Shown: positions 1-64,000 of the stretch, one piece after another
Layout: every line of letters begins with the position of its first letter
How positions within the stretch are numbered: the first letter of the stretch is position 1
Assembly (NCBI GenBank): GCA_030599585.1
Contig: JAUVNS010000006.1
Span: 236,430 to 300,429, forward strand
Length of the DNA stretch: 64,000 bases
Origin: Promethearchaeota archaeon
Lineage (GTDB): Archaea; Asgardarchaeota; Lokiarchaeia; Sigyniarchaeales; SOKP01
Direction: 5' to 3'
The notes under the pieces: model-generated
The model's input: only the letters and a program-made list of their open reading frames with translations
Databases searched by the model: none
What the model was told of the DNA's origin: nothing
Position numbers and translations under genes: made by a program

Positions 1-678
1 TTCAGCACCAATTTCAGGGCTTTTAAAGAATTTTTTTGCGAAACCCTTACTGGTTGATGACCGATCTCGACCCAAATTAGTATTAATAAGCCCGGGGTGG
101 ACAACATTTACGGTTACATTAGAACCTTCTAATTTTCTGCTGAGCTCATAAGATACAAGAGTCATTGCTAATTTTGAACTTCCGTACAACCCCATAAACC
201 GTCCTTTCTTGTTTTCTCTTTGTAAATCCTCAAAATCTATCTTCCCCATTCTATGTGCCGCTGAACCTACATTAATGATGCGACTTGGTGCTGATTTTTT
301 TAATACACCAAGTAGTAAATTAGTCAGTAAAAAAGGTGCAAGGTGGTTAACGGCAAAATTCATCTCAAAACCATCTACAGAATAAACTTTTTTTGATAAC
401 ATAACTCCAGCGTTATTTATCAGAACATGAAGTTTATCATATTTGCTCCTGAATTCATTTACAAAATTGCGAATTTCTTTTTGGGAGGATAAATCACACA
501 AAAATAAATCTATATTCTCGTTGCCAGTGATTTCGATTATCTCATTTTGTGCTGATTCACCGCGTTCTTTATTGCGACATAACATTACTATTGTGGCGTT
601 CATCTTTGCTAACTCAATAGCGGTAGCTTTGCCAATGCCGGAGTTCGCACCGGTTATTATACATATTTTATTTTGCAT
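1..678 (-). CDS. Short-chain dehydrogenase/reductase (retinol dehydrogenase-like), runs off the window start
   Basis: Not in the ORF track. Manual translation from ATG 678 gives MQNKICIITGANSGIGKATA...LINNAG, with the SDR TGxxxGIG and NNAG motifs and a YGSSK catalytic motif. Confidence 0.9.
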   Translation of the reverse strand, partial: MQNKICIITGANSGIGKATAIELAKMNATIVMLCRNKERGESAQNEIIEITGNENIDLFLCDLSSQKEIRNFVNEFRSKYDKLHVLINNAGVMLSKKVYSVDGFEMNFAVNHLAPFLLTNLLLGVLKKSAPSRIINVGSAAHRMGKIDFEDLQRENKKGRFMGLYGSSKLAMTLVSYELSRKLEGSNVTVNVVHPGLINTNLGRDRSSTSKGFAKKFFKSPEIGAE

Positions 679-813
679 ACTCTTGATTGAAATTAAATAC
701 ATTTCAATTTTCTTATTATTTCTTATATAGTAAAAATAAAGTTTAGAAATCCTTAAAATTCATATGGTTATGTAATATTCCCCATTTAAGTGTATAATTT
801 AAGGTAAAAAATC

Positions 814-2217
814 ATGAACATAATAGAAGAACCTTCAAGAAAAACACCTATTATGGCTGAAACCGATGTTATAATCGTTGGAGGAGGTCCAGCTGGGCTT
901 TCAGCTTCTATCGCTGCTGCGAGAGAAGGAGCAAACACGATACTTGTTGAACGCTACGGCTGTTTTGGAGGAGTTATAACACAAACGATGGTTGGAACTA
1001 TTGCTTGGTATCGATACGCAAAAACTGTTGATGCAGGTGGAATTGGGTTAGAATTCGAAACATTAGCGAAAGACACGAATGGAAGCATTAATGTATTCGG
1101 AAACATAAAGAATAAAGAAATGATTAAAACCATAGAACAGGAGGGGTTGATGGTTAATGGAGTTCCAACATATGAAATCTTAGATACTGAAATGTTTAAA
1201 TATATAGCAGACAAGCTCGTACAAGATGCAAACATAACACCTATACTCCATTGCTCTGCTGTTGATGCGATAATGGAAGATCAAACAATTAAAGGAATTA
1301 TCACGGAAAGTAAATCGGGGAGACAAGCGATTTTAGCAAAGCGAGTAATAGATGCCACGGGAGATGCCGATATTGCGTATCATTCAGGAGTGCCTTTTCG
1401 TAAAAGCCCAAAGAACGAATTAATGGAAGTAACGGTTAATTATGGTTGTAGTGGAATAAATATTGGCAAATTTCTTATGTATGTATATTTAAATCCTGGT
1501 AGTATAGGAGACTGGGGTGATACTTCTGGAAAGGAAGACAGTTCTTTTAGCACATATTTGGTAGAACCATTTAACAAGGCCAAAGAAGCTGGTGAGATAC
1601 CAAAAGATGTTGATATAGAAAGTTTTTGGACCAATTATACAGATGCGGGAGAAATTACATCTTTCAATGGGATTCACATGACAGATATAGACCCTACAGA
1701 TGTATGGGACCTCACGAAAGCAGAAATAGAAGGTAGAAAGCGAGTTATGTGGGCAGTTGAAGCATTAAAGAAGTATACTCCCGGTTTTAAAAAAGCAAGA
1801 CTAAGAACGATCGGAGCATCTTTGGGTACCAGAGAATCGAGAAAAATTATAGGTGAATATGAGATCACCGAAAACGATGTAAGAAATGAGGGGCGTTTCG
1901 ATGATTCCATTGGGATATGCCCTGAGTTCATAGACGGTTATGGCATAGCGATCATGCCTACATCAGGCCGATATTTTCAAGTTCCATATGGGATTATCGT
2001 TCCTCAGAAGGTAGAAAACCTACTCGTAGTTGGTCGTTGTGTGGCAGGTGATAAAATATCTCACGCAGCTACCCGACAGATGTGTTGTTGTACAGTTACC
2101 GGTCAAGGAGCAGGAGTTGCTGCCGCTATTTCGTACAAAGACAATGTATCTTGTCGAGACGTTAGTATTTCTAAGGTTCAAACAAGTCTTAAGAAACAAG
2201 GAGTTAGAATTGAATAA
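814..2217 (+). CDS. FAD-dependent oxidoreductase (FAD_oxidored family)
   Basis: DVIIVGGGPAG Rossmann motif, IDATGDAD, RESRKI and GQGAGVAAA motifs. Confidence 0.88.
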   Translation: MNIIEEPSRKTPIMAETDVIIVGGGPAGLSASIAAAREGANTILVERYGCFGGVITQTMVGTIAWYRYAKTVDAGGIGLEFETLAKDTNGSINVFGNIKNKEMIKTIEQEGLMVNGVPTYEILDTEMFKYIADKLVQDANITPILHCSAVDAIMEDQTIKGIITESKSGRQAILAKRVIDATGDADIAYHSGVPFRKSPKNELMEVTVNYGCSGINIGKFLMYVYLNPGSIGDWGDTSGKEDSSFSTYLVEPFNKAKEAGEIPKDVDIESFWTNYTDAGEITSFNGIHMTDIDPTDVWDLTKAEIEGRKRVMWAVEALKKYTPGFKKARLRTIGASLGTRESRKIIGEYEITENDVRNEGRFDDSIGICPEFIDGYGIAIMPTSGRYFQVPYGIIVPQKVENLLVVGRCVAGDKISHAATRQMCCCTVTGQGAGVAAAISYKDNVSCRDVSISKVQTSLKKQGVRIE

Positions 2218-2338
2218 GTTTTTATTTTAATTTCTATAGATTTAGATTTCACGATATTCTCTTAGAGCAAACTAAAACTATTTAAAATCATATTTTTATA
2301 CAATGAATATCTTAATATAATTATCTTATTTTACATAA

Positions 2339-3208
2339 TTGTCAAAGAAGTTGACGATCTATAATTTTTCGGTTATTACGAGTGATGGTTTTCCTTATTA
2401 TACCTTGGATGTGAAGGAAGCTCCAAACAACACAAAATTAAATTTGCGATTTTTTGATTTTTCGAAAGAAGAACTAAATCATCAATCTGATTTTGAAGTA
2501 TCTAATTCTTTTGAATTAAATGCCGGATTAGTTTCAGCATTATTTAAATTCGCACGAGCGATGTCTAAGAACATTCATATACTTGAATTTAATTCTGACG
2601 AATCACTATACTTTGAAAAAGATAAAACTCAATTTTTAGGAGATGTTTTAATCACATGTCAAACAGAGTCGTATCTATTTCATAAATCAGTTTACGCAAA
2701 AATTAAGTTGATTTACGATTCGCTCATTACGTATAAAATTCCTTTAGAATCTGCTATCGAGATATTACCCGTTCAAGAGGAAAAAATCTACAATATTTTA
2801 ACCGATTTTGAAGCAAAAGCCCGGGTTAGTGAACATAAGACTCAATTAAAACGATTAGGAAACGATTTTCTAAAAGAGATGAAAAATTACGGCTTAAGGG
2901 ATGTTTGTATTACGTCGTTCGATCTTTCTCCCATAATGATTCTCGGAAAAAAATACACCTCTGACGATATCCACGAAATTTTAAGAAATATTGGAAACGT
3001 TCCAGAAATTCCACCATTAAATTGGGTGTATCGCCAATCAACTCACGCTGGCGAGCAAATATGGGTTTACATCTATAAATCGGATGTTGGACCAACTATT
3101 GAAGGCTTATTTGAACCCTATCTTTATTTACTTTTTTGCGATCTTAACTCCTACCTTGGAGAAATACCAGAAGTTCTTGGAAATAAAATTAATAGGATTT
3201 TAAGCTAG
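2339..3208 (+). CDS. Hypothetical protein with probable longin/roadblock-like folds
   Basis: 289-aa ORF; 'VITSDGFPYY...LNAGLVSALFKFA' resembles Asgard longin-like domains. Confidence 0.55.
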   Translation: MSKKLTIYNFSVITSDGFPYYTLDVKEAPNNTKLNLRFFDFSKEELNHQSDFEVSNSFELNAGLVSALFKFARAMSKNIHILEFNSDESLYFEKDKTQFLGDVLITCQTESYLFHKSVYAKIKLIYDSLITYKIPLESAIEILPVQEEKIYNILTDFEAKARVSEHKTQLKRLGNDFLKEMKNYGLRDVCITSFDLSPIMILGKKYTSDDIHEILRNIGNVPEIPPLNWVYRQSTHAGEQIWVYIYKSDVGPTIEGLFEPYLYLLFCDLNSYLGEIPEVLGNKINRILS

Positions 3209-3276
3209 GCAACAATATCTATAAATGAAGCAAATAAAGAATTTAACCTACATTTTCTGATAGGTTCTTTAAAAAC

Positions 3277-3516
3277 TTAGAAGATATGACAGATTCCAAT
3301 TTCTCCGTTATTTAAGTAGCTTTCAAAATTACCGTTTAGCTGTGACTTAAATTCCCTATCACTCTGAGCAATGATTTTGCTAAAGGGAGTGTTTTGAATA
3401 TTTCCTTGCTTATCGTAAATTAAGAATTGATACGAAAATGTAGGGATTGACTCGTATAAATGTGGTACCTTTATCATGGTGTGAATTCTGTATCCATTGA
3501 TCTTGAGATCTTCCAT
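3277..3516 (-). CDS. Small hypothetical protein, paralog 1
   Basis: 79 aa, highly similar to 3926-4198 (MEDxKIxGYRIH...KVPxLYE...YQFLIY). Confidence 0.75.
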   Translation of the reverse strand: MEDLKINGYRIHTMIKVPHLYESIPTFSYQFLIYDKQGNIQNTPFSKIIAQSDREFKSQLNGNFESYLNNGEIGICHIF

Positions 3517-3925
3517 ATTGTTAACCCTGTTATTAGAAAAATAAGTTTTTATTACAATTAATATCTATCAAAACCTAATTGTAATATTTAAATTGCTCTA
3601 TTCAATTTTTGAAGTATTGAATTTTGATAGGATTAAAAGCATAAAAATCTCCTTTTCTATCGAATAAAAACATAAAAAAGTCGTAATAGAATTATACATC
3701 TGTTATGGTTACCGTAATTTATTATATAAGCACCACTTAAATTCTCAAAATTCATATTCCCTACATCAAAATTTCTGAATTCCTTATAATCGTAGAATTA
3801 ACAATGTTAAAGACTAATAATTCATTTCAGCTGCTTCGTACATCAAAAAGTAAATGTAAATTGCAATTTTTGAAAGATAGAAATCTAACTTTTACTGTTA
3901 ATCCAATTTAACATTTATAGAGGAA

Positions 3926-4198
3926 TTAAGTCAAATTTTCTGATAAATTTTTTATCAATTTAGAAATAGGATATGCTTCAATTACTCCGTAATTTAAGTA
4001 ACTTTTAAAATTTTCTTTTAATTTAGATTTAAATTCAGCATCGGTTTTAGCATTGATTCTACTGAATGGGTAGTTCTGAATTTCACTATTTTTATTGTAA
4101 ATTAAAAATTGGTATGAATATGTTAGGATTTTCTCGTATAATTGCGGTACCTTTATAGCGATATGAATTCTATATCCTTTAATCTTGAAATCTTCCAT
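3926..4198 (-). CDS. Small hypothetical protein, paralog 2
   Basis: 90-aa paralog of 3277-3516. Confidence 0.75.
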   Translation of the reverse strand: MEDFKIKGYRIHIAIKVPQLYEKILTYSYQFLIYNKNSEIQNYPFSRINAKTDAEFKSKLKENFKSYLNYGVIEAYPISKLIKNLSENLT

Positions 4199-4690
4199 TT
4201 TTTTAACCCTGTTATTAATAAGATTATAAAATGATTATTAAGTATCAAAATCAAATTGCAATATTTAAATAGCTATATTCTCTTTTTGAGGTATTGAATT
4301 TTTTTAGGGTTAATTGCGATAACAATCCTTTTCTTATCATATAATAAAGTGAAGGGCAACTTAAGAACTAAACAATTGCTATGGTAAACAGAATTAATTA
4401 ACTAAATTCCCGTTTGTTTATCTACTTGCCTAAACATTACATAAAATTTTACGATCTCATTGTAGTCGTGGAATAGAGAATATTAAAGGTTAAAAATTCA
4501 TATTTGTTGCCTCAATATTCAAAACTAAAATAATTATTGCTACTTTTGGAAGTTTGAGAGCTACAATTTGCTGTTAATCCAATTTATCAAGAAGTATACT
4601 TCAAAAATTAGATATAGCGATTTATATACCAGCTTCAAAATTATTAATATAGCATAATTTTAACACAATTTAACACAAGGTAGACTAAAA

Positions 4691-5821
4691 ATGAAAACAA
4701 AATACATTGTATTAGGACTTTTTGTTATAGGGATTCTATTTGTTAGTTCAAGTTTTGGATACGGTTTTGATGATAATGATGATCCACCTGTAGGAGATGA
4801 CGATAATGATGGTATTGACGACGAGTACGAGGATGAGAACAAAAGAAACATCGAAGTCTGGATAGGCGAAAATGTAATAGAAATAGCTTCAATAAAAAGA
4901 ACCGAAACGCAAAAAGATATCATCGATCTTAGAGTAGGATTTAATGATTACGGTATTTCCATTCGAGTTTCCTATGGGACATATATTATACATGCTCCAG
5001 AAGAACCAGAAGAACCACAAGAACCTGATAAACCTGATGAACCTGAGGAGCCTATAGAAGAAATAGTTGTTGCAAACGGAGAAAGTTATGAGGATACAAT
5101 TGAATATAAAATAACATTCGAAGTATTGTTCCGTGGTCTTATTGAATATGTTGATGTTAACGACAATGGTGTTTTAGAAGAAGATATTGACGAAATCGTT
5201 TCAGATTATGGATTCAATTCATTTCAACCAATTAATTATAGCCTTGAAAGCATTTCAGAAGATAGCAACAAACACTACATTTTGATCAACACTACTGACG
5301 GAATATTTGCGCTACACATTTTTCTCGTAGAGGAATTCGTGTATATCGATGAAAATCTGATCTCTCCTACTCAAGCAAAGATCGACATTGAAATTACAAA
5401 CTATGACTACGTAGATAACAACTCAAAGTTAGCTTTATTTACGAAACTATGGTCTGAGGAGACTTATAATGAAAGAGAGGAAACTGAAGACGAAGAAGAT
5501 GGATATGCAACTGACGAGAAAGAAGTATTCGTGGAAAACGATGTGTACTCAGGGTTTTTCAGTTGGAAAGAAACAGCGTTAGTTGATGGAGTTGAAATGG
5601 AGGTACTAGCAAGGAGAGTTACTCACGAGGAAGAAGAACTTCAAAGGTTATATCTATGTTATCCACGAGGTAACCATATATATCACGATCCTAAAATCGG
5701 TATTCTAATCGGATTACCTGTGGACGATTTTACACCAATAGTTATGACTGTGTCTATAATTTCAATAATTGGAGCAGCTACCATAGTGGGAATAGTACTT
5801 AGGAAAAAAAGAATCCTTTAA
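4691..5821 (+). CDS. Acidic secreted, membrane-anchored surface protein
   Basis: Signal peptide, DxDxDG Ca-binding-like motifs, (EEP)n linker, C-terminal TM helix plus RKKR. Confidence 0.75.
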   Translation: MKTKYIVLGLFVIGILFVSSSFGYGFDDNDDPPVGDDDNDGIDDEYEDENKRNIEVWIGENVIEIASIKRTETQKDIIDLRVGFNDYGISIRVSYGTYIIHAPEEPEEPQEPDKPDEPEEPIEEIVVANGESYEDTIEYKITFEVLFRGLIEYVDVNDNGVLEEDIDEIVSDYGFNSFQPINYSLESISEDSNKHYILINTTDGIFALHIFLVEEFVYIDENLISPTQAKIDIEITNYDYVDNNSKLALFTKLWSEETYNEREETEDEEDGYATDEKEVFVENDVYSGFFSWKETALVDGVEMEVLARRVTHEEEELQRLYLCYPRGNHIYHDPKIGILIGLPVDDFTPIVMTVSIISIIGAATIVGIVLRKKRIL

Positions 5822-5976
5822 TAAACAAATTAAAAAAAATTTATTATTTTTTTTATCAAATTAAATACACAAAAAAAGGAAGATAAAACTACTAAAAATT
5901 ATTAAAGCCAAATATATGTAATGTTTAGTGAAGAGATTTTATTAAATAAAACTTAAAGGAACATTTCTTAACGAAA

Positions 5977-7323
5977 ATGAAAAAACGAGCTCTATGGGTT
6001 GGATGTTTTCTTTTCACAATATTGCTGTTTAACTTTAGCATCGGTTTTGCAGCTGCTTTAACAAACGATAATTCATTTGTTATTAGCAGCGATGACGTTG
6101 ATAATGATGCTATAGACGACAACTTCGAAGATCTTAATAAAAGAAAAATCGAAGTAGATATTTCAGAAAACGAGGCGACAATCCAATCAATCAGACAAGG
6201 GACTGAAACGAAAGATCTGATAAGAACAGATATTGTGTATAGCGAATATGGTGTCGAGATTCAAATTGGATACAAATCGAGCATAGAAGCGGATTTTGAA
6301 ATAACTTTTGGAATAACATTTCGCGAGTTAATTGAGTTTATTGATAATGACTTTAACGGATTGTACGATCCAGAAGTTGATCAAAGTATCCAAAATTACA
6401 CTCTGAATGACTTCTTACCAATTTATTACGAAAAGGTAGTTATCCAGGATGAGAGCTTCCTGCATCATCTTAGAATTCAGACTGTGAGTAGCAACTTTAC
6501 TTTAAACGTATATTTTGCAGAAGAATTTACTATAGTTGAAAACTCGTTAATAAGTCCTACCCAAGCAAAAATCGACATTGAAATAGAAAATTTTAATTAT
6601 TTAAACGATAGTTCTCAAATTGCATTATATACTAGCTTGGATTCTGAGGCGGATTTTCAAAGACACAATGATACTGAAGATGAGGAAAAAGGTTATGCGA
6701 AAGCTGAACTTGGAATAGCAACGGTCGTGAATGAATACACAGGATTCTATTCTTGGAACGAAAGCGGAATTGTTGACGAGGCTTCACAAAACATTCTCGT
6801 AAGTGGTATCTTACCTGATGATATTATTGAGAACGGTAATAAGGTGTATCTCAATTACCCTCGCGGAGTAATCATATATCATTCTTCTAAAATCGGCATT
6901 GAAGGTTTATTGATAACCGAAGAATTCCCTCTGTTAGGCCTCGCTTTATTGTTAATTGCAATAGGTGCTGTAAGTTCGATAGTAGCATATTCAGTATATC
7001 ATCGAGAGAAAAGTAAGCCTAAAGGCAAGGCCGAGAGAAGAGATCGAGAGAAAAGTGGTATGTTGAAAACTCAAAGACAAGAATTTGTCAAGTTATTTGA
7101 TAGTAAACTAGCCCTTCAAATACTTGAAGAAGAGGACGCTATTAGAAATCTTTACGATAAGGGGGATATCGAGATAACAGCAATTTCAAATGATTTTTAC
7201 GAAACTGTCGATAATTTCGGTTTTAAGGGGAATGAAAAAAGCGAATTTATTAAAGAAATGCTCAACTTGCGCCCATTTGAGAGAGAAGTAATCCTTAGAG
7301 AAATGTTGATAAAATCTCAATAA
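5977..7323 (+). CDS. Paralogous single-pass surface protein with cytoplasmic tail
   Basis: Shares SPTQAKIDIEI, TEDEExGYA, YPRG and KIGI with 4691-5821; signal peptide, TM helix, ~100-aa cytoplasmic domain. Confidence 0.75.
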   Translation: MKKRALWVGCFLFTILLFNFSIGFAAALTNDNSFVISSDDVDNDAIDDNFEDLNKRKIEVDISENEATIQSIRQGTETKDLIRTDIVYSEYGVEIQIGYKSSIEADFEITFGITFRELIEFIDNDFNGLYDPEVDQSIQNYTLNDFLPIYYEKVVIQDESFLHHLRIQTVSSNFTLNVYFAEEFTIVENSLISPTQAKIDIEIENFNYLNDSSQIALYTSLDSEADFQRHNDTEDEEKGYAKAELGIATVVNEYTGFYSWNESGIVDEASQNILVSGILPDDIIENGNKVYLNYPRGVIIYHSSKIGIEGLLITEEFPLLGLALLLIAIGAVSSIVAYSVYHREKSKPKGKAERRDREKSGMLKTQRQEFVKLFDSKLALQILEEEDAIRNLYDKGDIEITAISNDFYETVDNFGFKGNEKSEFIKEMLNLRPFEREVILREMLIKSQ

Positions 7324-7331
7324 GTAAGGAA

Positions 7332-8021
7332 ATGAATATTCTTAAAATAATGCCGGTTGAAACAACTGAATACGAAACTCTTATTTTAACTTTAGTTCAG
7401 GATTATCTCAACCAAAATAAATATTTTAACATGAGGAAGGTAGTTTCTTTTATTAATGCTAAATTGAGGTCTTATTCAGTTGATCTTAATTACCGAGCGA
7501 TTGAAGAAATTCTAAGATCTTTAACAAAAAAGAAATTGATTGATGAAGGCACTAGATTTACGAAATTAGATGTCTTGAATAACAAGAATAGGAAACAAAT
7601 ATACGATTTCATCTTAAAAAATCCGGGTGTATACTTTAATACAATCGTTCGGGACTTAAAAATTAACAAACCAGTCATTGTATGGCACATTAATATGTTA
7701 GCTAGGTTTGATTTCATTAAAAGAGAAGAATTTGAGAACCATGAAATCTATTTTGACTCGCGTTTAAGTGGAATGAATAGAAAATTTAGATATTTCACAT
7801 CAAAAGAAGAGAGTAAAAAAATTCTTGAATATTTGAAAAAAAATGATTATGGCATAACTAAAACCCATCTTTCAATAAATTTAGGCATGCACCATAATAC
7901 TATTACTAAATACCTTACTAAATTTGAGGAATTTAACATAATTTTAAAGAAGAAGATAGCTAAAAGAACATTGTATTTCTTGAATGAGGATTTAACAGAG
8001 GCTTTAAATCTCAACACTTAA
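7332..8021 (+). CDS. Winged-helix transcriptional regulator (tandem wHTH)
   Basis: NRKQIYDFILKNPG...WHINML motif and a second HTH at the C-terminus. Confidence 0.75.
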   Translation: MNILKIMPVETTEYETLILTLVQDYLNQNKYFNMRKVVSFINAKLRSYSVDLNYRAIEEILRSLTKKKLIDEGTRFTKLDVLNNKNRKQIYDFILKNPGVYFNTIVRDLKINKPVIVWHINMLARFDFIKREEFENHEIYFDSRLSGMNRKFRYFTSKEESKKILEYLKKNDYGITKTHLSINLGMHHNTITKYLTKFEEFNIILKKKIAKRTLYFLNEDLTEALNLNT

Positions 8022-8180
8022 CAAGAAACAATTTTTCAGTTTTAGCTTGAATACTCTATTCTCATTTTTACATTAATGTAAAATATTAAATAAAATGTGT
8101 GAATATTGAATCACACTGTATAGGTTAATGATCTATACAGATGCAAATCCAAAACAAATAATTTGTAGGTGGAATGTAAA

Positions 8181-8492
8181 ATGTTGTTTATATCGTATTG
8201 GGAATTAAACCCAGATTTTGACCCCTCAGAATTAGCTGAAATTGCGCAAAAATTAATGAGTAAGAAACTATATCCGGTTGAAGGAGTTAAACAATTAGCT
8301 TTTTATATTAGTACGTCGGATTTTTGGGGAATTAGTGTAGAAGAGGCTGAAAGTGAAGAACAAATGGCAAAAGGTTCAAACATATGGAGACTGGCTAAAC
8401 CAGGCTACATTAAGCTTATGAGAACTACTCCAGCAATGGAAGTTATTCAAATGGTTCCCTTACTAATGAAACTAAAAAAACAGCTAGAATAA
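8181..8492 (+). CDS. DUF3303/GYD-like small protein
   Basis: MLFISYWEL...EGVKQL...TTPAM pattern; ATG 8181 preferred over GTG 8169. Confidence 0.55.
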   Translation: MLFISYWELNPDFDPSELAEIAQKLMSKKLYPVEGVKQLAFYISTSDFWGISVEEAESEEQMAKGSNIWRLAKPGYIKLMRTTPAMEVIQMVPLLMKLKKQLE

Positions 8493-8573
8493 CAGAATAA
8501 TTCTAAATTTTAATTATCTTTTTTTTTTAACTGACAAATTTTATTTATTGACATACATTTTGCCATCTATAGT

Positions 8574-9464
8574 ATGGTGGAAAGCATGACTAAAGTTGCT
8601 GTTATTTCTACAAACGATCGCGTGTATGGAGTAAATAGATCCCTCGAGTTGCTAGGACTAAATCCTGTTAAAGGCAAAGATGTAATTTTCAAGCCAAATT
8701 TCAATACTGCTGATCCTCCTCCTGCTTCAAGCTCAATGGAGACAATAAAACAGCTTATTATAAAGTTAAAAGAAATGGGTGCGAATTCAATAACTGTAGC
8801 TGAACGAAGCGGTCCCGCTAAAACTTCGGATGTTTTTGAAAAAAAGGGCTTGTATGTTTTGGCAAAAGAATTGGATTTTACGATCGTTGACTTAACAAGA
8901 ATACCTCGAGATGGCTATGTCCTCAAAAAAACAGAGGGTAACCATTGGAGAGATGGATTTTTTTTTGCGAAAATATACGATGAAGCAGAATGTATTGTAG
9001 AAACGTGTTGTTTAAAGACTCACATGTATGGTGGACGCTTTACATTATCGCTTAAGAACGCAGTAGGAATAGTCAAAAAGAAAAATATGTCTGAATTACA
9101 TTCCTCGGAACATCAGAGAGAAATGATTGCAGAAATAAATTCTGTTTACAAGCCTGACTTAATCGTTATGGACGGCGTTATTACTTTTGTAGATCGAGGA
9201 CCTATGGAAGGAACTCGAGTAGAAGGGAATGTATTCGTTGCGGGCACAGACAAAATTGCAATCGACTCTGTAGGCGTAGCAATATTGAGAATACTTGGAA
9301 CTACGCCAGAGGTTACAAAAGGTTCTATTTTCGAACAAGATCAAATTAAAAGAGCCGTCGAATTAGGTATAGGCGTCTCATCACCCTTAGATATTGAATT
9401 TTTAACTGATTCTGAAAAAAGCGAAAAACTCGTTGCTCAAATAAAGGAGAAATTAGCACACTAA
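8574..9464 (+). CDS. DUF362 family protein
   Basis: FKPNF, LKTH, TLSLKN, PDLIVMDG and DKIAID motifs. Confidence 0.85.
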   Translation: MVESMTKVAVISTNDRVYGVNRSLELLGLNPVKGKDVIFKPNFNTADPPPASSSMETIKQLIIKLKEMGANSITVAERSGPAKTSDVFEKKGLYVLAKELDFTIVDLTRIPRDGYVLKKTEGNHWRDGFFFAKIYDEAECIVETCCLKTHMYGGRFTLSLKNAVGIVKKKNMSELHSSEHQREMIAEINSVYKPDLIVMDGVITFVDRGPMEGTRVEGNVFVAGTDKIAIDSVGVAILRILGTTPEVTKGSIFEQDQIKRAVELGIGVSSPLDIEFLTDSEKSEKLVAQIKEKLAH

Positions 9465-9516
9465 ACCAGATTTCGAATGAAAAACAAATTAAAAAAAAAA
9501 AGAAATATTTTTGAAT

Positions 9517-9915
9517 TTAACTTCTTTGTTTCATCCAGCAGTAAATCCCTAGGATTAAATAGATTGCTACAAGGATAGTAACGACTATTGTATTCGTTAG
9601 GGCCATGGCGGGCAAAGATATTAGCGTTAATTCCAAAATATTAATGATTGTTACCATTAATAACCACATCACGGATAATTCGTATAATAGTTTTATTTCT
9701 TCCCATTCCTTTTTAAAATAAGCCATAAGTGAAGCCAAGCCAAGAACCAAAAGTGTTCCTCCAAACAACCTAAAGTAAATAGGGTCGTTAAATGGCCACT
9801 GAGTTAAACCGTATATATAAATATCGGGAATTACCAAGTATAGAAATGCAAAGAGAAAACCTGCCAATACATTCAAAAGCAAGGAAATTTTGGTAAGTTT
9901 TTGAATTTCAGTCAT
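9517..9915 (-). CDS. Four-TM membrane protein
   Basis: Four hydrophobic segments; upstream GAGGT ribosome-binding site. Confidence 0.7.
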   Translation of the reverse strand: MTEIQKLTKISLLLNVLAGFLFAFLYLVIPDIYIYGLTQWPFNDPIYFRLFGGTLLVLGLASLMAYFKKEWEEIKLLYELSVMWLLMVTIINILELTLISLPAMALTNTIVVTILVAIYLILGIYCWMKQRS

Positions 9916-10023
9916 TATATCATACCTCTTCTTGTTAATTTTGAATAATATATTTCGGATTTAACCGTTCAATAAATTTACAGAATTGTAGAATCTTCGT
10001 GTATATATAAAGATATCTTACTT

Positions 10024-10884
10024 TTATATGCTAAAGAGGATAGAAAAATATTTTTTAACATCTTTTAATTTAACAAAAAAAGCTGGTACGGTTTCGCTAT
10101 ATTTTTTGTAAGCTCCCTCATATCTTTCCATAAGTTCTTTTTCTTCAACGTATTTGAGATGAATATTTATTCCAACTAAAAAAATTAAAAAATAGATAAC
10201 TGAATAAATGGAGAATCTAAAAAATATACTTCCTATGCTAATTAACATTAAACCATGATAGGTTGGGTGACGTAATATTGAATAGATTGCGTGATTTTGA
10301 AGCGTAGATTCTTCTGGATAAAAAACATAAAGCATTGCCATGTTGTCAATGCCAAAGAAACTCAATGTTTTAAAAATTACAATAAGTCCTAATCCAACAA
10401 ATAAAATTGACAGGACTAGTCTGATATAAAGAAAGTAAAAAGGAAAACCCATTATTAGTCCAGAAATAGGAATTCCTAAATAATGGCTTAATGTATCATC
10501 AATCCCGTATGTAGCAATCAGATCATTGGGGATAAAACTATGAACTATGACAGAAAAAAGCATTGGAATCCCAATTGCTACAAATTTAAATGCTTTTTGA
10601 TATGCTTTTTTCCCCGATTTAGATAAGTACTTATCTCGAACCCTCCAAAACTTACGTACTACCGAAAAACCAATAGATATTATTATTAAAGTCCCAAGTA
10701 TGGGAGTTAAAGGGGCAATCATCTGTAAAATACCTATACTTCTAAAAATTCGGGGCAAAGAATCTAGAACTAATTGGAACATTAACGATGTTACAAAAAC
10801 GATGAAAGCTATTACCGCAAATAATCGTATTTTTCTACCTTGGTAATCCGGTAATTTTGTTCTAAGCTGATCTAATCCTTTCAT
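10024..10884 (-). CDS. Isoprenylcysteine carboxyl / phospholipid methyltransferase family membrane protein
   Basis: YSILRHPTYHG and EEKELMERY..Y..Y...VP motifs; multiple TM helices. Confidence 0.8.
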   Translation of the reverse strand: MKGLDQLRTKLPDYQGRKIRLFAVIAFIVFVTSLMFQLVLDSLPRIFRSIGILQMIAPLTPILGTLIIISIGFSVVRKFWRVRDKYLSKSGKKAYQKAFKFVAIGIPMLFSVIVHSFIPNDLIATYGIDDTLSHYLGIPISGLIMGFPFYFLYIRLVLSILFVGLGLIVIFKTLSFFGIDNMAMLYVFYPEESTLQNHAIYSILRHPTYHGLMLISIGSIFFRFSIYSVIYFLIFLVGINIHLKYVEEKELMERYEGAYKKYSETVPAFFVKLKDVKKYFSILFSI

Positions 10885-11072
10885 TCGATGTATTAAGCTC
10901 GTTAAACCTATATAAAATTAATATTAATTATCTAGTTATTATGTATTAATATTTTTGCATAGACTTATTTTTATATATTTGAAACACTAATTATTTATCT
11001 ATCAAGAGAATACATTTTCAACTAATCTGAATATTTGTTTTTAAATTATATTGATATCTTAGGGGATTAAAA

Positions 11073-14000
11073 ATGGTAAGGAATAAAAAAAAAAATTATT
11101 ATATCAAGCAATTGTCTATTCTTTTTGTTGTTTTAATTGTTATTGGAAATATATCAAGTTTTCAATCAAATATCATTGTTCTGGATGATATTAATCAAGA
11201 ACCGTTTAACAAGCCCACAGAAGATATCTTAGATAAGCAAATAAGCGATGTCCCTGATGATGTAGGTGGATATAAGGTAGATGGTGCATCAAGTTTTACT
11301 ACAATCCAAAACGCGTCTAGTATAATATCTGATCGCGATTATTTTGCGAACGAAACTTATTTCAACATAACGACTCCCGTTGCGTGGAATACTACTTCTA
11401 AGCAGTTCGATATCGAATCTTATTCAAAAGAGCAATTTATTAAAGACCCCTATTTTGATCAAAAATACAACGGTTCTGGCGATTACTGGGCTCCAGAAGA
11501 GGTACAGAGCGGACAAGGTATTTTTACCCAAATTCCTTTAGATATCAACCCATATGCTAAAACTAACATCTTCAATTTAAAAAAGAGACTTAATCCGGCG
11601 TTTGAGAGCGGTGATTACGCATTTTGGACCCGTGAGCTTGATGGTTTAAATCCTGAAAACATAGATATTCAAAGAGGTAGGATATACCAACAGAAAGATG
11701 AGACAATTGAGGACTATAATAATTTTCAGGCTAACCCCGGCTTTTATAAAGATACAAACGCACCTTATGGAGGAGTTTATGACCCATTATACGATTTTAT
11801 TGATTTATTTTATGACGAATCTCAAACGAGTCTGAAAATAATTATTGATCCCCATGTTTCTTCTCTCGGGGGTAATCCCTCAGCAGCGTGGTGGTATTTT
11901 GGGGTTATTCCGTATGCTGTTGATTACGCTCAAATTACAATTAGTTGGAATATTGAGGGGGCTTCTACTTTTGAGGCTGAAGATGAATACGAAATTCGCG
12001 CCCGTATTAACAATAAGTATATCAACGGCGTTGATTACATATCAAAATCCGGAGATGTGCCCTTTAACGGGTCAAAAGATGCGTTAATGGTTTATAACAA
12101 TACACATTTCGCCGGCCATATTAGTCACTCTACTATCACTAGAACATATAATATTACGGATCTAGTAGATGGATTAGTAGGAGTAAATAAATTTGATTTT
12201 GGTGCGTGGGCTAAAAATCCTAGTCAAGGAGGAGATAACGATCTTATTATCGTAAATTTCGAGTCTGTAGAGTTAATGTTTAATACCTCAACAAAATACG
12301 AAGTCGCTCGCTTAAATTATCGATATAAACTAATAGATAATGATGAATTAGGAGTTAATATATTTAAACTTAGTAATAACGCTTCTTTTTTCTTATATCT
12401 TAAAGATAGGGATACAGATCAAAGTGAATTAATCAGAGTACTTCCTTTTTCAATGGCTCAAATTAGTTCATCAGATTTTAGTAAAACTCCATGGATTGAT
12501 ATGGAATTTAGTATTTCTCAAAAGTATCAAGAATTTTTAAAAGCTGATAATTTGGAATTTAAAATTGGAGTGTACTTTGAAGAAGATTTCAATATGCGTA
12601 TCGATTACGACCATTATATTGATGACGTATTTTTCAGTATAAATTACAAACAAGCAGTTGATCGTGTGGGTTTAAAAATTAAAATTGATGGTTCTCCACC
12701 TTGGTATAATGTAACCAGCGATACCTACACCGTAGACACATCGAGTTGGATTTCGGGAGATACTCACTCGTTCCAATTTACTACATTCAATATTAGTTAC
12801 CTCAACAGATTGTTTTTAAATCTTAAGTCTTTTTTAGATGTTACTTATACGAGTAATTCGTCTAACTTGGCTCAGGCAAGCTATGCTATTGAAGGTGGGA
12901 ACGCTAACAAAGGCGTTTGGAATGTCACTTACGATAACACCTACTCCTTTTTTAAATTAATAGAAGCACATTCAACAAACCTATTCAATTTATCTCGGTA
13001 CTCATTATCATACATTGACTTACCTGCGTTTGATTCCAAGGGATCTAACAGCGAAAATTGGGATGTATTCAGCGCTTTGACACCCAATTTATATAACTAT
13101 ACGCGGAATCTATATCGTTTTAACTACACAGGAAGCAATACTGATCAAAGTGCGACCATAGAGAATGCTTTTGCAGTTGGAAATTGGAGTATACAAGCTT
13201 ATCAAGCAAATTATATATCAACCTGTTCCTTTAATAATACTGTCTCTTATTTGACTGATCCTGCCTTTTACAAGGACGACACTATACGATTTAATTTCAC
13301 CTTATTAGAAACAACAATGGGAAATTATAGTTATGAGTTGTATAATTCAACTGGAGATTTAATGAGTAATTTTCCTAAGTTTAATTCCTCCAATTATAAA
13401 AATGTAATTGGGCTATTGAATCTAGCAGAGAAATTTTCAGTTGGATCTTATTATTTAAGATTTAAATGGAACGATAGTGCCAGTTTCGCTGGAAGTGCGT
13501 TAAGGTATGGTTCAATAATATTATCCTTTTATATTTTTAATAAAACTAAAGCTCAATTCACCCATCTTGTAAGCGAAGTATCTTCTGGAGAAACAGCAGA
13601 ATTTGCTTTAAATTACACTACCTATTTAGATTGGGGTATTGAGGATGCAACGATACTTGTATATGAAAATTCTTCAGGATCCTTAAAATTTTGGGGTGTG
13701 GATTGGACTGGTAGCTACCAAGTTGGCGTTATTACGCATTTAGGAAATGGTAATTATTCTATCCCTCTTTTTACGGTAGGTGCACCGAATGGAACTTATC
13801 AACTTTTCTTTCTCTGTCTAAAATCTTTACATGAAGGACAAATTTTAACTAGTAGTCTTAGAGTAATAGCTGAATACTTAATTGATTTCAACATTACTAT
13901 GGGAGCTTACATTGATAACTCCGAATGGGTCATATCTTCAGACAATGTTCCATATGTTAACGATACAATAAATAGCGTTATTAGAGTTAACCTTACAAAG

Positions 14001-16862
14001 GAAGCTGATGGTACTCCACTAACGGGAGGTTTGGTTATAGGCACCATAGAAGGAAGTGAAAATTATTTCACTGCTCAAGAAGTTGGTGGTGGTTTATACG
14101 ATTTAACACTAAATACTACTTATATAGACGCCTCTCAAAAAAGTGGTAGCGTCTATCTAGATAACGAAACGCTTGAAATAAGGTGTACTTCCAGCGGATA
14201 CAACATATATCGAGAAAATGTTACGTTCTTTGTTGACAAGATTCCCACCCAAATTTCGCTTCAAAACCCTGGAGATGTTTTTGCAGGGAGTAGTATAAGT
14301 GCTGTGGCAAGCATGCAAAACAACATTGATCCTATAAATCCTAAACCAAATACTTACGGAAATTTAGAATGTTACATAGTTCAAGGAATTACGGTGAAAC
14401 TTAACGGTTCGTTAACGCATTTGCTTAGCGGTGTGTATCAAAATGGTTTCTCACTAGCGGGCCTCTCACCTGGTGAATACAGCTTATATGTAAATGGTAC
14501 AGCTATCAACTGTTTGAATTCTCAAAGCAATATTGTAAACTTCACAATAATATCCCAAACATCAACCGACTTAGCAATTTCGGTTCCAACTTCAATACGA
14601 ATTTTACAACCGTTTCAGATAAGGACGACATTAAGCTACACTATAAATGGAACTACAATTCCGGATCAAATTGTAAAACTCAACATTTCAATTAATGATG
14701 ATGAAGGTTTTATCGTTTCTACCGTTACAAATTCCGAGGGTGTTAGTATATATGAATACATTATTTCCGCGCAATATGAAACACAAAACTTAACGATTGT
14801 AGCAATATATGAAGGTTTAGTAGAAATAGCTGGATCATCAAGCAATATAACAAAAGTTATTCAGGGAAAAATACCCATATTTCTACAAATTTTTGATTTC
14901 CCTAATGCTCTGAGAGTAGGATATTCTGCAAAATACCAATTAAGGATAAACATAACAGAGGGTGGAGAAACTCTACAAAATAGGATAATATTGTTTTCAG
15001 CATATTACAACGACGAATTTTCGGCTCCTTTCGTAACAGATCAACTCTACACAGATGAGAATGGACAATGTGAATTTACAATAACCGAGATCTCCGATGG
15101 AAGCAATAATGTAACAGTGTTTTTCGAATACCTCGGATCAACAACAGTTTCGTACAACTTAACATCAAGGTTAGATACAATTCAACCGAAGTGGACCTCA
15201 AATTTTACAGTAGAGCCTTTACCAAGCACTATAAGGTTTGGTCAAAGTATTAGTTTTAATATGAAGTTTTATTGTGAAAACAACTCTATTTCTCTAGAAA
15301 ACCTTCCAACCGTTTTAACTTTTAATTATGCTGGTACTAACGAGATTTATATCAGATGGGTGAATGTGAACAATTCTCTTAACTATGTATATCGTGTTGC
15401 GAACTTTTTTAGCGGAAATTTAAATTGCTCACTAGTTTTTGAAGGAACGAGTAAGATTGCAGGATTTTCATTAAACTTTAACTTATCTATTAATCCTAAG
15501 ATCATTGTAAACTTAGAATTTGTAGAACCTCCACAATCACAGTATTTATATGGCTCAGAATCGTTTGAAGTTCGAGTCACAGACGAGTTAGGCACTTTAT
15601 TAGACGGGTTACTAATTAATTTTCAAGTTATCGACCAAAATAGCAACACAATTTATAACTACACATCTACTTGCGTAAATGGAATTGCAGTTGCGATTTT
15701 AGACTTATCAGTAGGCGATACTTACATCATTCAAGTCCAATATTTTGCTGAAAGTTATTATGAAGGTGATCTTTTAACATCGTCAGAAATTCGAGTTGTA
15801 AATGAATGGGTAATGTTCCTTGATATGCTTCCCACCATTTTAATAGTGGCTGGAATCGTGTTAGCATTTGGGTTTATAGTACATCGTGGCTTTATTGTTC
15901 CAAAACGAAGAAGAAGAATCAAATCGTTAAAAGATTTGTATCAAAAATTATCTGATGCCGAAAATATGCAATACGTGTTAATTTTAACCAAGGATGGGGG
16001 TATTCCATGCTACAGTAAAAGTTTAGCTGATGTACCAATAGATGAATCTTTAATTTCGGGATTCTTAAGTGCCATCTCCACCTTTGGCAAGGAGATAGGA
16101 GCTAAAATTCAAGATGGAGAGGGAAAGGGAGGTTTGGAAGAATTATCCTATAGACAATTTAAAATTATTATCAACGAAGGTAAGTTTGTTAACACTGCGC
16201 TCTTACTCTTAAAACGCCCAAGCGACGCTATAAAAGAAAAATTAAGAACTTTTAATGGTATATTCGAAGATATTTATCGGGATCGCTTAGTTAAATTTAC
16301 AGGGCAAATGTTAGAAGACACACCCATCACTAAGATGATAGAAGAAGTTTTCGAAGCAGATTTATTGTATCCTCACCAAGTAGTCGAATCAAAAGTAGGA
16401 GTTTATTTGAAATCCGCAACACCTACTAAAATAGATAAAAAGGTAGTTATACTTGTTCGAGGTGAAGAATTTGAATCCAACTTTTACTTGAGGGATCTAA
16501 TAAATCACCTAAAAACTAAGGGAATAGAGGAGCTAAAATCATTTGAGACGATTCAAAAACTTAAATCAGATAAAATTGTGTTTGCCATAAACCCAAGGAC
16601 TAACTACTTAATCGTGGAATTTCAGAAATATATTAAACACATGGACGCTGACGATAAAAGTGTGTTGTATGCTATCTTTGATGGCCAAAATGACTGGATG
16701 AAAATTACCAAATATTTGAATAAGAGAAACATAGAAATATCAAAACCCGTAGATGATATTCTTGGAAAGTTAAAAAAACTACATTTAATCGACGATCTTA
16801 ATCAAATCAGCGAAACTGGGAGCGCGATAGCAACCATTTTGAAACTGATTCCAGACCTTTAA
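11073..16862 (+). CDS. Giant single-pass surface glycoprotein with Ig-like ectodomain and cytoplasmic longin-like/wHTH tail
   Basis: 1929 aa; signal peptide, many NxS/T sequons, beta-rich repeats, TM near the C-terminal 330 aa, then DESLISGFLSAISTFGKE. Confidence 0.8.
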   Translation: MVRNKKKNYYIKQLSILFVVLIVIGNISSFQSNIIVLDDINQEPFNKPTEDILDKQISDVPDDVGGYKVDGASSFTTIQNASSIISDRDYFANETYFNITTPVAWNTTSKQFDIESYSKEQFIKDPYFDQKYNGSGDYWAPEEVQSGQGIFTQIPLDINPYAKTNIFNLKKRLNPAFESGDYAFWTRELDGLNPENIDIQRGRIYQQKDETIEDYNNFQANPGFYKDTNAPYGGVYDPLYDFIDLFYDESQTSLKIIIDPHVSSLGGNPSAAWWYFGVIPYAVDYAQITISWNIEGASTFEAEDEYEIRARINNKYINGVDYISKSGDVPFNGSKDALMVYNNTHFAGHISHSTITRTYNITDLVDGLVGVNKFDFGAWAKNPSQGGDNDLIIVNFESVELMFNTSTKYEVARLNYRYKLIDNDELGVNIFKLSNNASFFLYLKDRDTDQSELIRVLPFSMAQISSSDFSKTPWIDMEFSISQKYQEFLKADNLEFKIGVYFEEDFNMRIDYDHYIDDVFFSINYKQAVDRVGLKIKIDGSPPWYNVTSDTYTVDTSSWISGDTHSFQFTTFNISYLNRLFLNLKSFLDVTYTSNSSNLAQASYAIEGGNANKGVWNVTYDNTYSFFKLIEAHSTNLFNLSRYSLSYIDLPAFDSKGSNSENWDVFSALTPNLYNYTRNLYRFNYTGSNTDQSATIENAFAVGNWSIQAYQANYISTCSFNNTVSYLTDPAFYKDDTIRFNFTLLETTMGNYSYELYNSTGDLMSNFPKFNSSNYKNVIGLLNLAEKFSVGSYYLRFKWNDSASFAGSALRYGSIILSFYIFNKTKAQFTHLVSEVSSGETAEFALNYTTYLDWGIEDATILVYENSSGSLKFWGVDWTGSYQVGVITHLGNGNYSIPLFTVGAPNGTYQLFFLCLKSLHEGQILTSSLRVIAEYLIDFNITMGAYIDNSEWVISSDNVPYVNDTINSVIRVNLTKEADGTPLTGGLVIGTIEGSENYFTAQEVGGGLYDLTLNTTYIDASQKSGSVYLDNETLEIRCTSSGYNIYRENVTFFVDKIPTQISLQNPGDVFAGSSISAVASMQNNIDPINPKPNTYGNLECYIVQGITVKLNGSLTHLLSGVYQNGFSLAGLSPGEYSLYVNGTAINCLNSQSNIVNFTIISQTSTDLAISVPTSIRILQPFQIRTTLSYTINGTTIPDQIVKLNISINDDEGFIVSTVTNSEGVSIYEYIISAQYETQNLTIVAIYEGLVEIAGSSSNITKVIQGKIPIFLQIFDFPNALRVGYSAKYQLRINITEGGETLQNRIILFSAYYNDEFSAPFVTDQLYTDENGQCEFTITEISDGSNNVTVFFEYLGSTTVSYNLTSRLDTIQPKWTSNFTVEPLPSTIRFGQSISFNMKFYCENNSISLENLPTVLTFNYAGTNEIYIRWVNVNNSLNYVYRVANFFSGNLNCSLVFEGTSKIAGFSLNFNLSINPKIIVNLEFVEPPQSQYLYGSESFEVRVTDELGTLLDGLLINFQVIDQNSNTIYNYTSTCVNGIAVAILDLSVGDTYIIQVQYFAESYYEGDLLTSSEIRVVNEWVMFLDMLPTILIVAGIVLAFGFIVHRGFIVPKRRRRIKSLKDLYQKLSDAENMQYVLILTKDGGIPCYSKSLADVPIDESLISGFLSAISTFGKEIGAKIQDGEGKGGLEELSYRQFKIIINEGKFVNTALLLLKRPSDAIKEKLRTFNGIFEDIYRDRLVKFTGQMLEDTPITKMIEEVFEADLLYPHQVVESKVGVYLKSATPTKIDKKVVILVRGEEFESNFYLRDLINHLKTKGIEELKSFETIQKLKSDKIVFAINPRTNYLIVEFQKYIKHMDADDKSVLYAIFDGQNDWMKITKYLNKRNIEISKPVDDILGKLKKLHLIDDLNQISETGSAIATILKLIPDL

Positions 16863-16908
16863 ATGGTTTTTTTATTTAACATATTCTAGTTTTTTTTTTC
16901 TTTTACAT

Positions 16909-18204
16909 TTACATTAAAATTAAAGTGTAAATCATAGTATATCCTAGAATAATGACAAAATGAAGCGTTGCGAAAAGAGAACCATTTTTAAGTAAACGCC
17001 TGTAATTTAGGTTCACCACCTTATTTTTTTTTGCTAACATAAGTGTGAGAAGATCACAAGCTGAACCTTGCGGTAAGAAGTTACCCGCCATATTAACTCC
17101 CCCTATGAAGGCTATAATGATCGGATTGGGAAAAAATCCTTTTCCAACCAATGTTGCAAAAATCGGGAGGAGGATAATAGTAACAGGCGTTCCTGCAAGA
17201 AATGCTGACAAGAGAGTTGAAAGGCCTAAAGTAATAAGAACGGCCAGAAAAATGTTATCGTTTACCACGCTAACAAGCCCAGCAGATATTAATTCCGATA
17301 AGCCAAAAAGCGATAAAGAATTCGAAAGTATAAACAATACCGCAAAGACAATGATGATTTTCCATGCGATTTCGTTCTTCAAATCAGAGAAATTAGATTT
17401 TTTTGAGTGAATAAGCATCAAAATTGCTGCAGACACGATCGCGACAAGTGCGGGAGTAAATCCTAAAATCATTAAAGCGAAAGTGGCTAGAATTACGATA
17501 CTTGTTGTATAAAAATAAAATTTATTTTCTATGACAATTCCAGGGTCGAGCATAGTTAGGAGGATATTTTTATTGTATTCCGTTGGTTTTTCCTCCTTTC
17601 TTATTATAAACCAATCCATCAAAAATATGGTGGAAATTAACGCAATCAAGTATAATATACCCATATTGGCTATAAACTCACCAAAACCCCACCCAAATTC
17701 CTCACCAATTATCAAATTTTTTAAACTTGAAACAGGCGTGAGAATAGCGCCAATGTTTATCGTTATGGTCATCCCCATCATATAACTCCCAGCAGGAATC
17801 TCTAAAATTCGACACGTCCTGAAGATGAGAGGGACTAATATCAACGAAAGGGTTAAATCTTCTACAAAAGCAACTATTGTTCCTGTAAAAAAGCAAATCA
17901 TATAAAAAAATAATCTATTATTTCCTTTCGTAATATGAACTAATTTAATCGCAAAATAATCTAAAACACGGTTATGAGAAGCAAAATAAATTATTATTTG
18001 CATTGCGAATATGAAGATCAGAGCGTTAAAATTGATGAAACCAACGATTTCTTCCTCTGAAACGCCGCCTAATGTAATCATTGAAACCACAGCAATGGCT
18101 CCTATGATTAGAGCAATTGGAAAATAGTCGAACTTTTGTTGAGAAAAAAACGCCATCAAAATGGCAAATAAAACCAAGATCAACAGTATCGCGGGTAAGT
18201 TCAT
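16909..18204 (-). CDS. ArsB/NhaD/SLC13 (CitMHS) ion transporter permease
   Basis: About 11-12 TM helices; NIGAILTP and NMAGNFLPQGS repeat motifs. Confidence 0.85.
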   Translation of the reverse strand: MNLPAILLILVLFAILMAFFSQQKFDYFPIALIIGAIAVVSMITLGGVSEEEIVGFINFNALIFIFAMQIIIYFASHNRVLDYFAIKLVHITKGNNRLFFYMICFFTGTIVAFVEDLTLSLILVPLIFRTCRILEIPAGSYMMGMTITINIGAILTPVSSLKNLIIGEEFGWGFGEFIANMGILYLIALISTIFLMDWFIIRKEEKPTEYNKNILLTMLDPGIVIENKFYFYTTSIVILATFALMILGFTPALVAIVSAAILMLIHSKKSNFSDLKNEIAWKIIIVFAVLFILSNSLSLFGLSELISAGLVSVVNDNIFLAVLITLGLSTLLSAFLAGTPVTIILLPIFATLVGKGFFPNPIIIAFIGGVNMAGNFLPQGSACDLLTLMLAKKNKVVNLNYRRLLKNGSLFATLHFVIILGYTMIYTLILM

Positions 18205-18393
18205 TAAATAAAAAAGAATGGTTACTCTATAAAAAATTATCTCTTTTATCGGAGAATGGTAAAAGATTCATATGTTACTAATAATTTTTATGTAGTTATA
18301 ATATATAAAATTTGAATGACAACAGTTAACATTAAAAATTAAACATAAAATGAGGAGTAGCGTAGAGAGAATTAGAATTAAGCCAATGAAATC

Positions 18394-19176
18394 ATGCCAG
18401 AACTTCCAGAAGTAGAAACTTTTAAGCGGTACTTAGATAAAACATCCTTAAAGCAATTCATTACAAATATCAAAGTTACGGATAGTAGGATATTGAATAC
18501 GGATGAGACTCATTTAAGAGAGACTTTAAAAAGCAAGCGATTCGAATCGTCAACTAGACACGGAAAGTATCTGCTTGTTTATCTCAAGCCTCGATATCTT
18601 GTATTGCATTTTGGCATGAGCGGAGACTTAAAATACTTTAATAAAAATGAGGCTCCCCCTAAATTCAGTAAAGTGATATTCCAATTTAATAATGGCTTTA
18701 ATTTAGCCTATATCTCCATAAGAATGTTTGGAAAAGTAGCCATCGCTAATTCTATTGAGGAATTTATTGAAGATAAAAAATTAGGCCCCGATGCGTATAA
18801 AATGACTCTTGAAGAATTTGAAGACGCTGTACAGAGAAGAAGCGCTATCGCTAAAAACGCGCTACTAAATCAAAGTTTTATAGCAGGTATCGGTAATATT
18901 TATTCTGACGAAATCTTGTTCAGAACAAAGATACATCCTAAAACTAATATTAATTTTTTGAGTGAAAGTAAAATTAAGGAATTGTTTGTTAATATTAAAG
19001 AAGTCTTGGAGTATGGAATAAAAAAAAAAGGCGATTTAATTACCTATCCTAATGAGTTTTTAATTCCACATCGCAAGAAAGAAGAAAAATGCCCGATATG
19101 CAATAGCGATATTACCCGTTTTGAAATTTCAGGACGTCATGGGTTTTTTTGTCCATCTTGTCAAATCCAATCATGA
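18394..19176 (+). CDS. mutM: Formamidopyrimidine-DNA glycosylase (Fpg/Nei)
   Basis: MPELPEVE N-terminus, HFGMSG, GIGNIYSDE, C-terminal CPIC...CPSCQ zinc finger. Confidence 0.95.
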   Translation: MPELPEVETFKRYLDKTSLKQFITNIKVTDSRILNTDETHLRETLKSKRFESSTRHGKYLLVYLKPRYLVLHFGMSGDLKYFNKNEAPPKFSKVIFQFNNGFNLAYISIRMFGKVAIANSIEEFIEDKKLGPDAYKMTLEEFEDAVQRRSAIAKNALLNQSFIAGIGNIYSDEILFRTKIHPKTNINFLSESKIKELFVNIKEVLEYGIKKKGDLITYPNEFLIPHRKKEEKCPICNSDITRFEISGRHGFFCPSCQIQS

Positions 19177-19401
19177 ATATTCTATTTTTTTTTCTATAAC
19201 AAATGGTTAATTATTTAGAAAAACCATCAGACTAAGAACAAAGTAGTAGAGTTCATAGATTTCAAATATATTAAGTGCTTTATAAAATAAAAGCTACTTT
19301 CTCCCTTTTTAATATTTTATAACGCTCACGATTATATTTCTATATTTTTTGGTTAATCCTAATAACTTCAATTCAAAGTACTATAAAATTTAAGTGATTT
19401 T

Positions 19402-20268
19402 ATGAAGTCAAACGGATGGATAATTGAGCTAACTGAGTTTACAGACCCATATTGTACTTGGTGTTGGGCCTCAGAACCAATTTTAAGAAAAATTAAAGAG
19501 CTCTATGGAGATCAGGTAAAAATAACCTTTAAAATGGGAGGTTTAGTAGATGATATAAAAACATTTTCCGATCCATCAAATCAAATAGGTGGCGAGACGA
19601 TGTTTGATCAAATTGCTGACCATTGGGAAGAAGCTTCATCTATCCATGGAATGCCGGTAGAGGCAAACATATTTAGGGAACTTAAGGATAAATTCCGATC
19701 CACTCACCCGGCTAATATAGCATATAAAGCCGCACAATTACAAGATAAAGAATTAGCGGACAAATTTTTAAGGAGATTAAGAGAAGCCGCTGCTGCGGAG
19801 AGTAAAGAAATCCATCGAACTGAGGTTCAATTAGATTTAGCAAAAGAAGTTGGATTAGATCCAAAGAAATTTTTGGAAGCAATTGAAAGTGGGCACGCAA
19901 ATGATAATTTCTTAGAAGAGCTAAAGGAAGTTAGGAGTCAAGGAATAACTGGTTTTCCGACTTTTAAAATTTCTAATCAAAAAGGGGAAGCAACTTATTT
20001 AAATGGCTTCAGAAGTTTTGAAGTGCTGGAATCAGCTTTCAGCAGATTAAGTAATGGAAAAGAGCTTAAAAAACGAGAAATACCTCTTAATGATGAAAAC
20101 ATCATTAATTTTATCAGAAAATACCGAAAAGTTGCCACTCAAGAAGTTGCAACTCTGTTTGGTATCAGTAAAAAAAATGCTAATGATTACCTCGTATTAT
20201 TAGAACATAAAAATCATGTAAAATCCATAAAAGCTGGTAATGATTTTTTTTGGGAAATCATGCCTTAA
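19402..20268 (+). CDS. DsbA/FrnE-like thioredoxin-fold protein (YjbH/SpxH-like)
   Basis: FTDPYCTWCW and GITGFPT motifs; C-terminal winged helix. Confidence 0.85.
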   Translation: MKSNGWIIELTEFTDPYCTWCWASEPILRKIKELYGDQVKITFKMGGLVDDIKTFSDPSNQIGGETMFDQIADHWEEASSIHGMPVEANIFRELKDKFRSTHPANIAYKAAQLQDKELADKFLRRLREAAAAESKEIHRTEVQLDLAKEVGLDPKKFLEAIESGHANDNFLEELKEVRSQGITGFPTFKISNQKGEATYLNGFRSFEVLESAFSRLSNGKELKKREIPLNDENIINFIRKYRKVATQEVATLFGISKKNANDYLVLLEHKNHVKSIKAGNDFFWEIMP

Positions 20269-20404
20269 TCAACCAAAAGGTTTTTGATAATCCACTTCTC
20301 ATCTGGTATATTTTATTGTAAATTCAGAAAAATCGATTTTTTATAAAAAGTTATATAGATTTGAAGTATACATACATATTATCCATTTGAGGTAATCAAA
20401 AACG

Positions 20405-21037
20405 ATGTATGATGCTAATTTTAAAATCTTATTATTTGGTGACGATACTGAAGGGAAAAAGACATTCACACAGAAATTTATGATTAACTTATTTTCCGAA
20501 GGTCATGAGGATACGATAGGTGTGGATTTCGAAGTGAAAAGTCTTTTAGTAGATGAATATAAGATAAAATTACAGATATGGGATATTAGTGGCGAAGGAA
20601 GATTTAGATCTTTCCTTCCGACTTACATTAGCCACGCTCGAGGGGGTTTATTTGTTTACGATGTCACTGAGAAATCTTCTCTTACTAATATTGATTTTTG
20701 GCTTGATATTGTTAAGAAAGACCTTACGGAAGAGAAAACTTTTCCAATAATAGCTGTGGGGATTATCCCAGACTCAGAAAAGGAAAGACAAATATTTTAT
20801 GAGGAGGGTTTAAAATTAGCCGAATTCCATAGATTAGATGGTTTTATTGAATGCAACGTAAAATCAGGGGAGAAAATAGAAAAATTGTTTGGAGCAATCT
20901 CAAAATTAATGTTAGAACGCTCTCCTCCTCCAACAGAACCTGCAATCGCTAAATCGTCGCGAAAAGCGAAGAAGAATGCTTTAATTGCGAAGAAAAAGAG
21001 AAAAAAAGAGAAAAAAAATCGAAAATCAAAACAATAA
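20405..21037 (+). CDS. Degenerate Rab-like small GTPase with polybasic tail
   Basis: FKILLFGD, TIGVDF and KLQIWD are present; G1, G3 and G4 are altered; K/R-rich C-terminus. Confidence 0.85.
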   Translation: MYDANFKILLFGDDTEGKKTFTQKFMINLFSEGHEDTIGVDFEVKSLLVDEYKIKLQIWDISGEGRFRSFLPTYISHARGGLFVYDVTEKSSLTNIDFWLDIVKKDLTEEKTFPIIAVGIIPDSEKERQIFYEEGLKLAEFHRLDGFIECNVKSGEKIEKLFGAISKLMLERSPPPTEPAIAKSSRKAKKNALIAKKKRKKEKKNRKSKQ

Positions 21038-21100
21038 AGCATTTACCAAAATTATTCAGACATAAAACCTTATTCTATATAAAAACCAGATGGATAAAAA

Positions 21101-21583
21101 ATGTCAAAAATATTGATAGTTTACTATTCTCTGACGGGCAATACGCAGTTTATTGCTGAATCCCTAAGGGATACAATTGAAGCCGATATTCTTGAATTAA
21201 AGCCTATCAAAGAGCTTAAAGCTAATAGTGGTACGAGATTTATGTGGGGCGGATATCAGTCTACAATGAAAAAAAAACCAAAATTAATGGAGTTTGATAT
21301 TAATCCCCTCGAATATGACTTTTTAATTCTAGGAACACCGGTGTGGGCGTGGAATATAAGTCCACCTATGCGCTCATTCTTGTCGAAGTTTGACCTCACC
21401 GGTAAAAAAGTAGCACTTTGGATGTGTCACGCAGGAGATGGGGTAAAGGCAATGGAAAGATTTAGGGAAGCTCTAAAAAATTCCAACATAGTAGAGAGTA
21501 TTTCTTTTCAGCAACCATTGAAGAAAGAATCCGATGTAAATAAGGAAAAAGCTATCGTTTGGATTAAGGGTGTTGACAAATAA
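21101..21583 (+). CDS. Flavodoxin
   Basis: YYSLTGNT and LGTPVW motifs. Confidence 0.9.
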   Translation: MSKILIVYYSLTGNTQFIAESLRDTIEADILELKPIKELKANSGTRFMWGGYQSTMKKKPKLMEFDINPLEYDFLILGTPVWAWNISPPMRSFLSKFDLTGKKVALWMCHAGDGVKAMERFREALKNSNIVESISFQQPLKKESDVNKEKAIVWIKGVDK

Positions 21584-21664
21584 GGAGCCCGAAAATTGGG
21601 TAACTCAGACACAATATAATACACTTGGAAGTGGAGAAAAAAAAAAAAAAAAACTAAAGCAATA

Positions 21665-22504
21665 TTATTCCTTTAGGTATTTGAATATAACATCTAAGTC
21701 GTTTAATCTGTCAATGGGTTTAAAAATAATATCATCTGCTCCTGTCTCTGTTAAAATTTCCTCCTTTTCTTTTTCTGAAAAGGCAGCGGATATTAAAATT
21801 ATTGGAATTGAATTGTACTGAATGCTTGATTTTAGCATTTGGCAGAATTTGTCTCCATTTATATTGCTGGTTTTTAAATTTATGTCAAGTAATATTGCTT
21901 CAGGAGTTAAAGTCTTCAGTACGTACAAGGCTTCGTCAGAAGTCTCCAGTGATTTAATATCTACGCCCTTTGCTTTAAAGAAATGATCAACGGTTCGACG
22001 CTCTAATTCATTGTCTTCAATATATAAAAGATCAATTTTTTTTACAAATCTTACTATATTAGGCTCTTCAAAATGTCGCTTCACAGAAATTTCTAAATCT
22101 TCTAGAGCGCTTATTGCATTCAGAATACCCTCTTGGATTTTTTCTTTATCATCAACATAATTATTTAACATTAACAATGATACTTTGAGAGGCGAAATCT
22201 TTTGTTTTAATTCTTCGTGAAAGCTATTTCCAATTTCGTATCCCTTAATTGCCTTTCTGATTAAATTATCAAGTTCGATTTCGTCATAACTTTGAGGATC
22301 GTCATGTGATTTTTTCTGAAATATAGCAATTAGGTAATCAATACAATAATTCACGCAATTTCTTATGATTTTCGCTTGGTTGTTTATCTTATATTCTTCC
22401 ATGAAATCTTTTAATTTGGAGTCAAGATAAGAATCTACATAAGTATACCATTTTATGTCCTTCTTCAATTTACCTGATTTCATATTTTCATAATTATCTG
22501 TCAT
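21665..22504 (-). CDS. Response regulator (C-terminal receiver domain)
   Basis: YIEDN, ILLDINL, IILISA and FKP receiver motifs. Confidence 0.85.
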   Translation of the reverse strand: MTDNYENMKSGKLKKDIKWYTYVDSYLDSKLKDFMEEYKINNQAKIIRNCVNYCIDYLIAIFQKKSHDDPQSYDEIELDNLIRKAIKGYEIGNSFHEELKQKISPLKVSLLMLNNYVDDKEKIQEGILNAISALEDLEISVKRHFEEPNIVRFVKKIDLLYIEDNELERRTVDHFFKAKGVDIKSLETSDEALYVLKTLTPEAILLDINLKTSNINGDKFCQMLKSSIQYNSIPIILISAAFSEKEKEEILTETGADDIIFKPIDRLNDLDVIFKYLKE

Positions 22505-22510
22505 TCAACA

Positions 22511-23251
22511 TCACCTTCTTTTTTTTGCTAACGGAATTAAGATTATGAAATTGCTACCCTTCGTCGAATCTCCATTTATACGATTTTCAACCCAAATGGA
22601 TCCGCCGTATAATTCTATTAATTTAGCAACTAATGATAGCCCGATTCCCATACCTTTAGAATGCCTGCTTTTCATATGAGTTTCTTGGAAGATTATCTCT
22701 TTTCTAGCGTCATCGATACCTATGCCGTTGTCTTTGAACTCGATCTTTACGCAGTTTTCATAGTGAATATCAATCACAGAACATAGTACTTCTATATGGA
22801 CAACTTCATTTTTGTTGTATTTAATAGAATTTATAATTATGTTTTCAAATACTTCACTCAATAGCTCATTTGCCATAGTGTAAAGGTTTTCGTAGTCAGA
22901 GCTAATCCTAATGTCAATATCCTTTTTAGGAAAACTAATACAAGTAAAATTGATCGCATTTTTTAACTCAGTAAATACTTCCACAGGTGCTAAAGGCATT
23001 TCGTATTCTTCTAACTCTGAAAGATTTCTAACATTTCTAATTAACTTCTTACCTCTAGTTAATTGTTTTGCAATCATTTGAAAATACTCCGAGAGATCCT
23101 TCATTTTTATTTCCTCTTTTAGCAGCGATTCACAGAGCTCTATAGAATTACTGATTATCTGGAATAAATTTGAAATATCGTGTATAAATAACCCTTTAAC
23201 GCATTTGCTTCTGAAATACGCATCCTGATAAACATTTTCTACATCTTGCAT
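22511..23251 (-). CDS. Soluble histidine kinase lacking a sensor domain
   Basis: HDISN H-box, NIIINSIKY N-box, DNGIGI and GMGIGL G-boxes. Confidence 0.88.
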   Translation of the reverse strand: MQDVENVYQDAYFRSKCVKGLFIHDISNLFQIISNSIELCESLLKEEIKMKDLSEYFQMIAKQLTRGKKLIRNVRNLSELEEYEMPLAPVEVFTELKNAINFTCISFPKKDIDIRISSDYENLYTMANELLSEVFENIIINSIKYNKNEVVHIEVLCSVIDIHYENCVKIEFKDNGIGIDDARKEIIFQETHMKSRHSKGMGIGLSLVAKLIELYGGSIWVENRINGDSTKGSNFIILIPLAKKRR

Positions 23252-23436
23252 AATTTTTCTACTTTTCTTTTTGAATTGTGTGTTATTTTAAAGTAGAATA
23301 AGGTTCGTTTAATAGTTTTTATTGCGAAACTTAGCACAAAGTTCGAATATTATTCTAAGTAAGGAATAATTTAAATAGTTTCAAAACCATATTATTATTA
23401 ATGGATACAACTTGCTCGAGCAAAATGAGATAAATT

Positions 23437-25911
23437 GTGACTGTAATTAATTATCCTCCCGAAGAGTTTTATAAGGATATTAAATTTGGAAAGAAAGATT
23501 TTGAGCATATTATTCTTTGGATGCTCGCCAATAATGAAATGTCTCAATGGTCTGACTTTAAGCAAGATCCACTCAGTTTTAAAGAGTCTACGCTTTCTAA
23601 ATATTTAAATATGTTACAAAGTAAGGATTTCGTAGAAAAGTTTGTCCGAGGTAAATACAGGATAACAAGAGAAGGGCGCAAAAGATATCATGAGATATCA
23701 AGTACTCTTGGTGTGAAAAAAAAAAAAAACTATCCACCTGATATTATCACTAGAAGAAGAAACTACGAGGATTGGATTCTTTGGATGGTATATAATAATA
23801 AATTTTGCAGGTGGTCACATTTTCTTGAACCTCCACTATCTATTAATCAATCATCGTTATCAAAAAAGATGAATCTCTTATTAAATAAAGAATTCGTTGT
23901 AAAGAAGAATAGAGAGTATAGTATAACTAATTCAGGTAAACTTCAATATTCTAAAATGCTGCAAACCTACGATTTAGATAGACAGTCAATATTAAACGAA
24001 GAAAGTAAAAGAATTGACGAGATTACAAGATCGACAATAAAGTTTTTTGATGATTATAATGTAGAGGACGAAAATATTCAATTCAGGTATCTCACAACCA
24101 TTTTAAAACTCGATTATGATAGAGTTAAGTCAATGTTAACAAACCAAACGGATTTTGAGAAAATAGTACTTTACATATCTATTAACCATCCTGATCAATA
24201 CCCCGATTATATCTCACTTAAAGATTTTGCGGACATATATGAAATTAAACAACCAAAACTGGAGTATTTTGTTGATGAAATTGTGGAGAGTCACATCTAT
24301 CCTATCAAATTTTTTACATTGAAACCATCATCAGAGTCTACTTATTATTTTCAAGAAAATGGGAAGGTAGAATCGATGTTACGGACTATCACTGAGAACC
24401 ACATTACAAAATTTACTTATCTAAACAGGTTATTTTCAAGCGCTTTCGACGCCTTCTCTATCGAAAAAGCTGTTTTAGAAGAAATTTGTGGATATTTTTT
24501 TGACACTGCCCTAAGAGATTCGTTAAGAAAATTCTTACCTATCTACATTAATTATCTCGCCTATAAAATTGAAGCAAAAGTTGAATTGAAAGAAACTTAC
24601 GATAAATTAGATGCGATTATATGGCAAAATATGATAGACATTTTTCAAACAAGAAGTCATAAAGATTTAGAATATCAATTCATGGGTCAAAGCGAAATAA
24701 ATTATCAGTTAGATACAGTATTATTAGAATTACTTAAACCATATTACAGAGAGAAATTGGAGTCCCATGATAAGGTATGTCAACATCTAATAGACAACAA
24801 AGAATATAATAAGGCTCTAAAGAGTATAGAAAACACTATAGAGTCAAATAAAAATGATAGGGTTTTAACAATCGTTAAAGCGATCGTTCTATGTTATTTA
24901 AATAGAGATGAAGATGTGCTGGCATTGTTAAATGGGGAGTTAAAATTACCACATAATAAAGATCGAATCTTACCTCTTGCCTATTTCATTACTGTTTTTT
25001 CAAGCCTAACTATTGGAGATTTCAACCGCGCGATAAAACTAGCAAATAAAAGTGTAGAAACTTATCCAGAACATGCTCTTTCACATGTCACAAGAGGATT
25101 AGCGTTTGCATACAACTTCATTTACAAGTTTGAGGACGAAAAAGCAAAGCAAGATTATGGGTTAAACGATATTGATAAGGCAATCGCTTTAGAGACCTTC
25201 AGCCCTAATAAAGCATTACTATTTATGTTAAAAAGCCGGATATTACTTGAATTAAACAAATATGAAGAATCAATTGAATTATTAGATAAGGCAATCAGTA
25301 TTGTACCAACTAAAGTTGAATTATATCTCTCCAAGAGTGCTGTCCTCATGTATTTCAACGAGTATCCAAAATTATTGGATTTACTAGATGACATGCTTAG
25401 AAAATTTCCAAATATTGAAAAGAATCTTAAAATGAAAAAAGCGTCTGTTTATAAACTGCTAGGAAACCTAGACGCAGGGTTCAAAATTGTTGACGGATTA
25501 CTCGAAAAAAATCCTAATGATAAAGAGTTACGCAATTTCAAAGCTTACTGGTATCAATATCTAAACAAAAAGGATGAAGCTTTAAATACTATAGAGGAAC
25601 TTATTGAGTCCGAGCAAGATAACGGGGAATATTACGACTCATACGGTGAAATTTTAATGAATTACGAGGAATATGAAAAAGCGGTGGAACAATTTCAAAA
25701 AGCAATTGATCTGAGTAGTAGTGGAAGGTTTTTATACCAGACTTACATTAAACTGGGTATCTGCTTTAAAGAACTCGAGAATTACGAATTAGCAATTGAA
25801 TATCTAAAGAAAGGAAAAGAGTTTACATATAAGAGTATCAGTGATCATGAAATAAAACAAAAGTGGATAATCATAGCAGATATTTTTATAACAGAGATGG
25901 AAAGCATCTAA
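23437..25911 (+). CDS. Tandem wHTH plus TPR-repeat protein
   Basis: Two repeats of ILWM..N...WS.F...PLS...S.LS...Y.IT..G, followed by C-terminal TPRs. Confidence 0.8.
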   Translation: MTVINYPPEEFYKDIKFGKKDFEHIILWMLANNEMSQWSDFKQDPLSFKESTLSKYLNMLQSKDFVEKFVRGKYRITREGRKRYHEISSTLGVKKKKNYPPDIITRRRNYEDWILWMVYNNKFCRWSHFLEPPLSINQSSLSKKMNLLLNKEFVVKKNREYSITNSGKLQYSKMLQTYDLDRQSILNEESKRIDEITRSTIKFFDDYNVEDENIQFRYLTTILKLDYDRVKSMLTNQTDFEKIVLYISINHPDQYPDYISLKDFADIYEIKQPKLEYFVDEIVESHIYPIKFFTLKPSSESTYYFQENGKVESMLRTITENHITKFTYLNRLFSSAFDAFSIEKAVLEEICGYFFDTALRDSLRKFLPIYINYLAYKIEAKVELKETYDKLDAIIWQNMIDIFQTRSHKDLEYQFMGQSEINYQLDTVLLELLKPYYREKLESHDKVCQHLIDNKEYNKALKSIENTIESNKNDRVLTIVKAIVLCYLNRDEDVLALLNGELKLPHNKDRILPLAYFITVFSSLTIGDFNRAIKLANKSVETYPEHALSHVTRGLAFAYNFIYKFEDEKAKQDYGLNDIDKAIALETFSPNKALLFMLKSRILLELNKYEESIELLDKAISIVPTKVELYLSKSAVLMYFNEYPKLLDLLDDMLRKFPNIEKNLKMKKASVYKLLGNLDAGFKIVDGLLEKNPNDKELRNFKAYWYQYLNKKDEALNTIEELIESEQDNGEYYDSYGEILMNYEEYEKAVEQFQKAIDLSSSGRFLYQTYIKLGICFKELENYELAIEYLKKGKEFTYKSISDHEIKQKWIIIADIFITEMESI

Positions 25912-25976
25912 TTCTAAAGTTTTATATAAAGAGACATTTACATATATATACTAAGACATAAATAAAGTTAAAATAT

Positions 25977-26525
25977 GTGAAGTTCAGTTTGGAAGAAGAA
26001 TCTGCAAAGAAAAAGCTGAAGATTAAAGTTACCGTTATAGGAGACGGAGGTGTTGGGAAAACTTCCTTAATTCAAAAATTCACGCAAGGTATCTTCAAAA
26101 CTGATTATATTAAAACTATAGGAGCACAACTCACTCATTATGAAACGGAAATTGATGGATATAAGATTGAATTAATGTTCTGGGACATAGCAGGGCAAGA
26201 CAATTTCCATTTTTTACGCCCTTCTTTTTACAGATATAGTAAAGCAGCGATTATTGTGTATAGTCTAGAAGAAAATAATTTAGGTGAACGCAGTTTTGAC
26301 CACATAGAATCGTGGTATAAAGATGTCAAACAATATTGCGGAGAGATTCCTGCTGTGGTTTTTGCCAACAAAGTTGACTTGATTAACGAAAAAAGTCTAG
26401 ATAAGATAAAGATTCAAAATCTTGTAAAGGAACATAATTTCCTTGGTTATTATATTACCTCTGCCAAAACAGGGCAGGGACTTGACCAAGCTTTTAACGT
26501 TTTAGGTAAAGAAATACTAAGATAA
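25977..26525 (+). CDS. Rab-like small GTPase
   Basis: Intact GDGGVGKT, WDIAGQ, NKVD and SAK motifs. Confidence 0.93.
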   Translation: MKFSLEEESAKKKLKIKVTVIGDGGVGKTSLIQKFTQGIFKTDYIKTIGAQLTHYETEIDGYKIELMFWDIAGQDNFHFLRPSFYRYSKAAIIVYSLEENNLGERSFDHIESWYKDVKQYCGEIPAVVFANKVDLINEKSLDKIKIQNLVKEHNFLGYYITSAKTGQGLDQAFNVLGKEILR

Positions 26526-26783
26526 CTAAATCGGCTTTTTCTTATTTTAAAATTTTAGATATCAATTTTACCGACGACGTAGATATAAAAAATTACCTCT
26601 TTCTTGGATATTTTCAACCAATTTGAACAATTTTTGCTAGCCCCAACTATATTTCTACCGGTAAAAATTAGATCTTACCAGTAAGTTTCAGTATAATGTT
26701 TATATTCAATATTCTACAAAGGTGATTTAACCATTATCAATAATTAAATTGATAATGAAATTTGAGAGAAAAAAAGAAGGCGA

Positions 26784-28184
26784 ATGAAAATGTCTAAAAA
26801 AGTACTAAAAATGAGTTTACTACTGGTAGCACTATCACTATCGATCATCATTCCTATATTCGCAGTATCTGTAAGCGCGAAGAAAGAAGGATATACCAGC
26901 GGTCCTGTATACATCAACGACGCCCTTCCTTGGGCTTCTTGGGAATATTGGAGCGCGCAACCGTGGTTAGAGGGTTCTGGTACCGAAGAGGCCCCCTATG
27001 TGATTAAGGATTTAGTCATTGATGTGAGTGGATCTCAATTTGCCATGATGATTCAAGATTCAAACGCGCATTTTAAAATAATGAAAAGCACTTTTAGTAA
27101 CGGTGGTATTGAAGGAGAAAGAACTGCAGGACTCGTATTAGTTAACACGCAAAACGGTGTAATCTTTAAAAACACCTTTGTTAATAACGTTGGAGCGGGA
27201 ATTGCCGTAATTGGTTGCTTAAACGTCAAGGTTCAAAAGAACCTTTGTAGCGAAAATGGCGTTGGAATTTACATTGAATGGGGTATGTATACTTCCATTA
27301 AACAAAACGACTGCAACAACAACTTTGATTCGGGGATCGTTATAGCGTCAGCCCATAAAAATATAATAGAGAAGAATGACTGCTATGGAAACGCTGGAGC
27401 TGGTATTTCCTTAATAAATGTGGGTGAACCAGAACATTCTCCCAAGGATAACATCATTTACGCAAATACTATTGAAAATAATAACGCAGGGGTTTATTCA
27501 GATGACGCAGACATAAATGACATCTTAAGAAACACGATTGCGGGCAACTTCTATGGAATCTTGTTTGGTTCTGGATCAGAAGGAAATACAGTTTACCATA
27601 ACAATATTATAGATAATATTGTCCAGAAAGTTGATTTTCAACCGTGGATGAACAATTGGCATCACCCTTACATGAATGAAGGAAATTTCTGGTCAGACTA
27701 CACAGGAATGGATGAAGATGAGGACGGTATAGGAGATATTCCGCATGGACAGGATGTATATCCGATCATGGAAAAGAATTCTTGGGAATATCGGACTCCT
27801 ATTGAGGAAGAGATTTTTAGTGGCCCTTCAAATCGTTTAGGAGCAGATCGCATCGTACGTGCTAACGAAACTAGTTACATCTTTTATGGAGTCATGCAAT
27901 TATTTTCAGAAAGAGTCAATGGAGAAGCTTATCCTCCCTACTCAGTTACAGCATGGTTCTATGGAGTAGAAGTTGTTCTCGAAGATTCTGTTTGGGAATT
28001 TCGAGAGGAAACCAACTACGACGAGCCCGGATTGGTGCAATTGCTATACATGAAAATACCTCCATATTATCTACTCGAAGCGGGACTTACCTACGGATAC
28101 CACGAATACTACGTAGAAATAAGCTGGTACAATTCCGGGGAATTGATAGTTTTTGGCTTTACTACTGGTTTTACCTTAATTTAA
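26784..28184 (+). CDS. Secreted right-handed beta-helix (NosD/CASH) protein
   Basis: Signal peptide, GSGTEEAPYVI, parallel beta-helix repeats, GNFWSDY..D.D.DGIGD. Confidence 0.85.
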   Translation: MKMSKKVLKMSLLLVALSLSIIIPIFAVSVSAKKEGYTSGPVYINDALPWASWEYWSAQPWLEGSGTEEAPYVIKDLVIDVSGSQFAMMIQDSNAHFKIMKSTFSNGGIEGERTAGLVLVNTQNGVIFKNTFVNNVGAGIAVIGCLNVKVQKNLCSENGVGIYIEWGMYTSIKQNDCNNNFDSGIVIASAHKNIIEKNDCYGNAGAGISLINVGEPEHSPKDNIIYANTIENNNAGVYSDDADINDILRNTIAGNFYGILFGSGSEGNTVYHNNIIDNIVQKVDFQPWMNNWHHPYMNEGNFWSDYTGMDEDEDGIGDIPHGQDVYPIMEKNSWEYRTPIEEEIFSGPSNRLGADRIVRANETSYIFYGVMQLFSERVNGEAYPPYSVTAWFYGVEVVLEDSVWEFREETNYDEPGLVQLLYMKIPPYYLLEAGLTYGYHEYYVEISWYNSGELIVFGFTTGFTLI

Positions 28185-28475
28185 TAACGGTCTTTACGAC
28201 CTATTTTTTTTTTTATTTTTGATTTTGATACTTTAGTGGTAGTTCAAGCGGTATTTTGTGTCAATCTTAAAATGAGTTAAACAATGATACTTTTGCTGAT
28301 TTAAGGTAAAATTAACTACTTAAGAGCACTGATAATTTCAATTAAATGGTTAAAATCCATTCGTAAAGTGATAATGGCCCGAGAAACCAATGTTTCATAA
28401 AAAATTATAAGATAATGAAATGAAGTCAAAATGAACAGATACGGTATTTAATTTAAGACTATTTAATTTATAAGA

Positions 28476-29183
28476 TCAATAACCAACATAGTTTTCAGTT
28501 TTTACTTTTCCTTCGGGTATATTGAGCACTGAGGTTAGAATAGTCTTAATTGATTTAACCATAACGGGTGGCCCAGAAATAAACCAAATTCTGTCTGTTA
28601 AATCCAGAACTGATGATGAAATAAATTCAGCGTTAATAAATCCTTTTGGACCGTCCCAACCCTCTTCTGGATCAGAGAGAATATGATATATTTTAAAACT
28701 ATCTACTGAAATATGTTCTAACTCGTCCTTAAACGCTATATTAGTGGAGTCCCTATTACCATAGAGCAATATTACATCGACGCGAGAGTGAGAGTCTAAA
28801 ACCCATTTTATATTTGATCTGGCGGCCGTAATTCCTATTCCTCCACACACAAATACTATTTTTTTCATTTCTTCAGCTATAGTAAATTGCCCTGAAACTG
28901 TTGCTATCTTTACAGCCGTTCCAATTGTTAATTGATTTAATCTAATTTTGAAAGGACTATCACGGATACGAGTTGTGAATTCAATAAAGGGTTCAGAAGG
29001 AGAACTAGAGAACGAAAAATGGTGCATTATGCTCCCTTCAACTTCAGCGGGGATATATACAAAGAAGAACTGTCCCGGGAGATATTTAAAACCTTCAGGG
29101 GGATCAAATCTAAAACTCGTAATTTCAGAAGTTCTTTCGATTTTATCTGTTAATTTAACATTCCATTCCGGCATTTTTATCAA
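28476..29183 (-). CDS. Ferredoxin-NADP reductase-type FAD/NAD(P) oxidoreductase
   Basis: PGQF, FSFSSSP, GGIGIT and SGPP motifs. Confidence 0.88.
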   Translation of the reverse strand: MIKMPEWNVKLTDKIERTSEITSFRFDPPEGFKYLPGQFFFVYIPAEVEGSIMHHFSFSSSPSEPFIEFTTRIRDSPFKIRLNQLTIGTAVKIATVSGQFTIAEEMKKIVFVCGGIGITAARSNIKWVLDSHSRVDVILLYGNRDSTNIAFKDELEHISVDSFKIYHILSDPEEGWDGPKGFINAEFISSSVLDLTDRIWFISGPPVMVKSIKTILTSVLNIPEGKVKTENYVGY

Positions 29184-29370
29184 ATAGGATTAATTCAATT
29201 CAAAAAAAACATTAAAATTACATTTATTATTGATAATTTGTTCTCCGAATATAGTTATATCTCTTCTGATTCATAAAATCAATCTTTAAAACATGAATCT
29301 ATTCTCATTATATCCAACTAGTCTCTTCCTTCTTTAAATCAAGACTAAAAAGTTAAAAAAAAAGGATTAA

Positions 29371-29793
29371 CTATTGTTCTTCAGAGTAGTTTATTTGCCA
29401 TCCGACTCCAAACGAGTCCTCAAACATCATATACCACGAACCCCAGAATCTTTTTTCAAAAGGCATAATTATAGTAAACTTCTTTTTCTGAACTTTTTCG
29501 TTTATTTTCTCTATTTCTTCTTTCGAATCCGTATTTATCAATACTTGTACGTTTCCAGAACCGGATTTTTGCATAGGATTATCAGATAACATTATGTTAG
29601 AGCCTCCTATATCAAGCACAGCGTGCATTGTTGAATTCTCATAGTCGAAATCGTCTGGAAAACCGAAGGAATCACCACCCATTTCCTTTGAAAACGGCAT
29701 ATGATTCACAACTTTAGCTCCAAATAAATCTTTGTATAACTCTATCGCTTCTTTACCATTTTTAACCATTAAATATGGATTAATTTTTACCAT
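29371..29793 (-). CDS. VOC/PhnB family protein
   Basis: INPYL, MHAVL and FWG...D.FGVGW motifs. Confidence 0.9.
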   Translation of the reverse strand: MVKINPYLMVKNGKEAIELYKDLFGAKVVNHMPFSKEMGGDSFGFPDDFDYENSTMHAVLDIGGSNIMLSDNPMQKSGSGNVQVLINTDSKEEIEKINEKVQKKKFTIIMPFEKRFWGSWYMMFEDSFGVGWQINYSEEQ

Positions 29794-29979
29794 TTTTTCA
29801 CCTTTATCGTGTTAGATTTTAGTATTTGTTAGCAGTTTATTCGAAGTAATAAATCAATTCTCTATAAATTCTAGATATTGAAATAGATGTCATTCAAATT
29901 TATAATTGAAATTAAAAGTAAAATTATAAATAATGGAAAATGGAAAAAATTAATTCTTAAGAAAAACTTCGTGTGTTTA

Positions 29980-30222
29980 ATGGAAATAAATGTACATGGA
30001 CATGAACTATGGGGCGCTATTGACGAAGTATTAAGCGCTTTAGAAGAATGCAAAATAAAAAACGAAAGGGGAATCAATATCATCCATGGGTATAAGCACG
30101 GACAAGTTCTAAAGAATTACTTTAGATCGAATAAATTTTTAGGAGAAATGACCCGTGAAGGATTCCGATTAAAATTGAAAGACACTTCTGATCCTGCTAT
30201 ATCGTCTTTTGTAATTTTATAG
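29980..30222 (+). CDS. Stand-alone Smr-domain protein
   Basis: From ATG 29980: INVHG...A...IIHGYKHGQVLK, matching the Smr DLHG / IHGxG pattern. Confidence 0.75.
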   Translation: MEINVHGHELWGAIDEVLSALEECKIKNERGINIIHGYKHGQVLKNYFRSNKFLGEMTREGFRLKLKDTSDPAISSFVIL

Positions 30223-30388
30223 TCCCGAATTAATGTTATTGTTATAAATAGAATTGATTTTAATTAAATTAATAAATTTAGTTTAGCAATTAGAGCGGTT
30301 GTCTTCTACAAGCAAATCTTTTTAAGCAAAAACGTTATTTTATACTCTAACTAATAAGAAATCTAAGAGAAGAGAGTAAGGAAAAAAA

Positions 30389-31462
30389 ATGACAATTTTA
30401 GACCGAACAAAAATTCGACCTGCTATTCTCAAAATCTACGATGATGGGTTTAAAGAAATAATGAAATTTATTCTTCAATTTACCGAACTCGAAGAAAATA
30501 AGCAATTTAATTTTCTTAAAATCTATAAGAAAGTTCTGGATTTAAACGAACTTTTCTTTAAAAAAAAAGCTGGAATGGTTGAGCTCCACGATAAATTAAC
30601 TGCTGAGGAAAGGAATTATGTAACAAGATTATTACGGTATGCAATTGAACATTCAGCAATGCAAGATTTAGAAAACGATCCCATTCCGAAGGAAATTGAA
30701 ATCAAACCTATAATGCTTGGTAAAACCCCTGCCGAGTGGATTATACCCTCAGATCCAATCAAAGATCATGTAATTTTACATTTTCACGGGGGTGGATGGA
30801 TTCTCGGTTCTCCTCTAACTTGCCGGAAGTTAAACTCTGTTATATCTAATGCTACAAACTTGAGAATTCTTAGTATTGATTATCGTCTTGCCCCAGAACA
30901 CCCATTTCCCACTCCATTAGAAGACTGTGTTAACGCTTACAAATGGTTGTTGTCAAATGGATTTAAAAATGACCATATAATCATCGCGGGAGAATCTGCT
31001 GGAGGAAATTTAACCCTAGCAACTCTTTTAAAATTAAGAGATTTAGGAATTGGTTTACCTGCTGGAGCAATTTGTCTATCGCCTGCGACAGACTTTACTT
31101 TTGCAGATGATTCCTATTTTAAAAATGCCGAAACCGATCCATCATTGGCAGATGTCGGCTTATTTTGGTGGTATGTCGCCTATCTTGCTGGAGAGGACCC
31201 TCGCAATCCATATATCTCGCCATTGTTTGCAGATTTAAAGGAACTACCTCCAATTTTGATACAAGTAAGCTCATGTGAAATGCTTTATAGTGATGCTACT
31301 CGGTTTGTGGAAAAAGCTAAGAAGGCAGGAACAAACGCAATATTACAAGCATGGGATGAAATGACACATGTGTTTCAAGGAACAAGATATGAACTTCTTC
31401 CGGAAGCTAAAGATGCCATAAGAAAAATAGCTGACTTCACTAACCAACTATTCAAAACCTAA
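30389..31462 (+). CDS. HSL-family esterase/lipase
   Basis: HGGG, DYRLAPEHPFP and GESAGG motifs, catalytic His in HVFQ. Confidence 0.92.
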   Translation: MTILDRTKIRPAILKIYDDGFKEIMKFILQFTELEENKQFNFLKIYKKVLDLNELFFKKKAGMVELHDKLTAEERNYVTRLLRYAIEHSAMQDLENDPIPKEIEIKPIMLGKTPAEWIIPSDPIKDHVILHFHGGGWILGSPLTCRKLNSVISNATNLRILSIDYRLAPEHPFPTPLEDCVNAYKWLLSNGFKNDHIIIAGESAGGNLTLATLLKLRDLGIGLPAGAICLSPATDFTFADDSYFKNAETDPSLADVGLFWWYVAYLAGEDPRNPYISPLFADLKELPPILIQVSSCEMLYSDATRFVEKAKKAGTNAILQAWDEMTHVFQGTRYELLPEAKDAIRKIADFTNQLFKT

Positions 31463-31491
31463 ATCTACAAACTTTTTGTATATATTTTATA

Positions 31492-32268
31492 TTGAATATT
31501 GATTATAATATATTGGTGTATTTTATGAGCCTATGGTATCTTATTTTAATAATTCTAAGTGTAATCATTCTTTTTCTCATAATCTTTGGTCTACCTCGTA
31601 AAAAAAGCACGAGGAGTCCAAATATGGAGGGAATAGATAGTCCGGAGATTGCAAAAGCGTTTGATAAAATGTCGAACATTTTACCATTTAGGATCTTACG
31701 GAAAAAGATTATATCACATATACGTAAATTAAATCCATCCGGAAGGCTTATAGATGCAGGATGTGGCCCAGGATTTTTAATAGTTCAATTAGCAAAGGAA
31801 TTTCCTACTTTGGAGCTTATTGGTGTGGACATTTCTAATGAAATACTGGAACGAGCTAAGATTAGAGCAACTCATCATGAGAAAAAGATTGAATTTAAGG
31901 AAGGTTCTGTTGAAAACCTACCGTTTCCTAATGAATATGCGGATTTTATAATTTCTACTTTTTCACTCCATCATTGGATTAATCCCGATAGGGCTTTTCA
32001 AGAAATATATAGGGTGTTAAAAAAAGAAGGCATAGCGCTAATATTTGATTTTAGACGAGATTCTCGAAGATTCTATTACGGATTCTTAACATTTGTGACT
32101 AAAATCGTCGCTCCTAAAGCATTGAAAAATGTTAACGAACCAATAGGGTCTCTAAAATCTTCTTATACTCCTTTAGAGGTGCAAGAACTCCTCTCCAAAG
32201 AGCAGATCAAAGATATTACTATTAAACCTATGCTTGCCTGGATGTTTCTTCAAATTAATAAGCATTAA
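31492..32268 (+). CDS. Class I SAM-dependent methyltransferase with N-terminal membrane anchor
   Basis: IDAGCGPG, LPFP, SLHHW and EIYRVLK motifs; true start may be ATG 31525. Confidence 0.88.
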   Translation: MNIDYNILVYFMSLWYLILIILSVIILFLIIFGLPRKKSTRSPNMEGIDSPEIAKAFDKMSNILPFRILRKKIISHIRKLNPSGRLIDAGCGPGFLIVQLAKEFPTLELIGVDISNEILERAKIRATHHEKKIEFKEGSVENLPFPNEYADFIISTFSLHHWINPDRAFQEIYRVLKKEGIALIFDFRRDSRRFYYGFLTFVTKIVAPKALKNVNEPIGSLKSSYTPLEVQELLSKEQIKDITIKPMLAWMFLQINKH

Positions 32269-32366
32269 AAAACTCTTTCTATGGTTTAAAAGAAATTAAT
32301 TATCTTGGAAAACTCTACTTATAAAATGAAAAACAATCTTCTCAATTTGGATATATTCCTTAAAAC

Positions 32367-32894
32367 CTATTCTTTTTTAAGATCAATTTTAGGAAGAATT
32401 CCATGGCTAATACAATAATACCCGGGACTGCGTTTTTTTGCAATTTCATTAATTTCAAGTAGTTTTTCCATAGGAGTGGCACTTTCAATAAATAATTCCA
32501 TCTGTAAATCATTAATAGGAGGATTATCAGAAAGACCTAAAGCTTTTGATATATCCATGGTAGCAGTACCTCTGATTTTAAAACTATTTAGTTGGATTCC
32601 TTCCATAGTTGCCCATTTAACAAAAGTAGCAGAATAACACGCCAAAAATCCACTAATGTAATATTGAACCGGATTAGGAGCAGTTCCCCCTCCACCTAAG
32701 ATGATTGTTTCATCTGTTTGAACAAGAATATCTCCTGCCTTCTCAGTTTTCAATTTAATCTCAAATTGGGGTCCAACTTGTTCATCTAATCTCCAAGTGC
32801 CTTCGATCTCTAATTTTTTGATGCTAGTAGAGGGATCCTTTTTAACGTTTTCTATAGTCTCTTTAAACACATCAACATTTAGTCTATTAGTCAT
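32367..32894 (-). CDS. OsmC/Ohr family protein, copy 1 (second Cys replaced by Ser)
   Basis: DE..LGGGGTAPNP...C, and KKRSP. Confidence 0.85.
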   Translation of the reverse strand: MTNRLNVDVFKETIENVKKDPSTSIKKLEIEGTWRLDEQVGPQFEIKLKTEKAGDILVQTDETIILGGGGTAPNPVQYYISGFLACYSATFVKWATMEGIQLNSFKIRGTATMDISKALGLSDNPPINDLQMELFIESATPMEKLLEINEIAKKRSPGYYCISHGILPKIDLKKE

Positions 32895-33168
32895 GTGCGA
32901 ATCACATATTATCTTTATTATTTTAGATTAAAGTAGATTATATCAATCAATATTTAATTCATTCGATAATAAATTATTAAAAATCAACAGAGGAGCAAAA
33001 AAGAAAAAATGAAATTATCATCCCCAAAACTGACACGAAAATTAATGAACAATATTGTTCTCCTTTTCATTTATTAATTCTTATTGATGATAATTCTATA
33101 AAGAGTTAGAATTATACACTCGATATTTTATCTCCAAATCGGAAAATTATATAAAAGGAGTTAGTAAA

Positions 33169-33618
33169 ATGAATAAATCAATAGATTTTGGTAAATCAAT
33201 GGATATCATCTTCATTATTTCTTCTATTGTTTTCAACATCTTAGTAAGCTTTTTATATATTGCGACCAAATTTGGCAACATGGAACTCGTGCGGGTCATT
33301 GGTATTATTGTCCTTTTTCTAATAATTCCGTTCACTATCACCTTGATAGGATATATTAAAGAAAAGGACGAAAGAAAGGTTATAATATCTTTAGTAGTCA
33401 TTCTATTCTATTTCTTTTTGGAAATATTATTAGACTACATCCTCATGATTCCATTCAGAGATATACTAGCACTTCATATCCCCTACATTATAGTATTTTA
33501 CGCTGCTGACTTCAGCATGATAGGCGTGACTTTCGATAAAAACAAGAAAATGGGATTTGTGGTCCTGGTGGCATTCTTTATATTGCTAGGGTGCTTGATT
33601 TATAGGTATGTGGGCTAA
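33169..33618 (+). CDS. Small multi-pass membrane protein
   Basis: About 5 hydrophobic helices; AGGAG ribosome-binding site. Confidence 0.7.
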   Translation: MNKSIDFGKSMDIIFIISSIVFNILVSFLYIATKFGNMELVRVIGIIVLFLIIPFTITLIGYIKEKDERKVIISLVVILFYFFLEILLDYILMIPFRDILALHIPYIIVFYAADFSMIGVTFDKNKKMGFVVLVAFFILLGCLIYRYVG

Positions 33619-33997
33619 ATTCTCTGAAAAGTAAGATGAGTTTTTCACTTTAAAAGAATTAACTGCAGATCTCTTTTATCTGTAATTCACAAACCGATTT
33701 TATTTCAATTTAGTAAAGAATCTAACTATTTGGAAATGAATTTTCATAACATCTAACCGGAAAATCATTATGTAATGCCGCAACGCATCAATTGCAGTAG
33801 CTACACGTCGATCTATCCGTTCTCCCTTTTTTAATCTGCTTTACGACAAGTGGCTCTCTAATGATAATATTAAAACGACAATCTTAACCAAATTTAGTGA
33901 TCAATTAAATAAAAATTCCATCAATAAAAGGAATTTAATTTTTTATGATTTTAAAGATTCCAAACAAACCTCTCAATTTGGAGATATTCCTTAAAAC

Positions 33998-34525
33998 CTA
34001 TTCTTTTTTAATATCAATTATAGGAACAATTCCATGGCTAAGGCAATAATACCCGGGACAGCGTTTTTTTGCAATTTTATTAATTTCAAGTAGTTTTTCC
34101 ATAGGAGCGTCACTTTCGACAAATAATTCCATCCGTAAATCATTAATAGGAGGATTATCGGAAAGACCTAAAGCTGCGGATATATCCATGGTAGCAGTGC
34201 CTCTGATTTTAAAACTATTTAGCTGGATTCCTTCCATAGTTGCCCATTTAACAAAAGTAGCAGCATAACATGACAATAATCCACCAATGCAATATTGAAC
34301 AGGATTAGGTGCAGTTCCTCCGCCGCCTAAGATGATTGTTTCATCTGATTGAACAAGAATCTCTCCTGCCGTCTCAGTTTTAAATTTTGTCTCAAATTGG
34401 GGGCCTGTTTGTTCATCTAATCTCCAAGTGCCTTCGATCTCTAATTTTTTGATGCTAGTAGAGGGATTCTTTTTAACATTTTCAATTGTCTCTTTAAACA
34501 CATCAACATTTATTCTATTAATCAT
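33998..34525 (-). CDS. OsmC/Ohr family protein, copy 2
   Basis: Near-identical to copy 1; retains KKRCP. Confidence 0.88.
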   Translation of the reverse strand: MINRINVDVFKETIENVKKNPSTSIKKLEIEGTWRLDEQTGPQFETKFKTETAGEILVQSDETIILGGGGTAPNPVQYCIGGLLSCYAATFVKWATMEGIQLNSFKIRGTATMDISAALGLSDNPPINDLRMELFVESDAPMEKLLEINKIAKKRCPGYYCLSHGIVPIIDIKKE

Positions 34526-34812
34526 GTGTCAATCACATATTATCTCCATTATTATTCTGACTTTTATAATATATAAGTGAGCGAGAATATTTAATTCTAA
34601 AAAGGAGAAATGTTTAGATATAAAACTCTTTTATCTAAAACGGTTATATTTTGAAACTATTAAATTTATTTAAATAATGGACTGATTTGTTGTTCTCCTT
34701 GACTGCAAAAAAATCGTTTTTTGGATTTATTGGGTGTTTTGGTTTATTATATTATCAAACGAAGAAAAAATAAGGAAAAGTAATTTGTTAATAGAATTTG
34801 ATACTCTATTTT

Positions 34813-35622
34813 TTACTTCAGAAATTTAAGTATTACTTCGTTAAACTTATCAGGTTCCTCGGTGTGAATCATATGAGCATTTGAGTCGAAGTGAACGATT
34901 TCGGCATTTGGTATTTTTGCAGCTAATAAATCACCATTGCTAGGTGGAACGAGAATATCTTGTTTACCATGTATTATTAAAGTAGGTATATTCATCTCTT
35001 TTAATTTCCTATATGAGTTATATCGCATCCAAGAACCCATTTGGGCTTTAAAGGTGGTTGGCCCTGTAGGAATAATCAGAATATCGTCAATTTTTTTTTC
35101 CATAAATTCAGGATCTTCATCCATGAACTTCTTAGTAAATATATGGGGCATAGCCTCTTCTACTAATTTTCTTGTATGCCCTTTAAATGATAACTTAGTT
35201 AAAAATTTCTGTGTTTCCATTGAAGGCATTTCTGCCTTCGATCCTCCGCAACTAGTTGAACAAAGAACAAGCTTTTTAACTCGCTCGGGAAATTTAAGAG
35301 CTAATTCTTGTGCGATCATTCCTCCCATTGAATGACCAAGGATATGAGCTTGATTTATATCTAAAGCATCCATCAATCCTAATGCATCAGCAGCCATGCT
35401 TTCTATTGAGAGATCTCCAACTAGATCATCACTCCTTCCAACACCTCTATTATCAAAAATAGCCGTCTTTAAATGTTTTGAGAAGCCATCTATCACAGGG
35501 GTATCCCACCAATACACATTTTCAGATAAGCCCTGAATCATTAAGAGAGGAAAACCATCTCCATGAATCTCGTAATAAAGATTCACACCATCTACATTAA
35601 CTTTTGGCATATTTAAATCCAC
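34813..35622 (-). CDS. Alpha/beta hydrolase
   Basis: DNRGVGRS, GHSMGG and HGKQD motifs, catalytic His. Confidence 0.9.
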   Translation of the reverse strand: MDLNMPKVNVDGVNLYYEIHGDGFPLLMIQGLSENVYWWDTPVIDGFSKHLKTAIFDNRGVGRSDDLVGDLSIESMAADALGLMDALDINQAHILGHSMGGMIAQELALKFPERVKKLVLCSTSCGGSKAEMPSMETQKFLTKLSFKGHTRKLVEEAMPHIFTKKFMDEDPEFMEKKIDDILIIPTGPTTFKAQMGSWMRYNSYRKLKEMNIPTLIIHGKQDILVPPSNGDLLAAKIPNAEIVHFDSNAHMIHTEEPDKFNEVILKFLK

Positions 35623-35921
35623 TCAAATTTATTGTTATTCATAAATTAAATTTCTTGTTGATGAAAAACTAGTTCGGATACCTATTTATAAGTTGACATT
35701 TATGTGAATTCAAAGAAAAATCTTTTAAATGATGTTTGGAATAATTCTTGCTGCTTCAGTTTCCCTCGTGATATTGATTTTAATTTCGTAGATTTAGGCG
35801 AGAATTGCAGCAACGACAGCAGCATTATTCTCCAAGTATTTAATACACTTTAATATTAGATTCAACTTATTCTAAAACAGAGAAAGTAAATTAAAATATC
35901 CAATTTAACTTATGATCGTAT

Positions 35922-36245
35922 ATGGAAATAATTGCAATGGGAGAGTTACGCGAGTTTTTTACGATAAATCTGCCCAAATTCGAGGATCCCGTCATTTTTA
36001 TTAGTTCTGAATTTATTCCTGGATGTCCTAAGTGCAATAGTAGTACAAGCGTATATTATCTCCAACTTACTGAAAGAAATTTGATTCCAAGTGAAGGAAA
36101 TTTGGAAAAAGCCGTAGAACACAAGTTTCCAATCGATATCTATGTCCAATATCAAGTTCTAAAAGGAAAACCCAAGCAATTTGTCATAGGCACGAAAAAG
36201 TCAAATGGAAACCTTGAGATGGTCCTTCTACGAATTATAAATTAA
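35922..36245 (+). CDS. Hypothetical protein (CPKC motif)
   Basis: 107-aa ORF with normal composition. Confidence 0.55.
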   Translation: MEIIAMGELREFFTINLPKFEDPVIFISSEFIPGCPKCNSSTSVYYLQLTERNLIPSEGNLEKAVEHKFPIDIYVQYQVLKGKPKQFVIGTKKSNGNLEMVLLRIIN

Positions 36246-36416
36246 GAATTTTGAAATTATTTTTCCAATTTCACATTTAAAACTCCGACACAACCTCCGA
36301 AAGGCATGAGTATAGTGCTTTTCTAAGATTTGTAATTATGACATTTATGGCAAGAGTTAAATATAGAAATTATTAATTGTATATTGGCTCTATTTTTTTT
36401 ATAAGAGGTGAGCTTC

Positions 36417-36584
36417 GTGAGAGTTAAATTATGTTTTAAATGTAAACAATACATCGCTATCCGTGAGAATGATTTTAATAACACTAGAGACTTACAATTG
36501 TTTGATAAAGCTCATGCTGGTCATCCCACTCAGATTGTAAACGAAGAAGAAGTCGCTAATTATGAAATGTGGATTGGAAGTTAA
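36417..36584 (+). CDS. Unannotated 55-aa CxxC...HxxH zinc-binding microprotein
   Basis: GAGGTGA SD before GTG; translation MRVKLCFKCKQYIAIRENDFNNTRDLQLFDKAHAGHPTQIVNEEEVANYEMWIGS; followed by a T-rich tract. Confidence 0.75.
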   Translation: MRVKLCFKCKQYIAIRENDFNNTRDLQLFDKAHAGHPTQIVNEEEVANYEMWIGS

Positions 36585-36674
36585 GTAAAAATAATTTTCT
36601 TTTTTTCAATTAAATTTATTAATATACATTCAATAAAAGAGTGTATATTGTATCTACTTCTTAATGTTGGTTAA

Positions 36675-37868
36675 TTGAACATGACAAATCAAAAATTACC
36701 CGAAATTGATATGCTTCGCATTATATCGATTCTAATCGTTGTATTTTTAATTCATATTCCACTTAGCTATGCTTATTATTTCTACCTTGACTTAGATCAA
36801 TTTAGCGTGTTTTTAGTTAATAATGTTGGAATATATGTCTCCATGGGCTCTTTCGCGTTTGTCTCTGGATTCGGTCTATATTTAAGTCCCAACAATAGAA
36901 GGATTAATTCAGTCAAGAAATTAACTACTTTCCTAAAGAAGAGATTTATAAGAGTATTTCCACTCTATTGGATTGCGATTATTTTATTTCTTTTTTTTGT
37001 AGGATATTCGACCATTAACCCGCTTTATTTACTGTTCCATTTTTTAGGAATGCAAATCATAGTTGCTCCCAATTTTGGACCTCCAATGCTAACCATATGG
37101 TTTATAGGCATAATTGTGATATACTACCTGATTTATGTTGTCCTAAATTCATTAGGTTCAATCAAACGAATCATTCCGGCATCTGTCGCCATTCTATTCT
37201 TATTTGTGTTTCTTAAAGGCTTTTTTGGGCTGGTTGAATATCGATTTTTCTTATACTATTTTATATTCATTGCAGGCATAGTTGCTGCTCATATCTACAC
37301 CTCCCCCCTTTACAATCGATTTAAAGAACGTTTGAGAGAAGTACCTCGAGTAGTCTTACTCCTCGTTCCATTATGTACTGCCATTTTAGGTTTAATAACA
37401 TTTCAATTTTTAACTCAGTTTACCTATTCTACTTTCGTTTCGGAATACGGAAATTATAACCTATACTTAATATTAGAAACAAATCCTGATTTTTTTCAAT
37501 TAGCAGGGATAATATTTTTGATAAACCTAATAATAATAGCATTCATAATTTTTGCAATTTCATCGCTCAATTTTATATTTCGCACCTTTAGATTGATTTT
37601 CTCTAAAAGAAAAATTGAATCGATAGTTTCAGTAATCGCTTATTCCACTTTCGGCGTATATCTCTTTCACAGAGTCTTTCTTGGTATCTTTACCTTCTTA
37701 ATGACCAATGAATTAAATATAGACATGCGTGAACTGGACAACTACTACTTAGTCTTAATTTTTGTCCCGTTTATATTTCTATTCTCATACTTAATTCAAA
37801 AGGCTTTTGATTGGGTTTGGAAGAGAGCTTCTAAGCACAATGCTAATAATGATCTTCAAACCGTGTAG
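36675..37868 (+). CDS. Acyltransferase-3 family membrane protein
   Basis: IDMLR...H, F..SGFGL, KKRFIRVFPLY and YLFH motifs. Confidence 0.88.
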   Translation: MNMTNQKLPEIDMLRIISILIVVFLIHIPLSYAYYFYLDLDQFSVFLVNNVGIYVSMGSFAFVSGFGLYLSPNNRRINSVKKLTTFLKKRFIRVFPLYWIAIILFLFFVGYSTINPLYLLFHFLGMQIIVAPNFGPPMLTIWFIGIIVIYYLIYVVLNSLGSIKRIIPASVAILFLFVFLKGFFGLVEYRFFLYYFIFIAGIVAAHIYTSPLYNRFKERLREVPRVVLLLVPLCTAILGLITFQFLTQFTYSTFVSEYGNYNLYLILETNPDFFQLAGIIFLINLIIIAFIIFAISSLNFIFRTFRLIFSKRKIESIVSVIAYSTFGVYLFHRVFLGIFTFLMTNELNIDMRELDNYYLVLIFVPFIFLFSYLIQKAFDWVWKRASKHNANNDLQTV

Positions 37869-37942
37869 TTTTAAGTATAGAATAAAAATTTTAATAAAAG
37901 AAATTTGTCCTTCTACGGATGAACCTTCGATTTCTAATTGAT

Positions 37943-38455
37943 TTAATCGACTAAACTTTGAATGGTTAGAGAACAATATCTGACAAAATGAGTAGTCTCT
38001 GCAGAATAGACCATTACGCTTATATTGTGAGTGCCTGAGGAAAAACTTGGGGCGAAATGTTGTAACGCTACTGAATAATAATCGATAGTTGAACTTCCTT
38101 CGTAAGGTCCAACATCCACCTGAGGCTCTAGTAACCGAATCCCATCAACACTAAAGAAGAATGAAATACCTGCATATTCTGTAGGTTCAGGATAAATCAC
38201 CGCACTACACATGAATATAATATGAATTGAAGCCGTAGTTGCTAAGTCAAAAGCTATAGACATGTTCGGAATGTGTAAATATGCAAATGCTGGATTCACT
38301 GTAAAAGAATCTCCGTCGTATTGAGACCAGATATCCTGTGCAGCCAAGCTTGCTTGCATACTATTCTGCGAATTCCACGCCATGAATCCAAACCCTAATC
38401 CTCCGGCACCTAAGAGTATCCCTATTATCCCTAATATACTGCCACCTTTTCCCAT
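37943..38455 (-). CDS. Membrane-anchored beta-rich hypothetical protein
   Basis: N-terminal Gly-rich TM helix followed by a beta-sandwich-like region. Confidence 0.65.
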   Translation of the reverse strand: MGKGGSILGIIGILLGAGGLGFGFMAWNSQNSMQASLAAQDIWSQYDGDSFTVNPAFAYLHIPNMSIAFDLATTASIHIIFMCSAVIYPEPTEYAGISFFFSVDGIRLLEPQVDVGPYEGSSTIDYYSVALQHFAPSFSSGTHNISVMVYSAETTHFVRYCSLTIQSLVD

Positions 38456-38634
38456 TGTCTATTACCACTTATTTTTTTTATTTTAAGTTGAAGTAAAGAA
38501 CAAATTCTTTTGCCCATAAATAAATCTTATGATAATGGTTCAATACCAAGGAAACTTATATCTTGTAGGAAAACTTATTGTAACTTAATTAGATACACCT
38601 TAGTTTATAGCTATTAGAATTACTGTAAGAAATA

Positions 38635-39147
38635 TTGAAAGAAATAGCTGAAGATGATTTGGGAGGATATAAGCAATTGAATAAAATCGAGCTAACTTAT
38701 TTAACCTGGGATGACATCGAAGATTACTGTAAAAAATTAGCCAATTTGATCAATAATTCTGACTTTAAACCCGAAATTATTGTAGGAATTCAAAGAGGTG
38801 GCAGCATAACTGCAGTTTTCCTCTCTCACTTATTGAATACCGAGAATCTCTGTACAATTGGGATTCGAACTACAAAAACAGATGATATTCGCTCTCAACG
38901 AATTAAACCAATTGTATACGATTCTTTTTCATTACAACTCATATCCGGAAAAATAGTTTTGCTTACAGATGACATTACCGACACGGGAGTAACTTTAATT
39001 GAAGCTAAAAAAGAGTTATTAAAGTATGGTTGTAAAGAGGTTAAATCTGCTACAATGATATGCGCTCCGGCAAGTAATGGTAAAGTAGATTTTTACGCTA
39101 AAGAAGTTAAACCATGGGTTGTCTTTCCATGGGAAATAAAAATTTAG
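38635..39147 (+). CDS. Type I phosphoribosyltransferase (purine PRTase-like)
   Basis: GIQRGG, VLLTDDITDTGVT PRPP loop, WVVFPWE. Confidence 0.9.
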   Translation: MKEIAEDDLGGYKQLNKIELTYLTWDDIEDYCKKLANLINNSDFKPEIIVGIQRGGSITAVFLSHLLNTENLCTIGIRTTKTDDIRSQRIKPIVYDSFSLQLISGKIVLLTDDITDTGVTLIEAKKELLKYGCKEVKSATMICAPASNGKVDFYAKEVKPWVVFPWEIKI

Positions 39148-39204
39148 AATGAAAAAGCAAAGACCATGAAATTACCGAAGTTAGTTCAGAAAGTTTTTTA
39201 AATA

Positions 39205-40314
39205 TTAATTGAATGATACTATTTGATTTTCTCTTGACGAATGATATGCAGATTCTATGATTTCGTGAACACGATATCCGATATCTAAACCAGGATAAGG
39301 TTCTATTTCTTTGATTATCGATTCCATAAAACTAAGACTTTCAAATAGATACGGTCCAGTATTTAAAGCCATTTTAGGATAATTCTTATGCTTTCGATAT
39401 TCTTCTGTAATCCCTTCTAAATTAAGTCTCTTCTTCTTTCGACCGATTAAATACTCTAACTTTCTAAAGAACGGTGTTATATAATTCTCCAAATTTATAT
39501 ATCCATTCTCTAAGAAAATCTCTACGCGTCTCTCATCCATTTTTGCTTTATTCCAAATACTTGTTAAATTCCCTACAAATCCGTCTTCATATTCAAAGTT
39601 TAATGTGGCTACATCTTCAAGCTTTCCTTGGGTCAAAGGGGAGACGTAGCGAATTTTAGCGAATAATTTCGAAAGAGGTGCCTGATCACCAAATAGATAC
39701 TCAAGCACGTCAACATCGTGGATGCTATGTTCAAATAAACTCCCTCCATAAGCTAAGGAAGGATCTTTTCTCCAATCAGATTGGTGTAAACCAGTGCCAA
39801 TAGGCCAATTTTGAGTATCTCTGAATGTAAATGATAATCTCTTTCCAAACGCTTCTGCATTTTCTTTTATAATTTGTTTCATTTTCCAGACTACTGGACA
39901 ATGCCGGAGTACTAATCCTACCTGTGTAGAGATTCCATACTTTCTCTCTGCTAAAATTAACTCTTTGATATCTTCTAAAGAAAAGGCAAGTGGCTTCTCG
40001 CAAAAGATATTTTTACCTTTTTCCGCAAGTTTTAAGTAATACTCTTTATGGAATTTAGTCGGAGTTGCGATGTAAACTACATCGATAGCTTTATCCTTAA
40101 CAATGTCATCAGGATTCGTCGTAAAATAGTCAATGACCTTAACATTCTTCAATTTTAGCCTATTCAATTTCTCTTCGTCTGGATCGGCTACTCCCCGAAT
40201 TTTTATATGGACATCAGTATCAGAAAGGAGCCTTTCTTCTTCGATTTTTTTTAATGAAAATAAGTGTGTCTGTCCCATTAGTCCCGTTCCTATTATCCCT
40301 ACATTTATATTCAA
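39205..40314 (-). CDS. Gfo/Idh/MocA oxidoreductase
   Basis: GIIGTGLMG, CEKP and GG...EH.IHD.D motifs. Confidence 0.9.
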   Translation of the reverse strand: MNINVGIIGTGLMGQTHLFSLKKIEEERLLSDTDVHIKIRGVADPDEEKLNRLKLKNVKVIDYFTTNPDDIVKDKAIDVVYIATPTKFHKEYYLKLAEKGKNIFCEKPLAFSLEDIKELILAERKYGISTQVGLVLRHCPVVWKMKQIIKENAEAFGKRLSFTFRDTQNWPIGTGLHQSDWRKDPSLAYGGSLFEHSIHDVDVLEYLFGDQAPLSKLFAKIRYVSPLTQGKLEDVATLNFEYEDGFVGNLTSIWNKAKMDERRVEIFLENGYINLENYITPFFRKLEYLIGRKKKRLNLEGITEEYRKHKNYPKMALNTGPYLFESLSFMESIIKEIEPYPGLDIGYRVHEIIESAYHSSRENQIVSFN

Positions 40315-40469
40315 CTTAAACCATCCTTCTCTCTTTAGGAATTTAATTTACTAAAAGTAAAGAGCAATTTTTTATAAACATTTCAAAAATCTTGTTGATT
40401 TTTGACATTTGAGTTTTTTTTTATTATCTCGTGAAATCACTGAGATAAATCCTATTTTTATCATAGACA

Positions 40470-40508
40470 CAAAGAAAATAAAAAAAAATAAGAAAATAAA
40501 AAAAAATC
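40470..40508 (-). terminator. U-rich terminator after the ncRNA array
   Basis: Plus strand has AAGAAAATAAAAAAAAAT twice, giving long T tracts on the minus strand directly after unit 1. Confidence 0.5.
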
Positions 40509-40721
40509 ATATCCCTGCTAACAATTCTCACATTTGGTTGCGACACTTCAGCGAAGGGTAGCGCCAGACTAGAAATACCTTTTAGGTCATTCACCGAAGG
40601 TTCCATGTCAAATGGGCTAAAATGTATCAGCGAACCGAAGTGAGTTGCGCGCAAACTGGTGATGTATGATAAGCAATTCTTCAACCACGGCGCAACACCG
40701 TAGCATTAAAGCCAAGGATAT
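40509..40721 (-). ncRNA. Retron-like msr-msd ncRNA, array unit 1 (most distal from RT)
   Basis: Terminal IR ATATCCCTG (40509-17) / CAAGGATAT (40713-21); candidate branch G at 40712; hairpin 40687-40701; long hairpin 40575-40627 with loop CCGAAGGTTCCAT; homologous to units 2 and 3. Confidence 0.75.
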
Positions 40722-40811
40722 TTTTATTGATTACTGATATTGAACGCCTTTACTTATGAATTTATTTATTTTTTTTTTTATATTCCAATCGCAATTAGAA
40801 AAATAGTCGTG

Positions 40812-40997
40812 ATCCCTGCTAACAATTCAAACATTTGGTTGTGACACTTCAGCAGAACGTAGTTAGTGGTACATTGAACCGAAGGATACATGTTTAAGGT
40901 ACCACTACCGTAGTGACGCGAATAGCGCGCAACCTGGTGGTGTATGATGGGCAAAATCTCAACTGTGGCGCAACACCACAGCATTAAAGCCAAGGAT
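40812..40997 (-). ncRNA. Retron-like msr-msd ncRNA, array unit 2
   Basis: Terminal IR ATCCCTG / CAAGGAT; candidate branch G at 40990; hairpin CTGTGG..CCACAG 40963-81; long hairpin TAGTGGTAC..GTACCACTA 40864-40907 with loop CCGAAGGATACAT. Confidence 0.78.
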
Positions 40998-41051
40998 TCT
41001 AACTTTAAAATTTTCTTCTTTATTGCCATAAATATTTTAGCGATTATAACC

Positions 41052-41237
41052 TCTCTGCTAACAATTCTCACATTGGGTTGTGACACTTCAGCAAAGTGGA
41101 GAACATGTGCTTCTTAACCGAAGGATACATATAACGAAGCACATGTACATGAAGCGGCGCGAATTGCGCACAACCTGGTGTCGTATGATTAGTAATTCCT
41201 CAACTACGGCGCAACGCCGGAGCATGAAAGCCAGAGA
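41052..41237 (-). ncRNA. Retron-like msr-msd ncRNA, array unit 3 (62 nt after the RT stop)
   Basis: Terminal IR TCTCTG / CAGAGA; candidate branch G at 41231; hairpin CGGCG-CAA-CGCCG 41207-19; perfect 11-bp stem ACATGTGCTTC / GAAGCACATGT 41103-41146 with loop CCGAAGGATACAT. Confidence 0.78.
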
Positions 41238-41299
41238 CTATTATAATCCTAAAAAATTTTTAGTATAAATCACCTCTAATCTTAGTATTTTAACTGAGT

Positions 41300-42764
41300 T
41301 TATTTTATAATCTTATTCGCTTCATTTATTAATTTTTGATATCTTTCAGAGTTTACACTTCTAACCCAAGATGTCATTCCTGCTATCTCATTTTTTTTTT
41401 CCTTTGGTATTTCTTTACTTGTTTTTAACAGGATATTAGCATTATGAATTGCTGCTCTATAATTTTTAATCCATTTACGTGGTAGTCCTAGTTCCGAATT
41501 ATTTAAAATGATTCCCGTAATTTTTTGTTGATTATTCTTTCTCAAGAAACGAGTTTTGGAATTGTTTATTTCAAAACCCTCTTCCTTTGTAATTTTATAA
41601 ATCAGACCGCAGAATCTTCCTAAATTCACTTCCTTTTGGTCTTTCAATGAAAAACTTAAATCGTCAGCATATCTCGAATAAGTAAGTCCAAATTTATCTG
41701 ATAATCCTTTTAATCTTTTATCTAATCTTTGACATATTATATTGGTAATCATAGGGCTTGCAGGTGAACCTTGTGGTAATATTCTTTTTGTAGTAGCGAC
41801 ATATTTGGTGGTTCCTCTTACTTCAAATTGCCAACCGCTCACAGTAAGTACAGAGCATGGAAAGGAGTGAGGAAATGTGACCAGAATATCCAAATGAATG
41901 AAACATACCCCGAACTCTTTCAAATGTAAGAGTTGGGAAAAAATCTTTTAGGTCCATGTTTAATATTAGAAAAGGCTGTTTAGGATGAGAGTTAGCTCCA
42001 GTTATCACAGACTTACCTTGAATAAATCCATGTGCATATTTTGAGGGAGGAATAATTGATAAAATTTTGTCAAGAATAATCCTCTGTGAGTTTTTTAATA
42101 AAGATTTTGGAGCAGCGATTGACCTCGTCCCTCCAGTTCTTTTAGGAATCTTATATCGATAATAATGATCTATGTCTACCACATCTCGGTGATAGGCAAG
42201 AAATCTAAGTTGCTTAAAATCGATATCGAGAAATCGATTCAGTTCATGTGCATCCTTTATAGTGGGAAGTTCGTTTTTCTTTAGCTTTTCTATATCTGTA
42301 TCAAATCTATAGAGCATTGATGAATAACCCTTCCCAATGAAAACAATTTCTTCTTTTTTTTTCTTTTGCCATGCTTCAGATCTTTCTTGTCTTTCTAACT
42401 CTTTTTGTCTTTTTCTCTCTTCACGCCGCTTAATTGATTCTAGCCACATTTCCTTAGCGATTTCTTTCCGAATCTTATCAATGTCATACGTTCCACCATG
42501 TTCTTTCTTAAGATCCATTAGTTTTTTTTTTATTTTGCGTTTACTTGTATACAGCTCCGTAATCTGCGTAATTAATTTATCTAAGTTATTCATTAATTTC
42601 TGTCTTTTCGTAAAATCCTCATTTGATTCGTTTTCTTGTTGATTATAGGGAGTTGGAAGATTTTTTGGCCAGAAACCATATTCTTGCATTTTCATAAAGG
42701 TAAATTGTTTTTTACCTAGTTGCTGTATTAACCTGCTATAATCACTTTTCGAGCTGTCAGTCAT
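41300..42764 (-). CDS. Retron-type reverse transcriptase with long N-terminal extension, split by a +1 frameshift at ~41825
   Basis: ORF 41823-42764 has IPKRTGGTRSIAAP, AHGF, region-X-like ITGANSH and DLKDFFP. ORF 41300-41923 has LPQGSPASP, YSRYADD and region-Y-like KITG. Removing one T gives a continuous ...CTYCERLAI-EVRGTTKYV... Confidence 0.9.
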
Positions 42765-44538
42765 CTACTCTCATAGCCTCCAATGACGATTCATCGTATC
42801 TTCTATTAGGAATAAGTGGTAATTCTAAATATGTAGAAGCATTAATGTATAAAGCTAAAATATGTTTGCAGGGAGCTGAAATATTTCTTGGACCACGTTT
42901 AAATGCTTTGCATCCACAATTAACCTTAACGATTTGTTTATCTTGATCAAGAGTTACCTCGGTATTAAATGTTTTATCTCGATACTGATATCTTCTACTT
43001 GTTGTTTGTGAAGAACTACTCTCAGCGATAGTTTCGAAATTCGCGGTTAATCTTAAATTGAACCTTTTCTCGGGTTTATTAATCTCATTCAATACATCTC
43101 TTTCTAATTGTGTAGTTTCATACAATTCTCTTGGTAATGGGATGTTTAAAAGTTGCCTATAACGGTAAACTTTACGGTTTAGGTCAAAATATGCCTCTCC
43201 TTTTCGAAATAAACTACCAATACTCGCTCTAATCTCTTGATCACTTGCACTTGATAATTCACTTTTAAGAGTTTCGAGTTCCATAACTCTATTTTTTTTT
43301 AATAAATTCCGCACGTTAGGATCTCCCTCTCCAATAAAACCGCCCATGATATTGAATGCTGTTCCTTTAACCCAATCGTTAGAAGACCATGAGGTAAATC
43401 CAATTGTCATATTTAAGAAGCCTAGATCCGCAACTAAAAAATGAGGCATTCCAAATCCAAATAGTTTTAATTTAAAGGATTTTGAGATCGGAATTATCTT
43501 TTCAACAATCAACCATCTTCTACGGCCCCAGATTCTCTCTATATGCTTTCTTTTTCCAGTATATATTGTAGATAATTCTAATTCCTTTTCCCATGGTTCA
43601 AATATTATCTTTACTCGTTTTTTAGGTTCAAAAACCCACTTCATTGCCCTAGGGCTTTTTCTGGCTTTATTTCGTCTTAAAAATGAACATATATCATATA
43701 AATCTACAGGAGTCAGTTCTATTTCAAATCCGTCTAAACTAGCAGCAGCAGATACTTGATTAAAACCCTTTATCCACGATTCGGGTAAATCTATTTTCTT
43801 TTCCACGTATTCAGGAGTAACCCCTGAATCTACAGTAATTCCTTCAGGATTAATTGACAATTCAACTTCATTATACGTTCGAAACCTCTCCATCTCTTTT
43901 GCGAGTTTTATAGAGAAATCTACATTAGTAGTCCCTAATTTAGGAGTTCCTTTAATTTCAAACTCATCCATTTTCACAGCTAGACATCCATATACTGACT
44001 CATCTAAAGAAAATGCTTCAAAGGAAACTTGATCGGGATGAACTGTTATTACAGGATCTAAAACATACCAGAGAGCCTGATCTCTATTGCGGATATAATG
44101 CCAAAATTGGCTCTCAATTTTATTATAATTCTGCCATATTCCCATATCATTAACTTTACTTTTCAAGCTCATGATTTTAGAGCGGATTTCTAAGATGTTT
44201 TTATCTACATCATCAAGTTGGACTTTTAACGTATCCATATCACCTTGTAATTCCTTCCTCCAAGTTTTTAGAAAACCTTCTTTATGAATCATCCGTTTTT
44301 CAATCTCTTGATTAAACCAGGCAAAAAAATCGCCATAATCTTTTTTCCTAATTCTTGAATCTGATATTACAATCTCTCTTAACATTAACATAGCATCTCT
44401 AAAAATTAATGGGTGCTTCAATCTTCCTACAAATGATACTTTCTCATCTCTAGTAAGATCGGGACTTAGACCGAGAGTTATATAATCCTCAGATTGAAGG
44501 CAAACGGATGGACTTGTATACTGATAACTAATTTCCAT
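42757..44538 (-). CDS. SWIM zinc-finger protein (retron-associated type)
   Basis: C-terminal CGC...PCKH SWIM motif; LDPVITVHPDQVSFEAFSLDES.Y, GTTNVDFS and EKKIDLPESWIKGF blocks; overlaps the RT start by 8 nt. Confidence 0.85.
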   Translation of the reverse strand: MEISYQYTSPSVCLQSEDYITLGLSPDLTRDEKVSFVGRLKHPLIFRDAMLMLREIVISDSRIRKKDYGDFFAWFNQEIEKRMIHKEGFLKTWRKELQGDMDTLKVQLDDVDKNILEIRSKIMSLKSKVNDMGIWQNYNKIESQFWHYIRNRDQALWYVLDPVITVHPDQVSFEAFSLDESVYGCLAVKMDEFEIKGTPKLGTTNVDFSIKLAKEMERFRTYNEVELSINPEGITVDSGVTPEYVEKKIDLPESWIKGFNQVSAAASLDGFEIELTPVDLYDICSFLRRNKARKSPRAMKWVFEPKKRVKIIFEPWEKELELSTIYTGKRKHIERIWGRRRWLIVEKIIPISKSFKLKLFGFGMPHFLVADLGFLNMTIGFTSWSSNDWVKGTAFNIMGGFIGEGDPNVRNLLKKNRVMELETLKSELSSASDQEIRASIGSLFRKGEAYFDLNRKVYRYRQLLNIPLPRELYETTQLERDVLNEINKPEKRFNLRLTANFETIAESSSSQTTSRRYQYRDKTFNTEVTLDQDKQIVKVNCGCKAFKRGPRNISAPCKHILALYINASTYLELPLIPNRRYDESSLEAMRVDD

Positions 44539-47502
44539 TTATATTACCTCCATTTTTATTTTAGCAAGAGCGACCAAGGCTCTTTCAGAATCTTTAATTA
44601 TATTGGATCCTCCGATTTCAAGGAGAATTTCTTCAATAATATCACAGTTTTCTTTATTTCTAAAAACAAACTCGGGAATGAGTTGATAAATCTTATCTTT
44701 ACTTTTGGATTTGAGATTAGGTAAAAATATAAGCGTTTTGATATAATATAAAAAGATTTCACTATTTCCATTTCCTAAATCATCTAAAATCCTATCAATC
44801 TTTTCCGAGATATATGACTTGATATCATGAGAAGCGTGTTCTAACATTTGGATAATTATGTTTTTAGGTAATTTTTCTCCATATATCTCGTCTAACTTGT
44901 TTAATGCATAAGTAATTACTTTTTTTTCAGGAGAATCAATAAGAATTGATAACGTTCTATTAAAAGCTTCTTTAGGTAAACCCTCAAAAACATTAATTGC
45001 GATCTCATTAAGGGTGGCTATTTCAGACTCAAACATTAATTGGAGGGTAGTGTACCGCTCCTTTACTTGATGAGTATTTCTTCTAACCATCTCTATCAAC
45101 GTTCTAACCATTTCTGGCGGCCCTATTTCTAATATTTCTAGAATTTCACTATCAGAGGGCAACAATTTTGTTGAAAGCGCTCTTAGCATATAAAGGATGA
45201 CCATTGAAGGAATTTTAGCTGAAAAATCAATTTCTATTTCCTTAATAATCATCAGTAAATCATCATAAGCAACTGAGAAGATAAGATTCTGCAAATAATC
45301 TGAAGTCCATTCCGGAAGTGTGGACTCATGTATCAGTAGATCTATTATTAAATTTAATAATTTAGCGCGTTCATTCTGTGGTATCTCATTTACTTTGTTG
45401 GTTGATTTATTTAACTGATCTAAGATTTCTTCCGGTAATTCAACTTGTTTCTTAAAGAATGAGTAAATCTTAGCAATTAATGCTTCTACAAATTTAAAAT
45501 AGTCAATTCCCTTTAATTCTCTTATTCGTTCTATTATAAATTCAAACCAATTCTCTACATTATTAAGTAAAAGCAAATCTACAACCATCTCAGGAGTGAT
45601 CTTTCCTTTTGTTCTATCAAAATACGCCCATGCTTGTTCATGCAACGTATTATCAGAACATTCCATAAGAGCAAACATTAAATTATGATCAAATGTGTCA
45701 GCTTTTGTTAGTAAATTTGTTAATTTTTCTCTAAATAGATTTCTTAATCTAACATGCTTTGATAAAGAAAGTTCTACCATCAGTTTGGGGGGTAATTTTC
45801 CTAAAATGTTATCTAGGTCAGAACGAGCATTTATTAAATTAAAGCAGAAATCTAATACGTAATGGACCTCACTTTCGGTTGCGATTTCTAAAACATCAGT
45901 GAAATATTTGTTCCAGAGTTCTAACTTCTTTTGATAGGTGTCAGCGGCTCTAATAGATTTAAAATCGATACTATCAATTCGTGGGGTATCACGATAATAA
46001 GAATAATGACGGGATCTAGAGCGGATACGTGGTGCAGTAGTGTAGTATCTTAGAATCTCATTAATACTATCGGGAATTTGTCGGCCCGAAACTAAATCAT
46101 AAGGCTTATAATTACTAAAAAAAGTTTTCACTGCTAGAATAAATAAATGCTCATCCCCTCGTGCTAATGAATCAAGAGTTCTTCTCACATATCGATGAAT
46201 ATAGTTGTAAAACCCTTGATAACCGCTTGCGAGCATAAAATAGTAGAATTTTGGAGTATCAATGTAGTAAGCAAGGGTTCCGAGTAGATCAGGAGCTTTG
46301 TAGACCTCCGCTTCTTGGATTAGATTCTTAAACATAATGTGATTAAGTCTGAAACCATCACTTATATGGCTAGGGCTAAATTTTAATGTAGGACCGATTG
46401 CTCCCCATTCCTGATCCCCCCACTTTTTTACGTAATCATTATAAGAAGTATTTTTTTCTCGTTTCTCTAAATAACGCCCAGCTCTTCCTCTTGGTTTATT
46501 ACCATGTACAGGGATTAAATCAATTTTAGCAACAATATTTGTAATTTCTTTAATCCTATTTTCTTTTAAAGTAGAATCAATTGAGTTAAGGTATATTTGA
46601 GCACATCTCTTTACACCTTCAGCAAATTTAGGCTCGGACCATCTAAATGTGAAATTAACTATTTTACTTGCTTCTTCTTTTAAAATGGGATTTTTTATTT
46701 TAGCTAACTCTAAGAACAAACCAGATACAACACCCTCACCCCCAATTTCTACTATTTTTTCATATATTGATTTTGGAGGTTTTTTTTCAACAAGATTTCT
46801 TAGGAATTTCTTTCTATTATAGAGACTTTGATTTGACATCAACTCAACGATTAAGTCTAAAAATACCTCGTCAGTTTTACTTAATTTTAATATTTCATTA
46901 GGATCCTTAGCAACCTTAAATTCTCCATTAAATACATCCCCCCTAATTTTATTTACTTTATCACGATAACTTAATTCTTTAAAATAAGGGAGAAAGAATT
47001 GATTTTCAGGACTCAAATTAATAAAGGAAGCTGCTTCTTTCAACTGTATTTCTCTGTAATATCCATGTCTTTGACTCTTATATTGTTTATATAAGCCTTT
47101 TCGATTTACTAGATACGAACGCCCTTTTACACGGCTTCTAGTACTATAATCATAATGTGATGGAGTGAGTAATTTTAAATCTAAAAATGGGGGTAAATGT
47201 TCGTGATTTCCTTGAAGAATAGTATATCCAACATAGTTTACGTCCTCACTCAATAAATTATATTCACCAGGACTTATTTCTGGCTTTAATTCTTCTTTTA
47301 AAGAATCATGATATTTCTCAATATCTTCTTGTGTAATTGTGATTCTACTACCTGAATCAATTTCGTGTGGACCAAAAAGTATAGCGAAACTGGGATTCAT
47401 TTTCTTATCCCAGCCCCAAAGTACTAATTTTCTAGTTGGATTATTTTGTTTTCCCCATCTTCGTCTTATTTGTTGAACTTTATCTATTACTGAATCATCC
47501 AT
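44539..47502 (-). CDS. Large alpha-helical (HEAT/ARM-like) repeat protein
   Basis: 987 aa with a Leu/Glu-rich amphipathic helical C-terminal half (e.g. LIDSPEKKV, MLEHASHDIK); stop codon abuts the SWIM start. Confidence 0.7.
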   Translation of the reverse strand: MDDSVIDKVQQIRRRWGKQNNPTRKLVLWGWDKKMNPSFAILFGPHEIDSGSRITITQEDIEKYHDSLKEELKPEISPGEYNLLSEDVNYVGYTILQGNHEHLPPFLDLKLLTPSHYDYSTRSRVKGRSYLVNRKGLYKQYKSQRHGYYREIQLKEAASFINLSPENQFFLPYFKELSYRDKVNKIRGDVFNGEFKVAKDPNEILKLSKTDEVFLDLIVELMSNQSLYNRKKFLRNLVEKKPPKSIYEKIVEIGGEGVVSGLFLELAKIKNPILKEEASKIVNFTFRWSEPKFAEGVKRCAQIYLNSIDSTLKENRIKEITNIVAKIDLIPVHGNKPRGRAGRYLEKREKNTSYNDYVKKWGDQEWGAIGPTLKFSPSHISDGFRLNHIMFKNLIQEAEVYKAPDLLGTLAYYIDTPKFYYFMLASGYQGFYNYIHRYVRRTLDSLARGDEHLFILAVKTFFSNYKPYDLVSGRQIPDSINEILRYYTTAPRIRSRSRHYSYYRDTPRIDSIDFKSIRAADTYQKKLELWNKYFTDVLEIATESEVHYVLDFCFNLINARSDLDNILGKLPPKLMVELSLSKHVRLRNLFREKLTNLLTKADTFDHNLMFALMECSDNTLHEQAWAYFDRTKGKITPEMVVDLLLLNNVENWFEFIIERIRELKGIDYFKFVEALIAKIYSFFKKQVELPEEILDQLNKSTNKVNEIPQNERAKLLNLIIDLLIHESTLPEWTSDYLQNLIFSVAYDDLLMIIKEIEIDFSAKIPSMVILYMLRALSTKLLPSDSEILEILEIGPPEMVRTLIEMVRRNTHQVKERYTTLQLMFESEIATLNEIAINVFEGLPKEAFNRTLSILIDSPEKKVITYALNKLDEIYGEKLPKNIIIQMLEHASHDIKSYISEKIDRILDDLGNGNSEIFLYYIKTLIFLPNLKSKSKDKIYQLIPEFVFRNKENCDIIEEILLEIGGSNIIKDSERALVALAKIKMEVI

Positions 47503-47610
47503 GATAGTAACTCATTTGGATTTTTATCAATATTTATGTTTTAGATAAAGGTTAATTTAAATTTTACGATGTAAATGTTTTCTAATTTTTGATAGAATAG
47601 AAGTAGGAAG

Positions 47611-48159
47611 TTAAATTCTGACTCTTTTTTCTTGTGAAATGTAATTAAAATTATTTGGCAGCTTGTTCATTATAATTTGTAATTCTTCAAAAGAGATAGG
47701 ATATAATTTATTATTGTCAACTCCAATATCATATTGTTTACCAACGGATTTGAGTTTACCGTGCGAATGACCATATAATTGCCACGCATTAAAATGACTT
47801 TTATTCCAAACCCGCATAGCATAATGGCAAAGAGTAATTGATTGACCTTCAATTTTAATATCTTTAATACGAGACATTGAAGCACAATATTGCTCTGCAA
47901 TTCTTATAACATCACTACTATCATGATTCCCGATAATAAAATGAATTTCAATATTTTTAAATTTTTCAAAAAAAAAATTGGCTTTTTGCTCGTTAAAGGT
48001 CAAATCTCCAAGAATGTATAACACATCCCCAGGAGTAACCTTTTCTTCAAGATTTTTTATTAATACCCTATCCATCTCTTGAATATCCTCAAATGGACGA
48101 CCAGTATATTTGATAATATTTTTATGAGAAAGATGATAGTCAGCTGTAAACCAAATCAA
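47611..48159 (-). CDS. Calcineurin-like metallophosphoesterase
   Basis: DxH (ADYH), GD, GNHD, HY and GHSH motifs. Confidence 0.92.
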   Translation of the reverse strand: MIWFTADYHLSHKNIIKYTGRPFEDIQEMDRVLIKNLEEKVTPGDVLYILGDLTFNEQKANFFFEKFKNIEIHFIIGNHDSSDVIRIAEQYCASMSRIKDIKIEGQSITLCHYAMRVWNKSHFNAWQLYGHSHGKLKSVGKQYDIGVDNNKLYPISFEELQIIMNKLPNNFNYISQEKRVRI

Positions 48160-48449
48160 CGATTTTCACGTTTTTATATAATCTTATTTAAATCTAATAT
48201 ATATCTTTTATTTTTCAGTAATAAATGTTAAGGGTTTTATAACCACTCAATAACAACAAGAGTTAACTTAAGAATCAAACACTCTTTTAGAAGGAAATAC
48301 TTAAAGTTGACAATTCAGTAAAAGCATAGATTTAAATAATATCTAGACAAATTTTTAATTTATAATATTGACAAAAATTAATTCCAATACTATTTAATTT
48401 ACAATTAGGTATTGATATCTAAGTATTAGAGTAAATTGAAAATATCACA

Positions 48450-49226
48450 TTGTTTATAGGTGAAAAAGGGAAGATTATGTTTTGTACAGAATGTGGATAT
48501 AAGGCAATTAAAGGAGATTCAATTTGTAGATATTGTGGAACTCCTTTGAAAATTTCTACAAAAAAAAACGGATATCCAGTTTCATTTACTAATGGTGGAA
48601 TTACATTTAGCTTTAAAACAAATAGTGCTTATCAATTATTTCAAAAAAGTCAAGAATGTTTAACTAGAAAGGATTTTAATGGTTCTCTAGAAATTTTAAA
48701 TAGCGTGTTGAGTAGTGAACCACGAAACCCAACTATACTTTCTCAGATAGGAATAACGTATTTTCTTCTCCGTAATTTCGACAAAGGAGTGGAGTATTGT
48801 AAAAAAGCAATTGAACAGGATTCAACTCAAATTTTACCATTAGAAACTCTCATGGAAGTATACGTAATTGAAGGAAAACCAGAAAAAGTTCAACATTGCT
48901 TTGAAAATTTAAAATCTTTAGGTGCAAAATACGTTTATGTTTTAAATGTAAGAGCGTCCAATTGTTTTAAAGATCAAAAACCTGAATTAGCCATAAATTG
49001 GTGGAAGAAAGCCCTAATTTTTGATCCTTTGAATCAAGAAATTATTTCAAAAGTTAATGCAGTTGCCGAACAAGATTTTATGGACAAACATCTTAAAAAA
49101 TTCGATAACGATTATTCAAAAGCATTAGAATTTTATAAACAAAAGTTAGAAAAGGATCCTAACGATGATTTCTATAAAAGAATGGTTTTATGGGCTGAGA
49201 AACGATCGTTAGGGTTAGAATATTAA
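48450..49226 (+). CDS. Zinc-ribbon plus TPR protein
   Basis: FCTECG...CRYCG followed by TPRs; start probably ATG 48477. Confidence 0.8.
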   Translation: MFIGEKGKIMFCTECGYKAIKGDSICRYCGTPLKISTKKNGYPVSFTNGGITFSFKTNSAYQLFQKSQECLTRKDFNGSLEILNSVLSSEPRNPTILSQIGITYFLLRNFDKGVEYCKKAIEQDSTQILPLETLMEVYVIEGKPEKVQHCFENLKSLGAKYVYVLNVRASNCFKDQKPELAINWWKKALIFDPLNQEIISKVNAVAEQDFMDKHLKKFDNDYSKALEFYKQKLEKDPNDDFYKRMVLWAEKRSLGLEY

Positions 49227-49244
49227 CATTACTACAAAAAAAAG

Positions 49245-51908
49245 GTGGTTTTACTAATTAATACCCATAATTATATGGAAAACTTTCTCAAAGCGATGGA
49301 ACTTGATAGAATGGGAAAATGGGAAGAAGCTCTGGTATATTACGACAAAACTTTAGAATTAAACCCCAATTTTCCCGATGGGTGGGCAGGTAAAGGTTTA
49401 TTGCTTGGAAAACTAAAAAGGGATGAAGAAGAGATTGAATGTTTAGAGAAAGCACTAGATATTGACCCAAATTCAGCTATGATATGGACAATGAAGGGCG
49501 CTGCTTTATTAAAAGTGGGGAGATTTGAAGAATCACTTAAATGTCAACAAAATGCTTTAAATATTGAATCGAATTCATCTATAGCTTGGCTTGGAAAGGG
49601 ATTAGCTTTCTTTGAGTTAAAAAAATTCAATGAAGCAATTGAATGTTTCAATAAAACTTTGGAGTTAGAGCCACATAATAACATGGCTCAAAATAAAAAG
49701 ATACACGCTATGCAATTGATTGGCAGAACTGAAGATCTTGAAAAAATATATGAGGAGACTTTAGTAAAAGATCCTAACTCTATTGAAGCTTTAACTGGAA
49801 AAGCTATTTCGCTTGCAAAGCATGGGAATTATGAGGAGGCAATCAATCTTTTTGATAAAGTTATACATATTGAACCAAATAACATATCCTCCTTAATGAA
49901 TAAAGGCATAATATTAAACGAATTCAGAAGATTTGATGAATCTTTAGTTATGTTTGAGAAAATTTTGAGTTTAAGTCCTAAACTTCCAAGAGCATTACTG
50001 GGAAAAGCCATGGCACTTGATGGGCTTGGAAAGTTTGAAATGTCATTAAACTTTGTAAATAAAGCTTTAGACCTTGATCCAAACGATCGCTTGATTTGGA
50101 TCCAAAAGGGGATCGCCTTATTAAAAAACAAGAAGCCTAATGAAGCTCTCGATTTGTTTAATAAAGTTTTAGAAGAACATCCATTAGACGCCTTAAGTTG
50201 GCATTATAAAGGGATAACGCTTCGAACTATTAAAAAATTTAATGAGGCAAGTGATTGTTTCACAAAAGCTCTGGAGATTGATCCTCGATTAGAAATGGCA
50301 TTAGCGGGAAAAGGTGCTCTAGAGGCAGAACTTGGAAATTTGGAAGAAGCAATTGTGTACTTTGATAAAGCAATACAAATCAAGCCTCTATCCATCCTTA
50401 ATTTTCTGAATAAAGCAGATATATTAACTCGATTAAACAGATATGAAGAAGCGGTGACAACCTATGATAGAGCCTTGAAAATAAACCCAAATCTAGTTGA
50501 TGCTTTATTTCAAAAAGGAAAATTACAGTATAATCTCAATCAATGGGAAAACGCTCTCGTTTGTTTTGATCATTGTTTAAAATTAAGCCCAAATGAGGGA
50601 ACCTTTTTAGATCATAAATGTGCTACGCTAAACCAGCTAAAAAGATATAAAGAAGCTTTAGAGTTCAGTGAAAGAGCACTGGAATTAAATCCAATATCTG
50701 TAGATGCGTTAATAAGCAAAGCTATTGCATTAGGGGAGTTGGATAGGCAAGAAGAAGCAATTCAGTATTTTGACAAAGCTATTGAATTGGATCCTAAATC
50801 TTTAAATGCTTGGTATAATAAGGGGTCTTTATTAGCAAAGTTGGGAAAATATGAAGAAGGTCAAGAGTGTTTTAATCAAGCTCTTAAAATAGATCCAAAT
50901 TATATGCCAGCAAAACATAATATGGGGGTCATGCTTCAAGCCCTTGATAAACCGGATGATTCGTTAAAGTATTTTGACGATGTGCTTGATGACAATCCTG
51001 AATTTTTTGAGGGCTGGCATAATAAAGCTAACACATTCATGCAACTTGGGAAATTTAAGGAAGCAATAGAGTGCCTCGACAAAGCTCTAGAGATCGCCCC
51101 AGATGAAGCTCAAATCTGGTCAAGCAAAGGTATTGCATACGATAGAATGGGTGATCCAGAAAAAGCTCTTATATACCTTAATAAAGCTTTAGATTTAAAC
51201 CCGAAATCTGCAAATGCTTGGCACAACGCAGGAGCAGTGTTAGAATCTTTGGGGAGAACTAAAGACGCAACCGAATGCTACGACAAAGCCTTAGCTATCA
51301 ACCCTAATTATCAAGACGATCCACAAACTACTTCACTTGAATTTTTAAAACCAAAATACGCTGAAGATATCCCGGAGTATTACGATCCATCTTTAAATAT
51401 TCATCCCATTGCCAAAGCCTGGAAATTTAAGGGGTTCAATTTAATTAGAAGTAAAGATTACGAAGAAGCACTAAATAGCTTTGAAAAGGCACTAGAAATA
51501 AACGATTACTATGATAAGGCATGGGAGGGTAAAGGTATTGTTTTTCAACATTTAAATGAGCTTGAAAATGCAATGGAATGTTTTAATAAGGCAATTAGAA
51601 TCAATCCAAATAATATTAAAGCAGCACACTTTAAAGCAACAATCTTAGAGAAATCTGATCAAGTGAGCGAAGCAAAAAACCTATATAATGAAATACTTGA
51701 AAAAGATCCTAATAATGCCGATTCTTGGGTTAACAAAGGTAAAATATTATTTAATGAAGAAAATTATTCGGAAGCGCTTGAATCTTTTAAAAAAGCCACA
51801 CAAATCGATCCACGTTCAAATACAGCTTGGCATTATTTAGGAACTATATATGAAATGAAGGGAGAATACAAAAAAGCTGAAGATAGTTTTTCTAAAATGT
51901 CACGATAA
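49245..51908 (+). CDS. All-TPR scaffold protein (over 20 repeats)
   Basis: Canonical 34-aa W..KG..L..LG..EEA..FDKAL..P repeats throughout. Confidence 0.92.
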   Translation: MVLLINTHNYMENFLKAMELDRMGKWEEALVYYDKTLELNPNFPDGWAGKGLLLGKLKRDEEEIECLEKALDIDPNSAMIWTMKGAALLKVGRFEESLKCQQNALNIESNSSIAWLGKGLAFFELKKFNEAIECFNKTLELEPHNNMAQNKKIHAMQLIGRTEDLEKIYEETLVKDPNSIEALTGKAISLAKHGNYEEAINLFDKVIHIEPNNISSLMNKGIILNEFRRFDESLVMFEKILSLSPKLPRALLGKAMALDGLGKFEMSLNFVNKALDLDPNDRLIWIQKGIALLKNKKPNEALDLFNKVLEEHPLDALSWHYKGITLRTIKKFNEASDCFTKALEIDPRLEMALAGKGALEAELGNLEEAIVYFDKAIQIKPLSILNFLNKADILTRLNRYEEAVTTYDRALKINPNLVDALFQKGKLQYNLNQWENALVCFDHCLKLSPNEGTFLDHKCATLNQLKRYKEALEFSERALELNPISVDALISKAIALGELDRQEEAIQYFDKAIELDPKSLNAWYNKGSLLAKLGKYEEGQECFNQALKIDPNYMPAKHNMGVMLQALDKPDDSLKYFDDVLDDNPEFFEGWHNKANTFMQLGKFKEAIECLDKALEIAPDEAQIWSSKGIAYDRMGDPEKALIYLNKALDLNPKSANAWHNAGAVLESLGRTKDATECYDKALAINPNYQDDPQTTSLEFLKPKYAEDIPEYYDPSLNIHPIAKAWKFKGFNLIRSKDYEEALNSFEKALEINDYYDKAWEGKGIVFQHLNELENAMECFNKAIRINPNNIKAAHFKATILEKSDQVSEAKNLYNEILEKDPNNADSWVNKGKILFNEENYSEALESFKKATQIDPRSNTAWHYLGTIYEMKGEYKKAEDSFSKMSR

Positions 51909-52063
51909 TAGCTCTTTAACCATAAATAAAATTTAAAACAACATTTAAATACGAATGTAATTAATTTCTAGCAAGTCAAAAATCTACGAAACATGAGGTT
52001 AGTGTAATTTCAAAAAAAAAAAAAAAAAAACAATTTGATAGGGCTTCAAAATTAATAGATAAA

Positions 52064-54052
52064 ATGACAAGCCCTATACCCACAAATATCCCGGGAGTTT
52101 CTAAACAACTCGTGTTCCCTCAAACTGGTGCCGATGCGAATATCCTTAGAAATGAATTATTTAAATCAGGATTGATCAAGATGGCCCAGAAGGACATTCA
52201 TGGGGCAATTAAAGCTTGGACAAAACTTTCTAAAAAACAACCTAATTCTTTCGAAGTATGGAGCGGTTTGGGCAAAGCATATTTTCAAATTAAAAACACT
52301 ACTGAAGCTAAAAGATGTTTGAAAAAATCGTTAAATATTCACCCTACCAACCCCTTGGATTGGGAATATCTGGGAATGACTTTAACTCAAGAAGCTATGG
52401 AATCTAAAGATATAGATTACTCAATGAAATATATTATGCCTGAAACTATTGAGTGTTTCGAAAACGCATTGAAATATAATCCTGAGAAGCATAATTTGAA
52501 GTTTAAAATTGGAATTCTTTACGCTTCTATAGGAAAATTCGATAAAGCACAATTTCACGTAGAAAATTACCTAAAGGTGAAACCAAAAGATTCTGAAGCA
52601 CATCTAGCTCTTAAAAGGATAAAACAACAAAAAAAAGAAGTTGAAAATGCAAGAAATGATTCCAGAAGTCAAACCACTTCTGCCACCGAACTCCTAAATG
52701 TTAAATTTAAATCAAAGAAAACTTCACTACTTTTTGATAACGGTATGAATTACATAAGAAATCGTAATATAAATGAAGCAATCAAAAGTTTTCAAGAGAC
52801 TCTTAAACAAGAACCGAATCATAAAGTAGTAATTGAAAAGCTAGGATTAGCTTATAGGATGGGAAATCAACCACAAAACGCTATTAAAAGTTTTGAAAAA
52901 CTTTTCGAATTAGATTCAACGAATATGCTCGCTTTAGATAATTTATTGGATTTATACGCAATGCTCAATGATAAAGAAAACCAAGGAAGAACAATTACCA
53001 GGATAAAAAATTCCAGTAGTAAATATAATGATTACATGATAAACATTGGCGAAGCTTTTGTAAAGGATGGCTCAATGGATGGAGGAATAAAATATTTTGT
53101 AAAAGTACTCCTTTTAACTCCAAATCACGAGGGCGCAATAAAAAGAATAAGCGATCTTACTAAACACCCAGATTTCAAATCTAAAGTCAATCAAAACACC
53201 AGAAATGTTATTCAGGAGATGTTATCTAAATCAGTAGCGTTTAACGTAAAAAATACAGCAGAACCTATTGTTTGTAATAAATGTTTCATATCAGTGACTC
53301 CAAATCTTAAATATTGTCCTCAGTGTGGCAACGATCTTAAAGTACCTAAAGGAACTCAATCAGTTAGCCTTGATGAACTAAGCAAAACTAGAAAGGAACA
53401 AGAAAAAAAGTATCCTGGTTCACCCATCGGGAAAAAAATTGAGAAAAAAATCACCATCGATTTATATAATAAAGCAGGTAAACTAAAGTCCCAAGGACGA
53501 TATGCAGAAGCCATCAGCGCGTTAAATGAAGCTATTAAACATGAACCTAATGTTCCAATGCTTCATGAACAACTTGGTATATGTTTTCTTCTAAAAAATG
53601 ATCTCTCAACTGCGATCACTCATTTGAATAAAAGTATTGAACTGAATCCATATCAAATTATGGCATGGGAGGCTTTAATAAGTATTTACGTTAAACAAGG
53701 AAATACCCCAAAATCAAATGAAATCTTCCAAAAATTATTGAGTTTCGGTCCAATATACGCTAATTTTCTGGTGGATACCGGAAAACAAGCCTTCGAAAAC
53801 AGAATGACGCAAGAAGCAGCAAACTGCTGGAAGAAAGCATTAATGGCAGACCCAAATAATAAAGAAGCTCAAATCCATTTATCTATGGTGGAAATGACGC
53901 TCTCCATGGATAAGGAACTCGACAAATTCAAGGGAGATTATAAAAGAGCTGTTGAATACTATAGAAAAAAGCTGGATTTAGACCCAAACGATGAAACGAC
54001 GGCGCGCCTCCTTAGATGGGCTGAAATGAAATCTCTTGGGATCAAATTTTAA
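52064..54052 (+). CDS. TPR protein with internal zinc ribbon
   Basis: TPRs and CNKC...CPQCG; C-terminus paralogous to 48450-49226. Confidence 0.85.
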   Translation: MTSPIPTNIPGVSKQLVFPQTGADANILRNELFKSGLIKMAQKDIHGAIKAWTKLSKKQPNSFEVWSGLGKAYFQIKNTTEAKRCLKKSLNIHPTNPLDWEYLGMTLTQEAMESKDIDYSMKYIMPETIECFENALKYNPEKHNLKFKIGILYASIGKFDKAQFHVENYLKVKPKDSEAHLALKRIKQQKKEVENARNDSRSQTTSATELLNVKFKSKKTSLLFDNGMNYIRNRNINEAIKSFQETLKQEPNHKVVIEKLGLAYRMGNQPQNAIKSFEKLFELDSTNMLALDNLLDLYAMLNDKENQGRTITRIKNSSSKYNDYMINIGEAFVKDGSMDGGIKYFVKVLLLTPNHEGAIKRISDLTKHPDFKSKVNQNTRNVIQEMLSKSVAFNVKNTAEPIVCNKCFISVTPNLKYCPQCGNDLKVPKGTQSVSLDELSKTRKEQEKKYPGSPIGKKIEKKITIDLYNKAGKLKSQGRYAEAISALNEAIKHEPNVPMLHEQLGICFLLKNDLSTAITHLNKSIELNPYQIMAWEALISIYVKQGNTPKSNEIFQKLLSFGPIYANFLVDTGKQAFENRMTQEAANCWKKALMADPNNKEAQIHLSMVEMTLSMDKELDKFKGDYKRAVEYYRKKLDLDPNDETTARLLRWAEMKSLGIKF

Positions 54053-54267
54053 AAGGATTTTTATTATTTTATTTTTTTTTTATTCTAAATACATGAATAC
54101 CGAACTTCATTAAATTCCATAGCAAGATTGTTAGCACCTTAATTTAGTATTTTTATAAGGGCTTGTGATTTAATTAGAACTATAGATTATTTTATCTCTA
54201 GAAATCTCTTAATAAAGAAAAAATGTAATTACTTGGCTAACCATAATTACCTTTAAAATATTGACAG

Positions 54268-55779
54268 ATGAAAAGAACAAAATTATTTGCTCTTGGTACG
54301 ATAATAACAGCAATTTCTGCATTATCTATATCATCTACCATTATAATAATAAATAGCCCAGATAATATTCCACCATTGGTTACTATTTCGACGCCAAGTG
54401 AAGATGAGCATCTTTCTGGAATAATTCCAATATCTTTTACTGCAACCGATCAACAAGGTATTATACAAGAGCTCCAAATTTGGATTGATGATGTCCTTGT
54501 TCAAACATCCGCTTATAACTATGATTGGGATACAACGCAGGAAGAGGATGGTGCCCATACAATATCGTGTCGAGCAAAAGACAGGACAGTTTGGGGTACT
54601 GCGGATGTTTCAGTAATTATTGATAATATTGAAGAACCAGAGCCAGATGGTATTTCACCAAATGTTATAATATTATCTCCTAACGCAGGGTCAACTGTTT
54701 CAGATACTATAACAATTACTATGGAGGCTACTGATGCTAATGGGATCAGTTCTTACGCAATTTGTATTGATGATGTTTATAGATCAGGTTTAAATTCCTA
54801 CTCTTGGAATACAACGCAAGAAAGTGATGGTTTTCATAACATTCTCTGTAAGGCTACAGATCCATCTGGTAACAACGGTTCTGATACAATATCCGTAAAA
54901 GTAAATAATTCCCAGATTAGTCTTACTCCTCCAATAATTTTTAAATTAATGACATTTAACATAAAAGAGAGCGGGGAAGACCTTGCTTACCCTGATTGGA
55001 AAACGGTTGTAAAAGAAGAGAATGCAGATATAATTTTGTTCATAGAAACTGGATATTGGGACGACAATAGCAATCAAAAGTTAAATCAATATCTAAATGA
55101 GTTTAACACATATTTTACAGACGAAAATCCATATATCGGATATTGCACTCAAGGAATAACATATGGAAATGATGGAGCGGCAGTTATGAGTCGCTTTCCT
55201 GTTATTGGTTATAATCAAATTACTCATGTCCCGCTCGATAATACTACTAGTTATGATGTTACTAGTGACTTCTTTGATGTAGAAGTTAATGTAACCGGAA
55301 CATTCATACATATTATTGGGTCTCATTTAAAGGCATTTCCTGGAGCTGAATATGAACAAAAAAGAGAATGGGAACAAGAAGGAATTATTAATTATATGGA
55401 TAACTTAGGAAATATACCAATGATTTATCTAGGTGATTTAAACTCTTTTTCTCCAGAGGATTGGGGTCTAAATACTTTCCAGAGCGGTCTAGGCTACGGT
55501 CCTTTAAGTATGATGGTTTCCCCCTATGTTAATCCTGACAATGGAGGTGATTATAGTGGTTATTCTTCTACAATTCATAGCTGGACTGATGTACATAGGA
55601 CTTTGAATCCTACAGATTGGGGTATTACTTATCCCGGCATATATAATTCCCGTATCGATTTTATTTATGTCAATCAATTATTAGCTTCCTATCTTGTCAA
55701 CTCGACCACGGGAGATACCATACATGCCATTTCTGGCTCAGATCATTTTACTGTAGATGCATATTTTAAACTAGTCTAA
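54268..55779 (+). CDS. Surface-anchored Ig-like domains plus EEP (DNase I-like) nuclease/phosphatase
   Basis: N-terminal TM, two Big-type repeats (W.TTQE.DG.H.I.C.A.D), and MTFNI, GDLN, RIDFI and SDH motifs. Confidence 0.88.
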   Translation: MKRTKLFALGTIITAISALSISSTIIIINSPDNIPPLVTISTPSEDEHLSGIIPISFTATDQQGIIQELQIWIDDVLVQTSAYNYDWDTTQEEDGAHTISCRAKDRTVWGTADVSVIIDNIEEPEPDGISPNVIILSPNAGSTVSDTITITMEATDANGISSYAICIDDVYRSGLNSYSWNTTQESDGFHNILCKATDPSGNNGSDTISVKVNNSQISLTPPIIFKLMTFNIKESGEDLAYPDWKTVVKEENADIILFIETGYWDDNSNQKLNQYLNEFNTYFTDENPYIGYCTQGITYGNDGAAVMSRFPVIGYNQITHVPLDNTTSYDVTSDFFDVEVNVTGTFIHIIGSHLKAFPGAEYEQKREWEQEGIINYMDNLGNIPMIYLGDLNSFSPEDWGLNTFQSGLGYGPLSMMVSPYVNPDNGGDYSGYSSTIHSWTDVHRTLNPTDWGITYPGIYNSRIDFIYVNQLLASYLVNSTTGDTIHAISGSDHFTVDAYFKLV

Positions 55780-55794
55780 GAATGAAATTTTAAA

Positions 55795-56742
55795 TTATGA
55801 ATTTTTTAAATAAGTTATATATCTTCTAATTTTTCCAAATAATTCCACTCGGTCTTTATTTAGATTTTCAATTCTTAACCGTTCTGAATCTCTTAGACCT
55901 TCTTTATTATGTCCGAATGCATGGAAATCAAAAAAATATTTACAAGGCCTCATTCTAGCTATTACATTTCCTTTATATTTGAATACAATATAGTTTACTT
56001 TTGGTATTTCCTCTATATCCTTAGACAGGAGTTTTATTTTTTTTTCAGTATCATTAAAATAACTTCTCAATTCTTGAGTTTTAATATGATTTCTATGATC
56101 TTCTAATGTTGTAATCATTTTTTTACTTTTTTTCTTACAATTTTCTTCTCCAATTTCCTCTGGTATTATTGAAGTAGAGGCAATAATTTCTTCTCCATTA
56201 GCTGTCTTACCATATGTGATCACAACAGCATTAATAAGCACTTTAAATTTCTCTGATAACCAAGAGATCATTCTTTCTAAGGATTCAGTTATATAAGTAC
56301 CCACTAGCAAGATTCTCTGAGTATTATTAATAGATATATTATCCCAATTGATTCCTTTATCTGGGAAGTTTTCTATGATAAATTCTACTAAATTATTTCT
56401 TGTATATGACCTACAAAGTTCATCTAATTCTTCAATACACCGTGATCCTATATCTGAAGCATAATCAATTGCCTGAGTTATAACCTTCCGATATAACTTA
56501 CCTCGCTTAAGTTCAATTATAACAATATTTCCATTCTTGTCAATAGCAAGAAAATCTATAGGTCCACTTTTTGTTTTTATTTGATTCCCAATTATTAATA
56601 AATTTTCTCCAAGAATTTCAGGTGTTTTTTTGATCCATTCTTCAAGATCATCTTTTTCTTTCCTTCCTTCTTGTTCTAGTGTTTTTTTAATTGGACATGG
56701 TTCCTTTTCTTTTATTTGCCAAATCTCAACTTTTATTGTCAT
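55795..56742 (-). CDS. NucS/DUF91-like PD-(D/E)xK endonuclease domain protein
   Basis: E..LE.WI...P, IDFLAIDKNG..VIIELKR and QAIDY motifs. Confidence 0.8.
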   Translation of the reverse strand: MTIKVEIWQIKEKEPCPIKKTLEQEGRKEKDDLEEWIKKTPEILGENLLIIGNQIKTKSGPIDFLAIDKNGNIVIIELKRGKLYRKVITQAIDYASDIGSRCIEELDELCRSYTRNNLVEFIIENFPDKGINWDNISINNTQRILLVGTYITESLERMISWLSEKFKVLINAVVITYGKTANGEEIIASTSIIPEEIGEENCKKKSKKMITTLEDHRNHIKTQELRSYFNDTEKKIKLLSKDIEEIPKVNYIVFKYKGNVIARMRPCKYFFDFHAFGHNKEGLRDSERLRIENLNKDRVELFGKIRRYITYLKNS

Positions 56743-57150
56743 TGAATTCCTTATTAATCTTATTTGATTGGAATTTTATTATTATTGTTAAAAAAAACAT
56801 CGTTTTTAAATGAATTTGTTGATAGATATTTGAAGAAAAAATCAACAATCCCCCCAAATTAGAATCTAACATTATCAAATTACTAGATGAAAATAAATTA
56901 ATAAAAAGTCAGCAATTAATCAATGATGGAATCATTCGCATAACAACAAACTAAAATAAAATTACAATGAATAATCTAAGGAAAAAAAAGCATTAAATTT
57001 TCTTGAAAAAGTCTACTAATTGGAGTTTAACATATAGATTAAAAAAAATGTATTAAAACTAGTTCAAGAACAGAAATCCTCTATAAATTAGTTGATGTAG
57101 AGGAGTCATGAAATAACCAAATTTTTCATAAATCATCTTTAAGATTTATT

Positions 57151-59445
57151 TTATATCTTATTTAAACTCTTTAATAGACTAATCCCATTTTCGTTTAGTT
57201 TAATAGATGCGCTTGATATATTCTCTATGTAATCACTTTCTTTTTTTAACCATCTAAATCCTTCTTTAACTTCTTCATCTCTAAAATTTGTTAATTTACC
57301 TTTTAAATAATTAAAAGTACTCTGCCACTTGAATCGGCCAGATCTTCTATACATAAATAACAAGATATCCTCAATAGCATTAGGATATATTTTCTTAACT
57401 TTCTGTTCGTGAATCACTTTAACTACGCTTTCTTCTATAGGTTCAATTTCAGGTACCTTCACTGGTGGCTTACCTAAGGATTTCTCTATTTTTGGTGGTT
57501 CAAATGTTTCTAATGTAGGTTGAAATTTTGGTGTAATTGATATTTTTGGTAATCTTTTTACATTTTCAAAAAATTCACCAATATCTATTCCTAAGCTACT
57601 TTTTAATAATATCTTTACATACGAAGGATTTAACTTCCTACCAAATATATCTTCATAAAAGACTAACATAGATAAATAAGCTTGTTGGGATTTTGTTAAT
57701 GGATAAACTCCACCAACTCGGTTTGGATATTTTTCTGTTAATTCAGAAAGTAATGTTTTTGAAAAATCTGAAGTTGTAACAAAATAGACAAAATCAATCT
57801 TTTTTTGTTCTAGTAATTTTTTAGAAGTTTTTATATGGCCAGTTAAAACACTACTCTTTTCTTCGTATATTTTTACCTGAAATTCTATTTTTTTCATTTC
57901 TCCAATGTTATACTTAGAGGCTAACGTAATTACTATATCAGGTCTAATATTTTTATACTTTGAATTGTCCTTTATTCTTATTTGAGGGTTATTTTCTATT
58001 CCGTAAATGTTATAACTTGGATCTGTTCTTAAAACTGTAAAAGCTTTTTGTAAAGCATTTTCTACTAAAGTAGAACGTTTTCCAGCAGTTTTAATTTTAC
58101 TGCTCCATAACTTGTTATAAAGAATGTCTATTTCATACTCATCTAAAACAATATCTTTCTTAAATTTGTGCATTATTTTAAAGGCATCAGAAATATATTC
58201 TACTTCATTTCTATTACGAAATTCTTCCCAATAGTCATTCAAATAAATTTTCAAATTTCGTATATTTTTAGCAGAAATTCTATAAAGATATTCAATTGCT
58301 TCGGGGCTAAAAGGATATAATGAATATTCCACAGGCAAACTAATAGAATTTTCGTTGAATAATCTATTTAAATGTTTTTTAATAATCTCTTTTATCTGAA
58401 TGAGTTCTAGAAATTTCAATGAAATATTGTTTGATGAAAATAAACCCTGGAATTGATTATAATAATCGCTATTTTTTAAAAAGGATGTAAATTCCATCCA
58501 TGTTGATGATGTTCCAATAATTACTAAAAGAGTTCTTGTAACTTTATTTCGAAAATCAAGAAGCATGTTTATGAAATTTATAAATTTCTCTTCTTTCTCA
58601 GTCCCTAATAAAGATTCAATATTATCTATACCTATTACAATTCCTACTTTTTTACTTCCATATAACCATCCGATTAGATTTGTTACAGTATTAAATATTT
58701 TGGAAGCATCAGTCTTATTTTTAATTAATTTGCCCTTTCCAATTTCAATTCCACTTAATTCATTTACAGCATTAATAGAAATATCAAAATCAGGATTTAA
58801 AACAAGCCATAGCTTTTCTAAAAATTGCCAATCAAAAATGAAATCTTCTTTGGTTTTTAGAACTCTGTAATATTTCTTAACAATAGCAACACATTCTTTA
58901 TATTTCTCAATATTATCAGATAATTCTATAAAATTTTCTATATCTTTCACATTTTTAATAGGATTATCGGCATGATATTTTGAATCTATTATTTCTAATA
59001 CTTTTTTTAAAGTGTAAAATGCTAATTCATCAAAAAAAGATGATTTTCCTAAATTTTGCATTACTTCACTATAAATATATAAGATATTACAATATTCAGT
59101 GTCTTCAGGTGCATCCAAAAAAACAGTATCGAGTTTATAATCCTCATATAGATCAATTAAATGATATTTTTTTTGTTTAATAGATCTAAAAATATGAGCA
59201 TATAAGGTTGATTTACCACTACCGCCAGCACCTTCAATATAGAGCGCAACACAGCTTTCATTTTCTACCACACGCTTAATTGTTTCAACGACTACTTTTA
59301 TTTCATCTGTTCTACCCACGAAAACTTCAGGAATATTACTCTTGGTCGTAGTTTGAAGAATAAAAGGACTTGGATTTCTCAATATTATTTCGTCAATTCT
59401 CTTTTTATCCGGAAATAACTTTTTTGAAAATAATCCCTTTTCCAT
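57151..59445 (-). CDS. AAA+ ATPase fused to a restriction-endonuclease-like (PD-(D/E)xK) domain and a C-terminal wHTH
   Basis: FVGR, Walker A GAGGSGKST, Walker B IGIDNIE, YPF; later RPDIVI...IEFQVK and FVTTSDFS. Confidence 0.75.
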   Translation of the reverse strand: MEKGLFSKKLFPDKKRIDEIILRNPSPFILQTTTKSNIPEVFVGRTDEIKVVVETIKRVVENESCVALYIEGAGGSGKSTLYAHIFRSIKQKKYHLIDLYEDYKLDTVFLDAPEDTEYCNILYIYSEVMQNLGKSSFFDELAFYTLKKVLEIIDSKYHADNPIKNVKDIENFIELSDNIEKYKECVAIVKKYYRVLKTKEDFIFDWQFLEKLWLVLNPDFDISINAVNELSGIEIGKGKLIKNKTDASKIFNTVTNLIGWLYGSKKVGIVIGIDNIESLLGTEKEEKFINFINMLLDFRNKVTRTLLVIIGTSSTWMEFTSFLKNSDYYNQFQGLFSSNNISLKFLELIQIKEIIKKHLNRLFNENSISLPVEYSLYPFSPEAIEYLYRISAKNIRNLKIYLNDYWEEFRNRNEVEYISDAFKIMHKFKKDIVLDEYEIDILYNKLWSSKIKTAGKRSTLVENALQKAFTVLRTDPSYNIYGIENNPQIRIKDNSKYKNIRPDIVITLASKYNIGEMKKIEFQVKIYEEKSSVLTGHIKTSKKLLEQKKIDFVYFVTTSDFSKTLLSELTEKYPNRVGGVYPLTKSQQAYLSMLVFYEDIFGRKLNPSYVKILLKSSLGIDIGEFFENVKRLPKISITPKFQPTLETFEPPKIEKSLGKPPVKVPEIEPIEESVVKVIHEQKVKKIYPNAIEDILLFMYRRSGRFKWQSTFNYLKGKLTNFRDEEVKEGFRWLKKESDYIENISSASIKLNENGISLLKSLNKI

Positions 59446-59465
59446 TTACATATCCCCTAAATCAT

Positions 59466-59981
59466 TTAATCTAAAATTCTGATAAGCTTGAACACATTAC
59501 CATAGTTATCTTTAATGGAAAAGTCATCCACACTCGTTCCAGATTCTAACTGAACTTTATTAATATTATTTAGTTTAATTAAAAAATTAGAAAATGTGTT
59601 TCTTGAAATATCATAGTCTTTTTTTATTTCCTTAAATAAATCACTTAGAAGTACTTTTTGAATACCGAGACTCTTTTGAGATAATTCGAGAACTTTTTGA
59701 TTAATAATCTCCAAAAATTGACCTTCATTATGTATTTCTGATCTAATTACTTGCCCCAATTTCAATTCAGTAAAATTTCGTTCTAACCTATTTAAACGAT
59801 TTTCAATTATATCTAATCGTTTTATAATTTCTCCTGATTCCTCGATTTTTATAGATTTTGTAACTGTTCTTGTAGTTTTTTTTAACGGGGGTTTTCCTGT
59901 ACAACTATCTATATGCCGTTGATAGTAGGCTCCTTTTGTCTTATAAGGTTTTCCGCATTTTGGGCATTTATACATTACCAA
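59466..59981 (-). CDS. C2HC zinc finger, coiled-coil and wHTH protein
   Basis: YKCPKCGKPY...HIDSC, heptad RLDIIENRLNRLE, C-terminal winged-helix pattern. Confidence 0.7.
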   Translation of the reverse strand: MVMYKCPKCGKPYKTKGAYYQRHIDSCTGKPPLKKTTRTVTKSIKIEESGEIIKRLDIIENRLNRLERNFTELKLGQVIRSEIHNEGQFLEIINQKVLELSQKSLGIQKVLLSDLFKEIKKDYDISRNTFSNFLIKLNNINKVQLESGTSVDDFSIKDNYGNVFKLIRILD

Positions 59982-59988
59982 GTTTATA

Positions 59989-61869
59989 TCACCTTGAACT
60001 TTTATCTAAATTTTCATTATATAAACGTGCTTTTTCGTAAAATAAATTAAAGTAATTATATTGTAGAGCGAATGGTTTACCATCATAGTGAGCAATTCCT
60101 CCTTCATTTTCTATGTACTCTTTTTCAGTATCATTTAATTTTTTGTATAAGCCTTTTGTAATTTGAGATTTCCATTCATCCGAAAAAATTTGGGCTCTAG
60201 CTTTTATATCAATTCCTTTTTCATTTAAAAATTCATTTAATTTAACAAAAAGACCTTCTTCAATTTTATCAAATGATGTTATTTCATTTAGGATTTTGTT
60301 GAGTAGATTGTTTTTAGATTGAATTTCTCTTGCTTTATTTGGTTCAGCAATTTTTTCAAAATTTAATACTTGAACGGGAAGAACGAAGGGTTGGCTAGAT
60401 GCCCACATATAAGCTTTACCTTTTATTGGCTCATTTAGTATTTGGGTTAAAATATCGCCAGAAAAATGAGCATTAGAATCCGATAATGTTTGTAAATCAC
60501 CCTTACTTAATAGATGAAAGACAAAAAAATTGTCTGCTTGACTTAATATATCTCTTGAAATGCTTCCTGGTTGTTGAGTAATGAAAATTCCTCCTAATTG
60601 ATATTTACGCCCTTCTTTTGCCAATTCAACGAATTTTGCTACATTTGTTTGACCTCCAATAACTGATTGAGCCTCTTCCATTACAAAAGTAATTTTGTCT
60701 AAATCTTCACTACCGCCCGTAAATTTCCGTTGATTTCGGTTAAAAAAGTGACTAATTACAATTGAGGACAACTGTAATGCCGCATGTGAATCTAATAAAG
60801 AAATATCAATAATTAACGGATAACCCGATTTAACAGATTGTTCAATGATTTTTAATAAATGAGAATCTGGATCATGCAATTTTTTTATAGGTGGAATAAG
60901 ATTGTTCATAATGGGAATAGCACTGCTAATATCATCCATTTCCATTATACTTGCTATCTCACTATTATCAGCTCTCCATTTATTTTCGTACAGATAATCT
61001 ACGAGTTTAATCCAATGATCTTGTTCTAAGCCCATTAATTTCTGAAAGAAAATAAATTCATGTTTAACTTGATTTACTAAAATAGGAATAATAAACCCAG
61101 GATGGAATTTCCTCAAATCGAATTTTAGATTATCGTACACATTAATATCAATCTCTTCTTTAATTTTTCTTCGATTTGTAATAAGAACAGCAGGGATTAA
61201 ATCCATGATGCCGGGACGTTCTTTTTTATCAGTGATAGAATACTCACCTTCAGGATCAAATATAACCAAACTTCCGTATTCGCTTTTCCAGTAAGATGCT
61301 AATACTTTCATAAGATTACTTTTACCATAACCTGCTCGTGCGAAAATAAAAGTCCGTTTTCCAATTAACTGCTCCATATCAAAATGAATTTTTATATTGT
61401 CATCAAGCCAATAATTACCTATATGAATTCCTTTTTCCATTTCCCTTAAAGCTTGATTACATATTGCTTCAACTATTTCACTATTAGGTCGAATAACTTT
61501 ACTGGTTATATGTGGAATATTTTTTATTCCAGGAGTAAAATTTTTTAAATCTTTGCTTAATCTACCAAGTAATTTGATTTTAACTTGATAACTTACTTTT
61601 CTAGTTTTAATGTCCTGACCAATTAGATCAGGTGTTAAAGCAACTTCAGATAACCATTTTAATCCCATAAAAGAAACCATTTCGCCCTGCGGAACGTAAT
61701 CCTTAACTCTTGCAACGATATATTCATCGCTATTGTCAATTAATAGAAAACCTCCCATAATTGGAGCAAAACGATACTGAAAAGGGGCAATTATACTAGC
61801 TATATATTCATATCTAGAGCTATCAAGCCCAATAAAAACCCCGATAATATCTCCATGATTTTTAGACAT
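59989..61869 (-). CDS. HerA/FtsK family ATPase (DUF87)
   Basis: N-terminal HAS-barrel-like region, RAGYGKS, FDPEGEY, MEEAQ, AKEGRKY and ITQQP motifs. Confidence 0.9.
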   Translation of the reverse strand: MSKNHGDIIGVFIGLDSSRYEYIASIIAPFQYRFAPIMGGFLLIDNSDEYIVARVKDYVPQGEMVSFMGLKWLSEVALTPDLIGQDIKTRKVSYQVKIKLLGRLSKDLKNFTPGIKNIPHITSKVIRPNSEIVEAICNQALREMEKGIHIGNYWLDDNIKIHFDMEQLIGKRTFIFARAGYGKSNLMKVLASYWKSEYGSLVIFDPEGEYSITDKKERPGIMDLIPAVLITNRRKIKEEIDINVYDNLKFDLRKFHPGFIIPILVNQVKHEFIFFQKLMGLEQDHWIKLVDYLYENKWRADNSEIASIMEMDDISSAIPIMNNLIPPIKKLHDPDSHLLKIIEQSVKSGYPLIIDISLLDSHAALQLSSIVISHFFNRNQRKFTGGSEDLDKITFVMEEAQSVIGGQTNVAKFVELAKEGRKYQLGGIFITQQPGSISRDILSQADNFFVFHLLSKGDLQTLSDSNAHFSGDILTQILNEPIKGKAYMWASSQPFVLPVQVLNFEKIAEPNKAREIQSKNNLLNKILNEITSFDKIEEGLFVKLNEFLNEKGIDIKARAQIFSDEWKSQITKGLYKKLNDTEKEYIENEGGIAHYDGKPFALQYNYFNLFYEKARLYNENLDKSSR

Positions 61870-61872
61870 TCT

Positions 61873-62943
61873 TTAAGTTCCTCCTAAAACACCTTTTTTC
61901 ACATATTCTCTTAAAAAATTTCCTTCTATTATTAATTTCTTGAGTCTTTGACTACCTAAATTTTCTAAGATTTTATCAATTATTTTCTCGCTCCAAATCG
62001 AGGCTGTAAATCCCTTTCTCACAGCTTTCTCATGAGCCCTCATTATAGTCTGAGGATAACCCAATACTGGATAAGAACCCATCGAATCTTTTATTAAATG
62101 ACCAAAAATTTCGTTAGTATCTCTTCTAGAATAAATTTCTTCATTATTCTTAAGATCAAATGGAATTTCAACTGTCACGAGTAACTTGCTTAGTTTTGAT
62201 AGTTTTGCTACATACAATTTGCCAAAAGCTTGAGTTAATCGTTTCTTGGTCATCCATTTGTAAGCAATTTTTTCGATTTCCCAGGGAATTTCTATATAAC
62301 CTGTTGCATTATCGGGAATTTTATTTTCTACATATAAAGCTGAAGATATAAGATTTAAGACTTTGGAACTTTTTGATACACCAATTAACTTTCTTCTTTT
62401 AAAAACCTTCAAAATTGCTAATAACTTTTCAATATTCTCCCTTTTAAGGGATTTAGTTCTTAACAATCCATCTTTCATAATTATTAAGGGCTCATTTTTT
62501 TCTTTAATTAATTTTGTAAAAATTGAAGCGATCTCTGCTATTTCCATCGCAATCTTTGAATTTTGTAATATTCCTGAACTTTCTGTTATCGAATTTAAAC
62601 CCAAGAGCTTTAGAAGGGTTTTAATTTCATGAAAATCGTTCATATAATTAAAATCAATCGGGCTAAGATCTGCTCCTTTAGGTACCAAAAACTTAATTAG
62701 TTCATTTCCATACGAATCCGAAATAACAATATAATCTAATTCAAACGGATAAAAAGAGATGCCCATTTTACCTCCGTCAATAGATTTGTAAGTAACCGAG
62801 CTATATGTTCCAATAGATTCAACAGGAATAAACTCTAAATCCTTTACTAAATCCCTCAGATTTTGAAATTTTACTACTTGGTCTCTAATAACCTTTTCAA
62901 TATTTTGAATTTCACCTAACTCGAATCTGAATTCAGGCTCCAT
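61873..62943 (-). CDS. NurA-family nuclease
   Basis: SIDGG, MKDGLL, GVSK and GYP...AH motifs; directly upstream of HerA. Confidence 0.8.
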   Translation of the reverse strand: MEPEFRFELGEIQNIEKVIRDQVVKFQNLRDLVKDLEFIPVESIGTYSSVTYKSIDGGKMGISFYPFELDYIVISDSYGNELIKFLVPKGADLSPIDFNYMNDFHEIKTLLKLLGLNSITESSGILQNSKIAMEIAEIASIFTKLIKEKNEPLIIMKDGLLRTKSLKRENIEKLLAILKVFKRRKLIGVSKSSKVLNLISSALYVENKIPDNATGYIEIPWEIEKIAYKWMTKKRLTQAFGKLYVAKLSKLSKLLVTVEIPFDLKNNEEIYSRRDTNEIFGHLIKDSMGSYPVLGYPQTIMRAHEKAVRKGFTASIWSEKIIDKILENLGSQRLKKLIIEGNFLREYVKKGVLGGT

Positions 62944-63181
62944 TTGCTAATTCAACAGTTATTTTAGTTAATAAATCGGATAAATGTAAAATACAATCTT
63001 GTATAAATGTTATATATTAATATTATTGGTTGATTTTTATATAAAACTTCATGACAGATAATAATTGATTGAAATTTTTATGGAAACTTCACAAAATTAA
63101 AGAATAGAATAGAAAAAAAAGAAAATAAATAATAATCCAAAAATATAGGCTAATATTAAAGAAGAAGAATTCATATCAAAA

Positions 63182-63427
63182 TTGAATTTTGTCGGTACTG
63201 AAAACATACACCATACACCTTCAACTGAAATTTCAGAAGATAATACTATTGGTATTTGCCCAACTTGTAATAAAAGATATAAGATAACCCAAGATAAGTC
63301 TATGAATAAAGAAAGTCTGATTGATTGGTTTAAAAAATACATCACAGAAAATAAACAAAATTTTACTTTAGATTGGTTGAGAGGGCAAAAATTAACATTT
63401 GAATCCGTTAATGAGATGAGAAAATAA
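63182..63427 (+). CDS. Small hypothetical protein with CPTC motif
   Basis: 81 aa with TTG start; may be a fragment. Confidence 0.35.
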   Translation: MNFVGTENIHHTPSTEISEDNTIGICPTCNKRYKITQDKSMNKESLIDWFKKYITENKQNFTLDWLRGQKLTFESVNEMRK

Positions 63428-63637
63428 TATATCTTATAGAGGATGAAATATATTTACATTCAGCAATTCCAATATTTTACCCTAAACCCAACTTTTAGTA
63501 TAACTAAATTTTAAATATAGATCCTAATATTATATTTTTAACACCTTTGTCATATTTTTTTTAAAAAAAATGATTTATAAAAGAAGTGTGTGAAAAAACT
63601 TCATATAAAAACAGTTTTTAAAAAGGAAGTAAAAAAA

Positions 63638-64000
63638 ATGAGAAACAGTAATATTAATTTAACAATTTTAGGAATTCTTTTGATTTCTTTAGGCATTGAT
63701 AGTAATAACTTAAGCGAGATTCTATTACCAAATGACAATGTTCATAATAACATTAATGTTTTAAGTCCCATAAGGGCAGATCTTGTAAGTCATTCTCCCA
63801 TCGATATAGACGGGAATGCAGATTTTGCCGCTCAAGCGTTGGCGGAAGGGTGGGATGGGAATGGAACAGAAAGTAATCCCTATCGGATAGAAGGCTATTA
63901 TATCGTAGCAATGGGACCGTCAGGTATAAAGATTAGTAACACGGATGTCTATTTCATCATTGAAAATTGTCACTTAGAAGCTTCACTAAGTAATGGGGAA
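63638..64000 (+). CDS. Secreted NosD/beta-helix surface protein, runs off the window end
   Basis: Manual translation gives a signal peptide, HSPIDIDGNADF...GWDGNGTESNPYRIEG and FIIENC, the same family as 26784-28184. Confidence 0.85.
   Translation, partial: MRNSNINLTILGILLISLGIDSNNLSEILLPNDNVHNNINVLSPIRADLVSHSPIDIDGNADFAAQALAEGWDGNGTESNPYRIEGYYIVAMGPSGIKISNTDVYFIIENCHLEASLSNGE

Follow-up and report, generated by a model that had tools for sequence, protein, structure and literature searches.

The window, a 64,000-nucleotide stretch of one contig from a Promethearchaeota archaeon genome, carries a tightly coupled operon in which genes for a 987-aa protein, a SWIM protein, and a reverse transcriptase (RT) are followed by three template RNA units, all on one strand. 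Together they make up a type XIII retron of variant layout. The RT gene (41300..42764, minus strand) is split by one extra T in TTT 41825–41827, and its two halves score best to the PADLOC model RT_XIII (E = 5.5e-82 and 1e-63). Owing to this apparent +1 frameshift, the window assembly has no intact RT reading frame and its copy of the retron may be dead. The one Logan contig that matches the window exactly stops at 42282, short of the frameshift. Eight JGI contigs from a 97%-identical strain, one of them from JGI 3300033155, have an intact 487-aa RT, and the same three units are present in all six of its JGI contigs that extend far enough; small deletions and duplications in units 2 and 3 of these contigs differ in every assembly and were dismissed as assembly artefacts. 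The RT core reads YADD in the alignment. The subclade to which the RT belongs has GAxxH in region X and ITG in region Y, the same columns being NAxxH and VTG in bacterial and some close homologs. This subclade has 100% support among SWIM-linked RTs in a midpoint-rooted tree that contains neither Mx162 nor an outgroup and in which long branches attract.

The SWIM_XIII protein (42757..44538, minus strand, 593 aa; SWIM_XIII, E = 3e-169) contains a DEDE-type acidic motif (D161, D169, E174, D207, E246) and a C-terminal CxC..CxH finger. D161, E174, D207, and C557 are invariant, and D169, E246, C541, C543, and H559 are at least 90% conserved. In a structural model of the protein (pLDDT 81.9), about 250 residues align with PCNA sliding clamps (Foldseek E ~6e-8, target TM 0.55–0.63), and the core is predicted to be PCNA-like. 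The first gene of the operon (44539..47502, minus strand) encodes the 987-aa protein, whose matches to WGR_XIII (E = 2e-15) and HEAT-ARM_XIII (E = 5e-6) are partial and weak, and this partner co-occurs in close loci. At three close Asgard-type loci (L163:236-4171, L144:3798-8822, and L147:9879-14069) the HEAT-like partner is extended at its N terminus by a long leucine-rich-repeat region (LRR_14, E = 1e-30 to 1e-47) that the window's copy lacks and that is possibly a swappable sensor. A metallophosphoesterase gene upstream of the operon (47611..48159, minus strand) is probably not a core part of the system; among the other genomes checked, G152 alone has it close to the operon, and there on the opposite side. 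Beyond it, two genes for TPR-repeat proteins of 258 and 887 aa (48450–51908) are divergent from the operon, and this cluster differs in the 97%-identical strain.

Named type XIII retrons belong to RT clade 10 and include Retron-Mxa1/Mx162, Mxa2/Mx65, Sau1/Sa163, and Nex2/Ne144 (Mestre et al. 2020, PMC7736814). The archaeal system shares with them a long, N-terminally extended RT, a SWIM protein of cluster 114 with a DEDE motif, a HEAT/ARM-like partner, and RNAs with an a1/a2 stem, a branch G, a short msr hairpin, and a long msd stem. It differs in its archaeal host, in the placement of the RNAs after rather than before the RT, in having three templates with different hairpins for one RT, in its branch sequence (TGGC, as against TAGC, CAGC, or GAGC), and in the GAxxH of region X. 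Of 161 genomes of the class, 8 have the full combination of SWIM protein and RT; the 41 other genomes of the genus all lack it. Three metagenome loci (L166, L167, and L168) have RTs at 51–53% identity and a SWIM partner, with no unit matching the RNA model.

The units begin approximately 62 nt after the RT stop codon. Unit 3, nearest the RT, occupies 41052..41238 (187 nt, minus strand), with a1 at 41237–41232, the branch G at 41231, the msr hairpin at 41223–41203, a variable msd hairpin at about 41153–41098, a predicted first template A at 41059, and a2 at 41057–41052. The corresponding elements of unit 2 (40812..40997, 186 nt, minus strand) are a1 at 40997–40991, G 40990, the msr hairpin at 40982–40962, the variable hairpin at about 40912–40859, A 40820, and a2 at 40818–40812. 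Unit 1 (40511..40719, 209 nt, minus strand) has a longer variable hairpin (about 40634–40558), with a1 at 40719–40713, G 40712, the msr hairpin at 40704–40684, A 40519, and a2 at 40517–40511. Each RNA thus combines an a1/a2 terminal stem, an msr hairpin, and a long msd stem beside an RT gene. The preliminary description of this DNA, which had recognized three repeat units, gave their lengths as about 213, 186, and 186 nt, slightly too long for unit 1. The motifs that it placed at both unit ends are present (motif families D1 and D2), the terminal arms of all three units pair, and its coordinates for the candidate branch G (40712, 40990, and 41231) are exact. On the plus strand the terminal stem of units 1 and 2 contains a C·A mismatch that becomes a U·G wobble on the minus strand, which argues that the RNA is read from the minus strand, the strand of the RT. 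Taken alone, single units fold weakly (z = –1.85, –1.07, and –2.93). A search of the units against Rfam, a collection that lacks the published type XIII ncRNA model, returned chance-level matches and no credible family, and a bacterial-type promoter and terminator scan of single units, ill-suited to archaea, gave nothing clear above chance.

The co-variation first described for the terminal repeats holds when homologs are added. When 17 full units drawn from 10 loci are aligned, covariation is seen in the terminal stem, the msr hairpin, and the lower msd stem; 87% of cells are paired, and 27 of 43 pairs have changes on both sides. None of 500 shuffles reached the observed pairing (slid controls, 33–51%), a count that does not translate into a p-value because the shuffles do not keep the phylogeny and the structure was derived from the same sequences. 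The bulged G (G14) directly follows a1 and is invariant, as are the flanking pairs G13–C210 and C15–G209 (all 17/17). The CU/AG pairing proposed to follow the G reduces to the single conserved C–G pair, since the next position is a U–A pair in only 8 of the 17 units and C·A in the other nine. The units by themselves do not tell which G of the GG is bulged. The RNA model also matches bacterial type XIII loci (L005–L007 and L017); there the sequence is TAGC (L006, L007) or GAGC (L017), with an A–U pair preceding the G, and the second G is therefore taken as the bulge, as originally proposed. TAGC and GAGC are among the branch contexts listed for validated retrons (PMC6868368). The type XIII operon, the bacterial register, and the fragment ends described below all support the original placement of the candidate priming G by a1/a2 repeats in the manner of retrons.

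Within arrays, identity is high in the msr (0.91, reaching 100%) and the frame (0.85) and falls to 0.39 in the arms of the central hairpin. The msd hairpin thus differs in sequence from unit to unit but retains its shape, loop motif, and frame. The arms are almost purely Watson–Crick paired (238 pairs, with 3 G–U and 3 A–C), form stems of 11–17 bp in nearly every unit, and often have one bulge on the 5′ arm. A polarity of wobbles between an RNA half and a DNA half of the units was sought and not seen; the conserved helices favor the RNA strand and the variable arms are neutral. One to three units lie beside each close RT of the subclade for which a unit was found, with single units at G075, L161, and L165. 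Bacteroidota, Planctomycetota, and another Asgard order likewise have tandem type XIII templates. Three full-length solo units with intact a1/a2 (L148:320-502, L287 [G051:C419], and L288 [G152:C172]) have no RT on the sequence retrieved around them; they lie in genomes with the retron at another place and are possible trans-acting templates.

The units could be retron RNAs multiplied by neutral duplication and gene conversion, with one unit that matters and hairpin differences that are drift. This account concerns the purpose of the array and leaves the priming mechanism untouched. The existence of single-unit loci and the msr identity of up to 100%, which suggests homogenization, speak for it, but arms at 39% identity still keep their stems in nearly every unit, all three unit types have left cDNA-like copies, and the design is seen again in Bacteroidota, Planctomycetota, and another Asgard order. 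We regard it as a serious though somewhat unlikely explanation. No paper on a natural retron array or an Asgard retron was found in a literature search that covered few subscription journals. Engineered multitrons (10.1101/2023.07.17.549397) likewise provide several templates for one RT; they are synthetic, whereas each natural unit keeps its own msr, and the consulted part of that paper makes no mention of a natural array. A natural multi-template retron in which hairpin sequence is free is a lead for multiplex production of single-stranded DNA.

Retrons are treated as immobile bacterial defense systems. The main addition of this work, which also extends the preliminary description by the operon and the variable hairpin, is a fossil record of retron cDNA, in the form of dispersed copies, across an Asgard archaeal family. 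Nine other sites in the window's genome match the RNA model at E < 0.001, the best match on the reversed genome having E = 0.21. Five of the nine are 95–98% identical to unit 3 (contigs C32, C34, and C39) or unit 2 (C20 and C16), and a congener (G123, L112) holds a unit-1-type fragment at 87%. In this family retron cDNA evidently finds its way into genomes often: 21 of 41 congeners, all without the full system, and 16 genomes of other genera contain fragments, making some 38 genomes altogether, as detected through a conserved 3′ motif in related MAGs (8.9% contamination in that of the window). After removal of recognized shared insertions, 58 dispersed fragments remain. Most of the genomes that contain them lack the retron, an absence that may partly reflect MAG incompleteness. 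Several insertions are common to different genomes and have since diverged, which argues against assembly chimeras. Such fragments can date past gains and losses of the retron. Two sites in the window's genome (C9:328230-328503 and C12:31530-31710) contain concatenated or stuttered fragments of two unit types absent from the window's array, implying an earlier or unassembled retron. Fold-back fragments in L290 (G070:C8:4609-4708) and L230 (G129:C439) change strand either in the hairpin loop or where the msDNA starts.

Among fragments that reach model position 170, 42 of 43 end before a2, with one real exception; at the interior break rate, about 3.5% would be expected to end there. About half of these stop precisely at the A that precedes GCA, predicted to be the first template base, and all 19 full units continue at this point with GCA, the start of a2. 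The other ends cluster at model positions 130–148, 93–107, and 39–55, most long fragments starting at 39–55. Three fragments reach into the msr hairpin (positions 12, 20, and 26), and none of the dispersed fragments contains a1 or the branch G. The fragment ends thus indirectly place the cDNA start just inside a2 and its stop near the msr. Flanks after position 178 are not enriched in GCA; a GCA found there in L130 proved to be flanking sequence rather than a2, and an apparent start in the msr at position 17 in L195 proved to be the neighboring tRNA. In measurements on working retrons, the cDNA starts sharply and stops over a broad zone ahead of AT-rich sequence (10.1101/2024.01.25.577267). 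By analogy, the read-through of some fragments into the msr would fit RNase H-dependent termination (PMC8989520). An RNase H-like RVT_3 gene is present. On this evidence the predicted msDNA of unit 2 spans 40820..40951 (plus strand, approximately 130 nt) with its 5′ start at TAACAATT; both ends are placed from the pile-ups of fragment ends (model positions 178 and 39–55), and the far end is a window, not a point.

End mapping already contradicts a reading of the units as a MITE-like or other DNA repeat family, with the terminal inverted repeats as transposon ends and the RT beside them by coincidence. Terminal inverted repeats, many dispersed copies, and two full-length solo units with no RT on the sequence retrieved around them (G051 C419 and G152 C172) would be expected of such a family. 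Yet it is exactly the terminal repeats that the dispersed copies lack (the one exception among 43 aside), the G–U wobbles give the units an RNA polarity, and full units track the type XIII RT, both solo units being in genomes that carry one. Retention of both terminal repeats together with target duplications, as in a MITE or non-autonomous IS, was not found, and we consider this origin extremely improbable. Read most simply, the dispersed fragments are copies of cDNA, and in that case they back the priming site as well as independent use of the units. The latter had been proposed in the form of independent self-priming templates. Independence gains support from the unit-2- and unit-3-type copies in the window's genome and the unit-1-type copy in a congener; self-priming requires the RT, which is frameshifted here.

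Three junctions could be compared well with intact sites. On C20 the fragment, joined over GCG, has displaced most of a gene whose counterpart in G131 and whose paralog are complete; a 140-nt repeat beside it, at first considered an IS end, is the 3′ end of a truncated paralogous gene. On C34 the fragment truncates a gene that continues in three relatives and is joined over AA, and in G056 29 nt stand in place of 25 nt with 3-nt microhomology on both sides. No target-site duplication was seen at the compared sites, and Ku was not found. Searches for empty sites of the C22 and C39 fragments yielded nothing useful. Microhomology end joining has been demonstrated in the archaeon Saccharolobus islandicus (PMC12019639), where it is likewise Ku-independent, with short microhomology and small insertions or deletions; msDNA capture is not reported in the abstract of that study. 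Given replacement with microhomology, the lack of target duplications and of a detected Ku, and this archaeal precedent, capture of msDNA at DNA breaks by microhomology-type joining is the preferred reading.

The same retron could instead have made the copies by target-primed reverse transcription, in which the RT sits at its usual start site but primes on a chromosomal 3′ end rather than the 2′-OH of the G, with cuts possibly made by its own DEDE/SWIM protein; it would then be a low-level retrotransposition machine. Retrotransposition with 5′ truncation leaves one precise end and a variable truncation at the other, which the precise a2-side end and variable opposite end resemble. Concatenated and fold-back copies (C9, C12, L120, L230, and G070) were found, and the DEDE motif of SWIM proteins was likened to transposases by Mestre et al. 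(PMC7736814). A second retron-like RT in the window's genome (382 aa; G000:C15:45005-46440, L131:7009-8440) is a further point in favor, since its RNA has left no clear dispersed copies there. Against target priming, the compared sites show replacement and microhomology without target-site duplication, and flanks after position 178 are not enriched in GCA. Also against it, dispersed copies are absent from ten further genomes with type XIII systems (nine bacterial and one Asgard), a pattern that points toward a factor of the host. We judge target priming quite unlikely, and the absence of copies from those ten genomes and of the C15 RNA suggests that both host and system may matter. It is tempting to speculate further that in this Asgard family the type XIII retron is a recurrent source of chromosomal insertions, its PCNA-like DEDE/SWIM protein cutting or binding breaks to which the RT complex delivers cDNA, either primed at the break or handed over as msDNA. 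Such a scheme seems rather unlikely; if true, it would amount to natural retron-driven retrotransposition or break-patching in archaeal relatives of eukaryotes, with the array supplying several patches.

Returning to capture of msDNA at breaks, the units are very probably complete msr-msd template RNAs of a single type XIII retron whose DNAs were made in vivo and captured at breaks, and the evidence that the retron worked in living cells is indirect but strong. Judging from retron biochemistry, the RT would bind the msr and prime from the 2′-OH of the bulged G. Copying would begin at the A immediately 5′ of the G-C-A in a2 and end in an AT-rich window that follows the msr hairpin; the three branched DNAs would differ from one another and measure about 130 nt, or about 150 nt in the case of unit 1. 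The fragments suggest that in living cells each of the three unit types gave rise to DNA, which microhomology-type end joining then inserted time and again at chromosome breaks in place of the local sequence, and that such insertions probably persist in genomes where the retron is no longer seen. In the weakest step, the RT-RNA-DNA complex might restrain the SWIM/HEAT effector until a virus disturbs the complex, and three hairpins might widen what is sensed. This putative defense role is modeled on other retron types, the literature searched containing no antiviral or other function for type XIII.

These findings revive a suggestion made in 1997 for a single species. In Nannocystis exedens (Lampson and Rice 1997, PMID 9157251, and Lampson et al. 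2002, PMID 12459273, both as cited in PMC6868368), msr/msd-like copies away from the RT were proposed to be retrotransposed, and its Ne144 is a type XIII member. That account, in the form cited, concerns one bacterial species; here there are about 58 independent sites in about 38 archaeal genomes, both cDNA ends are mapped, and the junctions replace host sequence. In this uncultured archaeal lineage the chromosomes thereby keep a record of how the retron was active; from the fragments one can read, with no culture, where the cDNA starts, the window in which it stops, and that several templates are used.

Some further features were noted. The second retron-like RT on C15 is followed by a structured RNA, a RadA paralog, and a phosphoesterase. 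At G000:C22:60680-61948 (L139:1681-2949) a 48-nt msd fragment lies in frame within a 422-aa ORF, for which a search of the genus found no homolog. Fragments lie beside tRNA-like genes in L195, L185, and L227 (G132, G145, and G121) and at G000:C24:356025, the first being common to three genomes. Elsewhere in the window, two paralogous 175-aa genes, OsmC-like by appearance, are 1.6 kb apart (32367–32894 and 33998–34525).

Follow-up and report, generated by a model that had tools for sequence, protein, structure and literature searches.

That the stems of msd hairpins vary between retrons is textbook knowledge, and type XIII, which includes Mx162, the first retron to be discovered, is already catalogued. 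Retron ncRNAs follow a common plan of a1 and a2 repeats, opposing G residues, a short msr hairpin and a long msd hairpin, and the reverse-transcribed part is the long 3' hairpin between msr and a2 (PMC7736814). Type XIII corresponds to RT clade 10 of Mestre et al. 2020, and the members available for comparison are a 'Firmicutes' group, Retron-Mxa1/Mx162, Mxa2/Mx65, Sau1/Sa163 and Nex2/Ne144 (PMC7736814). No mechanism or function of type XIII was found in the accessible literature. In Retron-Sen2, of another type, methylation by Dam of a GATC duplex in the msDNA hairpin triggers the toxin, and the authors regard the specificity of the trigger as dependent on the hairpin sequence (bioRxiv 10.1101/2020.06.22.160242).

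The window analyzed here, a 64-kb stretch of DNA in all, carries a tightly packed operon on its minus strand. The retron reverse transcriptase (41300-42764) is encoded in two reading frames, the N and C parts of which matched the PADLOC type XIII profile RT_XIII with E-values of 5.5e-82 and 1e-63, RT_XIII being the best among the RT models. One frameshift of 1 nt, at about 41824-41826, splits the gene: in a tblastn search with the intact 486-aa RT of the Asgard MAG L009, residues 1-313 and 314-486 aligned in consecutive frames, and the split RT is otherwise 58-63% identical to this homologue. The type XIII partner, a SWIM zinc-finger protein of 593 aa, is encoded at 42757-44538 (PADLOC SWIM_XIII, E 3.4e-169; Pfam SWIM, E 5.4e-5). 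The first gene of the operon, at 44539-47502, encodes a 987-aa helical-repeat protein with weak PADLOC matches to WGR_XIII (2.1e-15) and HEAT-ARM_XIII (4.7e-6), and the same position is likewise occupied in homologous loci. The locus therefore shows PADLOC matches to an RT, a SWIM protein and a preceding HEAT/ARM- or WGR-like protein, the combination usual for type XIII, and by these profiles the operon is a type XIII retron, of the class of Mx162. A group II intron was ruled out, because intron domains I-IV cannot be accommodated where the SWIM gene overlaps the start of the RT.

Positions 40505-41247 contain three units (U1, U2 and U3), homologous to one another and each about 200 nt long, giving the minus-strand order helical-repeat protein, SWIM, RT, U3, U2 and U1. 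U3 (41045-41247), the first past the RT stop and 53 nt from the RT, aligned with positions 1-203 of covariance model R1 as a complete msr-msd ncRNA gene, with 88 bits and an E-value of about 1e-18. The alignment places its a1 at 41232-41245, a candidate branching G at 41231, the msr hairpin at 41203-41223, the msd hairpin region at 41091-41160, the opposing G at 41058 and a2 at 41045-41057. U2 (40806-41005; 92 bits, E about 1e-19) aligned as complete too, with a1 at 40991-41003, the candidate branching G at 40990, the msr hairpin at 40962-40982, the msd hairpin region at 40852-40919, the opposing G at 40819 and a2 at 40806-40818. U1 (40505-40727; 51 bits, E about 9e-10) also aligned as an msr-msd ncRNA gene, one with an enlarged and imperfect msd hairpin; its a1 lies at 40713-40725, the candidate branching G at 40712, the msr hairpin at 40684-40704, the msd hairpin region at 40551-40641, the opposing G at 40518 and a2 at 40505-40517. 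The a1 and a2 of U3 show compensatory changes relative to U1 and U2. Tandem Repeats Finder did not report the units, their divergence being too high and their period irregular, and an Rfam search of the region at permissive E-values returned only snoRNA and miRNA matches at chance level.

On the plus strand, which is the cDNA (msDNA) sense, the central hairpin of U1 spans 40575-40627 (arms 40575-40591 and 40611-40627, loop motif 40594-40606), that of U2 40864-40907 (arms 40864-40879 and 40892-40907, loop motif 40879-40891) and that of U3 41103-41146 (arms 41103-41113 and 41136-41146, loop motif 41118-41130), with arm sequences and positions exactly as a first-pass annotation of this DNA had given them. 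The loop motif CCGAAGGWTMCAT, which that annotation described as common to the three hairpins, was found at exactly three places in the window (40594, 40879 and 41118, all on the plus strand) against a chance expectation of 0.27 per shuffle, and none of 100 shuffles reached three. The annotation also stated that every stem keeps its pairing; the hairpin of U1 is weak in this respect. Folded as single-stranded DNA in the plus sense, U3 gave z = -4.7 with no equal among 200 shuffles and U2 gave z = -3.5 with one equal among 200, whereas U1 was marginal (z = -1.4; 18 of 200). The stem of U3 is a perfect helix of 11 bp with the duplex ACATGT inside; that of U1 has two mismatches and one G.T, and the U1 unit carries an extra insertion.

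A search with the SWIM protein retrieved 45 loci, and 46 sources were then searched for units, using a profile of the three units first and a covariance model second. Units were found in 35 of the 46 sources (68 copies, 65 of them distinct), and the carriers are Bacillota, a second Promethearchaeota MAG and metagenomes. A locus holds between one and six units; 23 of the 35 have a single one and 12 have two or more. Clostridium sp. MD294/ASF356 (L034), for instance, has four, and Pseudobacteroides cellulosolvens (L012) one. A gapped pattern brought in 38 further metagenome contigs, many of which are ordered helical-repeat protein, SWIM, RT, unit(s), and the metagenome contig L081 has a copy of U1 that is 97% identical. 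The array lies 3' of the RT and on the same strand in the window and in six genome loci, while in Lachnospiraceae-type loci the units precede the first gene and run antisense to the operon, so that they must need a promoter of their own, at least there.

The locus shares with type XIII retrons the RT, the SWIM protein and the HEAT/ARM or WGR-type protein, together with a1/a2, the opposing G residues and the msr and msd hairpins. It differs from them in its Asgard host and in having three copies of the ncRNA (one to six in relatives). It differs also in layout, although not in parts: instead of one ncRNA gene contiguous with the RT, upstream of it and on the same strand, in the window three units follow the RT on its own strand, and the Lachnospiraceae-type loci have theirs upstream and antisense, not directly upstream of the RT. 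The main text of PMC7736814 makes no mention of multiple ncRNA copies. Natural multi-copy arrays of retron ncRNAs were not found described in the accessible literature, which yielded only engineered ones, and an earlier description is possible. The engineered 'multitrons' resemble the present array in combining tandem msr-msd units, one RT and a varied msd payload on a constant scaffold; they are, however, man-made for genome editing and carry a donor in the msd loop, whereas the array here is natural and it is the stem itself that varies (bioRxiv 10.1101/2023.07.17.549397). A design engineered for genome editing thus appears to be already present in nature.

The architecture of the RNA was determined over the 65 distinct units. 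In the minus sense the 5' part consists of a1, which forms 13 bp with a2, an invariant G, a 9-bp hairpin whose loop is UUG and a linker, and the 3' part of a helix enclosing the long hairpin, a linker, an invariant G and a2. Pairing was kept in 95% of cells, compared with 71% in shuffled controls and 35-46% with slid partners, and both sides change in 47 of the 58 pairs. In the 13-bp a1/a2 helix 97% of cells are paired and 11 of the 13 pairs change on both sides; in the inner stem all 16 pairs covary and take all four Watson-Crick types. The short 5' msr hairpin (9 bp, GGYG-UUG-CRCC) is 99% paired with 122 G.U cells. The msd hairpin of the relatives has 11-26 bp (median 23), arranged as an outer and an inner helix with a loop of about 20 nt. 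Both the G directly after a1 and the opposing G before a2 were invariant in 63 of 63 units, and the former is a candidate branch point. The RNAalifold energy was -35 kcal/mol in the minus sense compared with -13.5 in the plus sense, and minus-sense cells with G.U and A.C stood at 43:6 for a1/a2 and at 122:0 for the msr hairpin. A plus-strand RNA is ruled out by the fold energy and by the A.C mismatches it would have opposite each minus-strand G.U; the RNA is the minus strand of the window.

An adjoining RT, a1/a2 repeats, opposing G residues, a short 5' hairpin and a long 3' hairpin, each a feature of a retron ncRNA, are present. We consider it quite probable that each unit is a complete msr-msd ncRNA gene on the minus strand, 3' of a type XIII operon, and that the hairpin is its msd stem-loop. 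Following canonical retron biology, the RNA would fold by pairing of a1 with a2, the short msr hairpin would be recognized by the RT, the RT would prime from the 2'-OH of the invariant G beside a1, and the msd part, including the long hairpin, would be copied into multicopy single-stranded DNA.

The polarity of the wobbles is reversed in the inner msd stem. Read in RNA sense this stem has 6 G.U against 26 A.C cells, the latter being 26 G.T in the cDNA, and isolated 1x1 mismatches of the stem in cDNA sense comprise 18 G.T and 1 A.C; as the units are related to one another, the counts do not represent independent events. Wobbles that are G.T in the cDNA fit a hairpin working in reverse-transcribed form. 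In the simplest reading of this pattern, selection acts on the inner stem in its DNA complement, the msDNA, which would be a footprint of reverse transcription. Wobble polarity may thus serve as a sequence-only signature for the portion of a retron RNA that functions as DNA.

GNA triloop DNA mini-hairpins of the d(GCGNAGC) type and cUNCGg RNA tetraloops are both hyperstable caps. The loop is conserved in the homologues, so that an observation which the first-pass annotation had named as refuting it is not borne out; 55 of the 65 units have CC-NNA-GG with the central bases GAA (20), GCA (15), GTA (14), AAA (4), ATA (1) or TCA (1); the others are seven units with a 4-nt version and three degenerate ones. 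G-N-A is found in 49 of the 65 and the middle base is free across the family, so that the conserved feature is CC-GNA-GG and not C-GAA-G specifically. The C-GAA-G triloop of the first-pass annotation therefore has to be broadened, GAA itself being present in 20 of 65 units. The motif resembles the d(GCGNAGC) and cUNCGg caps in its free middle base; it differs in lying within a loop of about 20 nt and in being followed by a further conserved segment, (A/C)T(A/C)C(T/A)(G/T)T, and it is known here from sequence alone. In RNA sense CC-GNA-GG becomes CC-UNC-GG, that is, a cUNCGg tetraloop, and for this reason the loop alone does not tell which nucleic acid matters. The view that the hairpin acts as single-stranded DNA thus gains from the G.T wobbles of the stem but not from the loop, which fits RNA equally well.

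Scaffolds and stems diverge at very different rates. Among 62 within-array pairs the mean divergence was 13% for the scaffold and 45%, near saturation, for the stem arms, as measured by pairwise alignment; the model alignment inflated several ortholog pairs through register shifts. Apart from their arms, which are wholly replaced, units L042:3927 and L042:4308 show about 100% identity. In this pair and in others from L036, L039 and the Asgard MAG L009, the 5' (about 87 nt) and 3' (about 47 nt) scaffolds are 97-100% identical, and everything between CUCGC and GCUAAAG except the loop is replaced, with sharp boundaries. On the other hand, syntenic units of L022, L028 and L034 have stems that are 0-16% divergent and scaffolds that differ by 7-13%. 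L042:4308, whose scaffold is identical to that of its neighbour, has an ACAATAG-type stem that is also present in L028, L034 and L022. A U2-type stem with the core TAGTGGTAC / GTACCACTA is present, with compensatory changes, in the metagenome loci L099 and L092, which belong to the lineage of the window's own array and in which the neighbouring units differ despite the shared stem.

Since orthologues keep their stems and neighbours share their scaffolds, the stem is the stable identity of a unit. The scaffolds would therefore be homogenised, or the units reshuffled, while the identity of the stem is kept. These results agree with the constant scaffold and diversified duplex proposed in the first-pass annotation, and the comparison of arrays that it called for gave one to six units per locus, with stems replaced within arrays and kept between syntenic orthologues. 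Its description of the stems as unrelated fits the 45% divergence of arms within arrays but goes too far, a GTAC or CT-A motif recurring near the base of the inner stem across the family. A clustering of the stems by single linkage at 75% identity merged most of them and was set aside. As to the palindromes it listed, ACATGT is present in both arms of U3 and forms a true duplex. GGTACC occurs once only, in the 3' arm of U2 (40898-40903), where it faces GGTACA with an A.G mismatch and is therefore no duplex palindrome.

Other explanations of the units and of their hairpins were considered. The loop, which reads C(UNCG)G with N free, has the classic pattern of a stable RNA tetraloop and would suit a hairpin that acts as RNA only, for example as a protein-binding element with a cUNCGg cap that is never reverse-transcribed. 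This is very unlikely, as the inner-stem wobbles favour the cDNA strand (26:6; isolated 18:1) while those of the other helices favour the RNA strand, the same positions would be A.C mismatches in RNA, and it is the long 3' hairpin that is reverse-transcribed in retrons (PMC7736814). The terminal inverted repeats of the units, and the partial copies of 96-98% identity on at least six other contigs of the host genome, recall a MITE-like mobile repeat that neighbours an RT by chance. Such an origin is hardly credible for a unit that is tied to the same operon in Bacillota, Asgard MAGs and metagenomes and that shows the strand-specific G.U and covariation typical of a functional RNA; furthermore, the scattered copies are truncated and have no terminal repeats, and a search of 150 further genomes from the phylum, 12 of them in the host's own genus, yielded no unit under strict filters and with at most 16 candidates per genome.

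The meaning of the stems themselves can be read in more than one way. Alternation of a constant scaffold with variable inserts, and a unit number that differs between relatives (three in L041 and four in its close relative L042), give the array a superficial likeness to CRISPR repeat-spacer arrays, and the first-pass annotation had offered spacer-like specificity elements as one possibility. Acquisition of the stems from invaders, to guide the system to matching nucleic acid, is nevertheless highly improbable. The two arms of an insert can pair with one another, a property that uptake of foreign DNA would not create, the stems are shared by syntenic orthologues of different species with compensatory changes, and, unlike CRISPR arrays, the units have no detectable protospacers and no acquisition machinery. 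The 16-17-mers of the three window stems gave 51, 10 and 1 exact matches in IMG/VR, compared with 25 for a shuffled 16-mer, which is roughly the chance rate, and none of the matches was longer than 19 nt; in the host's own genome the stems matched only unit copies and two chance-level 14-15-mers. A stem that matters only through its pairing and length, in RT processivity, termination or assembly of the complex, would need no sensing, and its diversity would be drift or possibly selected orthogonality, distinct stems preventing tandem units from mispairing on one transcript and tandem repeats from recombining. In agreement with this explanation, all four Watson-Crick pairs occur at each position of the stem and no sequence constraint spans the family, single-unit loci are in the majority (23/35), the slow change of orthologous stems could result from the pairing constraint alone, and palindromes are not enriched in the stems, either as 4-mers (32 against 28.7 expected, p = 0.28) or as 6-mers (10 against 6.1, p = 0.09, not significant). 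The sole recurrent palindrome, GTAC, was found 10 times in 34 distinct stems and may reflect shared ancestry. However, the a1/a2 and H3 helices are nearly identical between neighbouring units, so that orthogonality is not needed for the folding of those helices. Scaffolds about 100% identical beside unrelated arms are beyond drift alone, and imply active maintenance against gene conversion or replacement of cassettes. Stem types such as that of ACAATAG (L042, L028, L034, L022) are also retained from one species to another, although the sequences on either side of them are homogenised. An explanation by pairing alone is thus rather unlikely.

The present analysis contributes the family-wide GNA loop rule and the switch of wobble polarity between RNA and cDNA over 65 units, together with the sharp module boundaries with identical scaffolds, the contrast between orthologs and paralogs, and the negative results of the palindrome and viral-match tests.

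The origin of the system was examined through its host and its relatives. The host genome contains an archaeal 16S rRNA and four actin-family genes (best 442 bits), and the unit copy on its contig C20 adjoins a Ras-family GTPase; these features identify the host as an Asgard archaeon and show that the element does not lie on a contaminating bacterial contig. The best relative of the SWIM protein belongs to a Promethearchaeota MAG (58% identity), and the remaining ones to Bacillota, mostly Lachnospiraceae and Clostridia, with 51-56% identity. The Bacillota relatives, taken with the failure to find units in the phylum genomes searched, point to horizontal transfer of the retron system, and its presence in Asgard would add a case of transfer between domains for an RT-based system. 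The frameshift in the RT and the weak hairpin of U1 suggest that the local copy may be impaired, either decaying or inactive.

Returning to the reading of the units as msr-msd genes, the hairpin would work as DNA once copied. The apical loop, CC-GNA-GG followed by (A/C)T(A/C)C, may then be a common handle or folding nucleus for the RT, SWIM and helical-repeat proteins, and the stem of 11-26 bp a module specific to each unit. With more than one template at its disposal, a single RT would probably produce a limited set of msDNAs, alike in everything but their duplex, and the most likely use of this diversity would be to widen what the system senses. Retron-Sen2 offers a parallel, since there a duplex site in the msDNA hairpin is the substrate of an invader's enzyme (bioRxiv 10.1101/2020.06.22.160242; see also 10.64898/2026.10.13.758329); that retron differs in type, in its effector RcaT and in having a single msDNA, and GATC is no general feature of the stems described here. 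The suggestion in the first-pass annotation that the stems could be decoys for viral DNA-binding or DNA-modifying proteins has a precedent in this retron, but the lack of palindrome enrichment in the stems does not add to it. We put forward as a tentative possibility that the array is a multiplexed sensor, with duplexes on a common handle, stems selected to be distinct and scaffolds homogenised by gene conversion or cassette exchange, and that it has crossed between Bacillota and Asgard. If so, one RT-SWIM-helical-repeat machine, with a possible antiviral function, could monitor several DNA-binding or DNA-modifying activities of invaders at once. The natural arrays amount to a comparative experiment in which scaffold, loop and proteins are constant and only the duplex varies, and the stems are distinct within a genome yet conserved between species. 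As carriers such as Clostridium sp. ASF356 and Pseudobacteroides cellulosolvens are in culture, exchanging the stems there would address their function directly.

The covariance model of the ncRNA unit was applied to 150 further genomes of the phylum, 12 of them from the same genus, and found no units. The nearest protein relatives occur in a second Promethearchaeota MAG and in many Bacillota. So patchy an occurrence points to horizontal transfer between domains.

In the bacterial, Lachnospiraceae-type loci (L022, L028, L034, L036, L037, L041, L042 and others) the ncRNA array lies at about 3600-5100, upstream of the first operon gene, and on the strand opposite to the operon, indicating that it is transcribed divergently. 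The window, the second Promethearchaeota MAG (L009) and the homologous loci L011-L013, L020, L033 and L053 carry the array downstream of the reverse transcriptase (RT) gene on the same strand. The ncRNA array has been inverted and relocated in the course of evolution. The product of the first operon gene in L009 (2972-8011) has 1679 aa, much longer than its counterparts in the window (987 aa) and in Bacillota (919-937 aa), indicating the presence of an extra module.

Orphan or truncated copies of the second and third window units (U2 and U3) are scattered over at least six other contigs of the same genome: C20 (147756-147957), C34 (293808-293916), C32 (179571-179666), C16 (13063-13138), C39 (1385-1429) and C22 (61331-61376). 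These copies show 96-98% identity, stems included, and have no retron operon beside them. All are confined to unit positions 9-178, between the a1 and a2 terminal repeats; the C20 copy is almost full length, with a degenerate a1 and msr hairpin base. The copies may be remnants of decayed arrays or may have arisen by insertion of cDNA.

Contigs C9 (328238-328502) and C12 (31545-31724) of this genome carry a second sub-family of units, in part tandemly duplicated. Its members share the loop ACCGAAGGATTCATAT with the window units and have the enclosing helix, but their stem is different, and they lack an msr hairpin and clear a1/a2 repeats. No RT was found near them at C9 or C12; the adjoining genes encode one HTH and one HhH protein.

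Among 34 distinct inner msd stems, GTAC occurs 10 times against about 2 expected, mostly close to the stem base; the window unit U2 has it too. This recurrence may reflect common ancestry or a recognised site.

The window RT is broken by one 1-nt frameshift on the minus strand (41824-41826), between residues 313 and 314 in the numbering of a 486-aa homologue, and has no stops elsewhere. In the closest metagenome relative (L099), RT residues 116-485 are covered by a single alignment that runs across the frameshift position. A sequencing error, recent pseudogene formation or recoding could account for the break. The genome also encodes another retron-type RT, which is intact and 382 aa long (C15, 45008-46156; 6009-7157 in locus L062), with RT_XIII as its best PADLOC model (E 1.4e-79) and approximately 37% identity to the window RT. 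The model detected no units near this gene, which lacks a SWIM or helical-repeat partner and is adjoined by a RadA/Rad51 gene.
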